Shown here piece by piece: positions 1 to 64,000 of a DNA stretch of 64,000 nucleotides (positions are counted from its first letter, which is position 1; the number at the start of each line of letters is the position of its first letter). The DNA comes from Asterias rubens (taxonomy: Eukaryota), in the NCBI RefSeq assembly GCF_902459465.1, contig NC_047064.1:22568001-22632000 (forward strand), in the 5' to 3' direction. The notes beneath the pieces are model-generated. The model was not told the origin of the DNA. It was given only the letters and a program-made list of their open reading frames with translations, and did no database searches. The translations under genes and the position numbers were made by a program.

Positions 1-838
1 GATCTGGTCCAACACATACAATTTTGACAGCTAGTCACCAGATTTGCCCCATTTTTACCACTTTCAAAAATCATGACACAAATTCTGAGGGTACGAACTT
101 AATCCGCAATGTCTAATGCAGCCTGCCATAATACTCAAAACACCATTTAGGAAATATTTCAAAGAAAAATGGACAAAAACTTACCAGATCGCGGAGCGAA
201 TTCCCAGGTTCATATTTTGAACCTGTCGCATCGCTTTGCAAACGCAATATTTTGTTGTTGGGCTAAACCATTCTGTAAAAGGGGTGTTACAATGTTGCAG
301 TGCGTAAGCGCGCTGTCCGTTTGCAATGCACACCGTTCACTCATAATGGCGCGCACGCACTGTAGCACTGTCGGGAGGAGGGTTACATTATCGCAACTAA
401 CGTTACACTTACGTTACAATTAGTTAGTACTTACTTACAGATGTAGGTAGATACAGTTTATACCTGTACACATACTTTAAATTAATACTAGTAGTACAGG
501 CAGTGGACAGGTGCAGGTGGAGGAAGGAACAAGCAAGTACAAAATATATACACAGTGAAAATGAAATGCACAATAATTTGATTGTGTGTGAACAGAATTA
601 TTTAACTTCGAACGGCGTATCAATCATCAGTGAGAGAAACTAGCGCAAGGAAGTCTACATCGATGCGATATGCACAAAACAACATTTTAAAACCAGAACC
701 CGCCACTCGCCGCTAGGTTGCCCATCGTCTTCCGTGGGGACCCGTCCGTCTAGTGAAAAAAAAACTAGATGATTTTAGACGTTTACTACGCCATCATAAA
801 AAAGCATCCCTTCACTGAAATCTAATACATCCACAAGG

Positions 839-960
839 ACTTACCTTTCTCAAGTCTAGCTGTAATCATCTCACTTTCATCAATGTATCAGAGTTGGCGA
901 AAATGGATGTATTTTGTGACGAATTCGACAGTCACAGTTTGTCACTGACAATCACGATTG
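839..960 (-). other. Possible 5' exon of a minus-strand gene continuing off the left edge
   Basis: Strong donor AAAG|GTAAGT (intron would start at 844) preceded by ATG ATT ACA GCT AGA CTT GAG AAA G; a second donor-like site near 437. No recognisable product. Confidence 0.25.
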
Positions 961-3658
961 CGCATATTTCCTGTAGACTGGACAACAATGATTTGACAAG
1001 AAGGAAAAGATGCACAAAATGCATTATGACTTTATATTAAGGGCAAATGGAAGAGAGGCGGGAACCATACTGCAAGTTTATCAACACTTGACCAAGTGAG
1101 GGCGCTATTCAACACTAGCGGTTGCGTTGATGATTTTTTTATGTGCCAAACCCTGCGCACTTTCACTAAACTTTACAACATTAATTTACAGGGGAACTGT
1201 CCACATTTATTTAGGAGTCTCAGAGTTTTCGTGACAAAACTGTAAATTATAGTTTGACTTTAAATCTGTCAAGTTCTTTTCGAATATTGGCAGGTCTTTT
1301 TTATACCCTAAAAAATGTACCACCCCTAAATACCAGACTGACTTGCATAAAGAACCACAGTTAATTATTGAGCCGAAATTGATCGAGTCTCGCCAACGTT
1401 AATTAGAACAACTGATTACAATTATTTAAGTGCATCATCACCCACAAAAGTATTAAAAAAGTGTTAATGGATAGCTTTCTGGTTACTTTTTGTCTACAGT
1501 TGTGCCATAATTGCCTTCTAGTTGATAACCATTTTTATGGCCATTCAATTAACATAGTAAACATTTCTTTTGTTAAGAAAACATGAACATAACACAATCA
1601 CAATTGTTGAAGAAAATCTTGTCACCAGAATAAGTTTCCTTCAGAAATGTCTGGGTGTGGGGGAAGGGGATGTTAAGGTGTAGATTAATGAGCCGCAGGG
1701 TTTAAAATTAGTAGTTCATGGATGATATTGATAACAAGAAAGATGTGTTAAATAAATGAATTACGTACAAACTCACATTTTTTGTAACAAGTTTCTTTAA
1801 ATGGTGATCTTTAATTAAGTTTGAATGACCTTGGTACCTATACATGATATAAGCTTAGGCAACAAGAATACAAAGACTAAAACCCATCCAACCGTAATTT
1901 TACAACTATTTATAACAGCAAAAACATTAACCCTCCTTCAGTTTGACCCTTCAATATCATCCACTATGGATTGTGAATAGATAATCTATGCTAGCCTGGA
2001 ATATTGAGTAGAGTATACATCTACACACCGCACAGTCAAATACTCCAACTCTCTGACCATTTAATTAATTAACTTTTGTTAGAAATGGTACTAGATCATT
2101 ATGCTAACCCATAATAACATGCCAATTATACCCACACAGTTCACATACCTTTGGGAATTTGGCGCTATGTAAATCCAGTTATTATATTATTATACCAGTA
2201 ATGCACAGTTTTCCACCATACACTGCTCAATTTCCACCATACACTGCTCAACCGCTTCTCAGTCGATGGTTCAAAATGGTGAGAAAACTGAAGAAGGAGG
2301 TTTTATCAATTGTAAATCTAAATAAATTATCTTCCTGCCGAATACATGTAATAGTTTATAAATATTCTAGGAAATAAACAAAATAACGGGGAAAGCACAT
2401 CACTTCTTTTTGAAGTATTGATTTAAACCAAATTAATATGCACCTTCTCTATGGGAAATACATATGTCATAAATCAGACTTTTTTCCAGGAACATCTTTT
2501 TTCCAATTACTGATATAAGAACATAAGGTATAATTGAAAACTGTGTAATCCTTTTGTAAAACAGTAAAGACAGAGTTGGAATTCAGAACAGAGCCAAACC
2601 TTAAAAGGTAGGCTATTTTTTCAGGTCTGCAACTTTCATGTAGTGTGAGTAAAAAAAAAACCTTTTAAACTTTGAAAACTTGTGTCTGGTTTAATATGTA
2701 CAAAATCTAGGTATTGACAAATATTGTTTTTCAAAATTGGACCACCTGGGCCCAATCTCATAGAGTTGCTAGTAAAGTAGCTATAAGCACACTAAAATAA
2801 TATGCTTAATATAGATACAAGCCACAATATACACAATGTCACATCAACTATGTTTGACTGGAATCCTGGTCTTTTTTTGCAAATTATTTGTACTGTGGAC
2901 ACCCTGCTGTACTATCTCACACGATGACCTTTATAAAATATCAGTTTTTAAATTTAACTAGCCATCTACACACATAATCTTAAGAATAACTTTCATAAAT
3001 GATACAATTGTTTACATCCCTAAATACATGTACTGATCTTTCACCTTATTAAACGATTCACAAACCACAGTTTACTTTGATCTGCATCTGAAAACTACTG
3101 ATGAAATCTGGAATACTTAAATCAGTGGAGTAACAGTGAAGATTGCTGTCCTAGATTGCACAGGCTTTGAAAACCATTACGCTATTACAAAGAGATGATA
3201 ATTAGTCATTGTTATTGTTAGTTATTTGTTTGTGTTTTGGAGTTGTTTGTGTTTTAGTCAATAACAAACACACCAGCATGAAATCAATATTATTTGCCAC
3301 ATCTCATTTTCATAGAGCACAAAAGCTAAGCAAAATAAAGGTATGCTAACCAGAACAAGGATACCATGCAGCCAAAATACAGCGTCAGGTGACTGGAATC
3401 CTACTCAATTCTGCTTAGCATATTCAGTTACTTAAGTAGCTCTATGAAAGTGGGCCCAGCTGCCACACACAAACAGTTTTAGACTCTAGCTAGTACTTCC
3501 CACAATGCCTATTCACTGATGCTTAAAAACATAAATACCCCCTAAATTTAGATTTACCACACATTGGGGGGGGGGGGGGGGGCGGCGAGGAGGCTGAGCT
3601 GAAACTGGGAGCTAGGTCTGTAGAGGAACAGTGGGTCCAGGTACTGTCTGAGTGGCTC

Positions 3659-6600
3659 TTAGTTATCTGGTTCGTATTGCCGTAGTCGGGATCTTAGGTC
3701 TTTCAGCTGATCGTTCTTCTTTGACAGCATGGACTTAAGATTCTTGTAGGCGCCGGTCTGGCTGAACTTCTTCTCTAATTCCTGAAAATAGAATCAAAAT
3801 AGTCACAAGATAATATTAAATTGGAAGTTTTTAAAGTGGTGAAGCATACTTGCTTAAATCCCTCCCACGTTATAATAACATTTGCCGCTCAATTTGACCA
3901 ACCATTCCAACTGCCCGGGTTGTGTTTGGTGAAGCGACTGTACACAAAACTATGTGCATGCTGTGTAGATGAATTCACAACATGATACGGTATTGCACGA
4001 TTGAAAAGTTTATCATTAAAAACCACAGTGGATGATTTCTAATTGTCAGACAGTCATGACAGTAGGAGGGTTGACTGTGTACTATGTATGTTCATTCTCC
4101 ACTTGAAATGATATTGCAAGCATGCACAGTTAATAAATTGTGTAAAGACCGCACCTGGACATCAATGAATGGTCCGGCAATATGAATAAGGTTACAGAAA
4201 ATTGGATTAAACTTTGTTGTTCATTTGCAACCTTGAGCAAGGGTCTCTGCAAAAGATATTTTTTATCAAATGGCTCGTTCAGAAAGAGATGTAACCAAAA
4301 TTAAAGCCTTGCTCTGGGAGAGTAATGGCTTTACCCTTTGTAACAGGGCCCCATTTCATACAGCTACTTTTATAAGCAGTTCATTTTGTGCTTGGCAAAA
4401 ATCAGCAGGATACCAGTCAGACATAGTGCATGGCACATGGTGTTTTGGCTGGTATCCTTATTCTGGTTAGCATAGTTTTTTTGGCTTAGCAACTTTATGT
4501 GCTTGAGCAGCTCTATGAAATTGCGCCCTGGTAACAATTTAACAAAACTTTATTATTTTGTGGGAGTGGATCGTTTCTTGCCTTTTCTGTCATCTCCAAT
4601 TGAGCCTTCATCTCCAAGAGTTTGTGTTTAGTTTGCGTCAAATCTCCTTCTAGACCGTCCGCTTTCTGTGAACTCAACTTGAGATTCTGTAAGAAGGGAT
4701 AAAACATTTAACACAAAAAGGCACTTCTATTTTATGCTAGGATTGTCATAATAGCAGAAAGCTGGCAACTTTTCAGTAAACCGATTCTTTTTTTAGAACA
4801 GATAATTGGAATATTATGTTTAATAATGATTATCATCAGAAACTGGGTTTGGACATCTAGGGAGAATGATAGACATCCTTTTTTGGCAGAAATGTCTTAT
4901 CTGATATACAGTATTTTTTAATCCCCTACATTTTTTGCATAGTAGGCCGCCAAACCTGTGTTATTTGTGGATTCGTGACAAAGAAGACAAGCTGTAGTGT
5001 TCTATTCTGGCAAGTGTGTTGACATTTGCTTCTTTCAAAGGTCTGGCTCATACAGTTCTAATTGGAATCTATAGAAATGGTTTTGCGCTCCAAAGGAAAG
5101 GACTCTTTCTGTTGTTGCAGCTTAATTGTGGAACAAGCTGCTGTGTTCTATCTACTGCAACCTTCAAGTGCCAACTCAAAACCTCACCTATTTAACAGCT
5201 TAGGATAAGTTTGTTTTGACGCATTTTCTTCATTTCTTTGTATTGAGTTCTGTTGTTGACAATAATATTTATTCGGACTATGAGGCGCTGTGTTCTTAGC
5301 AGAGTGCCATATAAATGCCTTGTATTGTTTTCATTAGAAACAGTTGAACAGTTAACCAGAAGTCACAAATTCAATTTAACCCTTTTGGAAAATAACTGTA
5401 GATGCACAGCCCTTATCACTATTCTCATTTTAGTTTGATCCATTCCCACTAAGGGTGAACCCAAATGAATAATCATATCCCCGGTGAAGATTCATTAAAT
5501 CATTAGCAGAACCTGCTGCTAATGTACAGGATTAGACCCTAGATCATCCTACAACTCTCTATAACAGCAGATGTCTTGGGTTCAAATCCCGCCCGAGTAG
5601 CAACTCTCCCTTTTCCTAAGATATTGCTGAGGCTGTTTTTACCTTCTCCATTTCTGATTTGACGGTGGACATCTGATGTTCCAGATCGCTGAGACCACTA
5701 GTGTTCTTCATTGGCTGCCTTGATTTCATATTACCCAATTCATCCTGAGTGTTGTGTAGATCAGCTTGTAGACGAGAACGATCTGCCAAGGCTGCTGTTG
5801 CCTACACACACAACAAAGGAATATGTATGTTTCTACATGTTATAAAGGAATATGTATGTTTCTACATGTTATAAAGGAATATGTATGTTTCTACATGTTA
5901 TAAAGGAATATGTATGTTTCTACATGTTATAAAGGAATATGTATGTTTATACATGTTATAAAGGAATATGTATGTTTCTACATGTTATAAAGGAATATGT
6001 ATGTTTATACATGTTATAAAGGAATATGTATGTTTATACATGTTATAAAGGAATATGTATGTTTCTACATGTTATAAAGGAATATGTATGTTTCTACATG
6101 TTATAAAGGAATATGTATGTTTCTACATGTTATAAAGGAATATGTATGTTTATACATGTTATAAAGGAATATGTATGTTTCTACATGTTATAAAGGAATA
6201 TGTATGTTTATACATGTTATAAAGGAATATGTATGTTTATACATGTTATAAAGGAATATGTATGTTTATTCATGTTATAAAGGAATATGTATGTTTATAC
6301 ATGTTATAAAGGAATATGTATGTTTCTACATGTTATAAATCTTTGTTTATACATGTTATAAAGGAATATGTATGTTTATACATGTTATAAATCTTTGTTT
6401 ATACATGTTATAAAGGAATATGTATGTTTATACATGTTATAAATCTTTCGAAAGCACTTTATCACTGGCAGCTTACCAAAACATTTAATATTTTGATTGA
6501 TGGGAAAGAGTTTTTTTTTTTTTTTTTTTATTGCTACAAACAAACGATGACAGTGAAACTCAGACACCCATCACTATTGAAACGTTTTCTCATTGAAATT

Positions 6601-9600
6601 TGCAGATTTTTTAAAAGCTCGTCTGTTTTGACATTTGTGTTTCTGAACCCAAATCAGACTTTTGGAAAGCCGTTATTGTAATGGCCAATCATCAAACCAT
6701 GATCAAATAAGCTTGAACAGCTAGACAACAACTTGAAAGAAAAATGCAGTATAATCCGCTTAACAAAATATTGACAAATAACAGATCTTCGAGCAAGGCA
6801 TTAAACACAACCGTTCCAATGGTTCATTGTTTCCAAGTCCTTTGTTTAAAAGATTAAATCAGAAACGAAAAGAAAAAATAGGCCTAGAAAAGATATTCTA
6901 TCAAGTAATCACACAAAACTAATATTTTACTAACGAGACATCTGCACTAGCAATTGCAAAGGTTATGGGTTCAAATCCCACTCGAGCTTGTGGGTCTTTT
7001 TCTTTGGACTCGGAAAGCACTGAGTGTAGAATGAATAAAAAACAAATCCGTTGTAAGGGCAAAACAAATTTTTATTTAAACAAGTCTCTTAAACACTACT
7101 CTGTCATTTTGCAAGCAAAGTTAATATAAATAGGGTCCTGTATTTTTCCACATCCAGGACATGCAAGAATTAGTTACATTCCCATCATGCACAACTGTTA
7201 TTTCCCAATTTTATACATCCACTCATTTCAAAAACATTCCAAGGTCAGGTCACGCACTGAACAGATTCTACTAAAGTCTTTACAAAACTCACAGTTCTGA
7301 CGTATTTTTGTTAGTCTGACTATTATGAGGTCTACTCATTGTTTAGTGACCTTTAACCTTGATACACGATGGTTGGAATTGGAGAAGCCTATACACAATC
7401 ACATATCGGTAGACTACCTCCATGGTATTATAGACATGATGGAGTAGAATCTAATGACCTTTGTGTATTAAGATTACCGGTACTCCAAGTATTTATAACT
7501 ACTAAGAACACTCAATAATTGTATTTGTAATTCTGAACTTCAAAGCATGTGTGAGCTGAACATGCTCAACAACAATATCCGTGTTAAAACATGAGCTTTA
7601 CGCGCACGCCCAGTGCGGGCTATGTGACGTCACTTAACAACCAAAATAAACTTGTGCAAGTCCTAACATCAATAATGTACTTTACAACCTTTTATCATGT
7701 ACTGACAACAAGACGTGGCTGCCATGGTTGTGCTTGTAGCACAAAGGCGCTCCATAAGTACAACAAACATATTGTTTATACAGGCGTGCCATACACAGGT
7801 CACATGGTCGATGGTCCTGTGGAAAGTTCTGGAATGAAGCAGGAGTAGTATATAATAATAGGCCTAGTTCGTTGTTCCGCATTCTGATAACACAGTGAAC
7901 CGGAAATACATAACAGCTGTTTCACTATGGTGTAAACTGTAATGTTCTTGACCTGAAATTGTTGTCTGTTTAAACTCTTTGGAAGATTTCTACCTCGGCG
8001 ATCTGAAGGACTCCAGTTATTGCTGGATGAGGTAAGTGCTCTAATACTATTAATAGCAGTGTTAATTGGTAATATTTGTTTTATATCATAGAGAAATGAC
8101 TTGCTCTATGGTTATAATTATGTCAAAAATATGCAAAGATCAGTCGGCATGTAGTTGTACATTTGCACTGCTCATTGGGGTCTACAGGGTACGTGAAACA
8201 AGCATTACTTCATGGTAATACCATGGAGCTACATGTAGATGGTACTCACATGGCGCGCGCCTAGTTTCGATCAGCTGAGGTTTCAAAATCAAGGCATAAC
8301 CACACAACTTGTGCAACTTAAAAGGGTGTTTTTCTTCCATTATTCTCTCGCAACTTCGGCCACCAATTAAGTTCAAGTTTTCACAGGTTTGTTATTTTAT
8401 GTGGAGTCATGGAGGTGTACAATGTATGTACACCAAGTGAGAAGGCTGGTCTTTGACAAAGACAAGGTGTCCAGTGCCTTGAAAGACCTTCTTTAATGAA
8501 AAACAGCAACAAGTGATATTCGCTCAAGTTTGTTGATAGAAAGTTTTCAATCAATAAGAAAACTGAGTTCACATGAGATTAAACAGATTTTAATTGTAAA
8601 CAAAGCAATCATTTTGAATACCCTTCCCATTGATCATAAATGCTGGCTAAAAATAGTCTGTTTGTCATTATTTTTGGGAGGGGCAACCAATTAAGTTAGC
8701 AGGGTGGCCAATTCTTAAACCTTGGGAGGGGTGGCTTGCCCTCCAACATTACATGTGTGGAGAACACTGCCTTCTCCAACGCTTTACTGAAAGATTCTCA
8801 ACGGCCTGTATGCCAGATTTGTAATAAATGATCAAGATTGTCCATACAACATGATGATGTTATCATGACGTCACTTCAAATTGAAGCAGATATTGTCCTT
8901 GACTTACAATAGACCAAGTTTCACCTCAATCAAACTTTTGGTTTGGCAGACAACAGCTTTGAAAAGTGCACCTTTAAAGCAAACCATGTGACACATGATG
9001 ACGTCATCAAGCTAAGAATCTACAGATATGTTGCTATTATGCTGAAATTATGTATACCAATTTTGAAACAATTATCATAAACTCTGACACAAGACATCCT
9101 AGTAAATGGGAATTTATAGATATTTTTAATCTGCCGCTAGAGGGCGCACTTATATTTGTTGACGTCATCAGCATTTTTGTTGTTAAACCAGATCTTTGCC
9201 AGACTTGTATTACATGATGGTAAAGTATCAAAAGGTGTACATTTCAACCTAAAATTATGCTTTTTCAAAGCACTTTACAATCACTTCCTGTTTAAACAGA
9301 TCAAAAGGTTTTCCATTTTTGTGAAGTACATAAAGCCCTTTCATGAGGTATAGATTGTCAAAACAGCTTATGTGGTTGAGGATATATTGAACTTATATGA
9401 AGAGATGACAAGAGGAAGCGAAGTATGAAGAAAAAGAGATAAAATAAAATAAAAAATAAGGTGTTCTGGGCTGTTGGCCCGAACGCCTACATGTAATAAA
9501 GAATTGTAATGAGCACATATCCACCCTGCTATTGATAATTATCATTGATAATAAATAAAAATTCATAAATACCTCAGACAGTTTTGCTATTCCGATTGGT

Positions 9601-12600
9601 GGAGGTGCATCACGTGGGGGTGTAAAAATCTTTGATGACCAGTGCTAATAACCAGCTGGCTTCCGCGTGTCGGGCGCGCAAGATTATCACGCGGAACGCA
9701 ATTCATAGCTAATATAGTAACAGAGCGTAATCTAAGTACGCGCGCGTACACACAACCTAGCACATCAAACAGATTCTTCGCAAAATGTTTGAAAAAAATA
9801 TTTCAAACCTCGACATGCTCGACTTTTCAATTGTTAAAGTGTCTATAATTGTATTTTGTTAACGTTTTTGAACAAAAGGGCATTGATGAATGGGAATAAA
9901 AGAGTAGTGATTCGTTTTTAAACGTCCGTTTAAAACCTTGCAGGGTCGTTGCCATGCGATAAAGGCCCTCGCCTTCGGCTTGGGCCTTTATCACATGGCC
10001 GCCGACCCTGCCGGCTTTAAACGCATGTTAAAGAACTCGTCACTACCCTTTTATTCCCTTATTCAAGTATACAATTACCAACATTACGTATGATGAACAT
10101 TACAAACAAGTTTAAATAGCAATCCTTAATTTTCAAACAAAAAATTGCTCAAAATCAACATAAATTATTTACATGGACTTAGGCCCAGAGCCATTGAGGC
10201 AAGTCATGTCATTGAGGCAAGTCAATGATGTGCAATGTTTATTTTGAGTCTGATAAATTTCTTTTATTTTTGTTGGCTATCAAAGTTCACTTACCTATAA
10301 CTTAAAATACAAATGAGATCAATCTTCTACTACAAGCACTATTTTCAAATAAAGCAGTTGAGCTCATTAGGTATGTTTCTTCTCCATTTGACTCTGGCAT
10401 TGTAAAAAAAAAATTGTAAAACTGTTGACCTAAAAGCCCTAAGCTAGATCAAGCATCCCCCAAAAAATATTTTTGGTCTAACATATTTGATATCTGCATT
10501 TGACAAAATTGAGATATTCCCTTAGCATTAAAAGTTACATGTAATACCATGCGTAGCCTTTTCTTTTTCCTTCCCAGATACTTGAAAGATTTAAAATATA
10601 TATATATATTTTTTTTTTCTACAGCAAAGGAGCAAACATTCCTAAGGATGGCCACTGGCAGCAAAGTGATGGAAAAGCTACCTAAGGGTCAAATGTCACA
10701 GCTCAAATGTCAAGCTTGTGATGAAGGGACACAGGCAATTGCAAAATGCATAAAGTGCGATCATTTTCTGTGTCAAGAATGTCAACGAGCCCATCAGCGT
10801 ATGGGCATCTTGAAATCTCACCAAATCCACACCTTGGGGTCTGATTACGAGGAGCAATCCCCCAAGACCTCAGACAAGATGTTCACCGACACCAAAAAGA
10901 AAATCTCCAAAAGTGCTAAAGCAGCTGCTGCAAGCGTCAAAGAGGAGGAGAGGAAACTAGCTGAAGAGGCAGAGCAACCTCATGAGGAAGCAAAGTGGAA
11001 ACTAAACAAATCTATAACGACCTTCCAGTTGATGGAAGAGAAAAAAACACTCCTCCATGCGTATGACGTCGCAGCCTTCTCCAACAACGATATCATCTTG
11101 GCAGATATTAAAAACAAAGTCTTGGTAGTAATCTCAGAAAGCAAGCCCCACCCGGAACAACTAGACATCAGAGGTCTCAAGAATCCTCAACGTATTGCAG
11201 TCAATAAAGATGACCAGTTAATTGTGATTGATCATCAAGAGGTAAAGATCTTCAACAGGCAATATGAATTACTTCGTCGGTTCGAACCAAAAAGGGGGAA
11301 GGTGTCATACAGCACGCTGACTTGTCTTGCAGTGGATGAAAATAATCATATAGCCGTTGGGTGCAGAAACAAGGCGAAGGGCCTGGAGGAGATATCTCTT
11401 TATGAACCAAATGGAGACTTAATAAGAAGGCTACTTGCTTCTGGGATAGGTAACTTTTTGATGATTCAAACACAGTTGTGCATCTACTGGAACGGTGACA
11501 AACTGCACACGATGGACTACAACGAAAAAACAGTGCGTTCAACGAATATCGGTCGATCCGGTAAAACCCCCTTTCACCCTACGGGTATGTGTTTTATTAA
11601 GGGTATCGGTTTGTACATTGCAACGCGACACTCTTCCCCTTCTGAACCAGGCGAGATTCATCAGCTTTATCCTGCTGATCAGCAAACAGAGTGTGTTATA
11701 CAAGACTGTCAACATCCACAAGGCATGACAGTCACGCCAGATGGTCAATTGGTTGTGGCGTGTGAAGATTCTCTCAAAATCTTTCACAGATGGCCGTCCA
11801 GTCTCAAGGATCTCTTTGTTCAGGAAGAAGTCCCAACAAATCAGGATCATGTTGACCCCAGGCCACAGGGAACTTTCCAGTGTTCATCCGACACTTCCAA
11901 CTGTGTCATTTGTAGTGTCCACATCAAACAATCAACCTTCTTCAAGAGCAACAAGAAAGATACCCAAATAGAGCATAAGACAATTGGTCATATCACCTGC
12001 ACCACCACTAATCTCGTCTATCTCATATCTTGCAAAAAATGTGGTTTACAATATGTAGGTCAAACAAAAAATACACTCAAGAAGCGTTTCTATAAACACA
12101 GATCCACAGTCAATGGCAAGAAGGACACAATAGGAGAACACTTCAGTCAGAGCGATCACTCTATTACTGACATGATTTTACAAGGCATTGAGGCACTAGG
12201 ATTAAGAGGAAACACTAGAAAGGTTCGCACGGAAGAGGAGACAAAGTGGAAAAAAAGGCTTAACACCATAACACCCTCTGGTCTGAACAAAAAGTTGAAG
12301 GACTAAAACATTGTCTTCACCTTCTCCTTTTAGTCTGCCTCGTTCATTATTTAACTACTTTTCTGTCCCTCTTCCCACCATTGATTTTGTTCTTTGTGTA
12401 TCCTATCTCCTGTGACCAAAAAAACCTCTTCCTAAGTAACAAAACTTTGCATCATGTGGATAAATAGGAAGAAACTAAAAAATAAATATTTATTAATACC
12501 GGGACAGTTTATCCAGTCTGATTGGTCCAGAGGCCATCACGTGGAGGCGTGTAAGACATCAGTAAGAAGGCGTGACAGAGGAGCTTATGTGTGGCGTTAT

Positions 12601-15600
12601 TTTATGCATAACACAATCAACATAAAACAAGAACTATGCGCACATACGCATAACCATTGAGCGCCAATGCCATTGTTGCGGTTTAAAAAAAAATTGATTT
12701 ATTTTACAGATTTCACTTATGAAATCTGTAAAACAAATCAATTGTTTTGCATAACTTTATTATGCTTTTTAACAAAAGGGCATTTATGAATGGGAATAAC
12801 AACGACGCCCTCATAAGCAATCAATAGTCGCGACTCCGACAGTAGTCACCCAGACTTAGACTGAACCTACCTGTGTCTCAACCATCTTGAGACGTTCCTT
12901 GAGTTTGTTATTCTCCTCATTGAGTCTTGCAATCTCAGCATGGAGAAGTTGCTCTCCTTCTCCAGCCATAGGGTCAAGACGCTTCATCTCAAAGGTCGGC
13001 TTGCTCGTCACCTTTAGAGAAAGTCAACAACAAAAGGGACTTTGATATTAAGCAGCTAAATTATATTCATAGTTTTAGTGTTTTGTGGTGTATTATGTAA
13101 ATGAATTTATTCCCATTTTATTTTACAACTTGCATGTAGTTAGTGTAAAATTTCAAACATTTTGGGAAACTAGAATATTAATTTCAAGTTTGACTGAGAA
13201 TACAATGTATGTGACAAATTGATATCAACCTTTGGTTTGTAATGAAATCACTGCAAAGTAAAAGTTCTTTTCAAGCCGTCACAGGAACAAACAATTGCTG
13301 GAACTTATTATGAATAGTTATTCTTTTCCTTTTTTGCATGTTTTTACATATCTCCTCTTTTATCTATTATAATACAAATGTAAAATATTTGATTCAAGTG
13401 TATCATGTGTATTGTCAGAATTGTGGCTTAAATTGTGGCATAAGTTTGGCTAAATTTTAGATGGCCTAGAGGTGTGATATGTGATGCTAAAGGGCATGCC
13501 GTAACCGCTGGTTCAGCAATTGGCCCTCAGTTGTTTTGTTTGGCAATTGTCACTAAGATGACAATGTAGTATTGCTTTAGTAGGAATAAACCATTTGCCA
13601 GTACATTTTTAGGTAAGACTATAGTGGACAGTTGCTATGTCAAATGGTTCGGGGCAAGCGTTTGTATAGCAACCTCCAGATGAGCAAACCCTGGTACCAA
13701 TGTGCCTTACACATCAATTTTGAATTGTGTAAAGGTGTTCACCGTCTCTTAGATAACTAGGCAAAAGCTTGCCCCAAATCATATGACATAGCAACTGTCT
13801 CAATAATCTGAGGAATTCAAATTTAAGTGGTAACTTGTGATCAAGCACATTATTGTTCAAGACAATATACTAAAATCCAACTTGCAAGTGGCTTATTGCT
13901 CAGAGCTTGTATTGTAAGAATTAAAGGAAAGGTTTACATTTGGTTAAATAACTATATTAAAATTATTGGCAACACAAACTTTTGATAAGAAGACTCCAGC
14001 AGCGTTTGATAGCAAAAAGCATTTTGAGAAATATCTCCTGCTTCGAAGTATATGTAATGTGGTTCTTTGAAAAAATAACAGTTTTTATGCCCAAATTTGT
14101 AATCTGAGCAGATAGACTGTGTATTCCAATCAGCGATTATACTTCCTGCATCAACATATTAAACGCTCAGGATTTGGTGATACTCAAAGATTTGACCACC
14201 TTTCGAAATAAAATTGTCAGATTTAGTTTGTTAGTGTATCTACATTTAATCAAACAGTTGGTTTAGGCTTTTAAACACTGCTGAACAACTATTTTGAATT
14301 AATTGCACTAGTGAAGTAAATAAGATATTGGTAAATATTCTCCGCTTGTATCTGTAATTGAACTTTTAATAAGGTGCCTAGTCATACTAACATGTACCTC
14401 AATCTTAAGACCTAATCATGGGAATTTTTGATGTATTGCTGAATCTTTGTAAACACATTTTAAAACAATAAATTAAAAGTGAAGCCTGAGATTTTATCTC
14501 TCAATTATTATTTAGTGTGAAGAGGACTAGGTTGGTTGTGACACAGGTCTGCCATTTTCATCTTTGAGAGGGCAAGGCCATTTCATCTTTGAGATGGCAA
14601 GGCTATTCATCTTTGAGATGGCAAGGCTATTTCATCTTTGAGAGGGCAAGTTCATTTCATCTTTGAGAGGGCAAGGCCATTTCATCTTAGAGAGGGCAAT
14701 GTCATAGGCCATGAGAGGGCAAGGCCATTTCATCTTTGAGAGGGCAAAGTCATTTCATTTTTGAGTGGACAAGGTCATTTCATCTTTGAGAGGGCAAGGT
14801 CATTTCATCTTTGAGAGGGCAAGGCCATTTCATCTTTGAGAGGGCAAGGCCATTTCATCTTTGAGAGGGCAAGGCCATTTCATCTTTGAGAGGGCAAGGC
14901 TATTTCATCTTTGAGATGGCAAGGCCATTTCATCTTTGAGATGGCAAGGCTATTTCATCTTTGAGAGGGCAAGGCCATTTCATCTTTGAGAGGGCAAGGC
15001 TATTTCATCTTTGAGAGGGCAAGGCCATTTCATCTTTGAGATGGCAAGGCTATTTCATCTTTGAGATGGCAAGGCCATTTCATCTTTGAGAGAGCAAGGC
15101 CATTTCATCTTTGAGAGGGCAAGGCCATTTCATCTTTGAGAGGGCAAGGTCATTTCATCTTTGAGTGGGCAAGGCCATTTCATCTTTGAGAGGGCAAGGT
15201 CATTTCATCTTTGAGTGGGTAAGGCCATTTCATCTTTGAGAGGGCAAGGCCATTTCATCTTAGAGAGGGCAATGCCATAGGCCATGAGAGGACAAGGCCA
15301 TTTCATCTTTGAGAGGGCAAGGTCATTTCATCTTTGAGTGGGCAAGGTCATTTCATCTTTGAGAGGGCAAGGTCATTTCATCTTTGAGTGGGCAAGGCCA
15401 TTTCATCTTTGAGAGGGCAAGGCCATTTCATCTATGAGAGGGCAAGGCTATTTCATCTTTGAGATGGCAAGGCCATTTCATCTTTGAGATGGCAAGGCTA
15501 TTTCATCTTTGAGAGGGCAAGGCCATTTCATCTTTGAGAGGGCAAGGCTATTTCATCTTTGAGAGGGCAAGGCCATTTCATCTTTGAGATGGCAAGGCTA

Positions 15601-18600
15601 TTTCATCTTTGAGATGGCAAGGCCATTTCATCTTTGAGAGAGCAAGGCCATTTCATCTTTGCGAGGGCAAGGCCATTTCATCTTTGAGAGGGCAAGGTCA
15701 TTTCATCTTTGAGTGGGCAAGGTCATTTCATCTTTGAGAGGGCAAGGTCATTTCATCTTTGAGTGGGCAAGGCCATTTCATCTTTGAGAGGGCAAGGTCA
15801 TTTCATCTTTGAGTGGGCAAGGCCATTTCATCTTTGAGAGGGCAAGGCCATTTCATCTTAGAGAGGGCAATGCCATAGGCCATGAGAGGGCAAGGCCATT
15901 TCATCTTTGAGAGGGCAAGGTCATTTCATCTTTGAGTGGGCAAGCTCATTTCATCTTTGAGAGGGCAAGGTCATTTCATCTTTGAGTGGGCAAGGCCATT
16001 TCATCTTTTAGAGGGCAAGGCCATTTCATCTTTGAGTGGGCAAGGTCATTTCATCTTTGAGTGGGCAAGGTCAATTCATCTTTGAGAGGGCAAGGTCATT
16101 TCATCTTTGAGAGGGCAAGGCCATTTCTTCTTTGAGAGGGCAAGGCAATTTCTTCTTCGAGAGAACAAAGGGCACACATGATACACATGTCCAGTTGGAA
16201 ATCTTCAATTACTTCATGTACGTGGGAAGCTTTTGAAGGAGCACCAAGGCCAAGACAACAGACACCATAGCTTCTGTGTCTTTCCAAGCCTGCATTGTGA
16301 ACTTTCAATCAGTAAAATAAAAATGACACTTACTGACTTTCCGGAAAACTGACTCTCTTCAAAGTCTGCAATCATTTCTATCAGTTCCCTGGGGGGAAAA
16401 AAAGACACAGTTAAGATGTTAAACCTCCACATCCTGTTGTCACTAAAGTAGAGTGACTTGTTTCTGCATCTGCTGATTGACTGTACTCAACGTTCTGTTG
16501 GACTATCACTATACATGTTCAATATAAAGGTGTTGTATTTATTAGGGGGAATGTTCAAAACAACATGCTGACTTGTCTTGCAAGTGATGAAAATAATCTT
16601 AAAGCTGTGGGGTACAGGAATACGACGCAGGGCCTGGCGGAGATATCTCTTTATGAACCAAATGAATCCTTAATATGATTCCCTGGCAGGAACATTTAGA
16701 GAATTACCGATTTTCCAGTTCAGATATATCAGCCATGAGCTTGAGATGCCATTTCTCTGCCTGTTGGAACAGCTGACGAAGTAATAAGACATTGGTGTGG
16801 GCTGTGTTAATAAGTTCAGACTCCACTTCACCTCGGACTACAGCCTCAAGACCATCAAGCATCTCAACCACTTCATCAGCAGTAAAAGTGTCTTCGGTCA
16901 ACCTGAGAGATTAAATAATAACATTGATTGAATGACTTTAGAACCATTTCACTTCATTTATTAACTCTGGCTGTGAAGCCAGGGACTCTAAGAAAGATGA
17001 ATTTAATCAAACTTAGTACTAGCCATAAAAACAATTGAGACAAAACAACGAAAACAATTTTGATTTTAATGTGGGATGAAAACTTCACAGAAATATTTCA
17101 GGGAAAACTACACAATCAGGTTAGGACATAAAACTCACCTTGTGCCCCCGGCAGGAATCAAACCGAGAGACTAAAAAGTAAGAAAATACATAACTACATC
17201 AACCCGACCACCCAACTTAGTATAGAGCGCCCTCAGGTCAAGCATTCAATGTTTGAGCACAAACACAATACTGCCGGACTTGTCCAGGCATGAGTTTATA
17301 GGCCTAATACTAAAATCACTACCCTTGGCCTTCAGTCCAGTGTTAAATTCAAGCATTGGTTTAATGTTTAACCCTGTATGAACCCCTCAGAATCACTGAA
17401 ACTAACAACCAAATTGATTCTGATTAAGCTTAATAATGATAATAATAATGGATATTTATATAGCGCCCATCCATGTACATACTGGCATGCTCCTGGGCAC
17501 TGAACAATTAAAAAAAATTTTTTATAATCCATACAGTTAAAGGTAGTGGACACTTGGTAATTGCTCAAAATAGTTATTAGCATAAAACCTTACTTGGTAA
17601 CAAGTAATGGGGAGAGGTTGATAGTATAAAACATTCCTCTGAAGTAACGTAGTTTTCGAGAAAGAAGTAATTTTCCACGAATTTTATTTCAAGACCTCAA
17701 GTTTAGAATTTGAGGTCTCGAAATCAAGCATCTGAATGCACACAACTTCGTGTGACAAGGGTGTTTTTTCTTTCATAGTTATCTCGCAACTCCAATGACC
17801 AATCGAGCTCAAATTTTCACAGGTTTGTTATTTTATGCATATGTTGAGATACACCAAGTGAGAAGACTTGTCTTTGACAACTACCGATAGTGTCCACTGA
17901 CTTTAAAAATGTAATAAATGCAGTATTTGTACACAACAATCCATCAAGCTAAGCATAATTTCACGTCTCTGCTAACTGTAAGCAAAAAATAGGCGCCTTT
18001 CAGTAGGGTATTCCGCACTCAAGCATATTTCTAAAGTTGGCAGGGAATTTTACTTGTGCTCATGCATACTTCACCTTACTAGGCATTATTCGCTTACAAA
18101 GCTTGAGCAGAAATTCGGCCCTTGTCCTACAAGCAAAGAATGGTGATCACAAGCGCAGAATTTGGCGGTAAGCAGAGCTATGAAATTGGACCCAGCTGAT
18201 CACTGCTACTCCTGTAAATTCCACATAACAGCCGAGTTACCTGCTGTCTTTGAGATCCTGAAAGCAACCTTCAACACCACGTAGATTCTGGTTGCGTTTG
18301 TAGCGATTGAACCTCATGTAGTTCACCAGCGATTCCTGATGGTGGTCACTCACTCCCAAAGCACTCGCCTAAAAAATAGGAAAAATTATGTTAATATTGA
18401 TCTTTTGATTAAAAAGCAGCTTGAAGTGATAACCCAACAACCACTGGACTGGATAAATGTGCTAGCGCTCTACCAATCGAGCTATCTAGCCCTATTTTGG
18501 CAGTCTCTTTGTTTTGTCAATATCTTTGTTGATGTGCCAGTCAGAAACATTACCAGTCGTGTAGCCAAGAACCAAACCCAAGTTTACGATACAACCTTGG

Positions 18601-20454
18601 AAGGGTAGCCAGGGGACCACCTTAAGGGTACAGTGACCTTATCAGTCAAAATATTAAGTAATAAACCACAAAGGAAGCTGACTGTGTAAATTTTGTACTA
18701 ATTTGGGGTTGAAGAAGGTGTTTTTGTTGTCTTCTTTTGTCTTTGCCTAGTACCTACATGTATTGTAACACTACAGTACTACAGTGCATCATACTGATAC
18801 AGTGATGATTGATCATGGTTTTGTGGCTTGCTGGAGCCCCACAATCACAGACACACCATCTAGCCCCACTTGTGTGGCCAAGGCAAGCTGAATCCTTAGT
18901 TACACGTCCATACCATTTCCTTATGCAGCTAAGAAATAACAATAAATTTCAAATTCTGGCGCCTCCCCTCAAGCCACCCGGCAGTATAAACTGGCTGAAT
19001 GTGTTCAACTATCTCTTAGCTTGCTTTGTCTGTATTGAATAGTGAAACAAATAAAATTTTAACAAGAAATTTTTAACGATAACTTTGCTACCTTACTCCG
19101 ACTCTAATTTCCTCGATTTGTACACGGCGCAGCCATCTTGGAATATGCCAATCAGCATGACATCATCGGCCTGCCTAGCTGAGGGCCCATGAGCTGTGGG
19201 CGGAGTGTGTGGAGTGCGAATACAAATCAACGGCTATCTTATGTGAATTAAGCTTGGGTGTTTTTCGTGAACTACAGAGCGCGTGCGCGTAAAAAGTACC
19301 AAGCTTAATTCACATAGAATAGCCGTTGATTTGTATTCGCACCCTCACAGGCCCACAGCTCGGCAGGCCGATGATGTCATGTTGATTGGCATATTCCAAG
19401 ATGGCTGTGCCATGTACAAATCGAGGAATTTAGAGTCGGAGAAAGGTAGCAAAGTTATCGTTAATTAAAAATTTCTTTTTAACATTTTATTTGTTTGACT
19501 ATTCAATACACACAAAGCAAGCTAAGAGCTAGGTGAACACATTCAGCCGGTTTATACTGCCGATTGGCTCGTAGGGTAGGGGAGGCGCTGCATAACTGGA
19601 AATGGTATGGACATGTGTGGCTACGGATTCAGCTAGCCTTGGCCACACAAGTGGGGCAAACACACCATCGTACAGTTCCACCAGCTTATTTTATACATTT
19701 CGCAAGTTTGTACAAAAACTAAAGTTGACAATGTTAGACACTGTTAAAGTTAAACAATTTGATTGAGCCCTGTGCTGTGGTTAAACTGAAGTGAAATGTT
19801 GAGTTTGTGTTGGGTTGGGTTGAAAAATGGATGGAGATATCGTCCATCCATGGAAAAATTGAGTGCCGTACGCGTACGACCACACACATGACCCACACGA
19901 CTGCAATGAAAATTTAAAAAACAACTTCTTGATGCTTATTCGTAGGTTTATTTAAGTATATTGTTAACTTACTCACCATCATATATTAGCCTCTGTCGTG
20001 TACTCTGTTTGTCTAGTCTGTCTTGTGTTTTCTTTCTTCTGTATAGTATTTTATGTTGTTTGTCTGTCCATAGGTAAGGCACGTCAAAAGCCTCTGCTTC
20101 ACCCTACTAACCTAATTGTTGTCCTACTTTAAAAGCTTCCTGATATATAACTATCTAAATCATTGTAAACTTTCATATCCTAAGATACTAAGTAATACTG
20201 TAAACTACTCATAATTTGAATATATTTATAAAACTTTGTAAAATGTGTAAGTTTAAACATGGAGCATAGTTTATTATTGCTCCATGAGAGTCCATGGTTT
20301 AAATGTAGGGCAGCAAATGTGTGCAAATACAACAAAAAAAAGAGATATTCTTAATAATCCTTCTTCCACAATTTTTCAGAACAAATAATATATAATAGTA
20401 CAGAAACATAATAAACACAAATTGTGATAGTAAAACAAGTTGTCAAGTTACCAT
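3659..20454 (-). CDS. LZTFL1: Leucine zipper transcription factor-like 1 (BBS17), 8 coding exons, 302 aa
   Basis: Exons (- strand): 20454-20452 (ATG only), 18368-18241, 16902-16708, 16388-16334, 13011-12871, 5801-5643, 4686-4582, 3781-3659 (TAA). Total 909 nt, phases consistent. Translation MASALGVSDHHQESLVNYMRFNRYKRNQNLRGVEGCFQDLKDSRLTEDTFTADEVVEMLDGLEAVVRGEVESELINTAHTNVLLLRQLFQQAEKWHLKLMADISELENRELIEMIADFE...ELEKKFSQTGAYKNLKSMLSKKNDQLKDLRSRLRQYEPDN matches LZTFL1 as I recall it (ESELINTAYTNVLLLRQLF, ELEKKFQQTAAY). All introns GT-AG except the last (GC-AG). Confidence 0.95.
5815..6443. repeat. 29-bp minisatellite, ~21-22 copies
   Basis: Unit aaaggaatatgtatgttt(c/a)tacatgttat, period 29 (5821, 5850...). 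Confidence 0.95.
7600..8037 (+). promoter_or_regulatory. Candidate promoter and non-coding first exon of the nested B-box/NHL/GIY-YIG gene
   Basis: Palindromic CRE GTGACGTCAC 7624-7633, ETS-like ACCGGAAAT 7899-7907, strong donor GAG|GTAAGT (intron would start at 8032). Pairing with the acceptor at 10624 is inference. Confidence 0.4.
9549..10065. mobile_element. Non-autonomous repeat ending in a ~180-bp hairpin with a GCCTTCGGC-type loop; truncated same-family copy at 12478-12800
   Basis: 9887-10065 is an imperfect palindrome (tgaatgggaataaaagagtagtga...tcactacccttttattcccttattca). Shared blocks with 12478-12800: gacagttt...gattgg...catcacgtgg and aacaaaagggcatt(g/t)atgaatgggaataa. Confidence 0.65.
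10648..12306 (+). CDS. Intronless RING-less TRIM-NHL-like protein (B-box, short coiled coil, NHL propeller) fused to a Penelope-type GIY-YIG endonuclease, 552 aa, nested antisense in LZTFL1 intron 5
   Basis: Part of the 585-aa ORF 10549-12306. Likely start MATGSK at 10648, downstream of an acceptor (tttttctacag, AG 10623-10624). B-box CQAC-x9-CIKC-x4-CQEC-x3-H-x8-H (10708-10821). NHL-like blades (AYDVAAFSNNDIILAD, NPQRIAVNKDDQLIVID, CLAVDENNHIAVG, HPQGMTVTPDGQLVVAC) ~11035-11790. C-terminal TC-x3-NLVYLISCKKCGLQYVGQT-x5-RFYKH...GEHF...RTEEETKWKKRL-x-TITPSGLN (11788-12303). AATAAA at 12481. Confidence 0.9.
   Translation: MATGSKVMEKLPKGQMSQLKCQACDEGTQAIAKCIKCDHFLCQECQRAHQRMGILKSHQIHTLGSDYEEQSPKTSDKMFTDTKKKISKSAKAAAASVKEEERKLAEEAEQPHEEAKWKLNKSITTFQLMEEKKTLLHAYDVAAFSNNDIILADIKNKVLVVISESKPHPEQLDIRGLKNPQRIAVNKDDQLIVIDHQEVKIFNRQYELLRRFEPKRGKVSYSTLTCLAVDENNHIAVGCRNKAKGLEEISLYEPNGDLIRRLLASGIGNFLMIQTQLCIYWNGDKLHTMDYNEKTVRSTNIGRSGKTPFHPTGMCFIKGIGLYIATRHSSPSEPGEIHQLYPADQQTECVIQDCQHPQGMTVTPDGQLVVACEDSLKIFHRWPSSLKDLFVQEEVPTNQDHVDPRPQGTFQCSSDTSNCVICSVHIKQSTFFKSNKKDTQIEHKTIGHITCTTTNLVYLISCKKCGLQYVGQTKNTLKKRFYKHRSTVNGKKDTIGEHFSQSDHSITDMILQGIEALGLRGNTRKVRTEEETKWKKRLNTITPSGLNKKLKD
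14551..16152. repeat. 25-bp minisatellite, ~60+ copies, with higher-order structure
   Basis: Unit catttcatctttgagagggcaaggc, period 25. A variant (cttagagagggcaatg(c/t)cataggccatgagagg) recurs near 14700, 15275 and 15875. Confidence 0.95.
16543..16674 (+). pseudogene. Decayed fragment homologous to the NHL-coding region (11293-11423) of the nested gene, in LZTFL1 intron 3
   Basis: agggggaatgttcaaaacaacatgctgacttgtcttgcaagtgatgaaaataatc...gggcctggcggagatatctctttatgaaccaaatg aligns with agggggaaggtgtcatacagcacgctgacttgtcttgcagtggatgaaaataatc...gggcctggaggagatatctctttatgaaccaaatg. Confidence 0.85.
17541..17902. mobile_element. ~370-bp TTAA-flanked MITE (Kolobok-like), family A
   Basis: TTAA|AGGTAGTGGACAC...GTGTCCACTGACT|TTAA. 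Confidence 0.85.
18861..19659. mobile_element. Fold-back (palindromic) non-autonomous DNA element, 799 bp, with 10-bp TSD (Mutator-like), in LZTFL1 intron 1
   Basis: Arms tagccccacttgtgtggccaagg... and ...ccttggccacacaagtggggcaa are inverted over ~350 bp with a short central spacer. Flanked by direct repeat ACACACCATC (18851-18860, 19660-19669). Confidence 0.85.
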
Positions 20455-21256
20455 TTTTGAATTTTTCGGCGTTTATTGAGTCCAACTGCGTGACTGTAAA
20501 AACCTGAAGTCGTTTACACTGAAACTATGCCTACCATGAAAATATGGATGGTATCTGTACTCCACACCAAGACAAAGCCACTATAATTCAGCAGGGTATC
20601 AATCTAAAATCACTACAGTTTATCAAAAGGGGGCGCTATACAACCTCATTCGTATAAAGTACCCTTTTATTGTCAATAAAGACAAACCGAAACATTATCC
20701 CACTTTGGAAAAAATGGGTTTTTACATCTGTCGGAGACTCAAAAAGAGAAAAAAATAGGACTAAAAAAAAAAAATAATAATAAAAAAAACAGCAGCCAAG
20801 GAAACTGAAGTTGAAACATTTCCCACCAGGCACGAACTTCTTCGGGGCTATCTCTGCGGGCATACTCATGGGATGCAAGTTGAATATTATACAACCTGAC
20901 AAAACTTGACAAAACTTTTCTTCAACCCAACTGTCAACTCTAGACCATGAAATAACACAAGACAAAATTGTTGAACTAGCACCGAGCCCCGATCCACCAA
21001 TCCTTTATTGGCACTCAGCCCCCCTCAGTATCCCCACCATCATCACTGACCACGCCCTCTATCTTAGATCCATACATGCCCGATACGACCCGCGGCCCTT
21101 CAGAACCTTCAGAAACATCAGACATTAACTTATACTGTATGAAAACGCATGGAGTGGCTTTCAAAACATACAGTAGCCTGAACACTAAATAATTTTAACT
21201 TTTTGGGTCAGATTCATAGGTAATGGCATCTTGAGTCTGGATTGAGGCTATTTTAA

Positions 21257-21644
21257 AGGCAGTGGACACTATTGGTAATTGTCAAAGACTAGCCTTCACA
21301 AGTGGTGTATTCTCATGCGGGATGCATAAAATCTGTGAAAATTTGAGCTCGATCGGTAATCGAAGTTGCCAGATAATAATGAAAGAAAAAACACCCATTG
21401 TCACACGAAGTTGTGTGCTTTCTCCCTGATGCTTGATTTCGAGACCTCAAATTCTAAATCTGAGGTCTCGAAATCAAATTCGTGGAAAAGTACTTCTTTC
21501 TCGAAAACTATACGTCACTTCAGAGGGAGCCGTTTCTCACAATGTTTTATACTATCAACCTCTCCCCATTACTCGTTACAAAGTAATAAGGTTTTATGCT
21601 AATAATTATTTTGAGAAAATAATTACCAATAGTGTCCACTGCCT
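21257..21644. mobile_element. MITE family A copy (opposite internal orientation), between the LZTFL1 and EIF4B starts
   Basis: TTAA|AGGCAGTGGACAC...GTGTCCACTGCCT; internal sequence is the reverse complement of the 17541 copy. Confidence 0.8.
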
Positions 21645-22500
21645 TTGTTGTGCTTCTGTCGCTGGTAGCATAGTGCAATCTTTATTACTACAACTCTTGT
21701 TTGGGTGATCATTTCTAGATTGTATGCTGTAAATTGTTTCCTCCCGTGTCGATGTCACCTTGAGGTGGTCAATGTTGAACGATGGAGGAGCTATCATCCT
21801 CCTCCATAATCTTGTCTGCGCCCGCCCGATGATTGTTTTTTTTGAAAAAAAGATGGTTGTTTTTTTGGTCAAAAATTGCCACTGTCGTGGTTGTTTTGTA
21901 GATCGATTCCAAAAAGCGAATTCTTAAAATAAAATCGGGGAAACAATTTGTTGAGGATGGCAATAATTATTACCGAGAAAACAGCCTCAGCAGGGGATGG
22001 GAAATCGCACACACAAAATTCACTAAAGAATCAAAATAGAACATTTTTTAAAACACACAAAATTTCAACTTGAAATTAAATCACGCTTATTTTGGTAAAT
22101 GTTTAATAATTGTCAAAAAATTAAAAATAATGCAAAGTAATCGACTTCATAATTTAATATTGTTTTGGAGCTGCGCCCGATGGCCAGCAACGGGTTGCCC
22201 ATTATTTTCGCGCACACAATGCATGGAGTCAAATTGGCGACAATAAACTTGTACCAGTCTAAAAAATATATAATATATAATAATTTCGAATAGTGAACAA
22301 AACGTATTTAAACAAATTTAGCTAAAATATTTATGGTCCATACAACACTCCAAGCCATTTATGTGTGTAAATATTTATAAAATATCAATGTAGATTCCAA
22401 GGAAATAAAGACAAATTTTAAGGTATTTCCAAAAACAGCAAAGACACCTAGACAAGTTTATTGTACATCCGGGGAAGTTAATTCGTGGCCAACATTCAAG

Positions 22501-25500
22501 ATGGCTTCCCAAGGTAGGCATGTTTCCCGCAAAACTTCAAGATTATTTTTACCCGATGTTTGTTATTTTCACTACTTATACCTCATTTTCTTGAAGTGTA
22601 ATTTTGGTATGAGTATAAGTAAGACGAATATAGCTGACGTGAATGTTTTTTATTTAGTATTTTGTGTTAGAATGGAACGATTCGGGTTTTAGTTGAGTTG
22701 GAATTTTACCCACACGGCGTGCGGTGCGTGTGTGTGTGGTCGTGGATGGGTGGTGGTGGTGTGGGACGGCATGCGTTTGCAGGGCCAGAGCGCTAAAGCA
22801 GCACTGCATGCAGCCCATATGCACAGATATTATTAATTAGGCACGGGTCGTGAGGTGGTTTTGTTATTTTAGCTAGTCATGAAGAACATTTGATTTGGAT
22901 TTGGAAGACTGGGCAGCCAAGGCTATGCCACTACTTACTTACATATAGTTGCGATAATCGTAACCCTCCATCCTCCCGACGGTCGGAGACCGGAGGGTTA
23001 AGACACAAGACTGATATTATCGGTGTAACTAGCAGTTTTGACCAGTTTTTGCCAGACTTGTGATCAGATTCGTCCTTTTTTTCCACTTTCCAAAATCATG
23101 ACAGACATTCTAAACACATGGAGTTGATCTTTATTGTATGACAACGTCATCTGGAACCCTTAAAACAACATCATGAAAATATTTGGCAGAAAAAACGACA
23201 AAAACTTACCAAAAGACTGACCGAATATATCCATAATCCATAGCGGGGCCAACTAGTGATTTTGAACGTCGCACTTGCTTGGCAACAACCAATCAGCGTG
23301 ACCCATGTGGGGGTATGGAGCAGCACACGGTACTTACGAGCTGTATAGTTTGTGCACGCACGATGTTCATACAGTACATGTACATGTATGTACCATGCCT
23401 GCATGCTGCGCACTCGGTGCGGGGGATCGGTGCTTACACACACAGGCGGTGAGTTTGCAAGCTGGAATGGCCGATACGCATACGACAGCCATGGCACGTC
23501 CAGCTGCGTGTTTGGTTGGGTCACGCTGTTTGGTTGTTGCCTTACTGTAAGAAGATCGACTTTAATTAGTCTGCCTGTGAAAAGAAAAATGTGTATGTCC
23601 TTAATAATTAATCATCCTCCCATTTAAACAAATCCTCCCCTCTTTCTTAAACCTCATGACCCCCCCTATGTCTCCTTCGTGACATCTCAAATCAACGTCT
23701 GCACATTAGAATATTTAGATACAAAGCAATGCCTAACCCTGTGATATTGAAGCACTTGGCGATTCGGGGCCTACTTCCCTTAAAATAATAAACCACAAGG
23801 GAAACTGAGTGGATAAAATCATGTTAGAATGATTTGGGGTTGAACACAGAAAAATTTACTTGGTAAATTTCCTTATTTAATTTTCAATTTTCCCTGTTTC
23901 CAATGATCCCTGGCTACACAGCAGTTAACAGTTGCATGGCTTCTGACTGGGACTCCCAAACAAAGATATTGACAAAACAGGGAGACCACCAACAGAGTTG
24001 GTAGGGTGTCGATAATTAATCCAGAGGTCAATGGTTCAAATCCCCCTTGGCTTATGTCCATCCCCAAATCGCACTTTGGTTTAGTTGGACATTAGACAAT
24101 GGTTAACTTCCATCTCTGTTTCTGTTTTTCAATGTTTTGTGAAACCCACAGGTTCCAAGAAAGGAAAAAAGGGGAAAGCAGTTAAAGGAAAGACGTTGAA
24201 TCTAAATGATTTTCTCTCGGATGGCAGCAGTGGTACCAGTGCACCGGGAACCAGTTATGTTATGAATAACAAGTCATGGGCGGACCAGACTGAAGAAGCA
24301 GATGGTAAGGCTTATAAACTAAGATACTCAGAAATGTTGTAAACTAAGTCATATGTGGCGGTCAGGTTGGCGTACTGGTACATGTATCTCTTTCCTTATT
24401 TTCCGCCTGTGGGACCCCCGGTGCCAATCTAGACGGTGGATTAGGTTTTCAGACCCTACTGATTGAGTGGGTTTTCACTGGAATAATTATCTGGGAATTT
24501 CCTCCCACATCTAAAACTGAAACTTCTATCCATTGGGTTCTTTGCTAGTATAGTGATTAAGTTCCCAATTCTGAGAGTCCGTGGCTTCACAGAATGATTA
24601 AATTAAATGAAGTTTGAAGTCCGGCCAAAAAAACAAGAAAAAAGTCTTTAAGACCTGTTGCGCTGACTTCTTGTAGGTGTACTGGTACATGTCCTGCCAA
24701 TTTTGGAATCAATCTGCGGACAACAAAATAGTGGTATTAATATGGGTGAAAATGCCACACTTCATTTTATTTATTTAAAAGTCAAGGTTTCAGTCATAGT
24801 TTTTTGTTGTTTTGTCAGCAAGTATTCACCTTGTATTAAGCGGAAATGTGTGATTTTTATTGTATCTTTCTTTGATAATTTTTCCTGTAAATCAGTATTA
24901 GGTTGGCAAACACCAATCTATGACCATACCTTTAAGGAATTTGGTGCTAAGGAAGCTTCAAGAGTTAACAACTCGTGTTGTTAGTACTCTTCTGTTTTTT
25001 TCATGACAGAGTCTGCGTTTTTGGACAGCAAACCACTGCCAAACCGTGCTGCATTACCGACAGCGCCCCGCAGTGCCCAGCCGGCTGAGCTGGACTTCTC
25101 TAAACTGCCAGATAAACCTCCATACACCGTGTACTTGGGTAATATCCCATTTGATGCCGATGAAGATGACATCACACTTTTCCTGAGGGATTGTAACGTA
25201 AGGGAGAGTTTATTGGATTTTTGTTTTATCAGTTCCATGTCGTCACTGAGTGCTGGTGTTTCTGTTTAGAAAAGTGTGGGTTCGAGTCCTGGTCGTTAGG
25301 CCAGTGGCACTTGGCAAGTCACTTGATCATTATAACCATTATTTTTGTGTCCTTCTGATGTGTTGTAAAGTGGTTTGTCCTGTGTATTGTGTAATGCAAG
25401 TAAATAAACCCAGTGCAATTTTTTAAAAGAGAAAGTGTTCACCCCGGTGTTCCTGGTTTGATTGCAGCACATTGCGCCACAGCACCTTTTAAACCATTAC

Positions 25501-28500
25501 ATGATATTATGTAGAGAAATTGGCTTCATACTTCAAAATCTAGCTCCACAACACCGGAGTGAAAAATGAGTGTTGAAACACATTGACATTGAGCATCACT
25601 TGGTAACGGTTATAAGCGCTGTTATTATTTCTTGCCTCTAAATATTTCCAATAATGTCTGTTCATTGGTCAGAACTGCAGTTTCAGACATGTAGTTTGTG
25701 CATTCATTATTTGTGGTTATGATATTAACAGGTGAGCCAAGTTCGGCTGCCAAGAGAGGGCGAGAGGCTGAAAGGATTTGGCTATGCAGAGGTCGATGAC
25801 CTGGAGTCTCTGACGGCAGCTTTGGCACTCAATGACCAGGTAAGCAATTGGACATTATAAACCTATTGAGGGAGCCCTTTCCATTCAAAGATGAATCAAG
25901 TCTGGTCACATGTCTTTATCTTGGAAGGATAAAGACAGACCCTGGTTTTAACAAGCAGGTGTTTCTTTTCTCACAACTATAATTATGTGTTTTCGTCAAA
26001 GATTCAAGACCAAAAGGTCAAAGGGGAAATCCAAGAGTCTGTTTTTCATCCCTTGGTAGTGTCAGATCTTCAGGATTGCTAAATTCTCTCAGATAGCAAT
26101 AACTAACCATCTCGTTCTTGATATAAGTTATTCTCCCCAAAATTTGAATGTTATCTCAGGAATAGGGATTATTCTTCCTGCAGTGACATAATCGCTTCAA
26201 TGTTTTCAAGCGAAATCTAAAAAAAATCTTGCACCTTTTGAAACGATATTTTTAAAGGTTAGTATTATCTACATTTACATATGATAAAAACAATTGAATG
26301 GTTCCAAAAACACAGAGACTAGTTTGCCTTTAATATTGTATACATTTACATATGATAAAAACAATTGAATGGTTCCAAAAACACAGAGACTAGTTTGCCT
26401 TTAATATTGTATACGTTTGTTTTGTTCACCTTGTATTTTTTGTTTTGCTCTCTCTAGACGATTAGATCAAGGCGTATTCGAGTCGATGTAGCTGGTCCTG
26501 GTCATCAAGGTGAGATACATTCAAATCTTTCCTAACAGACCACCCTTGCATAGGCCGGTGTGGCAGGACATTCTGTGGAGTTCTTTTATACATTTCATTT
26601 TCTACAAAGATTTTTCTTTGCTATGTGGCTATTCTATTCAAGGGCGCTGCATGAATTTGCTTAATGTTTTGTCATTTCTCCTTCTGCTTAACAAGAATTT
26701 GATCGCCATCTTTAATTTTCTAGATGGCAAAGATGATCGTACTAGTGGTGACTGGCGAGCAGGGAGGGATGCAGGATCTGTTTTTGGTCGAGGTAGGATG
26801 CTGGGCTATTTTGTTGGATTGAAATTCATTAGCTTTTATGATAGCATTAGGTGCATGGGTTCTGTTTGTACAGCTGGTATTAACACCATGGTTTGTGTAC
26901 TGTGGACTTGGTATACATACGTAGTCCCTTGTGGAGCTGTTGGGCAAGAGCCTGTTCGGTGTGAGAGTATACCGATAGTATTAAGGTTTTAATGTCATAT
27001 TACAAAGTACTAACAAAAAAGTAACATGCTGTTATAATTAGAGTTTGTGTTTTCTGATGCCTTGACCAGGGTGTCTGCTGTAGAGTTTGCAAATTGGAAG
27101 GTCTGGGTTGTTGCAGGGTACAAAAAGTTCAGTTTTATCTGTTGATTTATGATGAGTTAAGTAAGTTTACTGTAAGATGCCTGTGAAAGCTGATTGCCCA
27201 AACTGTAAGACCTCAAAAGTAGAGACCTTTGACCTTTAGTCTGTGTTATTCTTACAGGGTCAGATCGACAAGGCAATAAATACAATGAACCTTATGACAG
27301 GTCAGGTTACGATAGAAACAGTCGCTACATGTACCGGAGTGACGATCGTTCAAATCATGAACGGTGCATCGGCTTTGACAGAGGGACAAACGATGGTAAC
27401 ATCGATTTTCCAGTCTGGTGTTAGCTTGTAAATTGTAGTGTTCCCCTCTATACTGAATTGAGAGATTTGCCTTGACATTGACAAAGCACAATAAATTATT
27501 TCACTAGAAGTGTTGTAGTGTGTCCTGGTCTGTGTTTTCTAGTACAAGAAGATGTTTTTTTAAGAATGTGTCTTCAACTGGTCTTCAGATGATTGATTTT
27601 ATTTTTTGATATCCCTTTCTAGGATCTTATGGTGGCAGAAGAGATGGTGAGTTTAAAATTGTTGTCCTCACAAAATAAGTTAGACTCAAATGCAGGAAGA
27701 TTTAGAGTGCAAGATCAGCACTTGCTGGGTGTAGGCTGTAATTTGTACAACTTTGTTCTTCTGGCATGGTTGCCGTTTACTTTATGCAAACTCTTTAGTT
27801 TCTCAAATGCAAGATGAAGAGCAGTGTAGGTAAAGTTGTCATCTTCTTTGTTCTAATTTTAGATGCATTTGGTGGAAGTGGAGGAGGTAGTGGTGGTGGT
27901 GGTGGTGGTAGCAGTGAGGACAGTGTTTGGAGACGTAAGACACCAGCAGAGGGCAGTAGTGCCTTTGAGAGTAGAGGAGGGGGCAGCCGAGGATTTGATG
28001 ACCGAGGGAGAAGTGGAGGCTTCGACCGGGATCAAGGGGACCGAGGTTTCGGAAGCAGTAGAGACAATAGATTTGGAAACGATCGCGGGTTCGGAGGGGA
28101 TAGGGACCGTGGTTTAGGCGGGGATAGAGATCGCAGTTTTGGCGGAGATAGGGACCGTGGTTTTGGTGACCGCGGTGGTGATCGTGATAGAGGTTTTGGT
28201 GGAGATCGTGACCGTGGCTTCGGTGGGGACCGAGGCTTTGGTGGCGATCGAGACAGGGGTTTCGGAGGAGATAGAGGCGGTGGAAGATCACAGGGCTTTG
28301 ATAATTATTCCGCACCCAGAGATCGAGGATTTGGAGATCGGGAACGAGACAGGGGAAACCGAGACAGAAATTATGGTGAGATATTTCAATTATTTGTTTC
28401 TTATGATCACTTTATTATTTTTTACTCCACTTTTGGTGAACAATGTACAACAATGTCTTTTAGTAGCCTTTTTTTCTTATCCTGGATGCAAATTGAACTT

Positions 28501-31500
28501 CTATTATACCTTTTTATACAAAACAATTTGTACAACTTTTTGGCACTTAAATTAGTTTTAAGTCCTTAAATATTTGAATGTACTACCTGCGTGAATATAT
28601 ACTTGCACTTTGTAGTGTTTACTGAACTTAATGTACATGAATGTACTACCTGCGTGAATATATACTTGCACTTTGTAGTGTTTACTGAACTTAACGTACA
28701 TACATGTATCTTGTTTTCTTGTACGGTGCCATAAGCATTATTTCTGGTTGAAATGTGTGTTTTATTTTGGAACAATTCCCTTCATATGTTTCATTTTATT
28801 GTTGTGTGTTGTGCATGGCGAAACAGCCCAACTTGAAAAAATTATACAAAGAAAAGAAACAAATAAAGATTAGCAGTTAATAAAAAACAAAAACAGGATG
28901 AAGGTGCAAAAAGGAGCCGAGATATAACATGTTATACTCACATCCATGCATAGTTTGCCTTTGAAATTTGGATGTGGAGAAAGTGCCATAAATTTACCCA
29001 GAAATGAATTTAAAATGAAAAAAACTAACATTTTGAATAGACTGTTTGGCCATGGTAGGCCAAGTGGCTTGCGCTATATAAATATCTTGTACGACTTAGA
29101 CTAATTATATAGTCAATGAGACTAATGGACCGATCCGGCCTATCAATCAAACTGCGCGTTCACCCATTTGACCAATCACAGCAATGATTGTGGTCGGACA
29201 AACTCGGTCACGCGTGCGCGTATATTTGGCATGCAAGTGTCTTGCTCACGTGCGCGGTGGGCGGAGCTTAGTGGAAAGCCGGAACGATCCATTATAGGCT
29301 TGAAATAGAGCGCTTTGTCCAGTGGTGCGTAGACAACTTTCTCACTTTGAATATAACCAAAACCAAAGAACTTGTTTTTGATTTTCTTAAGATCCGTCAA
29401 GGTATTCATCTGGTTTGTATAAAGAATGACGAAGTAGAAATTGTCAGTGAACATGTGAATATAAATATCTTGGAACAATTATAGATAACAAACTGGATTG
29501 GAACAAAAATACTCAAAAATCGTGTGCCAAGGCAAATCAGAGGATTTATTTTCTAAGGAAATTACGGTCTTTCAATGTCTGTAATTCAATTTTACACCTG
29601 TCTTACCAGAGTATTATTCAGTCAGTCATTACTTTCAGCTGTAGTGTTTGGTATAATAATCTAACTATGAAAAATCATAAGAAAATTGATCGTACCACCA
29701 AGGTTGCCAGCAAGATAAAAGGTTTCGAAGTAAAACCCATGAGAGAAATCCTAGACAAACAGTATGTAAATAAATTGAAAGTTATAACCCAGGACCCAAC
29801 TCATCCACTACACTCATTCATTCACATTCTCCCATCAGGAAGGTACCGTTCTCTCTCTACTCGCACAAACCGGTTCAGACTATCTTTTTACCCAGTGCTA
29901 TTCATCTTTTTAACTCACATTTTTCGTAAGGTAACTTAGTAGTTGTTTTTCCATTTTAATCAGTGATGGTGAGTTTTTGATAATGTTTTTCTCTCTTTTT
30001 AAAAATTTTGAACTAGCCTATTTATTGCTTGTACTAAAGTTTTGTAATTAATTCTGTGTTTTTGTAATCAATTCCTTGCCCTTTCAAAGATGAAATTGCA
30101 ATCCGGCATCATTATTGTGTTGTTATTAAGTTAGTCGATTTCATGAGAGTAACTAAAAATATAAATATGAATAGTAAACTTGCGGGTACAATGAGTTTCA
30201 AGAGTTGATTCATCTTTGACATTTCAGGGGGTGATAGAAATGGCGGATATAGTGGCGGAGGAGGATACATAAGAAGCGAACAAGACGGAGAAATGGAATC
30301 GGGTAAGAAGCTTGTAGAGTTTAGTTGAGAGAGAGTGAGCCAACATCTTATAAATATGAGCATAAATGTAATAAATGGTTGCGTTTAGTAGTGTGTCATG
30401 AATGAGCAGCCCATTGAATGAATTTAACTTCATGAGGTTGTTTAGTAGTGTGTCATGAATGAGCAGCCCATTGAATGAATTTAACTTCATGAGGTTGTTT
30501 AGTAGTGTGTCATGAATGAGCAGCCCATTGAATGAATTTAACTTCATGAGGTTGTTTAGTAGTGTGTCATGAATGAGCAGCCCATTGAATGAATTTAACT
30601 TCATGAGGTTGTTTAGTAGTGTGTCATGAATGAGCAGCCCATTGAATGAATTTAACTTCATGAGGTTGTTTAGTAGTGTGTCATGAATGAGCAGCCCATT
30701 GAATGAATTTAACTTCATGAGGTTGTTTAGTAGTGTGTCATGAATGAGCAGCCCATTGAATGAATTTAACTTCATGAGGTTGTTTAGTAGTGTGTCATGA
30801 ATGAGCAGCCCATTGAATGAATTTAACTTCATGAGGTTGTTTAGTAGTGTGTCATGAATGAGCAGCCCATTGAATGAATTTAACTTCATGAGGTCGGATC
30901 GATGCAGTACTCTTAAGCTCTTTTCACTCTACCTACTTTTGATCTGTGTAATTGGCGTGTGGGGATCCAAGTAAAAAGTTTTCTACACAGATTAGATTCA
31001 TTTCACCCAAGAGAAAAATTAACCCAGTTTCATACTAACACCAAGATCGACAGCGGGTTAACAGTTTCATACTAACACCAAGATCGACAGCGGGTTAACA
31101 GTTTCATACTAACACCAAGATCGACAGTGGGTTAACAGTTTCATACTAACACCAAGATCGACAGTGGGTTAACAGTTTCATACTAACACCAAGATCGACA
31201 GTGGGTTAACAGTTTCATACTAACACCAAGATCGACAGTGGGTTAACAGTTTCATACTAACACCAAGATCGACAGTGGGTTAACAGTTTCATACTAACAC
31301 CAAGATCGACAGTGGGTTAACAGTTTCATACTAACACCAAGATCGACAGTGGGTTAACAGTTTCATACTAACACCAAGATCGACAGTGGGTTAACAGTTT
31401 CATACTAACACCAAGATCGACAGTGGGTTAACAGTTTCATACTAACACCAAGATCGACAGTGGGTTAACAGTTTCATACTAACACCAAGATCGACAGTGG

Positions 31501-34500
31501 GTTAACACTTTCATACTAACACCAAGATCGACAGTGGGTTAACAGTTTCATACTAACACCAAGATCGACAGTGGGTTAACAGTTTCATACTAACACCAAG
31601 ATCGACAGTGGGTTAACAGTTTCATACTAACACCAAGATCGACAGTGGGTTAACAGTTTCATACTAACACCAAGATCGACAGTGGGTTAACAGTTTCATA
31701 CTAACACCAAGATCGACAGTGGGTTAACAGTTTCATACTAACACCAAGATCGACAGTGGGTTAACAGTTTCATACTAACACCAAGATCGACAGTGGGTTA
31801 ACAGTTTCATACTAACACCAAGATCGACAGTGGGTTAACAGTTTCATACTAACACCAAGATCGACAGTGGGTTAACAGTTTCATACTAACACCAAGATCG
31901 ACAGTGGGTTAACAGTTTCATACTAACACCAAGATCGACAGTGGGTTAACAGTTTCATACTAACACCAAGATCGACAGTGGGTTAACAGTTTCATACTAA
32001 CACCAAGATCGACAGTGGGTTAACAGTTTCATACTAACACCAAGATCGACAGTGGGTTAACAGTTTCATACTAACACCAAGATCGACAGTGGGTTAACAG
32101 TTTCATACTAACACCAAGATCGACAGTGGGTTAACAGTTTCATACTAACACCAAGATCGACAGTGGGTTAACAGTTTCATACTAACACCAAGATCGACAG
32201 TGGGTTAACAGTTTCATACTAACACCAAGATCGACAGTGGGTTAACAGTTTCATACTAACACCAAGATCGACAGTGGGTTAACAGTTTCATACTAACACC
32301 AAGATCGACAGTGGGTTAACAGTTTCATACTAACACCAAGATCGACAGTGGGTTAACAGTTTCATACTAACACCAAGATCGACAGTGGGTTAACAGTTTC
32401 ATACTAACACCAAGATCGACAGTGGGTTAACAGTTTCATACTAACACCAAGATCGACAGTGGGTTAACAGTTTCATACTAACACCAAGATCGACAGTGGG
32501 TTAACAGTTTCATACTAACACCAAGATCGACAGTGGGTTAACAGTTTCATACTAACACCAAGATCGACAGTGGGTTAACAGTTTCATACTAACACCAAGA
32601 TCGACAGTGGGTTAACAGTTTCATACTAACACCAAGATCGACAGTGGGTTAACAGTTTCATACTAACACCAAGATCGACAGTGGGTTAACAGTTTCATAC
32701 TAACACCAAGATCGACAGTGGGTTAACAGTTTCATACTAACACCAAGATCGACAGTGGGTTAACAGTTTCATACTAACACCAAGATCGACAGTGGGTTAA
32801 CAGTTTCATACTAACACCAAGATCGACAGTGGGTTAACAGTTTCATACTAACACCAAGATCGACAGTGGGTTAACAGTTTCATACTAACACCAAGATCGA
32901 CAGTGGGTTAACAGTTTCATACTAACACCAAGATCGACAGTGGGTTAACAGTTTCATACTAACACCAAGATCGACAGTGGGTTAACCCTGGTCCTAGGCA
33001 GGGTTACCAGTTTTGGGTTTGTTAATCAGGAGAATTTTTAGCCCTGAAAAGTGAAGTGTGAATGTTCCACTTAATCTGGAGATTCTATGTGTTCGATTTG
33101 TCTCGGAGATTCTCTGGATTAAAGTGGAGTGTGAAGGGGACTTGAGACAACTTGGAGTGTCATGGCTGGAGCGGTTTAGTGTTGCGATTTCTTATGATTT
33201 CAGAGAGGGATCAGATCTCGATAATGTCACGTGTGTCCTTGAACCATACACAGAACCATTATGGCTTTGTTATGTGATGGGACATGGTGATGTGTAATCA
33301 ATGTTAAACAAACATTTTACTGTTGACTGTTCCTTCAAGACTCGCCTTTCCAAGACTGGTTTCTGTCGCTTCTGAATCGCTTCTGTTTCTTTGTGTCTTG
33401 CATAGATTGCTCTTTGACACCTTTTTTTATGGTTAGCTTAATTTTGTAGATTGGTTTTTCATTGGTTTTCAATGTTTTTGTCTGTGCCTTGAAAGTTCCA
33501 GGTCAAACAGTTTTGAGTGTAGCCGGACTAATATGATTTGGAACAATCTTCCTCCTGTCATTAGGGAACCTATTAATTTATCTCATTAGACTCGCCTCTA
33601 TCCATGTTAATTTCTATTATGTTTCCTATGATCTTGATTGAGTAGTGCCTTATCATTTTTATTTGTTATGTTCTCTCTTGACTGATTTATTTAGCTCTTT
33701 AAAATATTGATTAATTAATAAAAATATATTTTTTGATTTGACATAAGAACCGCATAAAGAGAGGAAGAAGCTTGTCCTGACCAAGAAATCAGACCACTCC
33801 GGTGACTCAGGCTCCGGTCAACAGACCAAGTCGGCCATCTTCGGCGGAGCTAAGCCTGTGGATACAGCGGCACGTGAGCGTGCCATTGAGGAGAGACTAG
33901 AAAGGGAAAGACGTCTTGAGGAGCAAGAGAGAATGAAGAATGAGAAGGAGAGGGAACCAGTCATGAGAAGGGAGAGGTCAGGACGAATCTTATTCTTCAG
34001 TCTGATTTTGGATTTCCAATTATTATTTTATTAGATAGCCTGCTGTTGATTTCACCAAACTCTTCCTAACTTAGGATTAATCTTGGGACTTAGGACGAGG
34101 TAAGTTCCTAATCCATAGACGTTGGGACGCATTGAACCCATCCTAGGTAATACTAGCGTTTTGTGAAATCGGCTGCTGAAATGCCTTTTAAAGCCTACTC
34201 TATGTGCACATAGATCAAACCTTATTCTTGATAAAATACTCGCCCGATCGGGAGAGTAAGAAAACCAAAATTATTGAGGCGTGTAAATGGACAAGTCTAT
34301 CTCATCAAAAGAGGCCCAAAAGAGCTTAGTGCAGTGTGCACTAGCATTAATGTTGTACGATTACATCAGCAATTAAACATCCATGGTGTGCATGTTATTT
34401 TTCAGGCCAGAGCGCCCTCGCAGGGAGAGCGAAGGAGAGGGCAGAACGAGACACAGCAGCTCTAGCTCAGGCAAAGGAGGACCAAGGCCAAGTAAGCGAT

Positions 34501-46900: not shown

Positions 46901-49900
46901 AGGAATTTCCTTCCTAACTCGACCGGAAAGGTTGTAAGATTATCTCAGTGTGATACTCAGGGTGGCAACGGTTGCCCCTTGAAATGTTACAGCGGAAATG
47001 TCTTATAAGAATGCCCTTTACCACAAGACAGTGGACACTATTGGCATGGAGGTGGACTTAAAATAATTATTAGCATAAAACCTTGGTAACGATTAATGGG
47101 GAGAGGTTGATAGTTTAAAACATTGTGTGAAACAGCTCCCTCTGAAGTAACGTAGTTTTCGAGAACGAAGTATTTTTCAACGAATTTGATTTCGAGACCT
47201 CAGATTTTTGAGGTCTCGAAATCAAGCATCTGAAAGCACACAACTTTGAGTGACAAGGGTGTTTTTCTGTCATATATCTCGCAACTTCGATGGCCGATTG
47301 ATCTCAAATTTGCACAGGTTTGTTATTTTATGCATATAGGTTGAGATACAGCAAGTGGGAAGACTGGTCTTTGACAATTACCAATAGAGTCCAGTAAGGA
47401 GAACCCGCCTTGGTGCCCGTGTCCTCTCAAACACAAAGCACAAGGCAGGCTCATGTAATCCATCAATTACCATATTAATTGGTTATTTGACCAGTCCCAG
47501 CGATCGTGTTTTAAGAGGCGACATACATCTCAAATTGAATACTCTGTCTGAAACCGGCAGTTTTTACAATGAATAGTTAATTTATTTTTCATTTATTCTT
47601 GCTGGCTATCTATATCAGTTTAACAATTATATATGTATATTACTGCTGGATACACCGTTTATACCGTTCAGTTTTGTTTTATGTAAAAAAAAATTAAACT
47701 CTGCATTTTAGCAGTTTAAAAAGAGTTTATGAATTCCATCTTGCCGTTTTTCATCTCAGACTTAATATTGACCTGGCCACTAAGGCTTCGTTACCAATAT
47801 AAAATATAATTTCCCCACCCCCAATATTTCCTTATATTTCCTTAAAAAAAAAACCAATAAATAATATTGTTTTCTTTTTTAGGCCTATTTATAATAATTT
47901 AATATAGAGAAACAACATTTGAAACTCCAATTGTTGTTACTGGTGCCTCACTGCACTAATTGTTTACTTAGCCAAGACTTTTGCTAAGAAGTATTTTCTG
48001 CTCATCAACTACACAAATGTAGCATGACATTGGGTCGTGTACATTGTTTTACAGGGGCACCCCCCCAACAAAAAATGGTTTTCTACAAAATTGTAAGCAT
48101 TCTTCATCTCTACCTACCACCCCTTTTTCAAATTTGTTACCTCGCAACTACCCCCCGCCCCCCTCAAAAAAACAAAAACATAATGCAATGTACATGTAGT
48201 AAAATACTGTAAAGACACACAATTGATGGTTTCAATAAAACAATTCTTCGAAAGACCCAGTGCACCATTGCCCCATTATTAAACACTAAGATTAAACCAT
48301 GGAGGTAGAAAGGGGAACAATAACTAGTGAATAGTTCACTTTATATAACACCCAAGCAGATCCTTGCCTTTTGATTGGAGGATTGTCCGTCACATGATAG
48401 CAAATAAAAGTACCATTGCACGCTGAGTCACTCACCGTGCTTTTTCGTTCCATCCGAAAAGTACCATTGCACGCTGGCACGCTGCCAGCGTGCAATGGTA
48501 CTTTTCGGATGGAACGAAAAAGCTGAGTAAAAACATCACTGCGTGCGCGTGTCTTTGGTAACGCAGCAGGTGTTACTGCAAGAAGGCATAGTAAAATTAC
48601 TAGCATTCGGCTTGTACAGTTGAAATTGTTTGTTTTGAAAGTTGTATCTTTCAATCAAAATGACAAAGTTCTACTTGGATGTTATATAAAACAAATAATG
48701 AATGTTTTTCATTCGTGCAATGGTGCGAATATGTTCATTCGTTGAAAGCTGGAATGTTCCATTCAACTCGGCTCCGCCTCGTTGAATAGAACATTCCATC
48801 TTTCAACTCATGAACATATTCGCACCATTGCACTCATAAACATTCATTATGTGTATACTATTTTTTAGGTGCCCAAAAGTGCCCCAATGGGATTAGGAAC
48901 GTAACTCTGAGAAAACAGATCTTAAAGAACAGAAAAGTTTGAAGATTCCAATCGGAAACAATATTTTTTAATTAAATTGATCGTGTCAAAACAAAATAAT
49001 TATTAAAATTTCAAAATATTGACGAGAAATGATCAATGAATAAATGACCATTGTAGGTCAAAGGCTGAATTGAATTTGAACTACACATTAATATTTGAAT
49101 AAATATGTTAAAAATATAAATAAATGGCACGAAAACCTACGACAAAATCACGGAACACCAAGAAAAAACGAACAATTATTATTAAATCGAAAATAGCATG
49201 GATTGCATATTCATTGTTAAAATGTGCCATCTACAAGTTGTCCTATGACGTTGTCGCAATGGATCGACTGTTTTCACTATTCGTAACAACTAAATGTTCG
49301 GACACCAAAATGTTTGCTTGAATATATTATTTGATGAATAAAAACGCGGTGATATCCTGTCGTCATGATATGTGGTGGATATCATCACGTTGATCCTGCT
49401 GTCCCGTGTGTATGGGATGGGATGAAAGGACAACAGTAGGCCCTTTACCATGTTTACCTTTTGTTCCCAATCACCCAAGAATCCTCACAGATCCCGTCCA
49501 AATCGCCGAATAAACTTCTACCTCTACCCATCACTCCTAAAAGGGCCGTCTAGACATGACCTCCCTGTTTACGTTTATGTTGGACGCGTCGATTAGAACC
49601 CACCCAACCACCAGGGGGACCAATGAGCCATTTATAAGGGACGCTTTCTATTCGATGATGGTTAGGCAATATTACGCAAGATGGCGGCCCATTGTTTGTA
49701 CACGTTATTGAACACAGCGGCCATTCAAGGCAAATCCTTAAGCCGACCATCCATGGAGCACGCCAGGCACAAGAAGAGAAAATTACGGGAAATTACGTAA
49801 TGAAACTTCTAAAATAGCATCCACTGTACCACACTTGCAAGACACAAGGACATAGAGAACATGTGCTCTAATGTTTACATCGGCATGGGAATCATTTTGG

Positions 49901-50376
49901 AGGCAGGTTTCGAGAGGGAAACATCGGGGACTAAACTTTTGGGTGTGTTTAGGAAACAACAACCGGGCAAGATTGGCGTTATGAAGGCTTCCTTGCGGGT
50001 CTAGTCTGTGGCGCACAAACCTACTCGATCTCTATTGCTGAAATACCAAATGATGGCAAAAAGTGAGGGCATTTACCTAAGGGAAGGGACTTGTTGCCAG
50101 GTTTCCAATCAACTGAAAGTTTTTTTGGCCACTCAAGTTTGATAGTATCCAAATAAAAGAGCTGTTTTGGAGTCACACCAAGTCTACTTCCTCATGAGAT
50201 GTGACCAGTTTTTCCCGTTTGGGGCGAAACAAGGCAGCGATATCTTCTTGATTTGACTTACCTGCAGAGGATCGTCGTGTGTTCCTGTTTGTAAATGAAC
50301 TGATTGGTGGTATAGTTTGAGCCTCCTGTGAATCACCAAACTGGGTAAAACTTCTGTAATCTGAATCCTCGCTCAT
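43985..50376 (-). CDS. PAR-subfamily bZIP transcription factor (ces-2/giant/HLF-like) with polyQ tracts, 4 coding exons, ~512 aa
   Basis: Exons (- strand): 50376-50262 (MSEDSDYRSF...RRSSA G|gtaagt), 46443-45838, 45615-45142, 44328-43985. All introns phase 1, GT-AG; 1539 nt. Basic-zipper [69 protein letters not shown] is PAR type. Exact orthologue not determined. Confidence 0.88.
48290..48850. mobile_element. Hairpin-terminated non-autonomous repeat (palindrome 48695-48850, loop cggctccgcc)
   Basis: ataatgaatgttt...cattcaactcggctccgcctcgttgaat...aaacattcattat is palindromic; further inverted blocks at 48410-48510. Confidence 0.6.
49792..49801. promoter_or_regulatory. Perfect PAR-bZIP/NFIL3 D-box (ATTACGTAAT) in intron 1 of the PAR-bZIP gene
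   Basis: Palindrome matches RTTAYGTAAY. Related sites ATTACGCAAG 49671-49680 and ATTACGTATT 50652-50661. Confidence 0.4.
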
Positions 50377-51016
50377 TTTCTGCTAAAGTCCTTGTCTTAG
50401 GGTAAAGTCAGCTCGAATTTACTACACGTATACCTTCCACCAACACATAAAGGGTTTTACATTTTCACATTGTCATTATGTTGTGTTCATTTATTGCGTG
50501 GGCTCTACTACGTGAGTCTCATAGGCTCGGACAATGTACGTATTATGCTGTGGTCACTACAAGGTCCGCACACAGTGCTTAGGCTCTGGAACCGGCTCAA
50601 ATCTGCATATGCATTGACCAGTACATACAACCGCGTGAGCGGGCAGTGCACATTACGTATTCATTAACCTAGATTATGCAAGACTTGTGAGGAAGGGATA
50701 GGGACACGGGCCGTGATGTCACCAGAATGCTTACATGGAGACGGAAGCCACAACAGCAAAATTAAACATGCCGAACTTTGACCCGTTTGGTCAGATGGTC
50801 AGTTGTGTTATGTCATGATTTTGGACATGGAGTTGTGCAGTGTTGAAGGACTCGGCAGACGTCGATTGAATATAATAATATTCAAATTAGCCGTCCAAGG
50901 ATTTCTCCGTAAACAGCTCATGATTAAAAGCTAGACACACCAAGGACGAAATACTCGGCTGATTTTGTCTCAGCGTTTGCTCTGTGGTGGTCAGTAGACT
51001 GAATAGCTACAGTTAA

Positions 51017-54000
51017 AGGGACACACCGGCTCACCGTTTACGCAATTTAAGGGTGTATAATCATAAATAATGTTTTATAGATGGTTGCTGTAAAAAAAAA
51101 ATCATCAAAATGTCACGTATTTAGCGAAAAATGATTTCAAAAACCCAAAGCGGTAAAAGGCCAGCGTATACTTGTTTCCAGCCGTTGCAACTGTGAAATA
51201 TTCGTGACATTGTCGCACAATGTTGTAAGTAGACTGGTGCTTTGTTTATAGCAACGTTTTACTATGACGCAGCATAAGGATCCAGTCTATCCATACAACC
51301 AGCATAAACGGATCAGACCAAGCTGAAGCTAGCCGCGAATTCTCGGCCGCGAAATGCCAGCCGCGAATTCTCAATTTACGGCCGAAAAGTCCAGCCGCTA
51401 ATTCGAGTCGCCGCGCCAGCCGCGCTTTTCCCGTTTCACGAAGCGACAACATTTCCTAAGTTGTTCACCCACACTTTAGCCACTGTTTCTTTAGTTTGGT
51501 AAATTCATGGCAATTTTGGGTATTGGTTTTGTAAAATTTCGTTCATTATAACAAAATTGAGGCCAAATTAGGGTAAGATAATTGATTGTTTTATGCTTTA
51601 TCTTTAATAGTAACGTAGTCGACTCTCTGCAGTTGTTTTGAAAAAGACAAACGTTAAACCAAAGTACCGTACGTAATTAACAAATAATTTAATCGTTAAG
51701 ACCATTTCATAACACATCTAAATATTCCGTTGAGCTAATTAGAACAACAAATTTGTTCCTAGTTTTACCATTTAATATATTGTGTGGGGTTTGTCTCTTT
51801 TGAAGGGAATTTTTACTAACTAAATCAACGTACTTAGTCACTTTAAACAAAATGTACCTCATAATTGACAAATAATTAATTTTGAGTGTTTGATCATCAA
51901 GACTATCTCATAACACATTAAAATATTCAGTTGCAGCTAATTACACCAACTAATTAGTTCTTAAATAAACCACTTTATATGTTGTGAGTTTTGTCTCATT
52001 TGAAGGGAATTTTTATCAAAAAAATAACGTAAGTAGTAACTTTAAAACAAAATGTACCTTATATAATTAACAAATTGTTAGTTTTTAGTATTGAATTATT
52101 AAGACCATTAATTTCATAACACATTGAAATATTCCGTTGCAGCTAACTAGACCATGTAATTAGTTCTTAAATAAAACAGTTTATAAGTGTTTGGTTTTGT
52201 CTCATTTGAAGGGAACTTTTAATCAAAGAAACAATGTAAGTAGTCACTTTTAAATAAAATGTACCTCACATAACTAACAAATTATTACTTTTTAGTGTTT
52301 AATCATTAAGACCATCACATAACACATCGAAATATTCCGTTGCAGCTAATTAGACCAACGAATTGGTGCCTAATTAAACCACTCTATATGTTGTGATTTT
52401 TGTCTCATTTGAAGGGAATTTTTAGACTAAAAAATAACTTAAGTAGTCACTTTAAAACAAAATGTACCTCACAGCATTAACAAATTATTACTTTTTAGTA
52501 TTTAATCATCAAGACCATCACATAACACATCGAAATATATCGTTGCAGCTAATTACACCATCTAATTGGTGCCTAATTAAACCACTTTATATGTTGTGGG
52601 TTTTGTCTCATTATGATTAATTTGTTGGTTTAATTAGCTTCAACGGAATATTTCGATGTGATATGAAATGGTCTTAATAATTAACCACTAAAATTAATTC
52701 TTTGTTAATTATGCGAGGTAAATTGCGTTTTAAAGTGACTACTTTTGCTATTAACAAAAAACACAAAATGAATGTAATTAGGAACTAATTAGTGGGCCTA
52801 GTAAAGCTGCAATGGAATATTAATTTAGTGTCTAAAGATTTAACACTAAATTTATTATCTGTGGATCATATTAGGTACATTTTGTTCAATGCAATGTTTA
52901 TTATTATTTTTTATTTTTAAAACAACTGATATTCAGAAAGTCGATATGTAACCATTAAAGTTTGATGGATCGACTGAAGCATTAAAAATTTCAATTATCT
53001 TAACCCAATTTGGCCTACATTTTGTTACCATGACCAAAATTTTGCAAAACCAACATTCAAAATTGCCATGATTTTACAAAATTTAAGAAATAGTGGCTTA
53101 TGTGTGTGAACAACTTAGGAAATCCTGTCGCTTCGTGAAACTACTTTGGTAATGAAATTCGCGGCTGGCGTGGCGGCTCGAATTAGCGGCTGGACTTTTC
53201 GGCCGTAAATTGAGAATTCGCGGCTGGCATTCGCGGCTGGGAATTCGCGGCTGAGAATTCGCGGCTATCTTCAGCTTGGTACGGATCAGGCAAATCCTTC
53301 GACGATGGAGGTAGACCTTCGTGCTTCGACGTACATCCAAAGATCGTCACGAAGAACACAAAGAAACTAACCCAGAATATGATTGGACAGGGACAAGTAA
53401 GTAACGCATCCCTGGCCCCAATAAACTAGACATACTACCGCACAGCCATGATGCAGTTTGGAATGCGATCGTGGCGTTATGTGCTCCCGACGTGCCAGGA
53501 CCCAATTTCATAAATGCCTTCATAGTGGCAAACAACTTGCATACCACAAAATAGTATTGCAAAGCTGAAACTGATTACCAGCCAAATTTTAATTAAATTT
53601 GAATACTTTTGGCTGGTGCCCGACTGAATTTTTAAACAGTAAAGAAAATTTGTAAGCATTATTTTCTGCTAAACAGATCAAACTGATCAATGGGCCCTGT
53701 TCACAGTGAAATATTTTTTTATCTTGGGGGGGTGGGGGGGGGGGGAGTGCATCTTGAGGGATTCAAAAGCGTCCTTGTGAGAATGTATTTTGAAACGTAA
53801 GCGTAGCTGCAAATCTTGAAACGTAAGCCTAGCTTGACTCGGGATTGAAAGCGTACCTTTTGATTATAGCGTAACTGGAACCTTAACATATCTTGGATTG
53901 TATAAGCGTAGCTGAGTAGCTGTGTATAGCTTTAAACGTAACCATTTCTTTTGGAACGTAACCATACTTTTTGGAACGTAAGCATATCTTGGTACGTAAG

Positions 54001-54406
54001 TGTAGCTAGGTTTTTTGGAACGTAAACGTAGCTGCGTATGAAACGTAAGCCTAGCTCGGGATTGAAAGCGTACCTTTGATTATAGCGTAACTGGAACCTA
54101 ATTGTATCTTGGATAAAGCGTAGCTGAGAAGCTGTGTAGCTTGGAACGTAACCATATTTTTTGGAACGTAACTATATTTTTTTTAAATGTAAGAATATAT
54201 TGGAACGTAAGCGTAGCTGGGTATTTTGGCACATAAACGTAGCTGCGTATGGAACGTAAGCGTAACTTGACTTAAAATGCTCAAAATAGGCCAAATTTGA
54301 TGATTTTTTTTGAAGGACTGTTCGTTTTCATTCCTGCAAGACCGTTGAAGTCATATCTTAAGTCTATTTTGTAGCCCAAATAGCCCAATTCGGCCGGTGT
54401 GTCCCT
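51017..54406. mobile_element. Kolobok-like non-autonomous DNA transposon (TTAA TSD, purine-purine termini)
   Basis: TTAA(51013-51016)|AGGGACACACCGGC ... GCCGGTGTGTCCCT|TTAA(54407-54410). Degenerate aacgtaagcgtagct repeats at 53790-54270. No coding capacity seen. Confidence 0.75.
51317..53280. mobile_element. Fold-back/Mutator-like element with 9-bp TSD nested inside the Kolobok-like element
   Basis: TIRs accaagctgaag(c)tagccgcgaattctc... / ...gagaattcgcggctatcttcagcttggt (~290 bp each, with GCCGCGAAT sub-repeats). TSD ACGGATCAG at 51308-51316 and 53281-53289. Internal ~200-bp AT-rich units: ~5 direct (51640-52610), then inverted (52610-52900). Confidence 0.85.
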
Positions 54407-56299
54407 TTAAGTTACGGTTGTTTTTATGGCATCACGAGGCGAGTCATAGGATTGAAGGTTTGTGGATCAATTTATTGCTCAGAGTTCGAGCATAGAAAGA
54501 CTCAGAGCATAGAGAAGGACAGTCGGCGCAGAGCATGGATGGAGGAAGGCCCGTGCACGACAGAGCTATATAGCTGCTTCTGCTGAAAGTTCACTGGAAG
54601 TTAACCAGCTGAGCTTTTAACCAGCTTGCCATTCCGAAGAACTGTTTTGACAATATCCCTTTATGGATAATGGTAAACTTTTGAGAGAATATGTCCCTGA
54701 TTGTTGGACAAAATCTCACTAGTTGCAAGATATGCACGTGGGTAAACTTGAGGCATTGGTTGCATAAGTTATTCAGTTTCCAGTATCACCATCTACTGCG
54801 AGATGCAGATTTGTTCTTGAGTACCTTGCTTGCTACATACGTAAAGTTCTAAAAAGAATTGTCCTGCATTGAAAGCTTGATGGAGTTATAAAAACCAGCC
54901 GGATATGAAGGGCCTAATACTACTGTTGGGGCAGTATAATAATTAATATTATTTTAACAAGACTGGTTTATCAAAATGTAGTAACTTTTTTTTGCGTAAA
55001 AGGTACACAGATAAGGATTTGTTGTCTGCGCTCTCATTCTGAGAAATAGTGTCATTTCAGGACTGTAATTTATTCTCCTGTTTAACTCATAGTTAAATTG
55101 TTGAATATTGCACCAATAAGTCAAACAGGACGGCTCGAATGCAAAAACAAGGAACGGGTTGGGGCATCAACAGCTGTTCTTTTATATGCTGTTTTGAGTA
55201 AAGTTATAAACTATTATATTTTGGCCCGGAGGTTCTGTTTTGGGACAGCCCTGACCCTCTGGTTACGAATATAGGGAGGGGTAATACGAAACACAGTTAT
55301 TGTTTTGTTTGACCTTACGTTGCCAGCCTTATTTTGATTGCTACGTGTAATTTATAATTATAAAATTAAAGCACACTATTTCGTCAATCATTCAAGAACT
55401 AAATCAACCCACTGTCGGAGATGTGCTCGCCGCAGTCAGGCCTCGTTATTATTTCTACCTCTGTTATTATCTAGCCTCTGCTTTGTGTCTCCCTAATGAA
55501 GAGGTAATTTTGGTCACTGAGGCCTGACCAACCTTAACAACGAGAATCGGTTCAATTCAGTTTCTTTCAACATAATAACTGTTATCTGCTATATTAATTG
55601 AAGGTACGGACACAATAATTCTACAAACTAATAACGACGACCGCTTAAATTGTTTTATTTTCTATTTAGTAGTGTATCTATTAATTAAAACTACTTTACG
55701 CGAAGTGAAATAATGAGAACGAGTCCAGCAACAACACGCAGTTCCTTGTAAGAATCAGTGGAAACTTGTTACCGATAATGCCGGGTGGTTCGGTGTCAAA
55801 GGGGAATTAATGTTGCTAGATTAAACAAATGATCCCTTTCAAAAAGTCATGCTGACAGTACACGATCAAAAACATGCTGAAACACCTCCTTGGTTAGGCC
55901 CGATGACCGAATTAATACTAATCCGGATCAGCACTAAGCCGGTAGAATATCTCTTTTATTTTACTCCGAGTTGCAGACAGATCATTTTGAGGGTACGTAC
56001 AAACACTTTCATACTATACCGGCAAATGCACAAAATACATGTACATGTATGTATATGTACAGTGTACATGTATACGCAATTGTTTGCGCATACTGATCGC
56101 AAGATAACGAGTTTTTTTTAATAATAACAATAGCAGCGACCACTCATCATTGGCGGCAATTGTGCACAATATCTTAAATGACAGCTTAACAACTTTCTGG
56201 AATCTATAGAAATAGTTTTGTATAACTTTAATTTATATTTTCGGGTCGAATCGGCTAATTATGATTTGCGTTGTCGTACTTTTTTAATATACATGTACA

Positions 56300-56334
<35 letters not shown>

Positions 56335-56484
56335 CTATATTTTAGGTAATACAGACTACACTTTGACCAAACTTAATATTTTTGTTCTACTACCCATTAA
56401 GATGGTTGACCAGCTTTCTGTTGGCTTTTACGAGAAAAGTTGTTATGCGGCCTAATAAAAATTGAAAAGTCATAATTATTTGCT

Positions 56485-59400
56485 TTAGATTACAACCTCG
56501 TACTTGACGCCACCAGGATGTTTGACCCCACGATTGAGGTTGTCATACTCATTCGGTTTGGATTGGATGACGCGGGTGGTCTCTGCGTAACGCGCGTCAT
56601 TTGAGATGTCAGTTGGTGGAGGGTGTTTCGCCTGCAACTGTCGATCATCTCTGGTCAGGTGACTGTAGTCATTTTGATCTCTAGATTGATAGGGATTGAT
56701 GCTGTAAACAGTCGTAGGTTGAAGGTGGCTGTAGCTTTCTTCAAAGCCCCCCACGTTGCAACCTGAAGAATCTCCAGTTGCGCTATCGGGCACGGCGTAG
56801 GTAGCGCCCCCAACGACGAAATGTTGGATAGGCATAGGTGAGCTTGACGTCACCATGTCACCTTCATCTGTTCGGGAAAATGATTGTAACATAATAATCG
56901 TACCCACAAACCCTATGTTGTTTTGTATTCTTTTGCACTGAGAAAAATTACCCCAAGACAGTAAACGAATGTGATAAAAGAACAACAAAAATCATGCTTT
57001 GTTTCAAACAGAACCCATTTTGCTTATTTTAAAAGCAGTCACTGTTTTATTGTAAAATGTAATGGAATTCCTGCTTTATACTTTTGACACTGCGTCATGT
57101 GTCGAATGAAAGTATGTGGACTTACTTACCTATGGGATTGGCATAGCACGGATTTTGGACTATCCCAGGATCATTCTTCACAAGTGTGGCCCTGCAAATT
57201 ACAAACACAAAGCCAACACAAAATTCGTAATTTTTATCTCCAAGTTAAAATTGTAAGTTTGTCGGTGCCATGCTCATCACGTGCGATTGTACAAGAATAG
57301 AACAGACACAATTGTAACAATTCAGAACGTAATTCGACACAAGAGGGCGCTTTTTGCAAAATAACTACAAGTAAACAGTACAAGGAGAGGCTGATTTGAA
57401 TTGTGTGGAATTTGACAAAATGCCATCACTATACTTGATTTTGTGGTTGACCGCGCACAATGCTATCAGTCGTTCCAATTACAACACCATGCTGCAGTGC
57501 ACTGGCCTGCAGTCACATGTCACTATTACAACACCATGCTGCAGTGCACTGGCCTGCAGTCACATGTCACTATTACAACACCATGCTGCAGTGCACTGGC
57601 CTGCAGTCACATGTCACTATTACAACACCATGCTGCAGTGCACTGGCCTGCAGTCACATGTCACTATTACAACACCATGCTGCAGTGCACTGGCCTGCAG
57701 TCACATGTCACTATTACAACACCATGCTGCAGTGCACTGGCCTGCAGTCACATGTCACTATTACAACACCATGCTGCAGTGCACTGGCCTGCAGTCACAT
57801 GTCACTATTACAACACCATGCTGCAGTGCACTGGCCTGCAGTCACATGTCACTATTACGCAAGGATAAAGACATACTTTCGTTTCAGAACCAGTGATTTC
57901 GTTGGATACAATGATGGCATTGGTAAACATGCAGTGACGTTCCTTTACATGTATACATATCCGTGCTTTGATTGGTCCAGAGTGAGATGTGAGTGCCCCT
58001 GACAGACTTCGCCTCAGTCCAATCAAAACAAAGTTTTCGGTCGTCTGCATTCTGCAGTGTCTGCTGTATTATACACAGTCAGATGGCTAGGAAATGGTAG
58101 ACATTGTTACACACACCTTGTTTGAGTGGATTGTTTCGATCTTCTTAGAAACAAAATAACGAAGACAAGAAGAGCAACAATGAGGGCGCTGGCAATGACG
58201 GCAACTACCACTGGACCAGCTGATGAGTTTGGTAAAGGGTAATTATCATTTGCAGTCACTTCCGAATTATCTTTGTCTACAAAAAGAAAAGTGGAGAGCA
58301 CTTTACAGTGCACTGTTTCTAGAACTCTCTTCTAACACAAACCCGATGTAGGTTTCTGCAAGAACAAAACGGTAATTTTGTTTCAATTAAAAGCTCTTTG
58401 TGTGCCTGGAGGAAGGATGTTACAAATAATGTACCTCTGCGTCAGCAATTAATGTGGACATTGTTAGTTCCAAGAACTGTGAAGTAAACGTTCTTTCGTT
58501 TTCTTCCATACATTATGGAGGAAGTTAAAATCCTGCATTGGAATAGGACAAAAAGTGTAACAATAATATCCTTTCCCAACCGTAGTCACAGGGTAAACTC
58601 TTCACTGAACGATTTCCCAAAACTTGTCGCCCCTCCAGGCTCCTTTTTGGGGATCAGCGGCAATTGCTTAATATAGATCTTAAAAAGTAAAACCATTTTT
58701 TTTTTTAATTATTAATTTTTTAAATATTTTCCACATTAAACTGTCCATAACTTGGTCGACATCTGACTCATTTTCACGTAGAGGGTGACATGGGTGTTCT
58801 GTTGTTACGGGTTAAAACACGCTAAGTGTGACTGAAAGAAGTTCGTCAAGCCTTAGGCCTACAGCCCATTCCAGGATCAAGACGACACTAATGGAAGGGG
58901 AACAAAAATCTTCAACCCCCGATATGCACCGATGAACCAGCGTGACGAGCTTTAATAGATTGACTCTAATCTGAATAAAAACACGCCTGTGCGTTTGCCT
59001 ACCTATGCAAGTCCCGTTGATCCTGTTGCATGTCTCAGTAGAGTTGTCACACGTGCATGGAGACTGACAACTCGGACCGAAACGGCCGTCGGGACATTCG
59101 GACGAACAGCTAATTATTAGAAAATACATTATAGAATGATTAAAATGGAGTAGGCCTACACCATGAAATAATTTGATGCATGCTGTGTGGAGCAATGCGA
59201 TAATTCTGATTCCAGCTCTCAAAGTTCTGGACTGGTTTTAAGTCATTAGCCAATACTGCCTTAAACTCAACCCGTCTTTCAGAGGTCACTACGTCATCAG
59301 CGGCTCAGTTCTATTACATCACTAGTCATATGTGTTAGGCCCGCATCCATCAGAGGTATTAACTCACTCAGAGGCGTACTTCATAGTCAGAGGTATAACC

Positions 59401-61917
59401 CCCACCTGAGGTATAACCTCAGGTTTGAGCTCCACCAGAGGTTTTATCTCAGCCAAAAGTATTACCTTTTTTTGCCTCAATCAGCAGTATAATCACCCCG
59501 ATTATATCCCAACCAATCCTAGGGAATGAGTGAACTCGTTTGGGATAGTGGCCATCATCGTCTTGGGAGGGTGATGGGATGAGGCGTGAAAATGGTACTG
59601 ACTAGAGTGACATACCTTGAACCAAAGTACCCAGCCTGGCAGAGGCAGTCACCGCTAACTGGATCGCACTCTAATGCACTAGCTGGGCACTCACACACCA
59701 TGGAGCAGCTCTCTCCATAGGACCCCTGCGGGCATGTCTCATTGCATGTAAGTCCCATCCAGCCTCCGTAACACATACACTTCCCTGTCAACGGGTCACA
59801 TTGTGATGTTCCGTCGTTGCATTGACATTCACGGCCACAAAGCTCCCCGTAAAATCCATCTGGACATCTAGTATGAAGTGACAAAATTGATTCACACTTG
59901 ATAATCCGAAATGGATGGTCTTGCGTGTATTCGAACTCCCGGGACCCCAGTTGGTCCCAACCATAGACCTATAAGAGTTTTACGTGATCTTCACGTCAAG
60001 GTAACTCGGCAAACACCAAGCTGGCAACAGCCAGTCTCTCCCATTGGTTAATCAGACTACAACACTCATGAGACTTTGAGACTTTGTGAAATCAGCGATT
60101 AGCTTGGTAGGGTTTGAACACACAACCTTAGAATTGCAAGTCCTGCGGTACCACACTGGACCACGGTGACAAAAATCCGAACACTGTCTGTGACTATTGT
60201 GTTAGCTCTACCGATCTCCCAACGATATCTTACATACTTACATCGAGTGAATGTTGCATTTTTCTCCTCTCCACATAGCAGGACAATCACATGTGTTATT
60301 TTGTGGGTTACACATTTGTGCGTTGGTACAATTCATACTACTGCTGCAGCTTGTGTCGTCTATTTCCTGAAACGATGCTTCTTTGAAGCATGCACCACTC
60401 CGTGGATCACACTGGGTCAAGTCACCGTCAGTACATTCACATGTTCTACTACATTCATAACCAAATTGGCCATCGGGACAGCCTTCAATAGAAAATGACA
60501 CCAACCATTAGATAAATACAGGCGCATACCAAGCAGTAAAGGCCGGGTTCTCTCAGCCTCTTGAAAACCAACCAAAGTCTTCAAGAATATTTGAGCAATT
60601 CAGCCCAAGTTTGGAATTTTTGCCTGAGACACCCAAACCTACTTGCTGCCAGTTTTCATGACGCACTCCTCTAACTTACAGTCAACGTGTGTAGAATGTT
60701 CATCTGACAGCGCCCTCTTTTGACTAAAGTTCAACCCGAGTTATTTACCACACGGAGAACACACATCCACTGGATGGGGCGGGGATGGGGGGGGTTGAAT
60801 CTCATATGGGCACAAAGTTATTTTAGTGCAATAGAATCGATACCATGGGATCATCTGAGCAGCAATAGAATCAATGTGATCAAAAGAGTCAAAAGAGGAA
60901 TACTTTTCTGAAATCCGTAACTCATTGATTCATGAAACTGAAACAACGATAACACCACGGCGATCAAAAAGACACTTTGCTTCCAGATTGGGAGCTTTGA
61001 GCTATAAACGCGTTTGTTATGAAATTAATAGAATTTGATTAATATTCTTAAAACGATACAATTTCCATAATGATTTACATTTCCTTTGAGATTGTATGGT
61101 TTTCCTTTAATTGAACTAACACGGTCCGTCATTTTGTGGAGTCAAGGTTATAGAAAATGGCGAACCGTGTTAGCTCACAATTAAAAGTTAAACCACACAT
61201 TTTCCAGGTGGTTTGTGAATCGTTTTATTCTACTTTTGACACATCTTTCCAACTATTCAGTTCACAGCGAACTCGTTCCATAGCACAAGCAAAGCTCCCA
61301 TCAATCCGACGACAACCTTAAAATTGCAACATAATTGCCATTAAAAGATGTAAACAAAGGTACGAGGTCTAACTCTTGTACCCTTTTATGGTTTTGAATA
61401 TCGTACTTTGTAAAATAGGTTGCATATTATTTTGAGGTATACTCGTCACGAATAATTAACTTCTACTCTAAAAAATTAGGTCAAAATTCCTTTTACAAAA
61501 TTGTTTATAGAATAATTTCAAAATGACATACGTGTACAATCTTTAGCGTCACCTTCCCATCCCGGGCAGCAGCGGCAAACTGGCTTAGAATGTCTGGTTG
61601 AGACTTTGTACGTCCAGCTGTAACGTAACGTAACGTAACGTAAACGTCAAGCTAGTAAGTTTTCGTTTATGGTTATTGGTTTGGTCAGGTCACACGGACA
61701 ATAATAATAACAGTGAACTTTTAGACAACCAAATTCACTGGACGTCACAAAAAGGAACACTTTGGCAGCGCAAGGTGTATTCTTCTAACTGCAACCCACT
61801 GTCCACAAGATGAGAAATATTGAATATCGCCTGTAAATTGCCTCGTATGACACAGATTTATTGTGACAAAAGAAATTGGATACAAGTCGGTAAATTTGTA
61901 TGAGCGATGAGCGTTTA
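56485..61917 (-). CDS. CED-1/Draper/MEGF10/11-like type I membrane receptor (EMI-like N-terminus, ~5 laminin-type EGF repeats, TM helix, NPxY and Tyr-rich tail); 5' end uncertain
   Basis: Exons (- strand): 61917-61800 (tentative), 61617-61532 (WTYKVSTRHSKPVCRCCPGWEGDAKDCT), 60482-60242, 59867-59616, 59109-59003 (CPDG-x-F/YG...C EGF units), 58276-58117 (TM PVVVAVIASALIVALLVFVILFL-RR), 57191-57130 (QNPCY), 56867-56485 (TAA). Phases are mutually consistent with GT-AG sites. The signal-peptide exon is not resolved. Confidence 0.8.
57479..57858. repeat. 47-bp minisatellite, 8 copies
   Basis: Unit ttacaacaccatgctgcagtgcactggcctgcagtcacatgtcacta, in an intron of the EGF receptor gene. Confidence 0.95.
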
Positions 61918-62926
61918 CTGTTTGAATGCAAATCATAATTAATTGGCTAACTGCAAACTGTGTGCCTGACAGGTGCGTGTGGCGGGGCGATTTTACTATT
62001 TCTAGTTCGGAAAGTAAACAAGAAGAAGGATGGTACCATTTCCAAAGCCATGCACAACGCCATGATCGAACGCTGACTGTTTTCATCCCTTGTTCAACAT
62101 ACCTGGAAAGAGACGATTAAAACTTTATTTTATTTTAATATGTAAACTATTGATGGACCATATTTATTTTACAAACGTGAATATTGATATGTGAACAACC
62201 TGGTTTAAAATGGCTACTTAAGACAGAGCCCTTGCCCTTAAGACAGGGTCTGTGCAGCACTTACACCCCGCATCGTGCAACGGTGCACAGAGATGTATTG
62301 AGAGAAAATTTGAGCTCAATGGCCGTCGAAGTTGCGAGATAATAATGACAGAAAAAACACCCTTGTCACACGAAGTTGGTTTTTATGCTATAATTTTTTT
62401 GAATAATTACCAATAGTGTTCACTGCCTTTAATTGGTAAAATTGATTAAAACTAGTGTGGACACACATGGGATGCATTGTGAATGGTCTTGTGAAAGTAC
62501 GGTATTGGTTAGTTCTGTTTCTTTTTGATTTTCATCAAAACCGACGATTGTTTGTGTCTTTCATAATAACTATAGGGAAGTGTTGAGAATGAAAGCAAAA
62601 CTCAGGATGTAGTTGGCAGTCACTCTGGTCCTACTTTCAGTTTCTCAACTAGATTGTTTTCATCGTTGTTATTTTATTACAATTATAATTATTGACGTTT
62701 CTGCCTGAACTCATGCAATTGGTGACACAGCAAACTCCGTCATGCGCGAGGCAGATTTTCACGAATTAAAGAGAAAGTATATCCTTTAGTTTTAGGGAAT
62801 AGTCGACGTTTTTTTTAATCCTATGCGAAACGTACATGTCTAAAATTAAAAATAATCTTTAAAAAAATTATTTTAAAGGGTGGGTGTGTTTCTTGAGACA
62901 TCTCCGAATACCTCCGATGTCCACAC

Positions 62927-63106
62927 ACGCAGGAATAAACCCTAGTACGCAGGGATAAACCCTAGTACGCAGGGATAAACCCTAGTACGCAGGGATAAAC
63001 CCTAGTACGCAGGGATAAACCCTAGTACGCAGGGATAAACCCTAGTACGCAGGGATAAACCCTAGTACGAAGGAATAAACCCTAGTACGCAGGAATAAAC
63101 CCTAGT
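62927..63106. repeat. 20-bp minisatellite, 9 copies
   Basis: Unit acgcagg(g/a)ataaaccctagt. Confidence 0.92.
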
Positions 63107-64000
63107 TGGAATACACAATCTGAGAAATGTACCCACAGATTCAACTTTGGGAGATACTGAGATATTTTTCATAACCACACGCAATGATCAAATTGATTTA
63201 CACTTTCGAAAGCTGAGTGTACTTCTAACCAAGAAAGTCTTAATTTACAATAGTTTTAAGAATAATTACCAAACGTATATACATCCCCTTAAAACAAAAA
63301 GAATTAAACAGAAATTGTCATAGGTAAACATCATAATGGCAAAATGAGCAATACTCGTAACCGGTCCCCATGCCGCGCATCCACTGAATTCAATAAGCAA
63401 TGAATATTGGTTTTATTAGACTTGTGGACAAGTCGTTAATAATCCCACGCGGTGAGATAGTCGAGTTGCAGCGGTGCTCTCGTGCGAACTTGGTTATTCT
63501 ATATCTATGGTTGCGGCTGGTTGCATTGTGGTCTAGCTGGTATCCAAATTTGATCCATATCTATCCCACAATGCACCTCATTCAACAGTCTGCGCTTGCG
63601 CAATGGTATTTGCAAAAAGGTCTATAACTCGACTATCTCACCGCGTGGGACATGTCCACAAGTCTAGGTTTCGAGGTTTTCCATTCTTATCGAGAGAGCT
63701 CATACCGTTCCTGCCTGGCTCCGCTGGCCGACTGTCCGCGTCATTTCGCCCGTCTCAGGTTGCCCTCCCACGCTGGTCATTGGACCTCAACCCACGGACT
63801 CGATTCATAATGTTCGAGAACGATATGAAATTCAATTAAATATTTCGTAAAGAAAAATACTTGGCATGATATCATCCAAGTATTATTCGAAGTGGTTCAA
63901 GGAAAACTCTGCACGTGAAATATTTGGAAAAGATGAGGGACAACTTGAAAGGGTCTGTATGCGCTTAGTAATAACTCGTCTAAATCATACAAATAAAAAC

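Follow-up and report, generated by a model that had tools for sequence, protein, structure and literature searches.

The analysed window, a 64-kb stretch of the Asterias rubens genome, contains an open reading frame (ORF) in which a TRIM-NHL-like protein continues directly into the endonuclease (EN) of a retroelement, which raises the question of whether such a chimera is a working host gene and what a nuclease might do on this scaffold. TRIM-family proteins occupy a central place in RNA regulation and in the innate immunity of animals, and Penelope-like elements (PLEs) are the least understood major class of retroelements. To our knowledge, the effectors of known TRIM proteins are ubiquitin ligase or RNA-binding activities and not nucleases. 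The ORF listing agreed with the first-pass annotation, which had described an uninterrupted 552-codon ORF at 10648-12306 inside an LZTFL1 intron; a minus-strand gene surrounds it, and the locus is arranged as follows.

3659..20454, minus strand: host gene (gene calls) for a 302-aa Leu_zip (PF15294)/LZTFL1-type product, with an intron that carries the fusion gene in antisense orientation
10609..10624, plus strand: T-run followed by CAG, splice-acceptor-like, 23 nt 5' of the ATG (sequence reading)
10648..12306, plus strand: complete ORF of 552 codons plus TAA; the product is a TRIM-NHL-like protein without RING that continues into a PLE endonuclease
12307..12799, plus strand: probable 3' UTR and flank, with an AATAAA at 12481 that is also kept in A. 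amurensis

The coding part is intronless in A. rubens. The ORF listing also holds a longer in-frame ORF (10549..12306, plus strand, 585 aa), of which 10648 is the second in-frame ATG; we preferred 10648 as the start because the A. amurensis orthologue begins at the same Met. The coding exon may begin at the acceptor-like site, and in that case the 5' UTR would contain an intron; divergence between the two species begins to rise near this site.

Read from its N-terminus, the encoded protein has a B-box1 followed by a helix and a six-bladed NHL propeller; a spacer and a Cys linker then lead to a GIY-YIG domain. The B-box1, NHL and GIY-YIG domains expected from the first reading were all found by Pfam, and the features of the coding region are given below.

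10702..10827, plus strand: B-box1-type zinc finger, residues 19-60 (Pfam PF22586, KAP1 B-box match)
10849..10854, plus strand: site of a 234-nt (78-codon) in-frame deletion relative to A. amurensis (interspecies alignment)
10861..10974, plus strand: single long helix, residues 72-109, a coiled-coil remnant (AlphaFold secondary structure)
10996..11790, plus strand: six-bladed NHL beta-propeller, residues 117-381 (Pfam, phmmer, AlphaFold, Foldseek)
11791..11868, plus strand: PLE-derived disordered spacer, residues 382-407 (BLASTP against P0225 and P0050; pLDDT <50)
11869..11997, plus strand: PLE linker with the Cys motif C412-x6-C419-x2-C422, residues 408-450
11998..12288, plus strand: GIY-YIG catalytic core, residues 451-547

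The B-box1 follows the pattern C-x2-C-x10-C-x2-C-x4-C-x2-C-x3-H-x8-H, and the Pfam ANCHR-like B-box (PF22586) matched residues 21-60 with 27.0 bits, exactly at the cut-off. In a phmmer search against PDB, this region matched the KAP1 B-box (E=8e-6) and the propeller matched the NHL domains of TRIM2 and TRIM3. AlphaFold modelled the B-box with a pLDDT of ~80 and the propeller with values mostly >90, followed by a disordered spacer (residues 387-409) and a C-terminal alpha/beta domain. The NHL assignment was further supported by its Pfam score (40.2 bits against a cut-off of 20) and by Foldseek, which matched the propeller to the NHL domains of Brat, TRIM2/3, Thin and Lin41 with TM scores of 0.73-0.77 on the target.

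The short coiled coil in the first-pass annotation corresponds to a short helix in A. rubens, but its shortness is derived: the coiled coil is short because 78 codons are missing that A. amurensis keeps. B-box2 and the beginning of the coiled coil, both retained in A. amurensis, fell within the deletion, which reduced the A. rubens coiled coil to a predicted helix of 38 residues that aligns to the distal coiled coil of paralogues. Loss of B-box2 and half of the coiled coil in A. rubens could represent early decay.

TRIM (RBCC) proteins are characterised by a RING finger at the N-terminus, one or two B-boxes and a coiled coil through which they dimerise. The members of the TRIM-NHL group (subfamily C or class VII, with TRIM2, TRIM3 and TRIM71/LIN-41, and the TRIM-like Brat and NHLRC1/Malin) resemble the Asterias protein in the B-box and the six-bladed NHL propeller, and in a coiled coil of which A. 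rubens keeps a predicted remnant. In the Asterias protein the propeller is not C-terminal, as the EN comes after it, and a C-terminal nuclease module is described for none of the TRIM classes in the literature searched. Pfam found no RING in the ORF, and no RING-coding sequence was found upstream in the 64-kb window or at the A. amurensis locus. Brat likewise has no RING, whereas Malin combines RING and NHL without a B-box, as does the Patiria relative described below. The sequence upstream of the ATG shows a weak resemblance to a RING-B-box spacer, in frame but interrupted by stops.

The region following the propeller has its counterpart in PLEs. The C-terminal parts of RT-bearing PLE proteins align to residues ~382-552, with BLASTP identities of 49% over 186 aa to P0225, an RT-linked echinoderm PLE, and 36% over 168 aa to P0050 (RT+EN), the spacer and linker being included in both alignments. 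The EN itself is 49-57% identical to RT-linked echinoderm ENs, and in the EN tree the Asterias module falls within a clade of echinoderm RT-linked PLE ENs, inside which resolution is poor. The junction is exact: the propeller stops at '..KIFHR' (residue 381), where the ORFs of TRIM-NHL paralogues finish, and paralogues end in '..KIYHR(V/L)'; the corresponding sequence is '..AFRRPRNLRDLIVRAEVP' in the PLE and '..KIFHRWPSSLKDLFVQEEVP' in the window. The PLE alignment, the EN clade and the junction together bear out the initial description of a host-retroelement chimera. The gene arose when the last ~170 codons of a PLE ORF (spacer, Cys linker and GIY-YIG) were joined in frame to a single-exon RING-B-box-NHL gene at its extreme end, where no more than the stop and the last one or two codons were replaced; the RING was lost after the fusion, and in A. 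rubens B-box2 as well. The initial wording that a nuclease stands in place of the RING is loose: the EN was added C-terminally and the RING was lost separately at the N-terminus, and the Patiria relative carries both RING and EN.

Analysis of the EN module revealed the features of an intact PLE endonuclease. Pfam matched GIY-YIG (PF01541) at residues 456-494 with 27.5 bits (cut-off 22.6), and the module modelled alone reached a pLDDT of 93.5. It has the alpha/beta fold of the GIY-YIG superfamily, in which helices flank a three-stranded sheet. Its best PDB fold match was the catalytic domain of I-TevI (TM 0.80, rmsd 2.1 A), a GIY-YIG homing endonuclease, followed by UvrC, T4 EndoII and Hpy188I; a profile search against PDB sequences gave only a marginal match to T4 EndoII. 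The bacterial defence protein UzuA (PADLOC) showed a weak C-terminal match (E=2e-7). The relation to I-TevI and UzuA, with sequence identity at only ~18%, is one of shared fold and not of common ancestry of the whole protein.

PLE ENs (cd10442-type) carry a CCHH signature with two Cys located directly between GIY and YIG (Arkhipova 2006; PMC8557442). This signature, already recognised in the first pass, is present: the GIY-YIG motif spans T450-G471, C462 and C465 lie between Y458 and Y469, and H484, H498 and H504 follow downstream. The zinc-finger-like linker motif CX2-5CxxC occurs in Neptune, Naiad and Terminon ENs and is absent in Penelope/Poseidon (PMC8557442); its Cys columns are 96-99% Cys in 150+ ENs. 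A. amurensis has an x5 spacing, and the C-x6-C-x2-C of A. rubens exceeds the published range by one residue. Both species keep the nine Zn ligands and the catalytic set Y458, Y469, G471, R480, H484, E531 and N547. PLE ENs are active DNA-cleaving enzymes with a preference for AT-rich sites (PMC11167929). Judged from its sequence, we lean slightly towards retained nuclease activity in the Asterias module.

Canonical PLEs with a C-terminal EN and linker (Neptune-like; P0225, P0069 and P0231) share with the Asterias module the GIY-YIG core, the two Cys, the His, the R/H/E/N residues and the Cys linker. PLEs as mobile elements have a telomerase-like RT in the ORF that carries the EN, pLTRs with a hammerhead ribozyme, and many dispersed copies. 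In contrast to them, the Asterias EN is without RT, pLTR and hammerhead ribozyme, is single-copy in the annotated proteomes, and is syntenic. A tblastn search with five RT+EN PLE proteins found no RT remnant across the 64-kb window or the A. amurensis locus; the sole match in the window (11746-12294) was confined to the EN part, which agrees with the lack of RT noted at the outset. An Rfam E-value scan of 8000-16000 detected no hammerhead ribozyme and gave only chance-level miRNA and snoRNA matches, and no terminal repeats were found at the fusion locus.

Comparison with A. amurensis revealed the same fusion gene, antisense in a Leu_zip/LZTFL1-type intron with colinear flanks. No frame disruption was found in this orthologue, so the ORFs of both species are intact, and neither annotated proteome contains a close paralogue. 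The Asterias fusion is a real host gene, single-copy according to the annotated proteomes, whose reading frame has remained open at one chromosomal position from before the split between A. rubens and A. amurensis. Mis-assembly at the junction, a concern raised in the first-pass annotation, and annotation error are extremely improbable explanations: we found no point in their favour, the continuous ORF and an identical junction occur in independent assemblies of the two species, and junctions within a single exon recur in Patiria, amphioxus and at a second A. amurensis locus.

The gene might alternatively be part of a mobile element, for example a non-autonomous PLE derivative that transduced a host gene. 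PLEs are documented to mobilise host genes set between their terminal repeats (PMC3846280), and the other members of the fusion family are located at non-syntenic sites. However, the shared site and colinear flanks in two species, the lack of RT, hammerhead ribozyme and terminal repeats at this locus, and the lack of a close paralogue in both proteomes make this reading very improbable. From the sequences of these two congeneric species, the locus has the appearance of a domesticated transposable element, with an orthologous single-copy site and the loss of TE hallmarks.

A neutral-decay simulation showed that both ORFs were very unlikely to have stayed intact by chance. With 139 substitutions, the probability of no stop codon was 0.002; ~11 indels were expected at the flank rate and four were seen, all multiples of three, giving a probability of no frameshift of 1e-4 to 6e-4.

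We estimated dN/dS (omega) by NG86, LWL85, YN00 and ML for one species pair, A. rubens and A. amurensis. Over the whole ORF omega reached 1.5-2.1, and over the PLE part 3.9-7.8, whereas two control TRIM pairs from the same two species showed values of 0.57-0.91 and identities of 84-90%. The GIY-YIG half, for which neutral drift had been an initial concern, therefore has an omega above 1. Synonymous changes were deficient: they made up 20/136, where the mutation spectrum of the flanks predicts 27% (P=4e-4). Within the PLE part, where amino-acid divergence between the species is 22%, they numbered 3.7/54 (P=2.5e-4 against the flank spectrum). Of the 39 EN columns with a conservation of 70% or more among PLE ENs, all were unchanged or conservatively changed, and EN replacements concentrated in variable columns (P=0.001); replacements in the propeller were weakly biased to variable columns (P=0.08).

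The 3' non-coding flank (12307-12799) is 7.5% diverged, compared with 3.1% upstream. Because the flank is also diverged, a factor beyond protein-level selection raises divergence over the whole ~2.2-kb block, and omega calculated against distant flanks would be overstated. This flank divergence is the one observation that a selection reading leaves unexplained. Several candidate causes were considered. Gene conversion from PLE copies was rejected as the main cause of EN divergence, since it should lift dS at least as far as dN and the opposite was seen; nor were changes biased to the PLE consensus (5 vs 5). CpG or transition bias behind the diverged block was not supported. One-sided decay in A. 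rubens was not supported either, as polarised changes were split between the lineages (8 vs 11 and 5 vs 5).

The decay simulation, the conserved-column test, the N/S tests and the controls indicate that the ORF is kept by selection. A non-functional chimeric ORF that stayed open by chance would be compatible with an overall dN/dS that is not below 1 and with the large in-frame deletion in A. rubens, but it is strongly disfavoured by the simulated probabilities of escaping stops and frameshifts, the avoidance of conserved EN columns by replacements and the significant synonymous deficit. We regard the PLE origin and selective maintenance of the Asterias fusion gene as very probable.

The same rates bear on whether the protein is an ordinary regulatory TRIM-NHL-like protein, similar to Brat or LIN-41 with a role, for example, in post-transcriptional control during development or in the germline, whose family is weakly constrained and whose PLE tail is merely tolerated. 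The control TRIM pairs, with omega at 0.6-0.9 and moderate identity, and the weak site-specific constraint on the propeller would fit such a protein. A tolerated tail, however, should drift to an omega of ~1 and lose its catalytic residues and frame; the elevated omega of the PLE part, its conserved core and its intact frame make this reading distinctly improbable.

Amphioxus and Patiria miniata also carry fusions of a propeller and an EN, and A. amurensis has one at a second locus. Gene models with this architecture already existed but had gone unremarked: in A. amurensis ('TRIM71-like', a RefSeq-type prediction), in Patiria miniata (XP_038062839.1) and in Branchiostoma lanceolatum (CAH1251664.1, 'TRIM3'). 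The first-pass statement that no protein with this architecture had been described thus holds for the literature searched, in which we found no published description of a PLE-EN/TRIM-NHL fusion, but not for the databases. The name 'E3 ubiquitin ligase TRIM71-like' is unjustified because there is no RING, and the entries 'E3 ubiquitin-protein ligase TRIM71-like' and 'TRIM3' are corrected here in that the RING is absent or the nuclease unannotated.

The Asterias protein is 35-45% identical to its nearest paralogues and forms a long branch in the tree. As to whether the propeller+EN fusions arose once or several times, an AU test in the EN tree of all five modules as one clade gave p=0.026, with long branches involved, and in the propeller tree monophyly of the fusions was not rejected (p=0.13-0.15). 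An indexed homology search with the EN region alone returned seven matches, and a search with a five-member profile found no new fusion members, an absence that is weakly informative since the profile missed three of its own query members. Linker plus GIY-YIG modules were also seen with other partners, namely LRR in amphioxus, a MUL1-like GIDE domain in Patiria, and dynamin-type GTPases in eel, caecilian and frog.

The nine Zn ligands are invariant across all five propeller+EN proteins, and so are the Cys and His residues of the CCHH signature, but P0076 (R to C, E to K), P0117 (R to K) and both modules of P0067 have lost catalytic residues. Because related fusions partly lose catalytic residues and keep the Zn ligands, the property selected across the family may be nucleic-acid binding and not cleavage. 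Applied to the Asterias gene, this would make the module a zinc-dependent nucleic-acid-binding or PLE-mimicking domain. As a decoy or competitor it could, for example, keep the parental PLE family from integrating, or it could tether the propeller to DNA. The two tandem EN modules of P0067 suit a binding array better than catalysis, and the Asterias EN is closest to echinoderm PLEs that are possibly still active. Pure binding would not require catalytic residues, yet the window gene and its orthologue keep every one of them despite the divergence of the PLE part, and we consider a non-nuclease module unlikely here.

Our preferred explanation, which we hold to be reasonably probable, is a maintained chimera of a PLE EN and a TRIM-NHL protein that would act as a sensor-effector. 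The NHL propeller would bind the target, RNA or protein, as in other TRIM-NHL proteins, and the B-box and residual coiled coil would promote self-association. The PLE endonuclease, to which relatives linked to an RT and able to nick or cut AT-rich DNA are known, would cleave nucleic acid brought close to it. Many defence systems combine a sensor with a nuclease, and the excess of replacements could reflect an arms race in which the other party is a virus, a retroelement, possibly of the PLE family that gave rise to the module, or another selfish element. We put forward a role in defence or conflict only tentatively, as a possibility with somewhat less than an even chance. A broader scenario, in which deuterostome invertebrates and possibly some vertebrates repeatedly built sensor-nuclease genes from the PLE linker and GIY-YIG, with the Asterias gene catalytically active and in an arms race, is more doubtful still.

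TRIMCyp proteins, the TRIM5-cyclophilin A fusions of owl monkeys and macaques, resemble the Asterias gene in that a TRIM scaffold gained a C-terminal module through retroelement activity and shows conflict-type selection. The module captured there was a host-gene retrocopy used for recognition, whereas the module in Asterias is an enzyme of the retroelement itself, with a presumed effector role. In host-transposase fusions of the SETMAR type, a nuclease-type domain from a mobile element likewise lies in frame behind a host domain in a single-copy gene, but the source is a DNA transposase and not a PLE. No exaptation of a PLE endonuclease was found in the literature searched, and for Adineta vaga Arkhipova et al. 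(2013) state explicitly that they found none. Under the broader scenario of repeated captures, the Asterias protein would count as the first exapted PLE enzyme and would parallel, in a eukaryote, the sensor-nuclease proteins of bacterial defence. A TRIM-NHL scaffold with an intact, fast-evolving nuclease would represent a new effector logic for the TRIM family and a new way in which retroelements become domesticated; it would also offer a compact system in which to study how a retroelement nuclease is retargeted. The locus is small, its coding part lacks introns and the echinoderm is tractable in the laboratory, so the hypothesis is directly testable. Evolution is fastest in the effector rather than in the presumed sensor, an unusual pattern for immune TRIMs.

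The A. rubens locus (record LR699094.1, assembly GCA_902459465.3) contains an uninterrupted plus-strand reading frame at window 10549-12306. The start given by the first-pass annotation, 10648, corresponds to the second of its in-frame ATGs, from which 552 codons lead to a TAA stop. We took 10648 as the start because the first Met of the A. amurensis orthologue is the same Met, and because the 33 codons 5' of it cross a T-rich tract and a CAG resembling a splice acceptor. Pfam placed a B-box at residues 21-60, and both the NHL repeats and a GIY-YIG domain (456-494) scored above their curated cut-offs. A PDB sequence search of the protein matched TRIM2/TRIM3 NHL domains and the KAP1 B-box. The full-length AlphaFold model (25-sequence alignment, mean pLDDT 78) showed the following layout:

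Residues 72-109: one long helix, following the B-box
Residues 117-381: beta-propeller, very high confidence
Residues 387-409: disordered spacer
C-terminal to the spacer: compact alpha/beta domain

Foldseek matched the propeller to Brat, TRIM2, TRIM3, Thin, and Lin41. When the C-terminal module was modelled separately (70 sequences, pLDDT 93.5), its top fold match was the I-TevI homing endonuclease catalytic domain (TM 0.80, rmsd 2.1 Å), followed by UvrC, T4 endonuclease II, and Hpy188I. The proposed order of B-box, helix, NHL propeller, and GIY-YIG domain was thus borne out in all structural respects. No result given here involves the run of N at 34601-34730.

The nuclease domain agrees with the published criteria for recognising Penelope-like element (PLE) endonucleases (PMC8557442), as its early assignment to the PLE type had implied: C462 and C465 are located between Y458 of GIY and Y469 of YIG, with H484, H498, and H504 downstream. 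It also has the catalytic residues R480, H484, E531, and N547. A Cys linker (C412, C419, and C422) precedes the domain, and its presence points to a Neptune-like rather than a Penelope/Poseidon-like source element.

An exhaustive HMMER search revealed 5440 relatives of the last 169 residues, of which the nearest linked to a reverse transcriptase (RT) were echinoderm PLE proteins. One of these RT-endonuclease proteins, P0225 (934 aa), showed 49% identity to the window protein across 186 residues, an alignment that takes in the spacer, the Cys linker, and the entire nuclease; the alignment with a second, P0050, likewise takes in spacer and linker. In trees of the endonuclease module, the Asterias sequence was nested in a clade of echinoderm RT-linked endonucleases. 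At the junction, the PLE protein reads '..AFRRPRNLRDLIVRAEVP..GTFKC' and the window protein '..KIFHRWPSSLKDLFVQEEVP..GTFQC'. In RING-B-box-NHL paralogues, the ORF stops 1-2 residues past the last propeller strand ('..KIYHR', then V/L and the stop), so about 170 terminal PLE codons replaced just the last 1-2 codons and stop of the parental gene. These alignments and trees show the C-terminal third to be a PLE-derived piece, fused at the point where a TRIM-NHL gene would normally stop. No RT, RING-coding sequence, or hammerhead ribozyme was found in the window, where the ribozyme scan covered 8000-16000, or at the A. amurensis orthologous locus; the earlier statement that RT is absent extends to both species.

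The orthologue sought at the LZTFL1 intron was found in A. amurensis. It encodes a 628-aa protein of the same layout, named 'E3 ubiquitin-protein ligase TRIM71-like' in the database, that aligns end to end with the window protein; compared with it, the A. rubens gene is missing an in-frame stretch of 78 codons for B-box2 and the start of the coiled coil. In both species, the fusion gene sits within a Leu_zip (LZTFL1-type) gene that encodes 302 aa, antisense in one of its introns, with colinear flanks. The same intron contains a minisatellite at 14551-16163, in which a 25-bp unit recurs 64.8 times (90% matches), with a corresponding array in A. amurensis. A fragment at 16538-16675 (+) resembles one NHL blade of TRIM-NHL paralogues (at most 66% identity over 35 aa, E ~1e-5); a counterpart is conserved in A. 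amurensis (17012-17116 of the orthologous locus, L001), and the fragment may be what remains of a further family member. About 600 bp 5' of the fusion gene is a nested palindrome (9892-10058; outer arms of 46 nt with 80% complementarity, inner 23-nt hairpin) of MITE-like appearance, which occurs once in the window.

Substitutions between A. rubens and A. amurensis amounted to about 3% in flanking intron DNA and 8.4% in the ORF. When 139 substitutions were simulated with the flank mutation spectrum, 0.2% of ORFs stayed free of stops; four indels were seen, every one a multiple of three, against about 11 expected at the flank rate. Neutral survival of the reading frame is therefore very unlikely, and the frame disruption in an orthologue that had been named as a possible objection did not appear. 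Whole-ORF dN/dS was 1.5-2.1 by four estimators. Regionally it was ~0.6-1.6 in the N-terminus, 1.3-1.9 in the propeller, and 3.9-7.8 in the PLE-derived part, where neutrality would have counted against a functional nuclease half. A within-ORF test, independent of how fast the local DNA mutates, compared synonymous changes with the 27% of non-stop mutations expected from the flank spectrum; they made up 20/136 in the whole ORF (P=4e-4) and 3.7/54 in the PLE part (P=2.5e-4).

As controls, two pairs of ordinary TRIM-type genes from A. rubens and A. amurensis went through the same procedure and gave dN/dS of 0.57-0.91; the method does not inflate the ratio. Best-match pairs of RING-B-box-NHL paralogues between the two species were just 84-90% identical, and these values together indicate rapid evolution across the family, within which the fusion gene is still exceptional. 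Ordinary Asterias paralogues are likewise single-exon genes (control loci L006, L007, and L009), and one, P0243, is also nested antisense, in an intron of a Malectin-domain gene.

The divergence extends beyond the coding part. The 493 non-coding nt after the stop (12307-12799) were 7.5% diverged from A. amurensis versus 3.1% for the upstream intron (P ~1e-6), so the entire block at ~10565-12800, which reaches as far as a ~770-bp insertion/deletion in A. amurensis, is unusual. A dN/dS calculated against distant flanks would consequently be overstated, while the within-ORF tests are unaffected. CpG or transition bias did not explain the block, nor does protein-level selection explain the non-coding 3' divergence; conversion from PLE copies predicts dS raised more than dN, and the reverse was seen. 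The block may owe its divergence to an elevated mutation rate in this stretch or to ancient alleles kept by balancing selection.

Within the endonuclease, both species kept all 39 columns at least 70% conserved among 150+ PLE endonucleases, allowing for three conservative exchanges, and the 33 replacements fell in variable columns (Mann-Whitney P=0.001). Changes were distributed over both lineages. Read from these alignments, the pattern is one of a constrained catalytic core and a fast-changing surface, and the fusion is a conserved host gene under selection.

The propeller was combined with this module in 5 of the 265 retrieved proteins:

P0001, A. rubens, window gene: B-box1, helix, NHL, linker, endonuclease
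P0002, A. amurensis orthologue: B-box1, B-box2, coiled coil, NHL, linker, endonuclease
P0067, A. amurensis, XP_071807548.1 (L004:6001-7674; CP134971.1, ~22 kb from record start): single 557-codon ORF with a divergent propeller and two tandem linker-GIY-YIG modules
P0076, Patiria miniata, XP_038062839.1: RING, coil, NHL, module
P0117, Branchiostoma lanceolatum, CAH1251664.1, named 'TRIM3': NHL and module

In all five, the junction lies inside one continuous exon, which excludes gene-model artefacts, and no RT adjoins any of these genes. The zinc ligands are identical in every module; the complete catalytic set is confined to the window gene and its orthologue. In P0076, R is replaced by C and E by K; in the first module of P0067, Y by F, G by D, and R by Q; in its second module, E by Q and N by Q; and in P0117, R by K. 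These paralogous losses favour the main rival reading, in which the module is a non-catalytic binding or decoy domain, whereas the strict retention of the catalytic residues in the window gene argues against it. PLE endonucleases cleave DNA with an AT-rich preference, and mutants of the GIY-YIG Tyr and Gly abolish cleavage (PMC11167929); structures of the Foldseek-matched proteins show TRIM-NHL propellers binding RNA or proteins. As an active nuclease, the protein would recognise its target through the propeller, assemble through the B-box and residual coil, and cleave nucleic acid close by. The replacement excess points to a possible conflict with a virus, retroelement, or inhibitor.

Full-text literature searches found no paper combining GIY-YIG, NHL, and B-box and no description of PLE endonuclease exaptation. 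A 2013 Adineta vaga survey explicitly reported no exapted Penelope ORFs, and TRIM classifications include no nuclease among C-terminal domains. The first-pass statement that no described protein of this architecture was known stands for the papers searched, but the proteins are already in public databases, under names that leave out the nuclease or falsely suggest a RING ligase. We file the gene as a TRIM-like NHL protein with a domesticated retroelement domain, both known kinds.

The same linker-endonuclease module was also found behind a MUL1-like GIDE domain in Patiria (in the RING's place, junction within one exon), behind LRRs in a B. floridae gene model, and behind dynamin-type GTPase regions in gene models of eel, caecilian, and frog. 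Gene models with the module behind host N-termini are:

L010:4001-5846: Patiria miniata
L005:6001-9586: B. lanceolatum, NHL propeller
P0081, P0079, P0164, P0139: retrieved proteins

This distribution suggests repeated capture of the module by unrelated host genes. Elsewhere in the window, minus-strand ORFs at 43988-44458 (clear bZIP domain, PF07716, E=4e-16) and 30227-30889 (DUF7274 match) are probably unrelated genes, whole or as exons.

Follow-up and report, generated by a model that had tools for sequence, protein, structure and literature searches.

The question raised by this locus is whether a nuclease domain of retroelement origin has become a working part of a host gene or has merely been joined to one. 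In the window, which is the whole stretch of 64,000 nucleotides of Asterias rubens DNA analysed, the list of open reading frames contains a chimeric single-exon coding sequence of 552 amino acids (P0001) at 10648..12306, stop codon included, on the forward strand, where all features described below are located as well. Its product is composed, in this order, of a B-box, a short coiled coil, a complete six-bladed NHL propeller, a flexible PLE linker of ~25 amino acids, a Zn knuckle, and a GIY-YIG endonuclease. The reading favored here, to which a probability of about 0.6 is assigned, is that of a domesticated nuclease, predicted to be catalytically competent, which is carried on a TRIM-like recognition scaffold and is under diversifying selection.

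The database product of 552 amino acids begins with MATGSK, that is, with a start at 10648. A longer reading frame of 585 amino acids (10549..12306) opens at an in-frame upstream ATG at 10549, which is probably located upstream of the transcript start. Transcript-like contigs from three studies cover the gene at 10626-12793 (run X5), 10985-12640 (X2), and 10985-12034 (X6); the segment 10585-10625 was masked as repeat in the read search and, hence, the transcript 5' end is not fixed by the contig start at 10626. Just upstream of the gene, at 10176-10569, X5 and X6 have zero depth, and the depth of 6-11 found there in X2 compares with ~60 on the gene itself. None of the three runs is recorded as RNA and the contigs are without strand information; they look like transcriptome assemblies, in which the gene appears as a transcription unit of its own. 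One X6 contig shows a 6-nt deletion, which is in frame and may be an allele.

The host-derived portion belongs to a starfish-expanded family of single-exon TRIM-NHL genes with more than 100 paralogues, some of them broken, to which P0001 is at most 45% identical. While RING plus B-boxes are found in the paralogues, with RING present in most of them, the Pfam search of the 585-amino acid frame revealed no RING finger. It did return a single B-box zinc finger (ANCHR-like_BBOX/zf-B_box; residues 51-94 of the longer frame), corresponding to residues ~21-60 of P0001 and to 10708..10827. At 10851..10852, A. rubens has undergone a 234-nt in-frame deletion in comparison with A. amurensis (protein alignment; blastn break at 10851), by which 78 amino acids were lost, namely the second B-box together with a portion of the coiled coil; in the protein alignment, B-box 2 is present only in the A. 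amurensis orthologue. Contigs at 10714-11014 cross the deletion site free of gaps. Taken as an observation in its own right, this loss could be the onset of decay. The NHL propeller (10996..11790; P0001 residues ~117-381, last strand LKIFHR) is supported by Pfam NHL, AlphaFold, and Foldseek. The AlphaFold model of residues 100-552 has a pLDDT of 84 and consists of propeller, disordered linker, and nuclease domain, and the best Foldseek matches to the propeller are the NHL domains of Brat, Thin, TRIM2/3, and TRIM71/LIN-41, with TM values of 0.67-0.77 over ~285 columns on NHL-only chains. In Brat, LIN-41, and TRIM2/3, the propeller is a recognition module for RNA or protein.

The fusion junction, K-I-F-H-R-W-P-S, is located at 11773..11796, as defined by the C-termini of paralogues and by alignment with PLE family A. 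Host sequence extends to about the H/R boundary and PLE sequence begins at about R/W, with the R codon starting at 11788; in the frame 10549..12306 the last NHL strand, ACEDSLKIFH, thus does run directly into RWPSSLKDLFV, as had been proposed in the first-pass annotation. All 19 paralogues checked terminate one to three residues past the equivalent last strand ('...SVQIY(Q/H)(H/R)(E/V)'), an example being L034 with the C-terminus 'DSVQIYHRV'. Judged from these termini, the junction coincides with the native TRIM-NHL stop codon, the host-side break being as exact as that on the PLE side. Concerning the latter, the junction indeed falls on the RT-EN linker motif of PLEs: homology to the full-length family A ORFs of the same genome (931 amino acids) starts at 'YRRPPSLRDLIV' (RRPPSL) and extends to the last residue. 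It continues through the stop codon TAA at 12304..12306, which aligns with the family A stop (12290-12460 against 1995-2200 of L012), and into a PLE 3'UTR remnant at 12307..12410, now the start of the 3'UTR of the gene, within which 12326-12403 matches, by blastn, the sequence that closely follows the stop codon in family A loci (73% identity, E=1.6e-5). The whole post-RT module has, therefore, been captured, as had been supposed, and, since the PLE stop codon and ~100 nt of PLE 3'UTR are retained, the tail represents the 3' end of a 5'-truncated PLE copy. An RT domain is absent from the same ORF, the NHL propeller occupying the region upstream of the junction, and within 9500-14000 neither a hammerhead ribozyme nor another credible RNA family was found (Rfam, E<=1).

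In the PLE-derived tail, the linker (11788..11865) carries the RRPxxL(R/K)DxxV motif, the consensus of 56 PLE tails opening with RRPxNLRDxLV; it is predicted to be flexible, with pLDDT below 50 at model residues 287-302 of the 100-552 model. It is followed by the Zn knuckle C412-x6-C419-x2-C422-x2-H425 at 11881..11922, whose three cysteines (CSSDTSNCVIC; 11881-11913) are 93-99% conserved in 140 PLE endonucleases and present in both Asterias species. The spacing C-x-C-x2-C initially given for the knuckle of Neptune-type PLEs does not apply here, the form being C-x6-C-x2-C in A. rubens and C-x5-C-x2-C in A. amurensis; the published form is CX2-5CxxC (PMC8557442), so that A. rubens exceeds the published range by one residue. 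The GIY-YIG core with an internal CCHH motif spans 11998..12291 (Pfam PF01541, 25.6 bits versus a gathering cut-off of 22.6; conservation table; AlphaFold model with Foldseek match to I-TevI) and includes C451, Y458, C462, C465, Y469, G471, R480, H484, H498, H504, E531, W534, and N547. All core motifs listed in the first pass could be located, namely VY (Y458, 12019-21), YVG (Y469/G471, 12052-60), KKRF (R480, 12085-7), YKH and EHF (H484, H498), R-x3-E-x2-W (E531, 12238-40; W534), and GLN (N547, 12286-8). For CCHH, two cysteines between GIY and YIG are described as a feature of PLE endonucleases (PMC8557442); here, the two are C462 and C465, flanked by Y458 and Y469, with H498 and H504 downstream, and all four are 96-100% conserved among the 140 endonucleases. 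An upstream linker knuckle is found in Neptune, Nematis, and Naiad and is missing in Penelope/Poseidon (PMC8557442); according to these definitions, knuckle plus CCHH would fit a Neptune or Nematis donor and exclude Penelope/Poseidon and Hydra, a putative assignment based on EN and linker motifs.

The same origin is indicated by sequence and structure searches. By phmmer, 5488 relatives were retrieved at E<=0.001; the best-matching ones combine RVT_1 with GIY-YIG, and 105 of the best 150 carry RT-side PLE sequence upstream of the nuclease. In the tree, the tail groups within an echinoderm PLE clade (SH-aLRT 95). AlphaFold models residues 381-552 with a pLDDT of 89, and the top structural match is the catalytic domain of I-TevI (TM 0.78, rmsd 1.9 A); the leading Foldseek matches are I-TevI, T4 EndoII, and UvrC, with all top ranks taken by GIY-YIG nucleases and all E-values above 0.001. 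Against the sequences of solved structures, only a weak match to T4 EndoII was obtained (E=0.18). A grouping with SLX1 or ANKLE1, which had been considered as a counter-indication, was not observed; both are absent from the solved-structure sequence matches and from the Foldseek matches listed.

The fusion is not recent. Among at least 150 genomic PLE tails, the nearest one has 59-60% amino acid and 72% nucleotide identity to that of P0001, and dS between tail and family A is 0.52. The near-complete identity to an active PLE that would have marked a fresh copy is, thus, not seen, and a recent neutral insertion is ruled out by the 59% and 72% identities to the nearest family. The A. amurensis orthologue P0002 has an identical architecture and is called as one exon; in both species, the fusion is nested at a syntenic site in an intron of a Leu_zip (LZTFL1-like) gene on the opposite strand. 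From the initial suggestion of 'a functional enzyme or a very recent fusion', the first alternative is retained, given the constrained core, and the second is discarded, given the divergence from PLEs and the occurrence in A. amurensis. Since the carriers are two closely related Asterias species and an orthologue was not seen among the annotated proteins of Patiria or Acanthaster, the time under selection would have been short.

The comparison of the two Asterias species yields evidence for a functional nuclease. All 22 positions that are conserved in at least 92% of the 140 PLE endonucleases are retained in both species, as are all six catalytic residues (Y458, Y469, R480, H484, E531, and N547), and, as had been stated from the sequence of A. 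rubens, every catalytic residue and Zn ligand is in place. The E472 position of the YVGET motif, which is conserved in 66% of PLE endonucleases, is Q in A. rubens. Of the 38 conserved columns, one differs between the species, in comparison with 35 of the 100 columns that are variable (p = 2.7e-5). The dN/dS of the PLE part amounts to 3.85 (bootstrap 95% interval 1.9-13.5), a value above 1 that rests on ~4 synonymous differences in 168 codons; the nonsynonymous excess is significant by Fisher's test (p = 0.008) and against the random-mutation expectation (binomial p = 0.0009). Between-species identity is 92-97% in the flanking intron and 89.7% in the 3' part of the gene. The catalytic and Zn residues are, thus, strictly conserved while other residues of the nuclease domain outpace neutral DNA. 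Gene conversion from PLE copies was considered as the cause of the divergence and rejected in view of the low dS and of derived changes that occur in both lineages (9 and 6 polarised) and do not form PLE-like runs. As regards activity, a purified PLE protein has been found to cut DNA, with mutation of the Y and G of the YIG motif abolishing cleavage (PMC11167929), and the residues matching these two are present as Y469 and G471. We infer from the residue pattern that the captured nuclease is catalytically competent, intact residues being no proof of activity.

The pattern of change can be read in another way, namely that the fusion is functional with its terminal domain acting not as nuclease but as Zn-dependent binder of nucleic acid or protein, possibly as a decoy competing for the targets of PLE endonucleases. 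This is the strongest of the alternatives and is nevertheless considered unlikely. It would agree with other NHL-endonuclease fusions, in which Zn ligands are kept and catalytic residues are lost: A. amurensis P0009 carries G471D and R480Q in its first module and E531Q and N547L in its second, Patiria P0017 carries R480C and E531K, and the reading frames of P0009 and of L052, which is the A. rubens orthologue, have nonetheless remained open between the species. Moreover, the changes between species cluster near the Zn knuckle and in the helical segment 528-537, which surrounds the catalytic Glu, as would fit selection on a binding surface. Pure binding, however, has no need of catalytic residues, and the sister fusions lose those that are not needed; in P0001, all six were kept in both species while one third of the variable positions changed.

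Less probable again is a neutral chimera, in which a PLE tail came to lie in frame by chance on a dispensable TRIM-NHL paralogue whose ORF has not yet been broken. With more than 100 paralogues, some of them degraded, and with abundant PLE tails, chance fusions are to be expected; B-box 2 is gone in A. rubens, substitutions are distributed evenly over codon positions, and dN/dS is 0.93 in the B-box part and 1.10 in the NHL part. Values of ~1, taken alone, resemble neutral drift. A canonical paralogue with a clear 1:1 partner, P0222, gave 0.44 as control; P0220 was dropped for this purpose, as it resides in a tandem array with many copies of 85-90% identity and its orthology is ambiguous. Against neutrality, the 136 substitutions include zero stops, for which a probability of 0.004 was obtained by simulation, and none of the three internal indels shifts the frame. 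Neutral decay would also hit conserved and variable nuclease columns equally, whereas the former are spared, and would not produce a nonsynonymous excess in the PLE part beyond that expected from random mutation; transcription as a discrete unit points in the same direction. An assembly or annotation artefact, by which the NHL gene was joined to a neighbouring PLE fragment, is highly improbable, since, common as such fragments are in the genome and often as they are absorbed by automatic gene models, the fusion is contained in one uninterrupted ORF, recurs at the syntenic site in the independent assembly of A. amurensis, and has its NHL/PLE junction crossed by single contigs from three independent runs.

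In the favored scenario of a domesticated nuclease, a PLE copy truncated on its 5' side would have placed its 3' tail exactly at the stop codon of a TRIM-NHL host gene, whereupon the PLE stop codon and 3'UTR would have become the stop of the gene and the start of its 3'UTR. The NHL propeller would supply target recognition, with the captured nuclease as the effector, and the rapid change may be due to a genetic conflict in which viruses or retroelements, perhaps even PLEs, are the opponents; an immune or conflict role is what we would infer from this arrangement. Overall, the first-pass interpretation holds, refined by the exact host-side break, the 5'-truncated nature of the copy, and an age that is not recent.

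Similar NHL-nuclease fusions are found in a second Asterias gene, in Patiria (XP_038062839.1), and in amphioxus (CAH1251664.1). A tentative generalization, for which the odds are rather against than in favor, would be that capture of a PLE endonuclease tail at the stop codon has occurred several times, each time independently, in TRIM-like deuterostome genes with an NHL propeller, giving rise to a fast-evolving 'sensor plus nuclease' class directed against viruses or retroelements, of which the present gene would be the member still catalytically intact and the first domesticated PLE protein domain. Since the fusions recur in Asterias, Patiria, and amphioxus, the idea is testable by comparison. 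That hosts capture protein domains from transposable elements is well established, with transposases, integrases, gag, and env as examples. For the PLE endonuclease, a full-text literature search returned no report of domestication, and a PLE study that looked in a rotifer explicitly found none (PMC3846280). The locus offers a clean and datable example, with readable insertion scars (PLE stop and 3'UTR), the fusion in two species, and a catalytic core that is conserved while the surface outpaces neutral DNA. An active nuclease would connect the TRIM-NHL families of marine invertebrates, which are expanded and evolve fast, with a direct nucleic-acid-cutting effector, and a natural parallel to TRIMCyp would be at hand.

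Among known systems, the tail corresponds to the endonuclease of canonical EN+ PLEs (NCBI cd10442 type, with Neptune/Nematis-type linker) in the RRPxxLRDxxV motif, the upstream Cys knuckle, CCHH, the catalytic Y, Y, R, H, E, and N, the I-TevI-like fold, and the PLE stop and 3'UTR. Unlike PLEs, the fusion gene is devoid of RT, N-terminal PLE domains, pLTR, and hammerhead ribozyme, occurs only once, at a host locus that is syntenic, is attached to an NHL propeller, and has a knuckle spacing of x6 instead of x2-5; its dN/dS exceeds 1, while purifying selection is expected for an active element. With SLX1 and ANKLE1 it has in common the GIY-YIG fold in a eukaryotic host protein, but no specific relationship is detectable; the searches return PLE and homing endonucleases (I-TevI, T4 EndoII, UvrC), and CCHH together with the linker knuckle is PLE-specific. 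Brat, LIN-41/TRIM71, TRIM2, TRIM3, TRIM32/Thin, and Mei-P26 have the same succession of B-box and six-bladed NHL propeller, whereas P0001 is without RING, has one B-box, and carries a nuclease after the propeller. A further parallel is TRIM5-CypA (TRIMCyp), known from owl monkeys and macaques; in two primate lineages, and independently in each, a LINE-1-mediated retrocopy of cyclophilin A came to stand in place of the C-terminal domain of TRIM5 or behind it. In both cases, a TRIM scaffold received a new C-terminal module through retrotransposition, similar fusions have more than one origin, and the proteins evolve rapidly. The starfish fusion differs in that its new module derives from the retroelement itself rather than from a host cDNA, that this module is a predicted enzyme instead of a capsid binder, and that the host recognition domain has been retained and not replaced.

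A domesticated PLE (Penelope-like element) endonuclease residing on a TRIM-like NHL protein is the description that fits this locus best. The reading frame is uninterrupted over window positions 10549-12306 (+), with the 552-amino acid public product, P0001, starting at the second ATG (10648, +), and the Pfam matches are a B-box, an NHL repeat, and a GIY-YIG domain, the last above its gathering score. RWPSSLKDLFV begins at position 11788, directly behind the last NHL strand (...DSLKIFH), and downstream of it are found the zinc knuckle C412-x6-C419-x2-C422 (P0001 numbering) and the GIY-YIG core residues Y458, C462, C465, Y469, G471, R480, H484, H498, H504, E531, W534, and N547. The fusion of an NHL gene with a PLE linker and nuclease, as reported by the first-pass annotation for positions 11788-12306, is confirmed, and all residues listed there were found in place when sequence and codon positions were checked by hand. 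The AlphaFold model of residues 100-552 comprises a complete propeller ending in strand LKIFHR, a stretch of about 16 residues modelled with very low confidence, and, behind it, the nuclease domain; structurally, the propeller matches the NHL domains, likewise six-bladed, of Brat, Thin, TRIM2/3, and LIN-41/TRIM71. At position 10851/10852, 234 nt present in Asterias amurensis are missing (78 amino acids, corresponding to B-box 2 and part of the coiled coil); this deletion is in frame and is borne out by contigs of public runs.

The tail of the protein is PLE-derived. With its 172 residues, a six-frame search of the A. rubens genome (417.6 Mb) returned at least 150 matches, and a search of 1.84 billion cluster representatives gave 5488 relatives (E<=0.001). 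Of the best 150 of these relatives, 105 include RT-side PLE sequence, and RVT_1 together with GIY-YIG was found in those RT-side-bearing relatives that were domain-scanned. The nearest living relative of the captured tail is PLE family A of the A. rubens genome (ORF of 931 amino acids), which has probably been active recently, because its copies (loci L012, L018, L020, and L029) are 99.5% identical to each other over 2.37 kb. The alignment with the window begins at YRRPPSLRDLIV of family A and reaches the very last residue of that family. Residues 381-552 are modelled with confidence (pLDDT 89, pTM 0.80), the best structural matches being the I-TevI catalytic domain (TM 0.78, rmsd 1.9 A), T4 EndoII, and UvrC. 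Kinship with SLX1 or ANKLE1, which had been named as a refuting case, is not supported: neither was returned by the sequence search of solved structures or by the fold search with the tail.

The PLE side of the junction does begin on the linker motif at 11788, as had been proposed, and the break on the host side is equally precise. The genome contains more than 100 single-exon B-box/NHL paralogues, which are at most 45% identical to the window gene; 19 of the 19 extracted terminate in ...SVQIY(Q/H)(H/R)(E/V) and a stop codon, and one of them ends DSVQIYHRV-stop where the window reads DSLKIFHRW and continues with PSSL. Since all stop just past the same last strand, the PLE piece must have been joined within 1-2 codons of the native stop, with the whole propeller being retained. 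The TAA of the chimeric gene aligns with the PLE's own stop codon, and positions 12326-12403 are 73% identical to the family A 3'UTR. The simplest history is a 5'-truncated PLE insertion displacing the host stop codon in frame; target-primed reverse transcription usually yields such truncated insertions. With Rfam, neither a hammerhead ribozyme nor any other RNA family was detectable in positions 9500-14000. The 3'UTR region also holds pieces of at least two further dispersed repeats with many genomic copies (12442-12620 and 12740-12800; 74-98% identity), and A. amurensis carries about 770 extra nt at 12799/12800.

The capture is older than the split of A. rubens and A. amurensis, because the same fusion is found in the latter species within collinear flanks of 92-97% identity. 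The A. amurensis product P0002 (628 amino acids, labelled "TRIM71-like") has the identical architecture and is encoded by a single exon on the opposite strand, inside an intron of the same Leu_zip/LZTFL1-like gene. The closest tail among the genomic PLE matches listed shows 59-60% protein and 72% DNA identity; against family A, dS is 0.52 and dN 0.32. Of the earlier reading, the capture of a PLE post-RT module is supported; the alternative of a very recent fusion is rejected. A recent neutral insertion with about 100% identity to an active PLE is ruled out by these identities and by the shared fusion. Among annotated Patiria and Acanthaster proteins no orthologue was found, the best being 35-38% identical and devoid of the nuclease. 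The surroundings include an ORF at 12856-13011 (-) with many leucine-zipper-like heptads, fitting an exon of the host gene; a tandem array of 25-nt units at 14551-16163 (64.8 copies, 90% matches), which has a counterpart at the syntenic position in A. amurensis; and, still within the region of the host gene, a short and decayed partial duplicate of the NHL coding sequence at 16544-16675 (+), with 66% protein identity to P0001 residues 216-259 and about 85% DNA identity to the A. amurensis gene.

Between the two species, 136 nucleotide differences over 548 aligned codons have produced no stop, an outcome seen in only 0.4% of simulations with random substitutions at the observed transition/transversion ratio, and none of the three internal indels (234, 3, and 6 nt) shifts the frame. 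A further 6-nt in-frame deletion in one contig of public run X6 may be an allele. Both species keep every one of the 22 positions that reach at least 92% conservation among 140 PLE endonucleases. Of the 38 columns with a conservation of 70% or higher, only 1 differs between the species, compared with 35 of the 100 variable ones (Fisher p = 2.7e-5), which argues against neutral decay, since decay would not spare conserved columns. The values of dN/dS are 0.93 for the B-box/coiled coil and 1.10 for the NHL propeller; considered by themselves, the N-terminal two thirds of the protein could be evolving neutrally. A canonical RING/B-box/NHL paralogue whose 1:1 orthologue is unambiguous, used as control, gave 0.44. 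For the PLE-derived part, dN/dS is 3.85 (dS 0.037, dN 0.140; bootstrap 95% 1.9-13.5; Fisher p = 0.008), resting on only about four synonymous differences, and 51 of 55 differences are nonsynonymous, where a share of 0.75 would be expected (p = 0.0009). With 89.7% identity, the 3' half of the coding sequence has diverged further than the intron around it. Derived states occur in both lineages, which makes it unlikely that PLE copies caused this divergence through one-sided gene conversion. Among public runs, 15 of the 17 coding variants listed are nonsynonymous, and codon 263 (11434-11435, NHL part), with three replacements of L by F, H, and P, may be a hypervariable propeller site. The overall pattern points to a rapidly changing surface around a conserved catalytic and zinc core.

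There is good but not final evidence for a discrete transcript. Three runs, each from a different study, have contigs on the gene that span the junction (X5, 10626-12793; X2, 10985-12640; X6, 10985-12034); just upstream (10176-10569), X5, X6, and X19 show no coverage, and X2 has a depth of 6-11 versus about 60 within the gene. In other places coverage varies strongly, as in transcriptome assemblies; the runs carry no RNA label in their records, the contigs are strandless, and a masked repeat (10585-10625) conceals the 5' end.

In three more clusters among the best 150 of the 5488 endonuclease relatives, the last strand of an NHL propeller runs straight into a PLE knuckle and endonuclease. A. 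amurensis XP_071807548.1 contains two tandem knuckle and GIY-YIG modules; its A. rubens orthologue (C22:4067528-4069222 (+); L052:1456-3201) is an open frame of 582 amino acids with 77% identity, dN/dS 1.8, and many in-frame indels, and its propeller looks unrelated to that of the window gene. In Patiria miniata XP_038062839.1 (RING, NHL, and endonuclease; L055:4840-5886) and in Branchiostoma lanceolatum CAH1251664.1 (annotated as NHL "TRIM3"; L056:5906-6583), the junction lies within one exon. Catalytic residues are lost in all three, from both modules of the L052 gene, by R480C and E531K in Patiria, and by R480K in amphioxus. The captures are likely to be independent, since the PLE parts of the other fusions begin about 25 residues later, the second Asterias fusion is more distant from the window NHL than more than 100 paralogues without a fusion are, and the amphioxus endonuclease is placed elsewhere in the tree; with a tree of 136 columns, this falls short of proof. 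PLE endonuclease modules are also attached to other proteins, one to a P. miniata MUL1-like protein (XP_038053849.1) and two to a dynamin-family GTPase of Anguilla anguilla (XP_035281912.1); the former clusters with the window endonuclease (SH-aLRT 99), possibly by long-branch attraction.

In solved relatives the NHL propeller is a recognition module, and, according to the titles of the structure matches, Brat, LIN-41, Mei-P26, and NHL-2 bind RNA. The chimeric protein would thus combine a recognition scaffold, through a flexible linker, with a predicted endonuclease with intact active site, and might act as a sensor-effector whose fast evolution would reflect conflict with viruses or retroelements. 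PLEs themselves would be a candidate target, because the captured domain could recognise PLE targets. Full-text literature searches returned no published example of a domesticated PLE endonuclease, and no exapted PLE ORFs were reported in a study of rotifer PLEs (PMC3846280). In purified form, a PLE protein cleaves both strands of DNA, an activity that is lost when the Tyr or the Gly of its YIG motif is mutated (PMC11167929). Canonical PLE endonucleases are characterized by two Cys between GIY and YIG (CCHH), by catalytic R, H, E, and N, and, in Neptune/Nematis/Naiad-type PLEs, by an upstream CX2-5CxxC knuckle (PMC8557442); all these hallmarks are found in the window tail, albeit with a first Cys spacing of x6, compared with x5 in A. 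amurensis.
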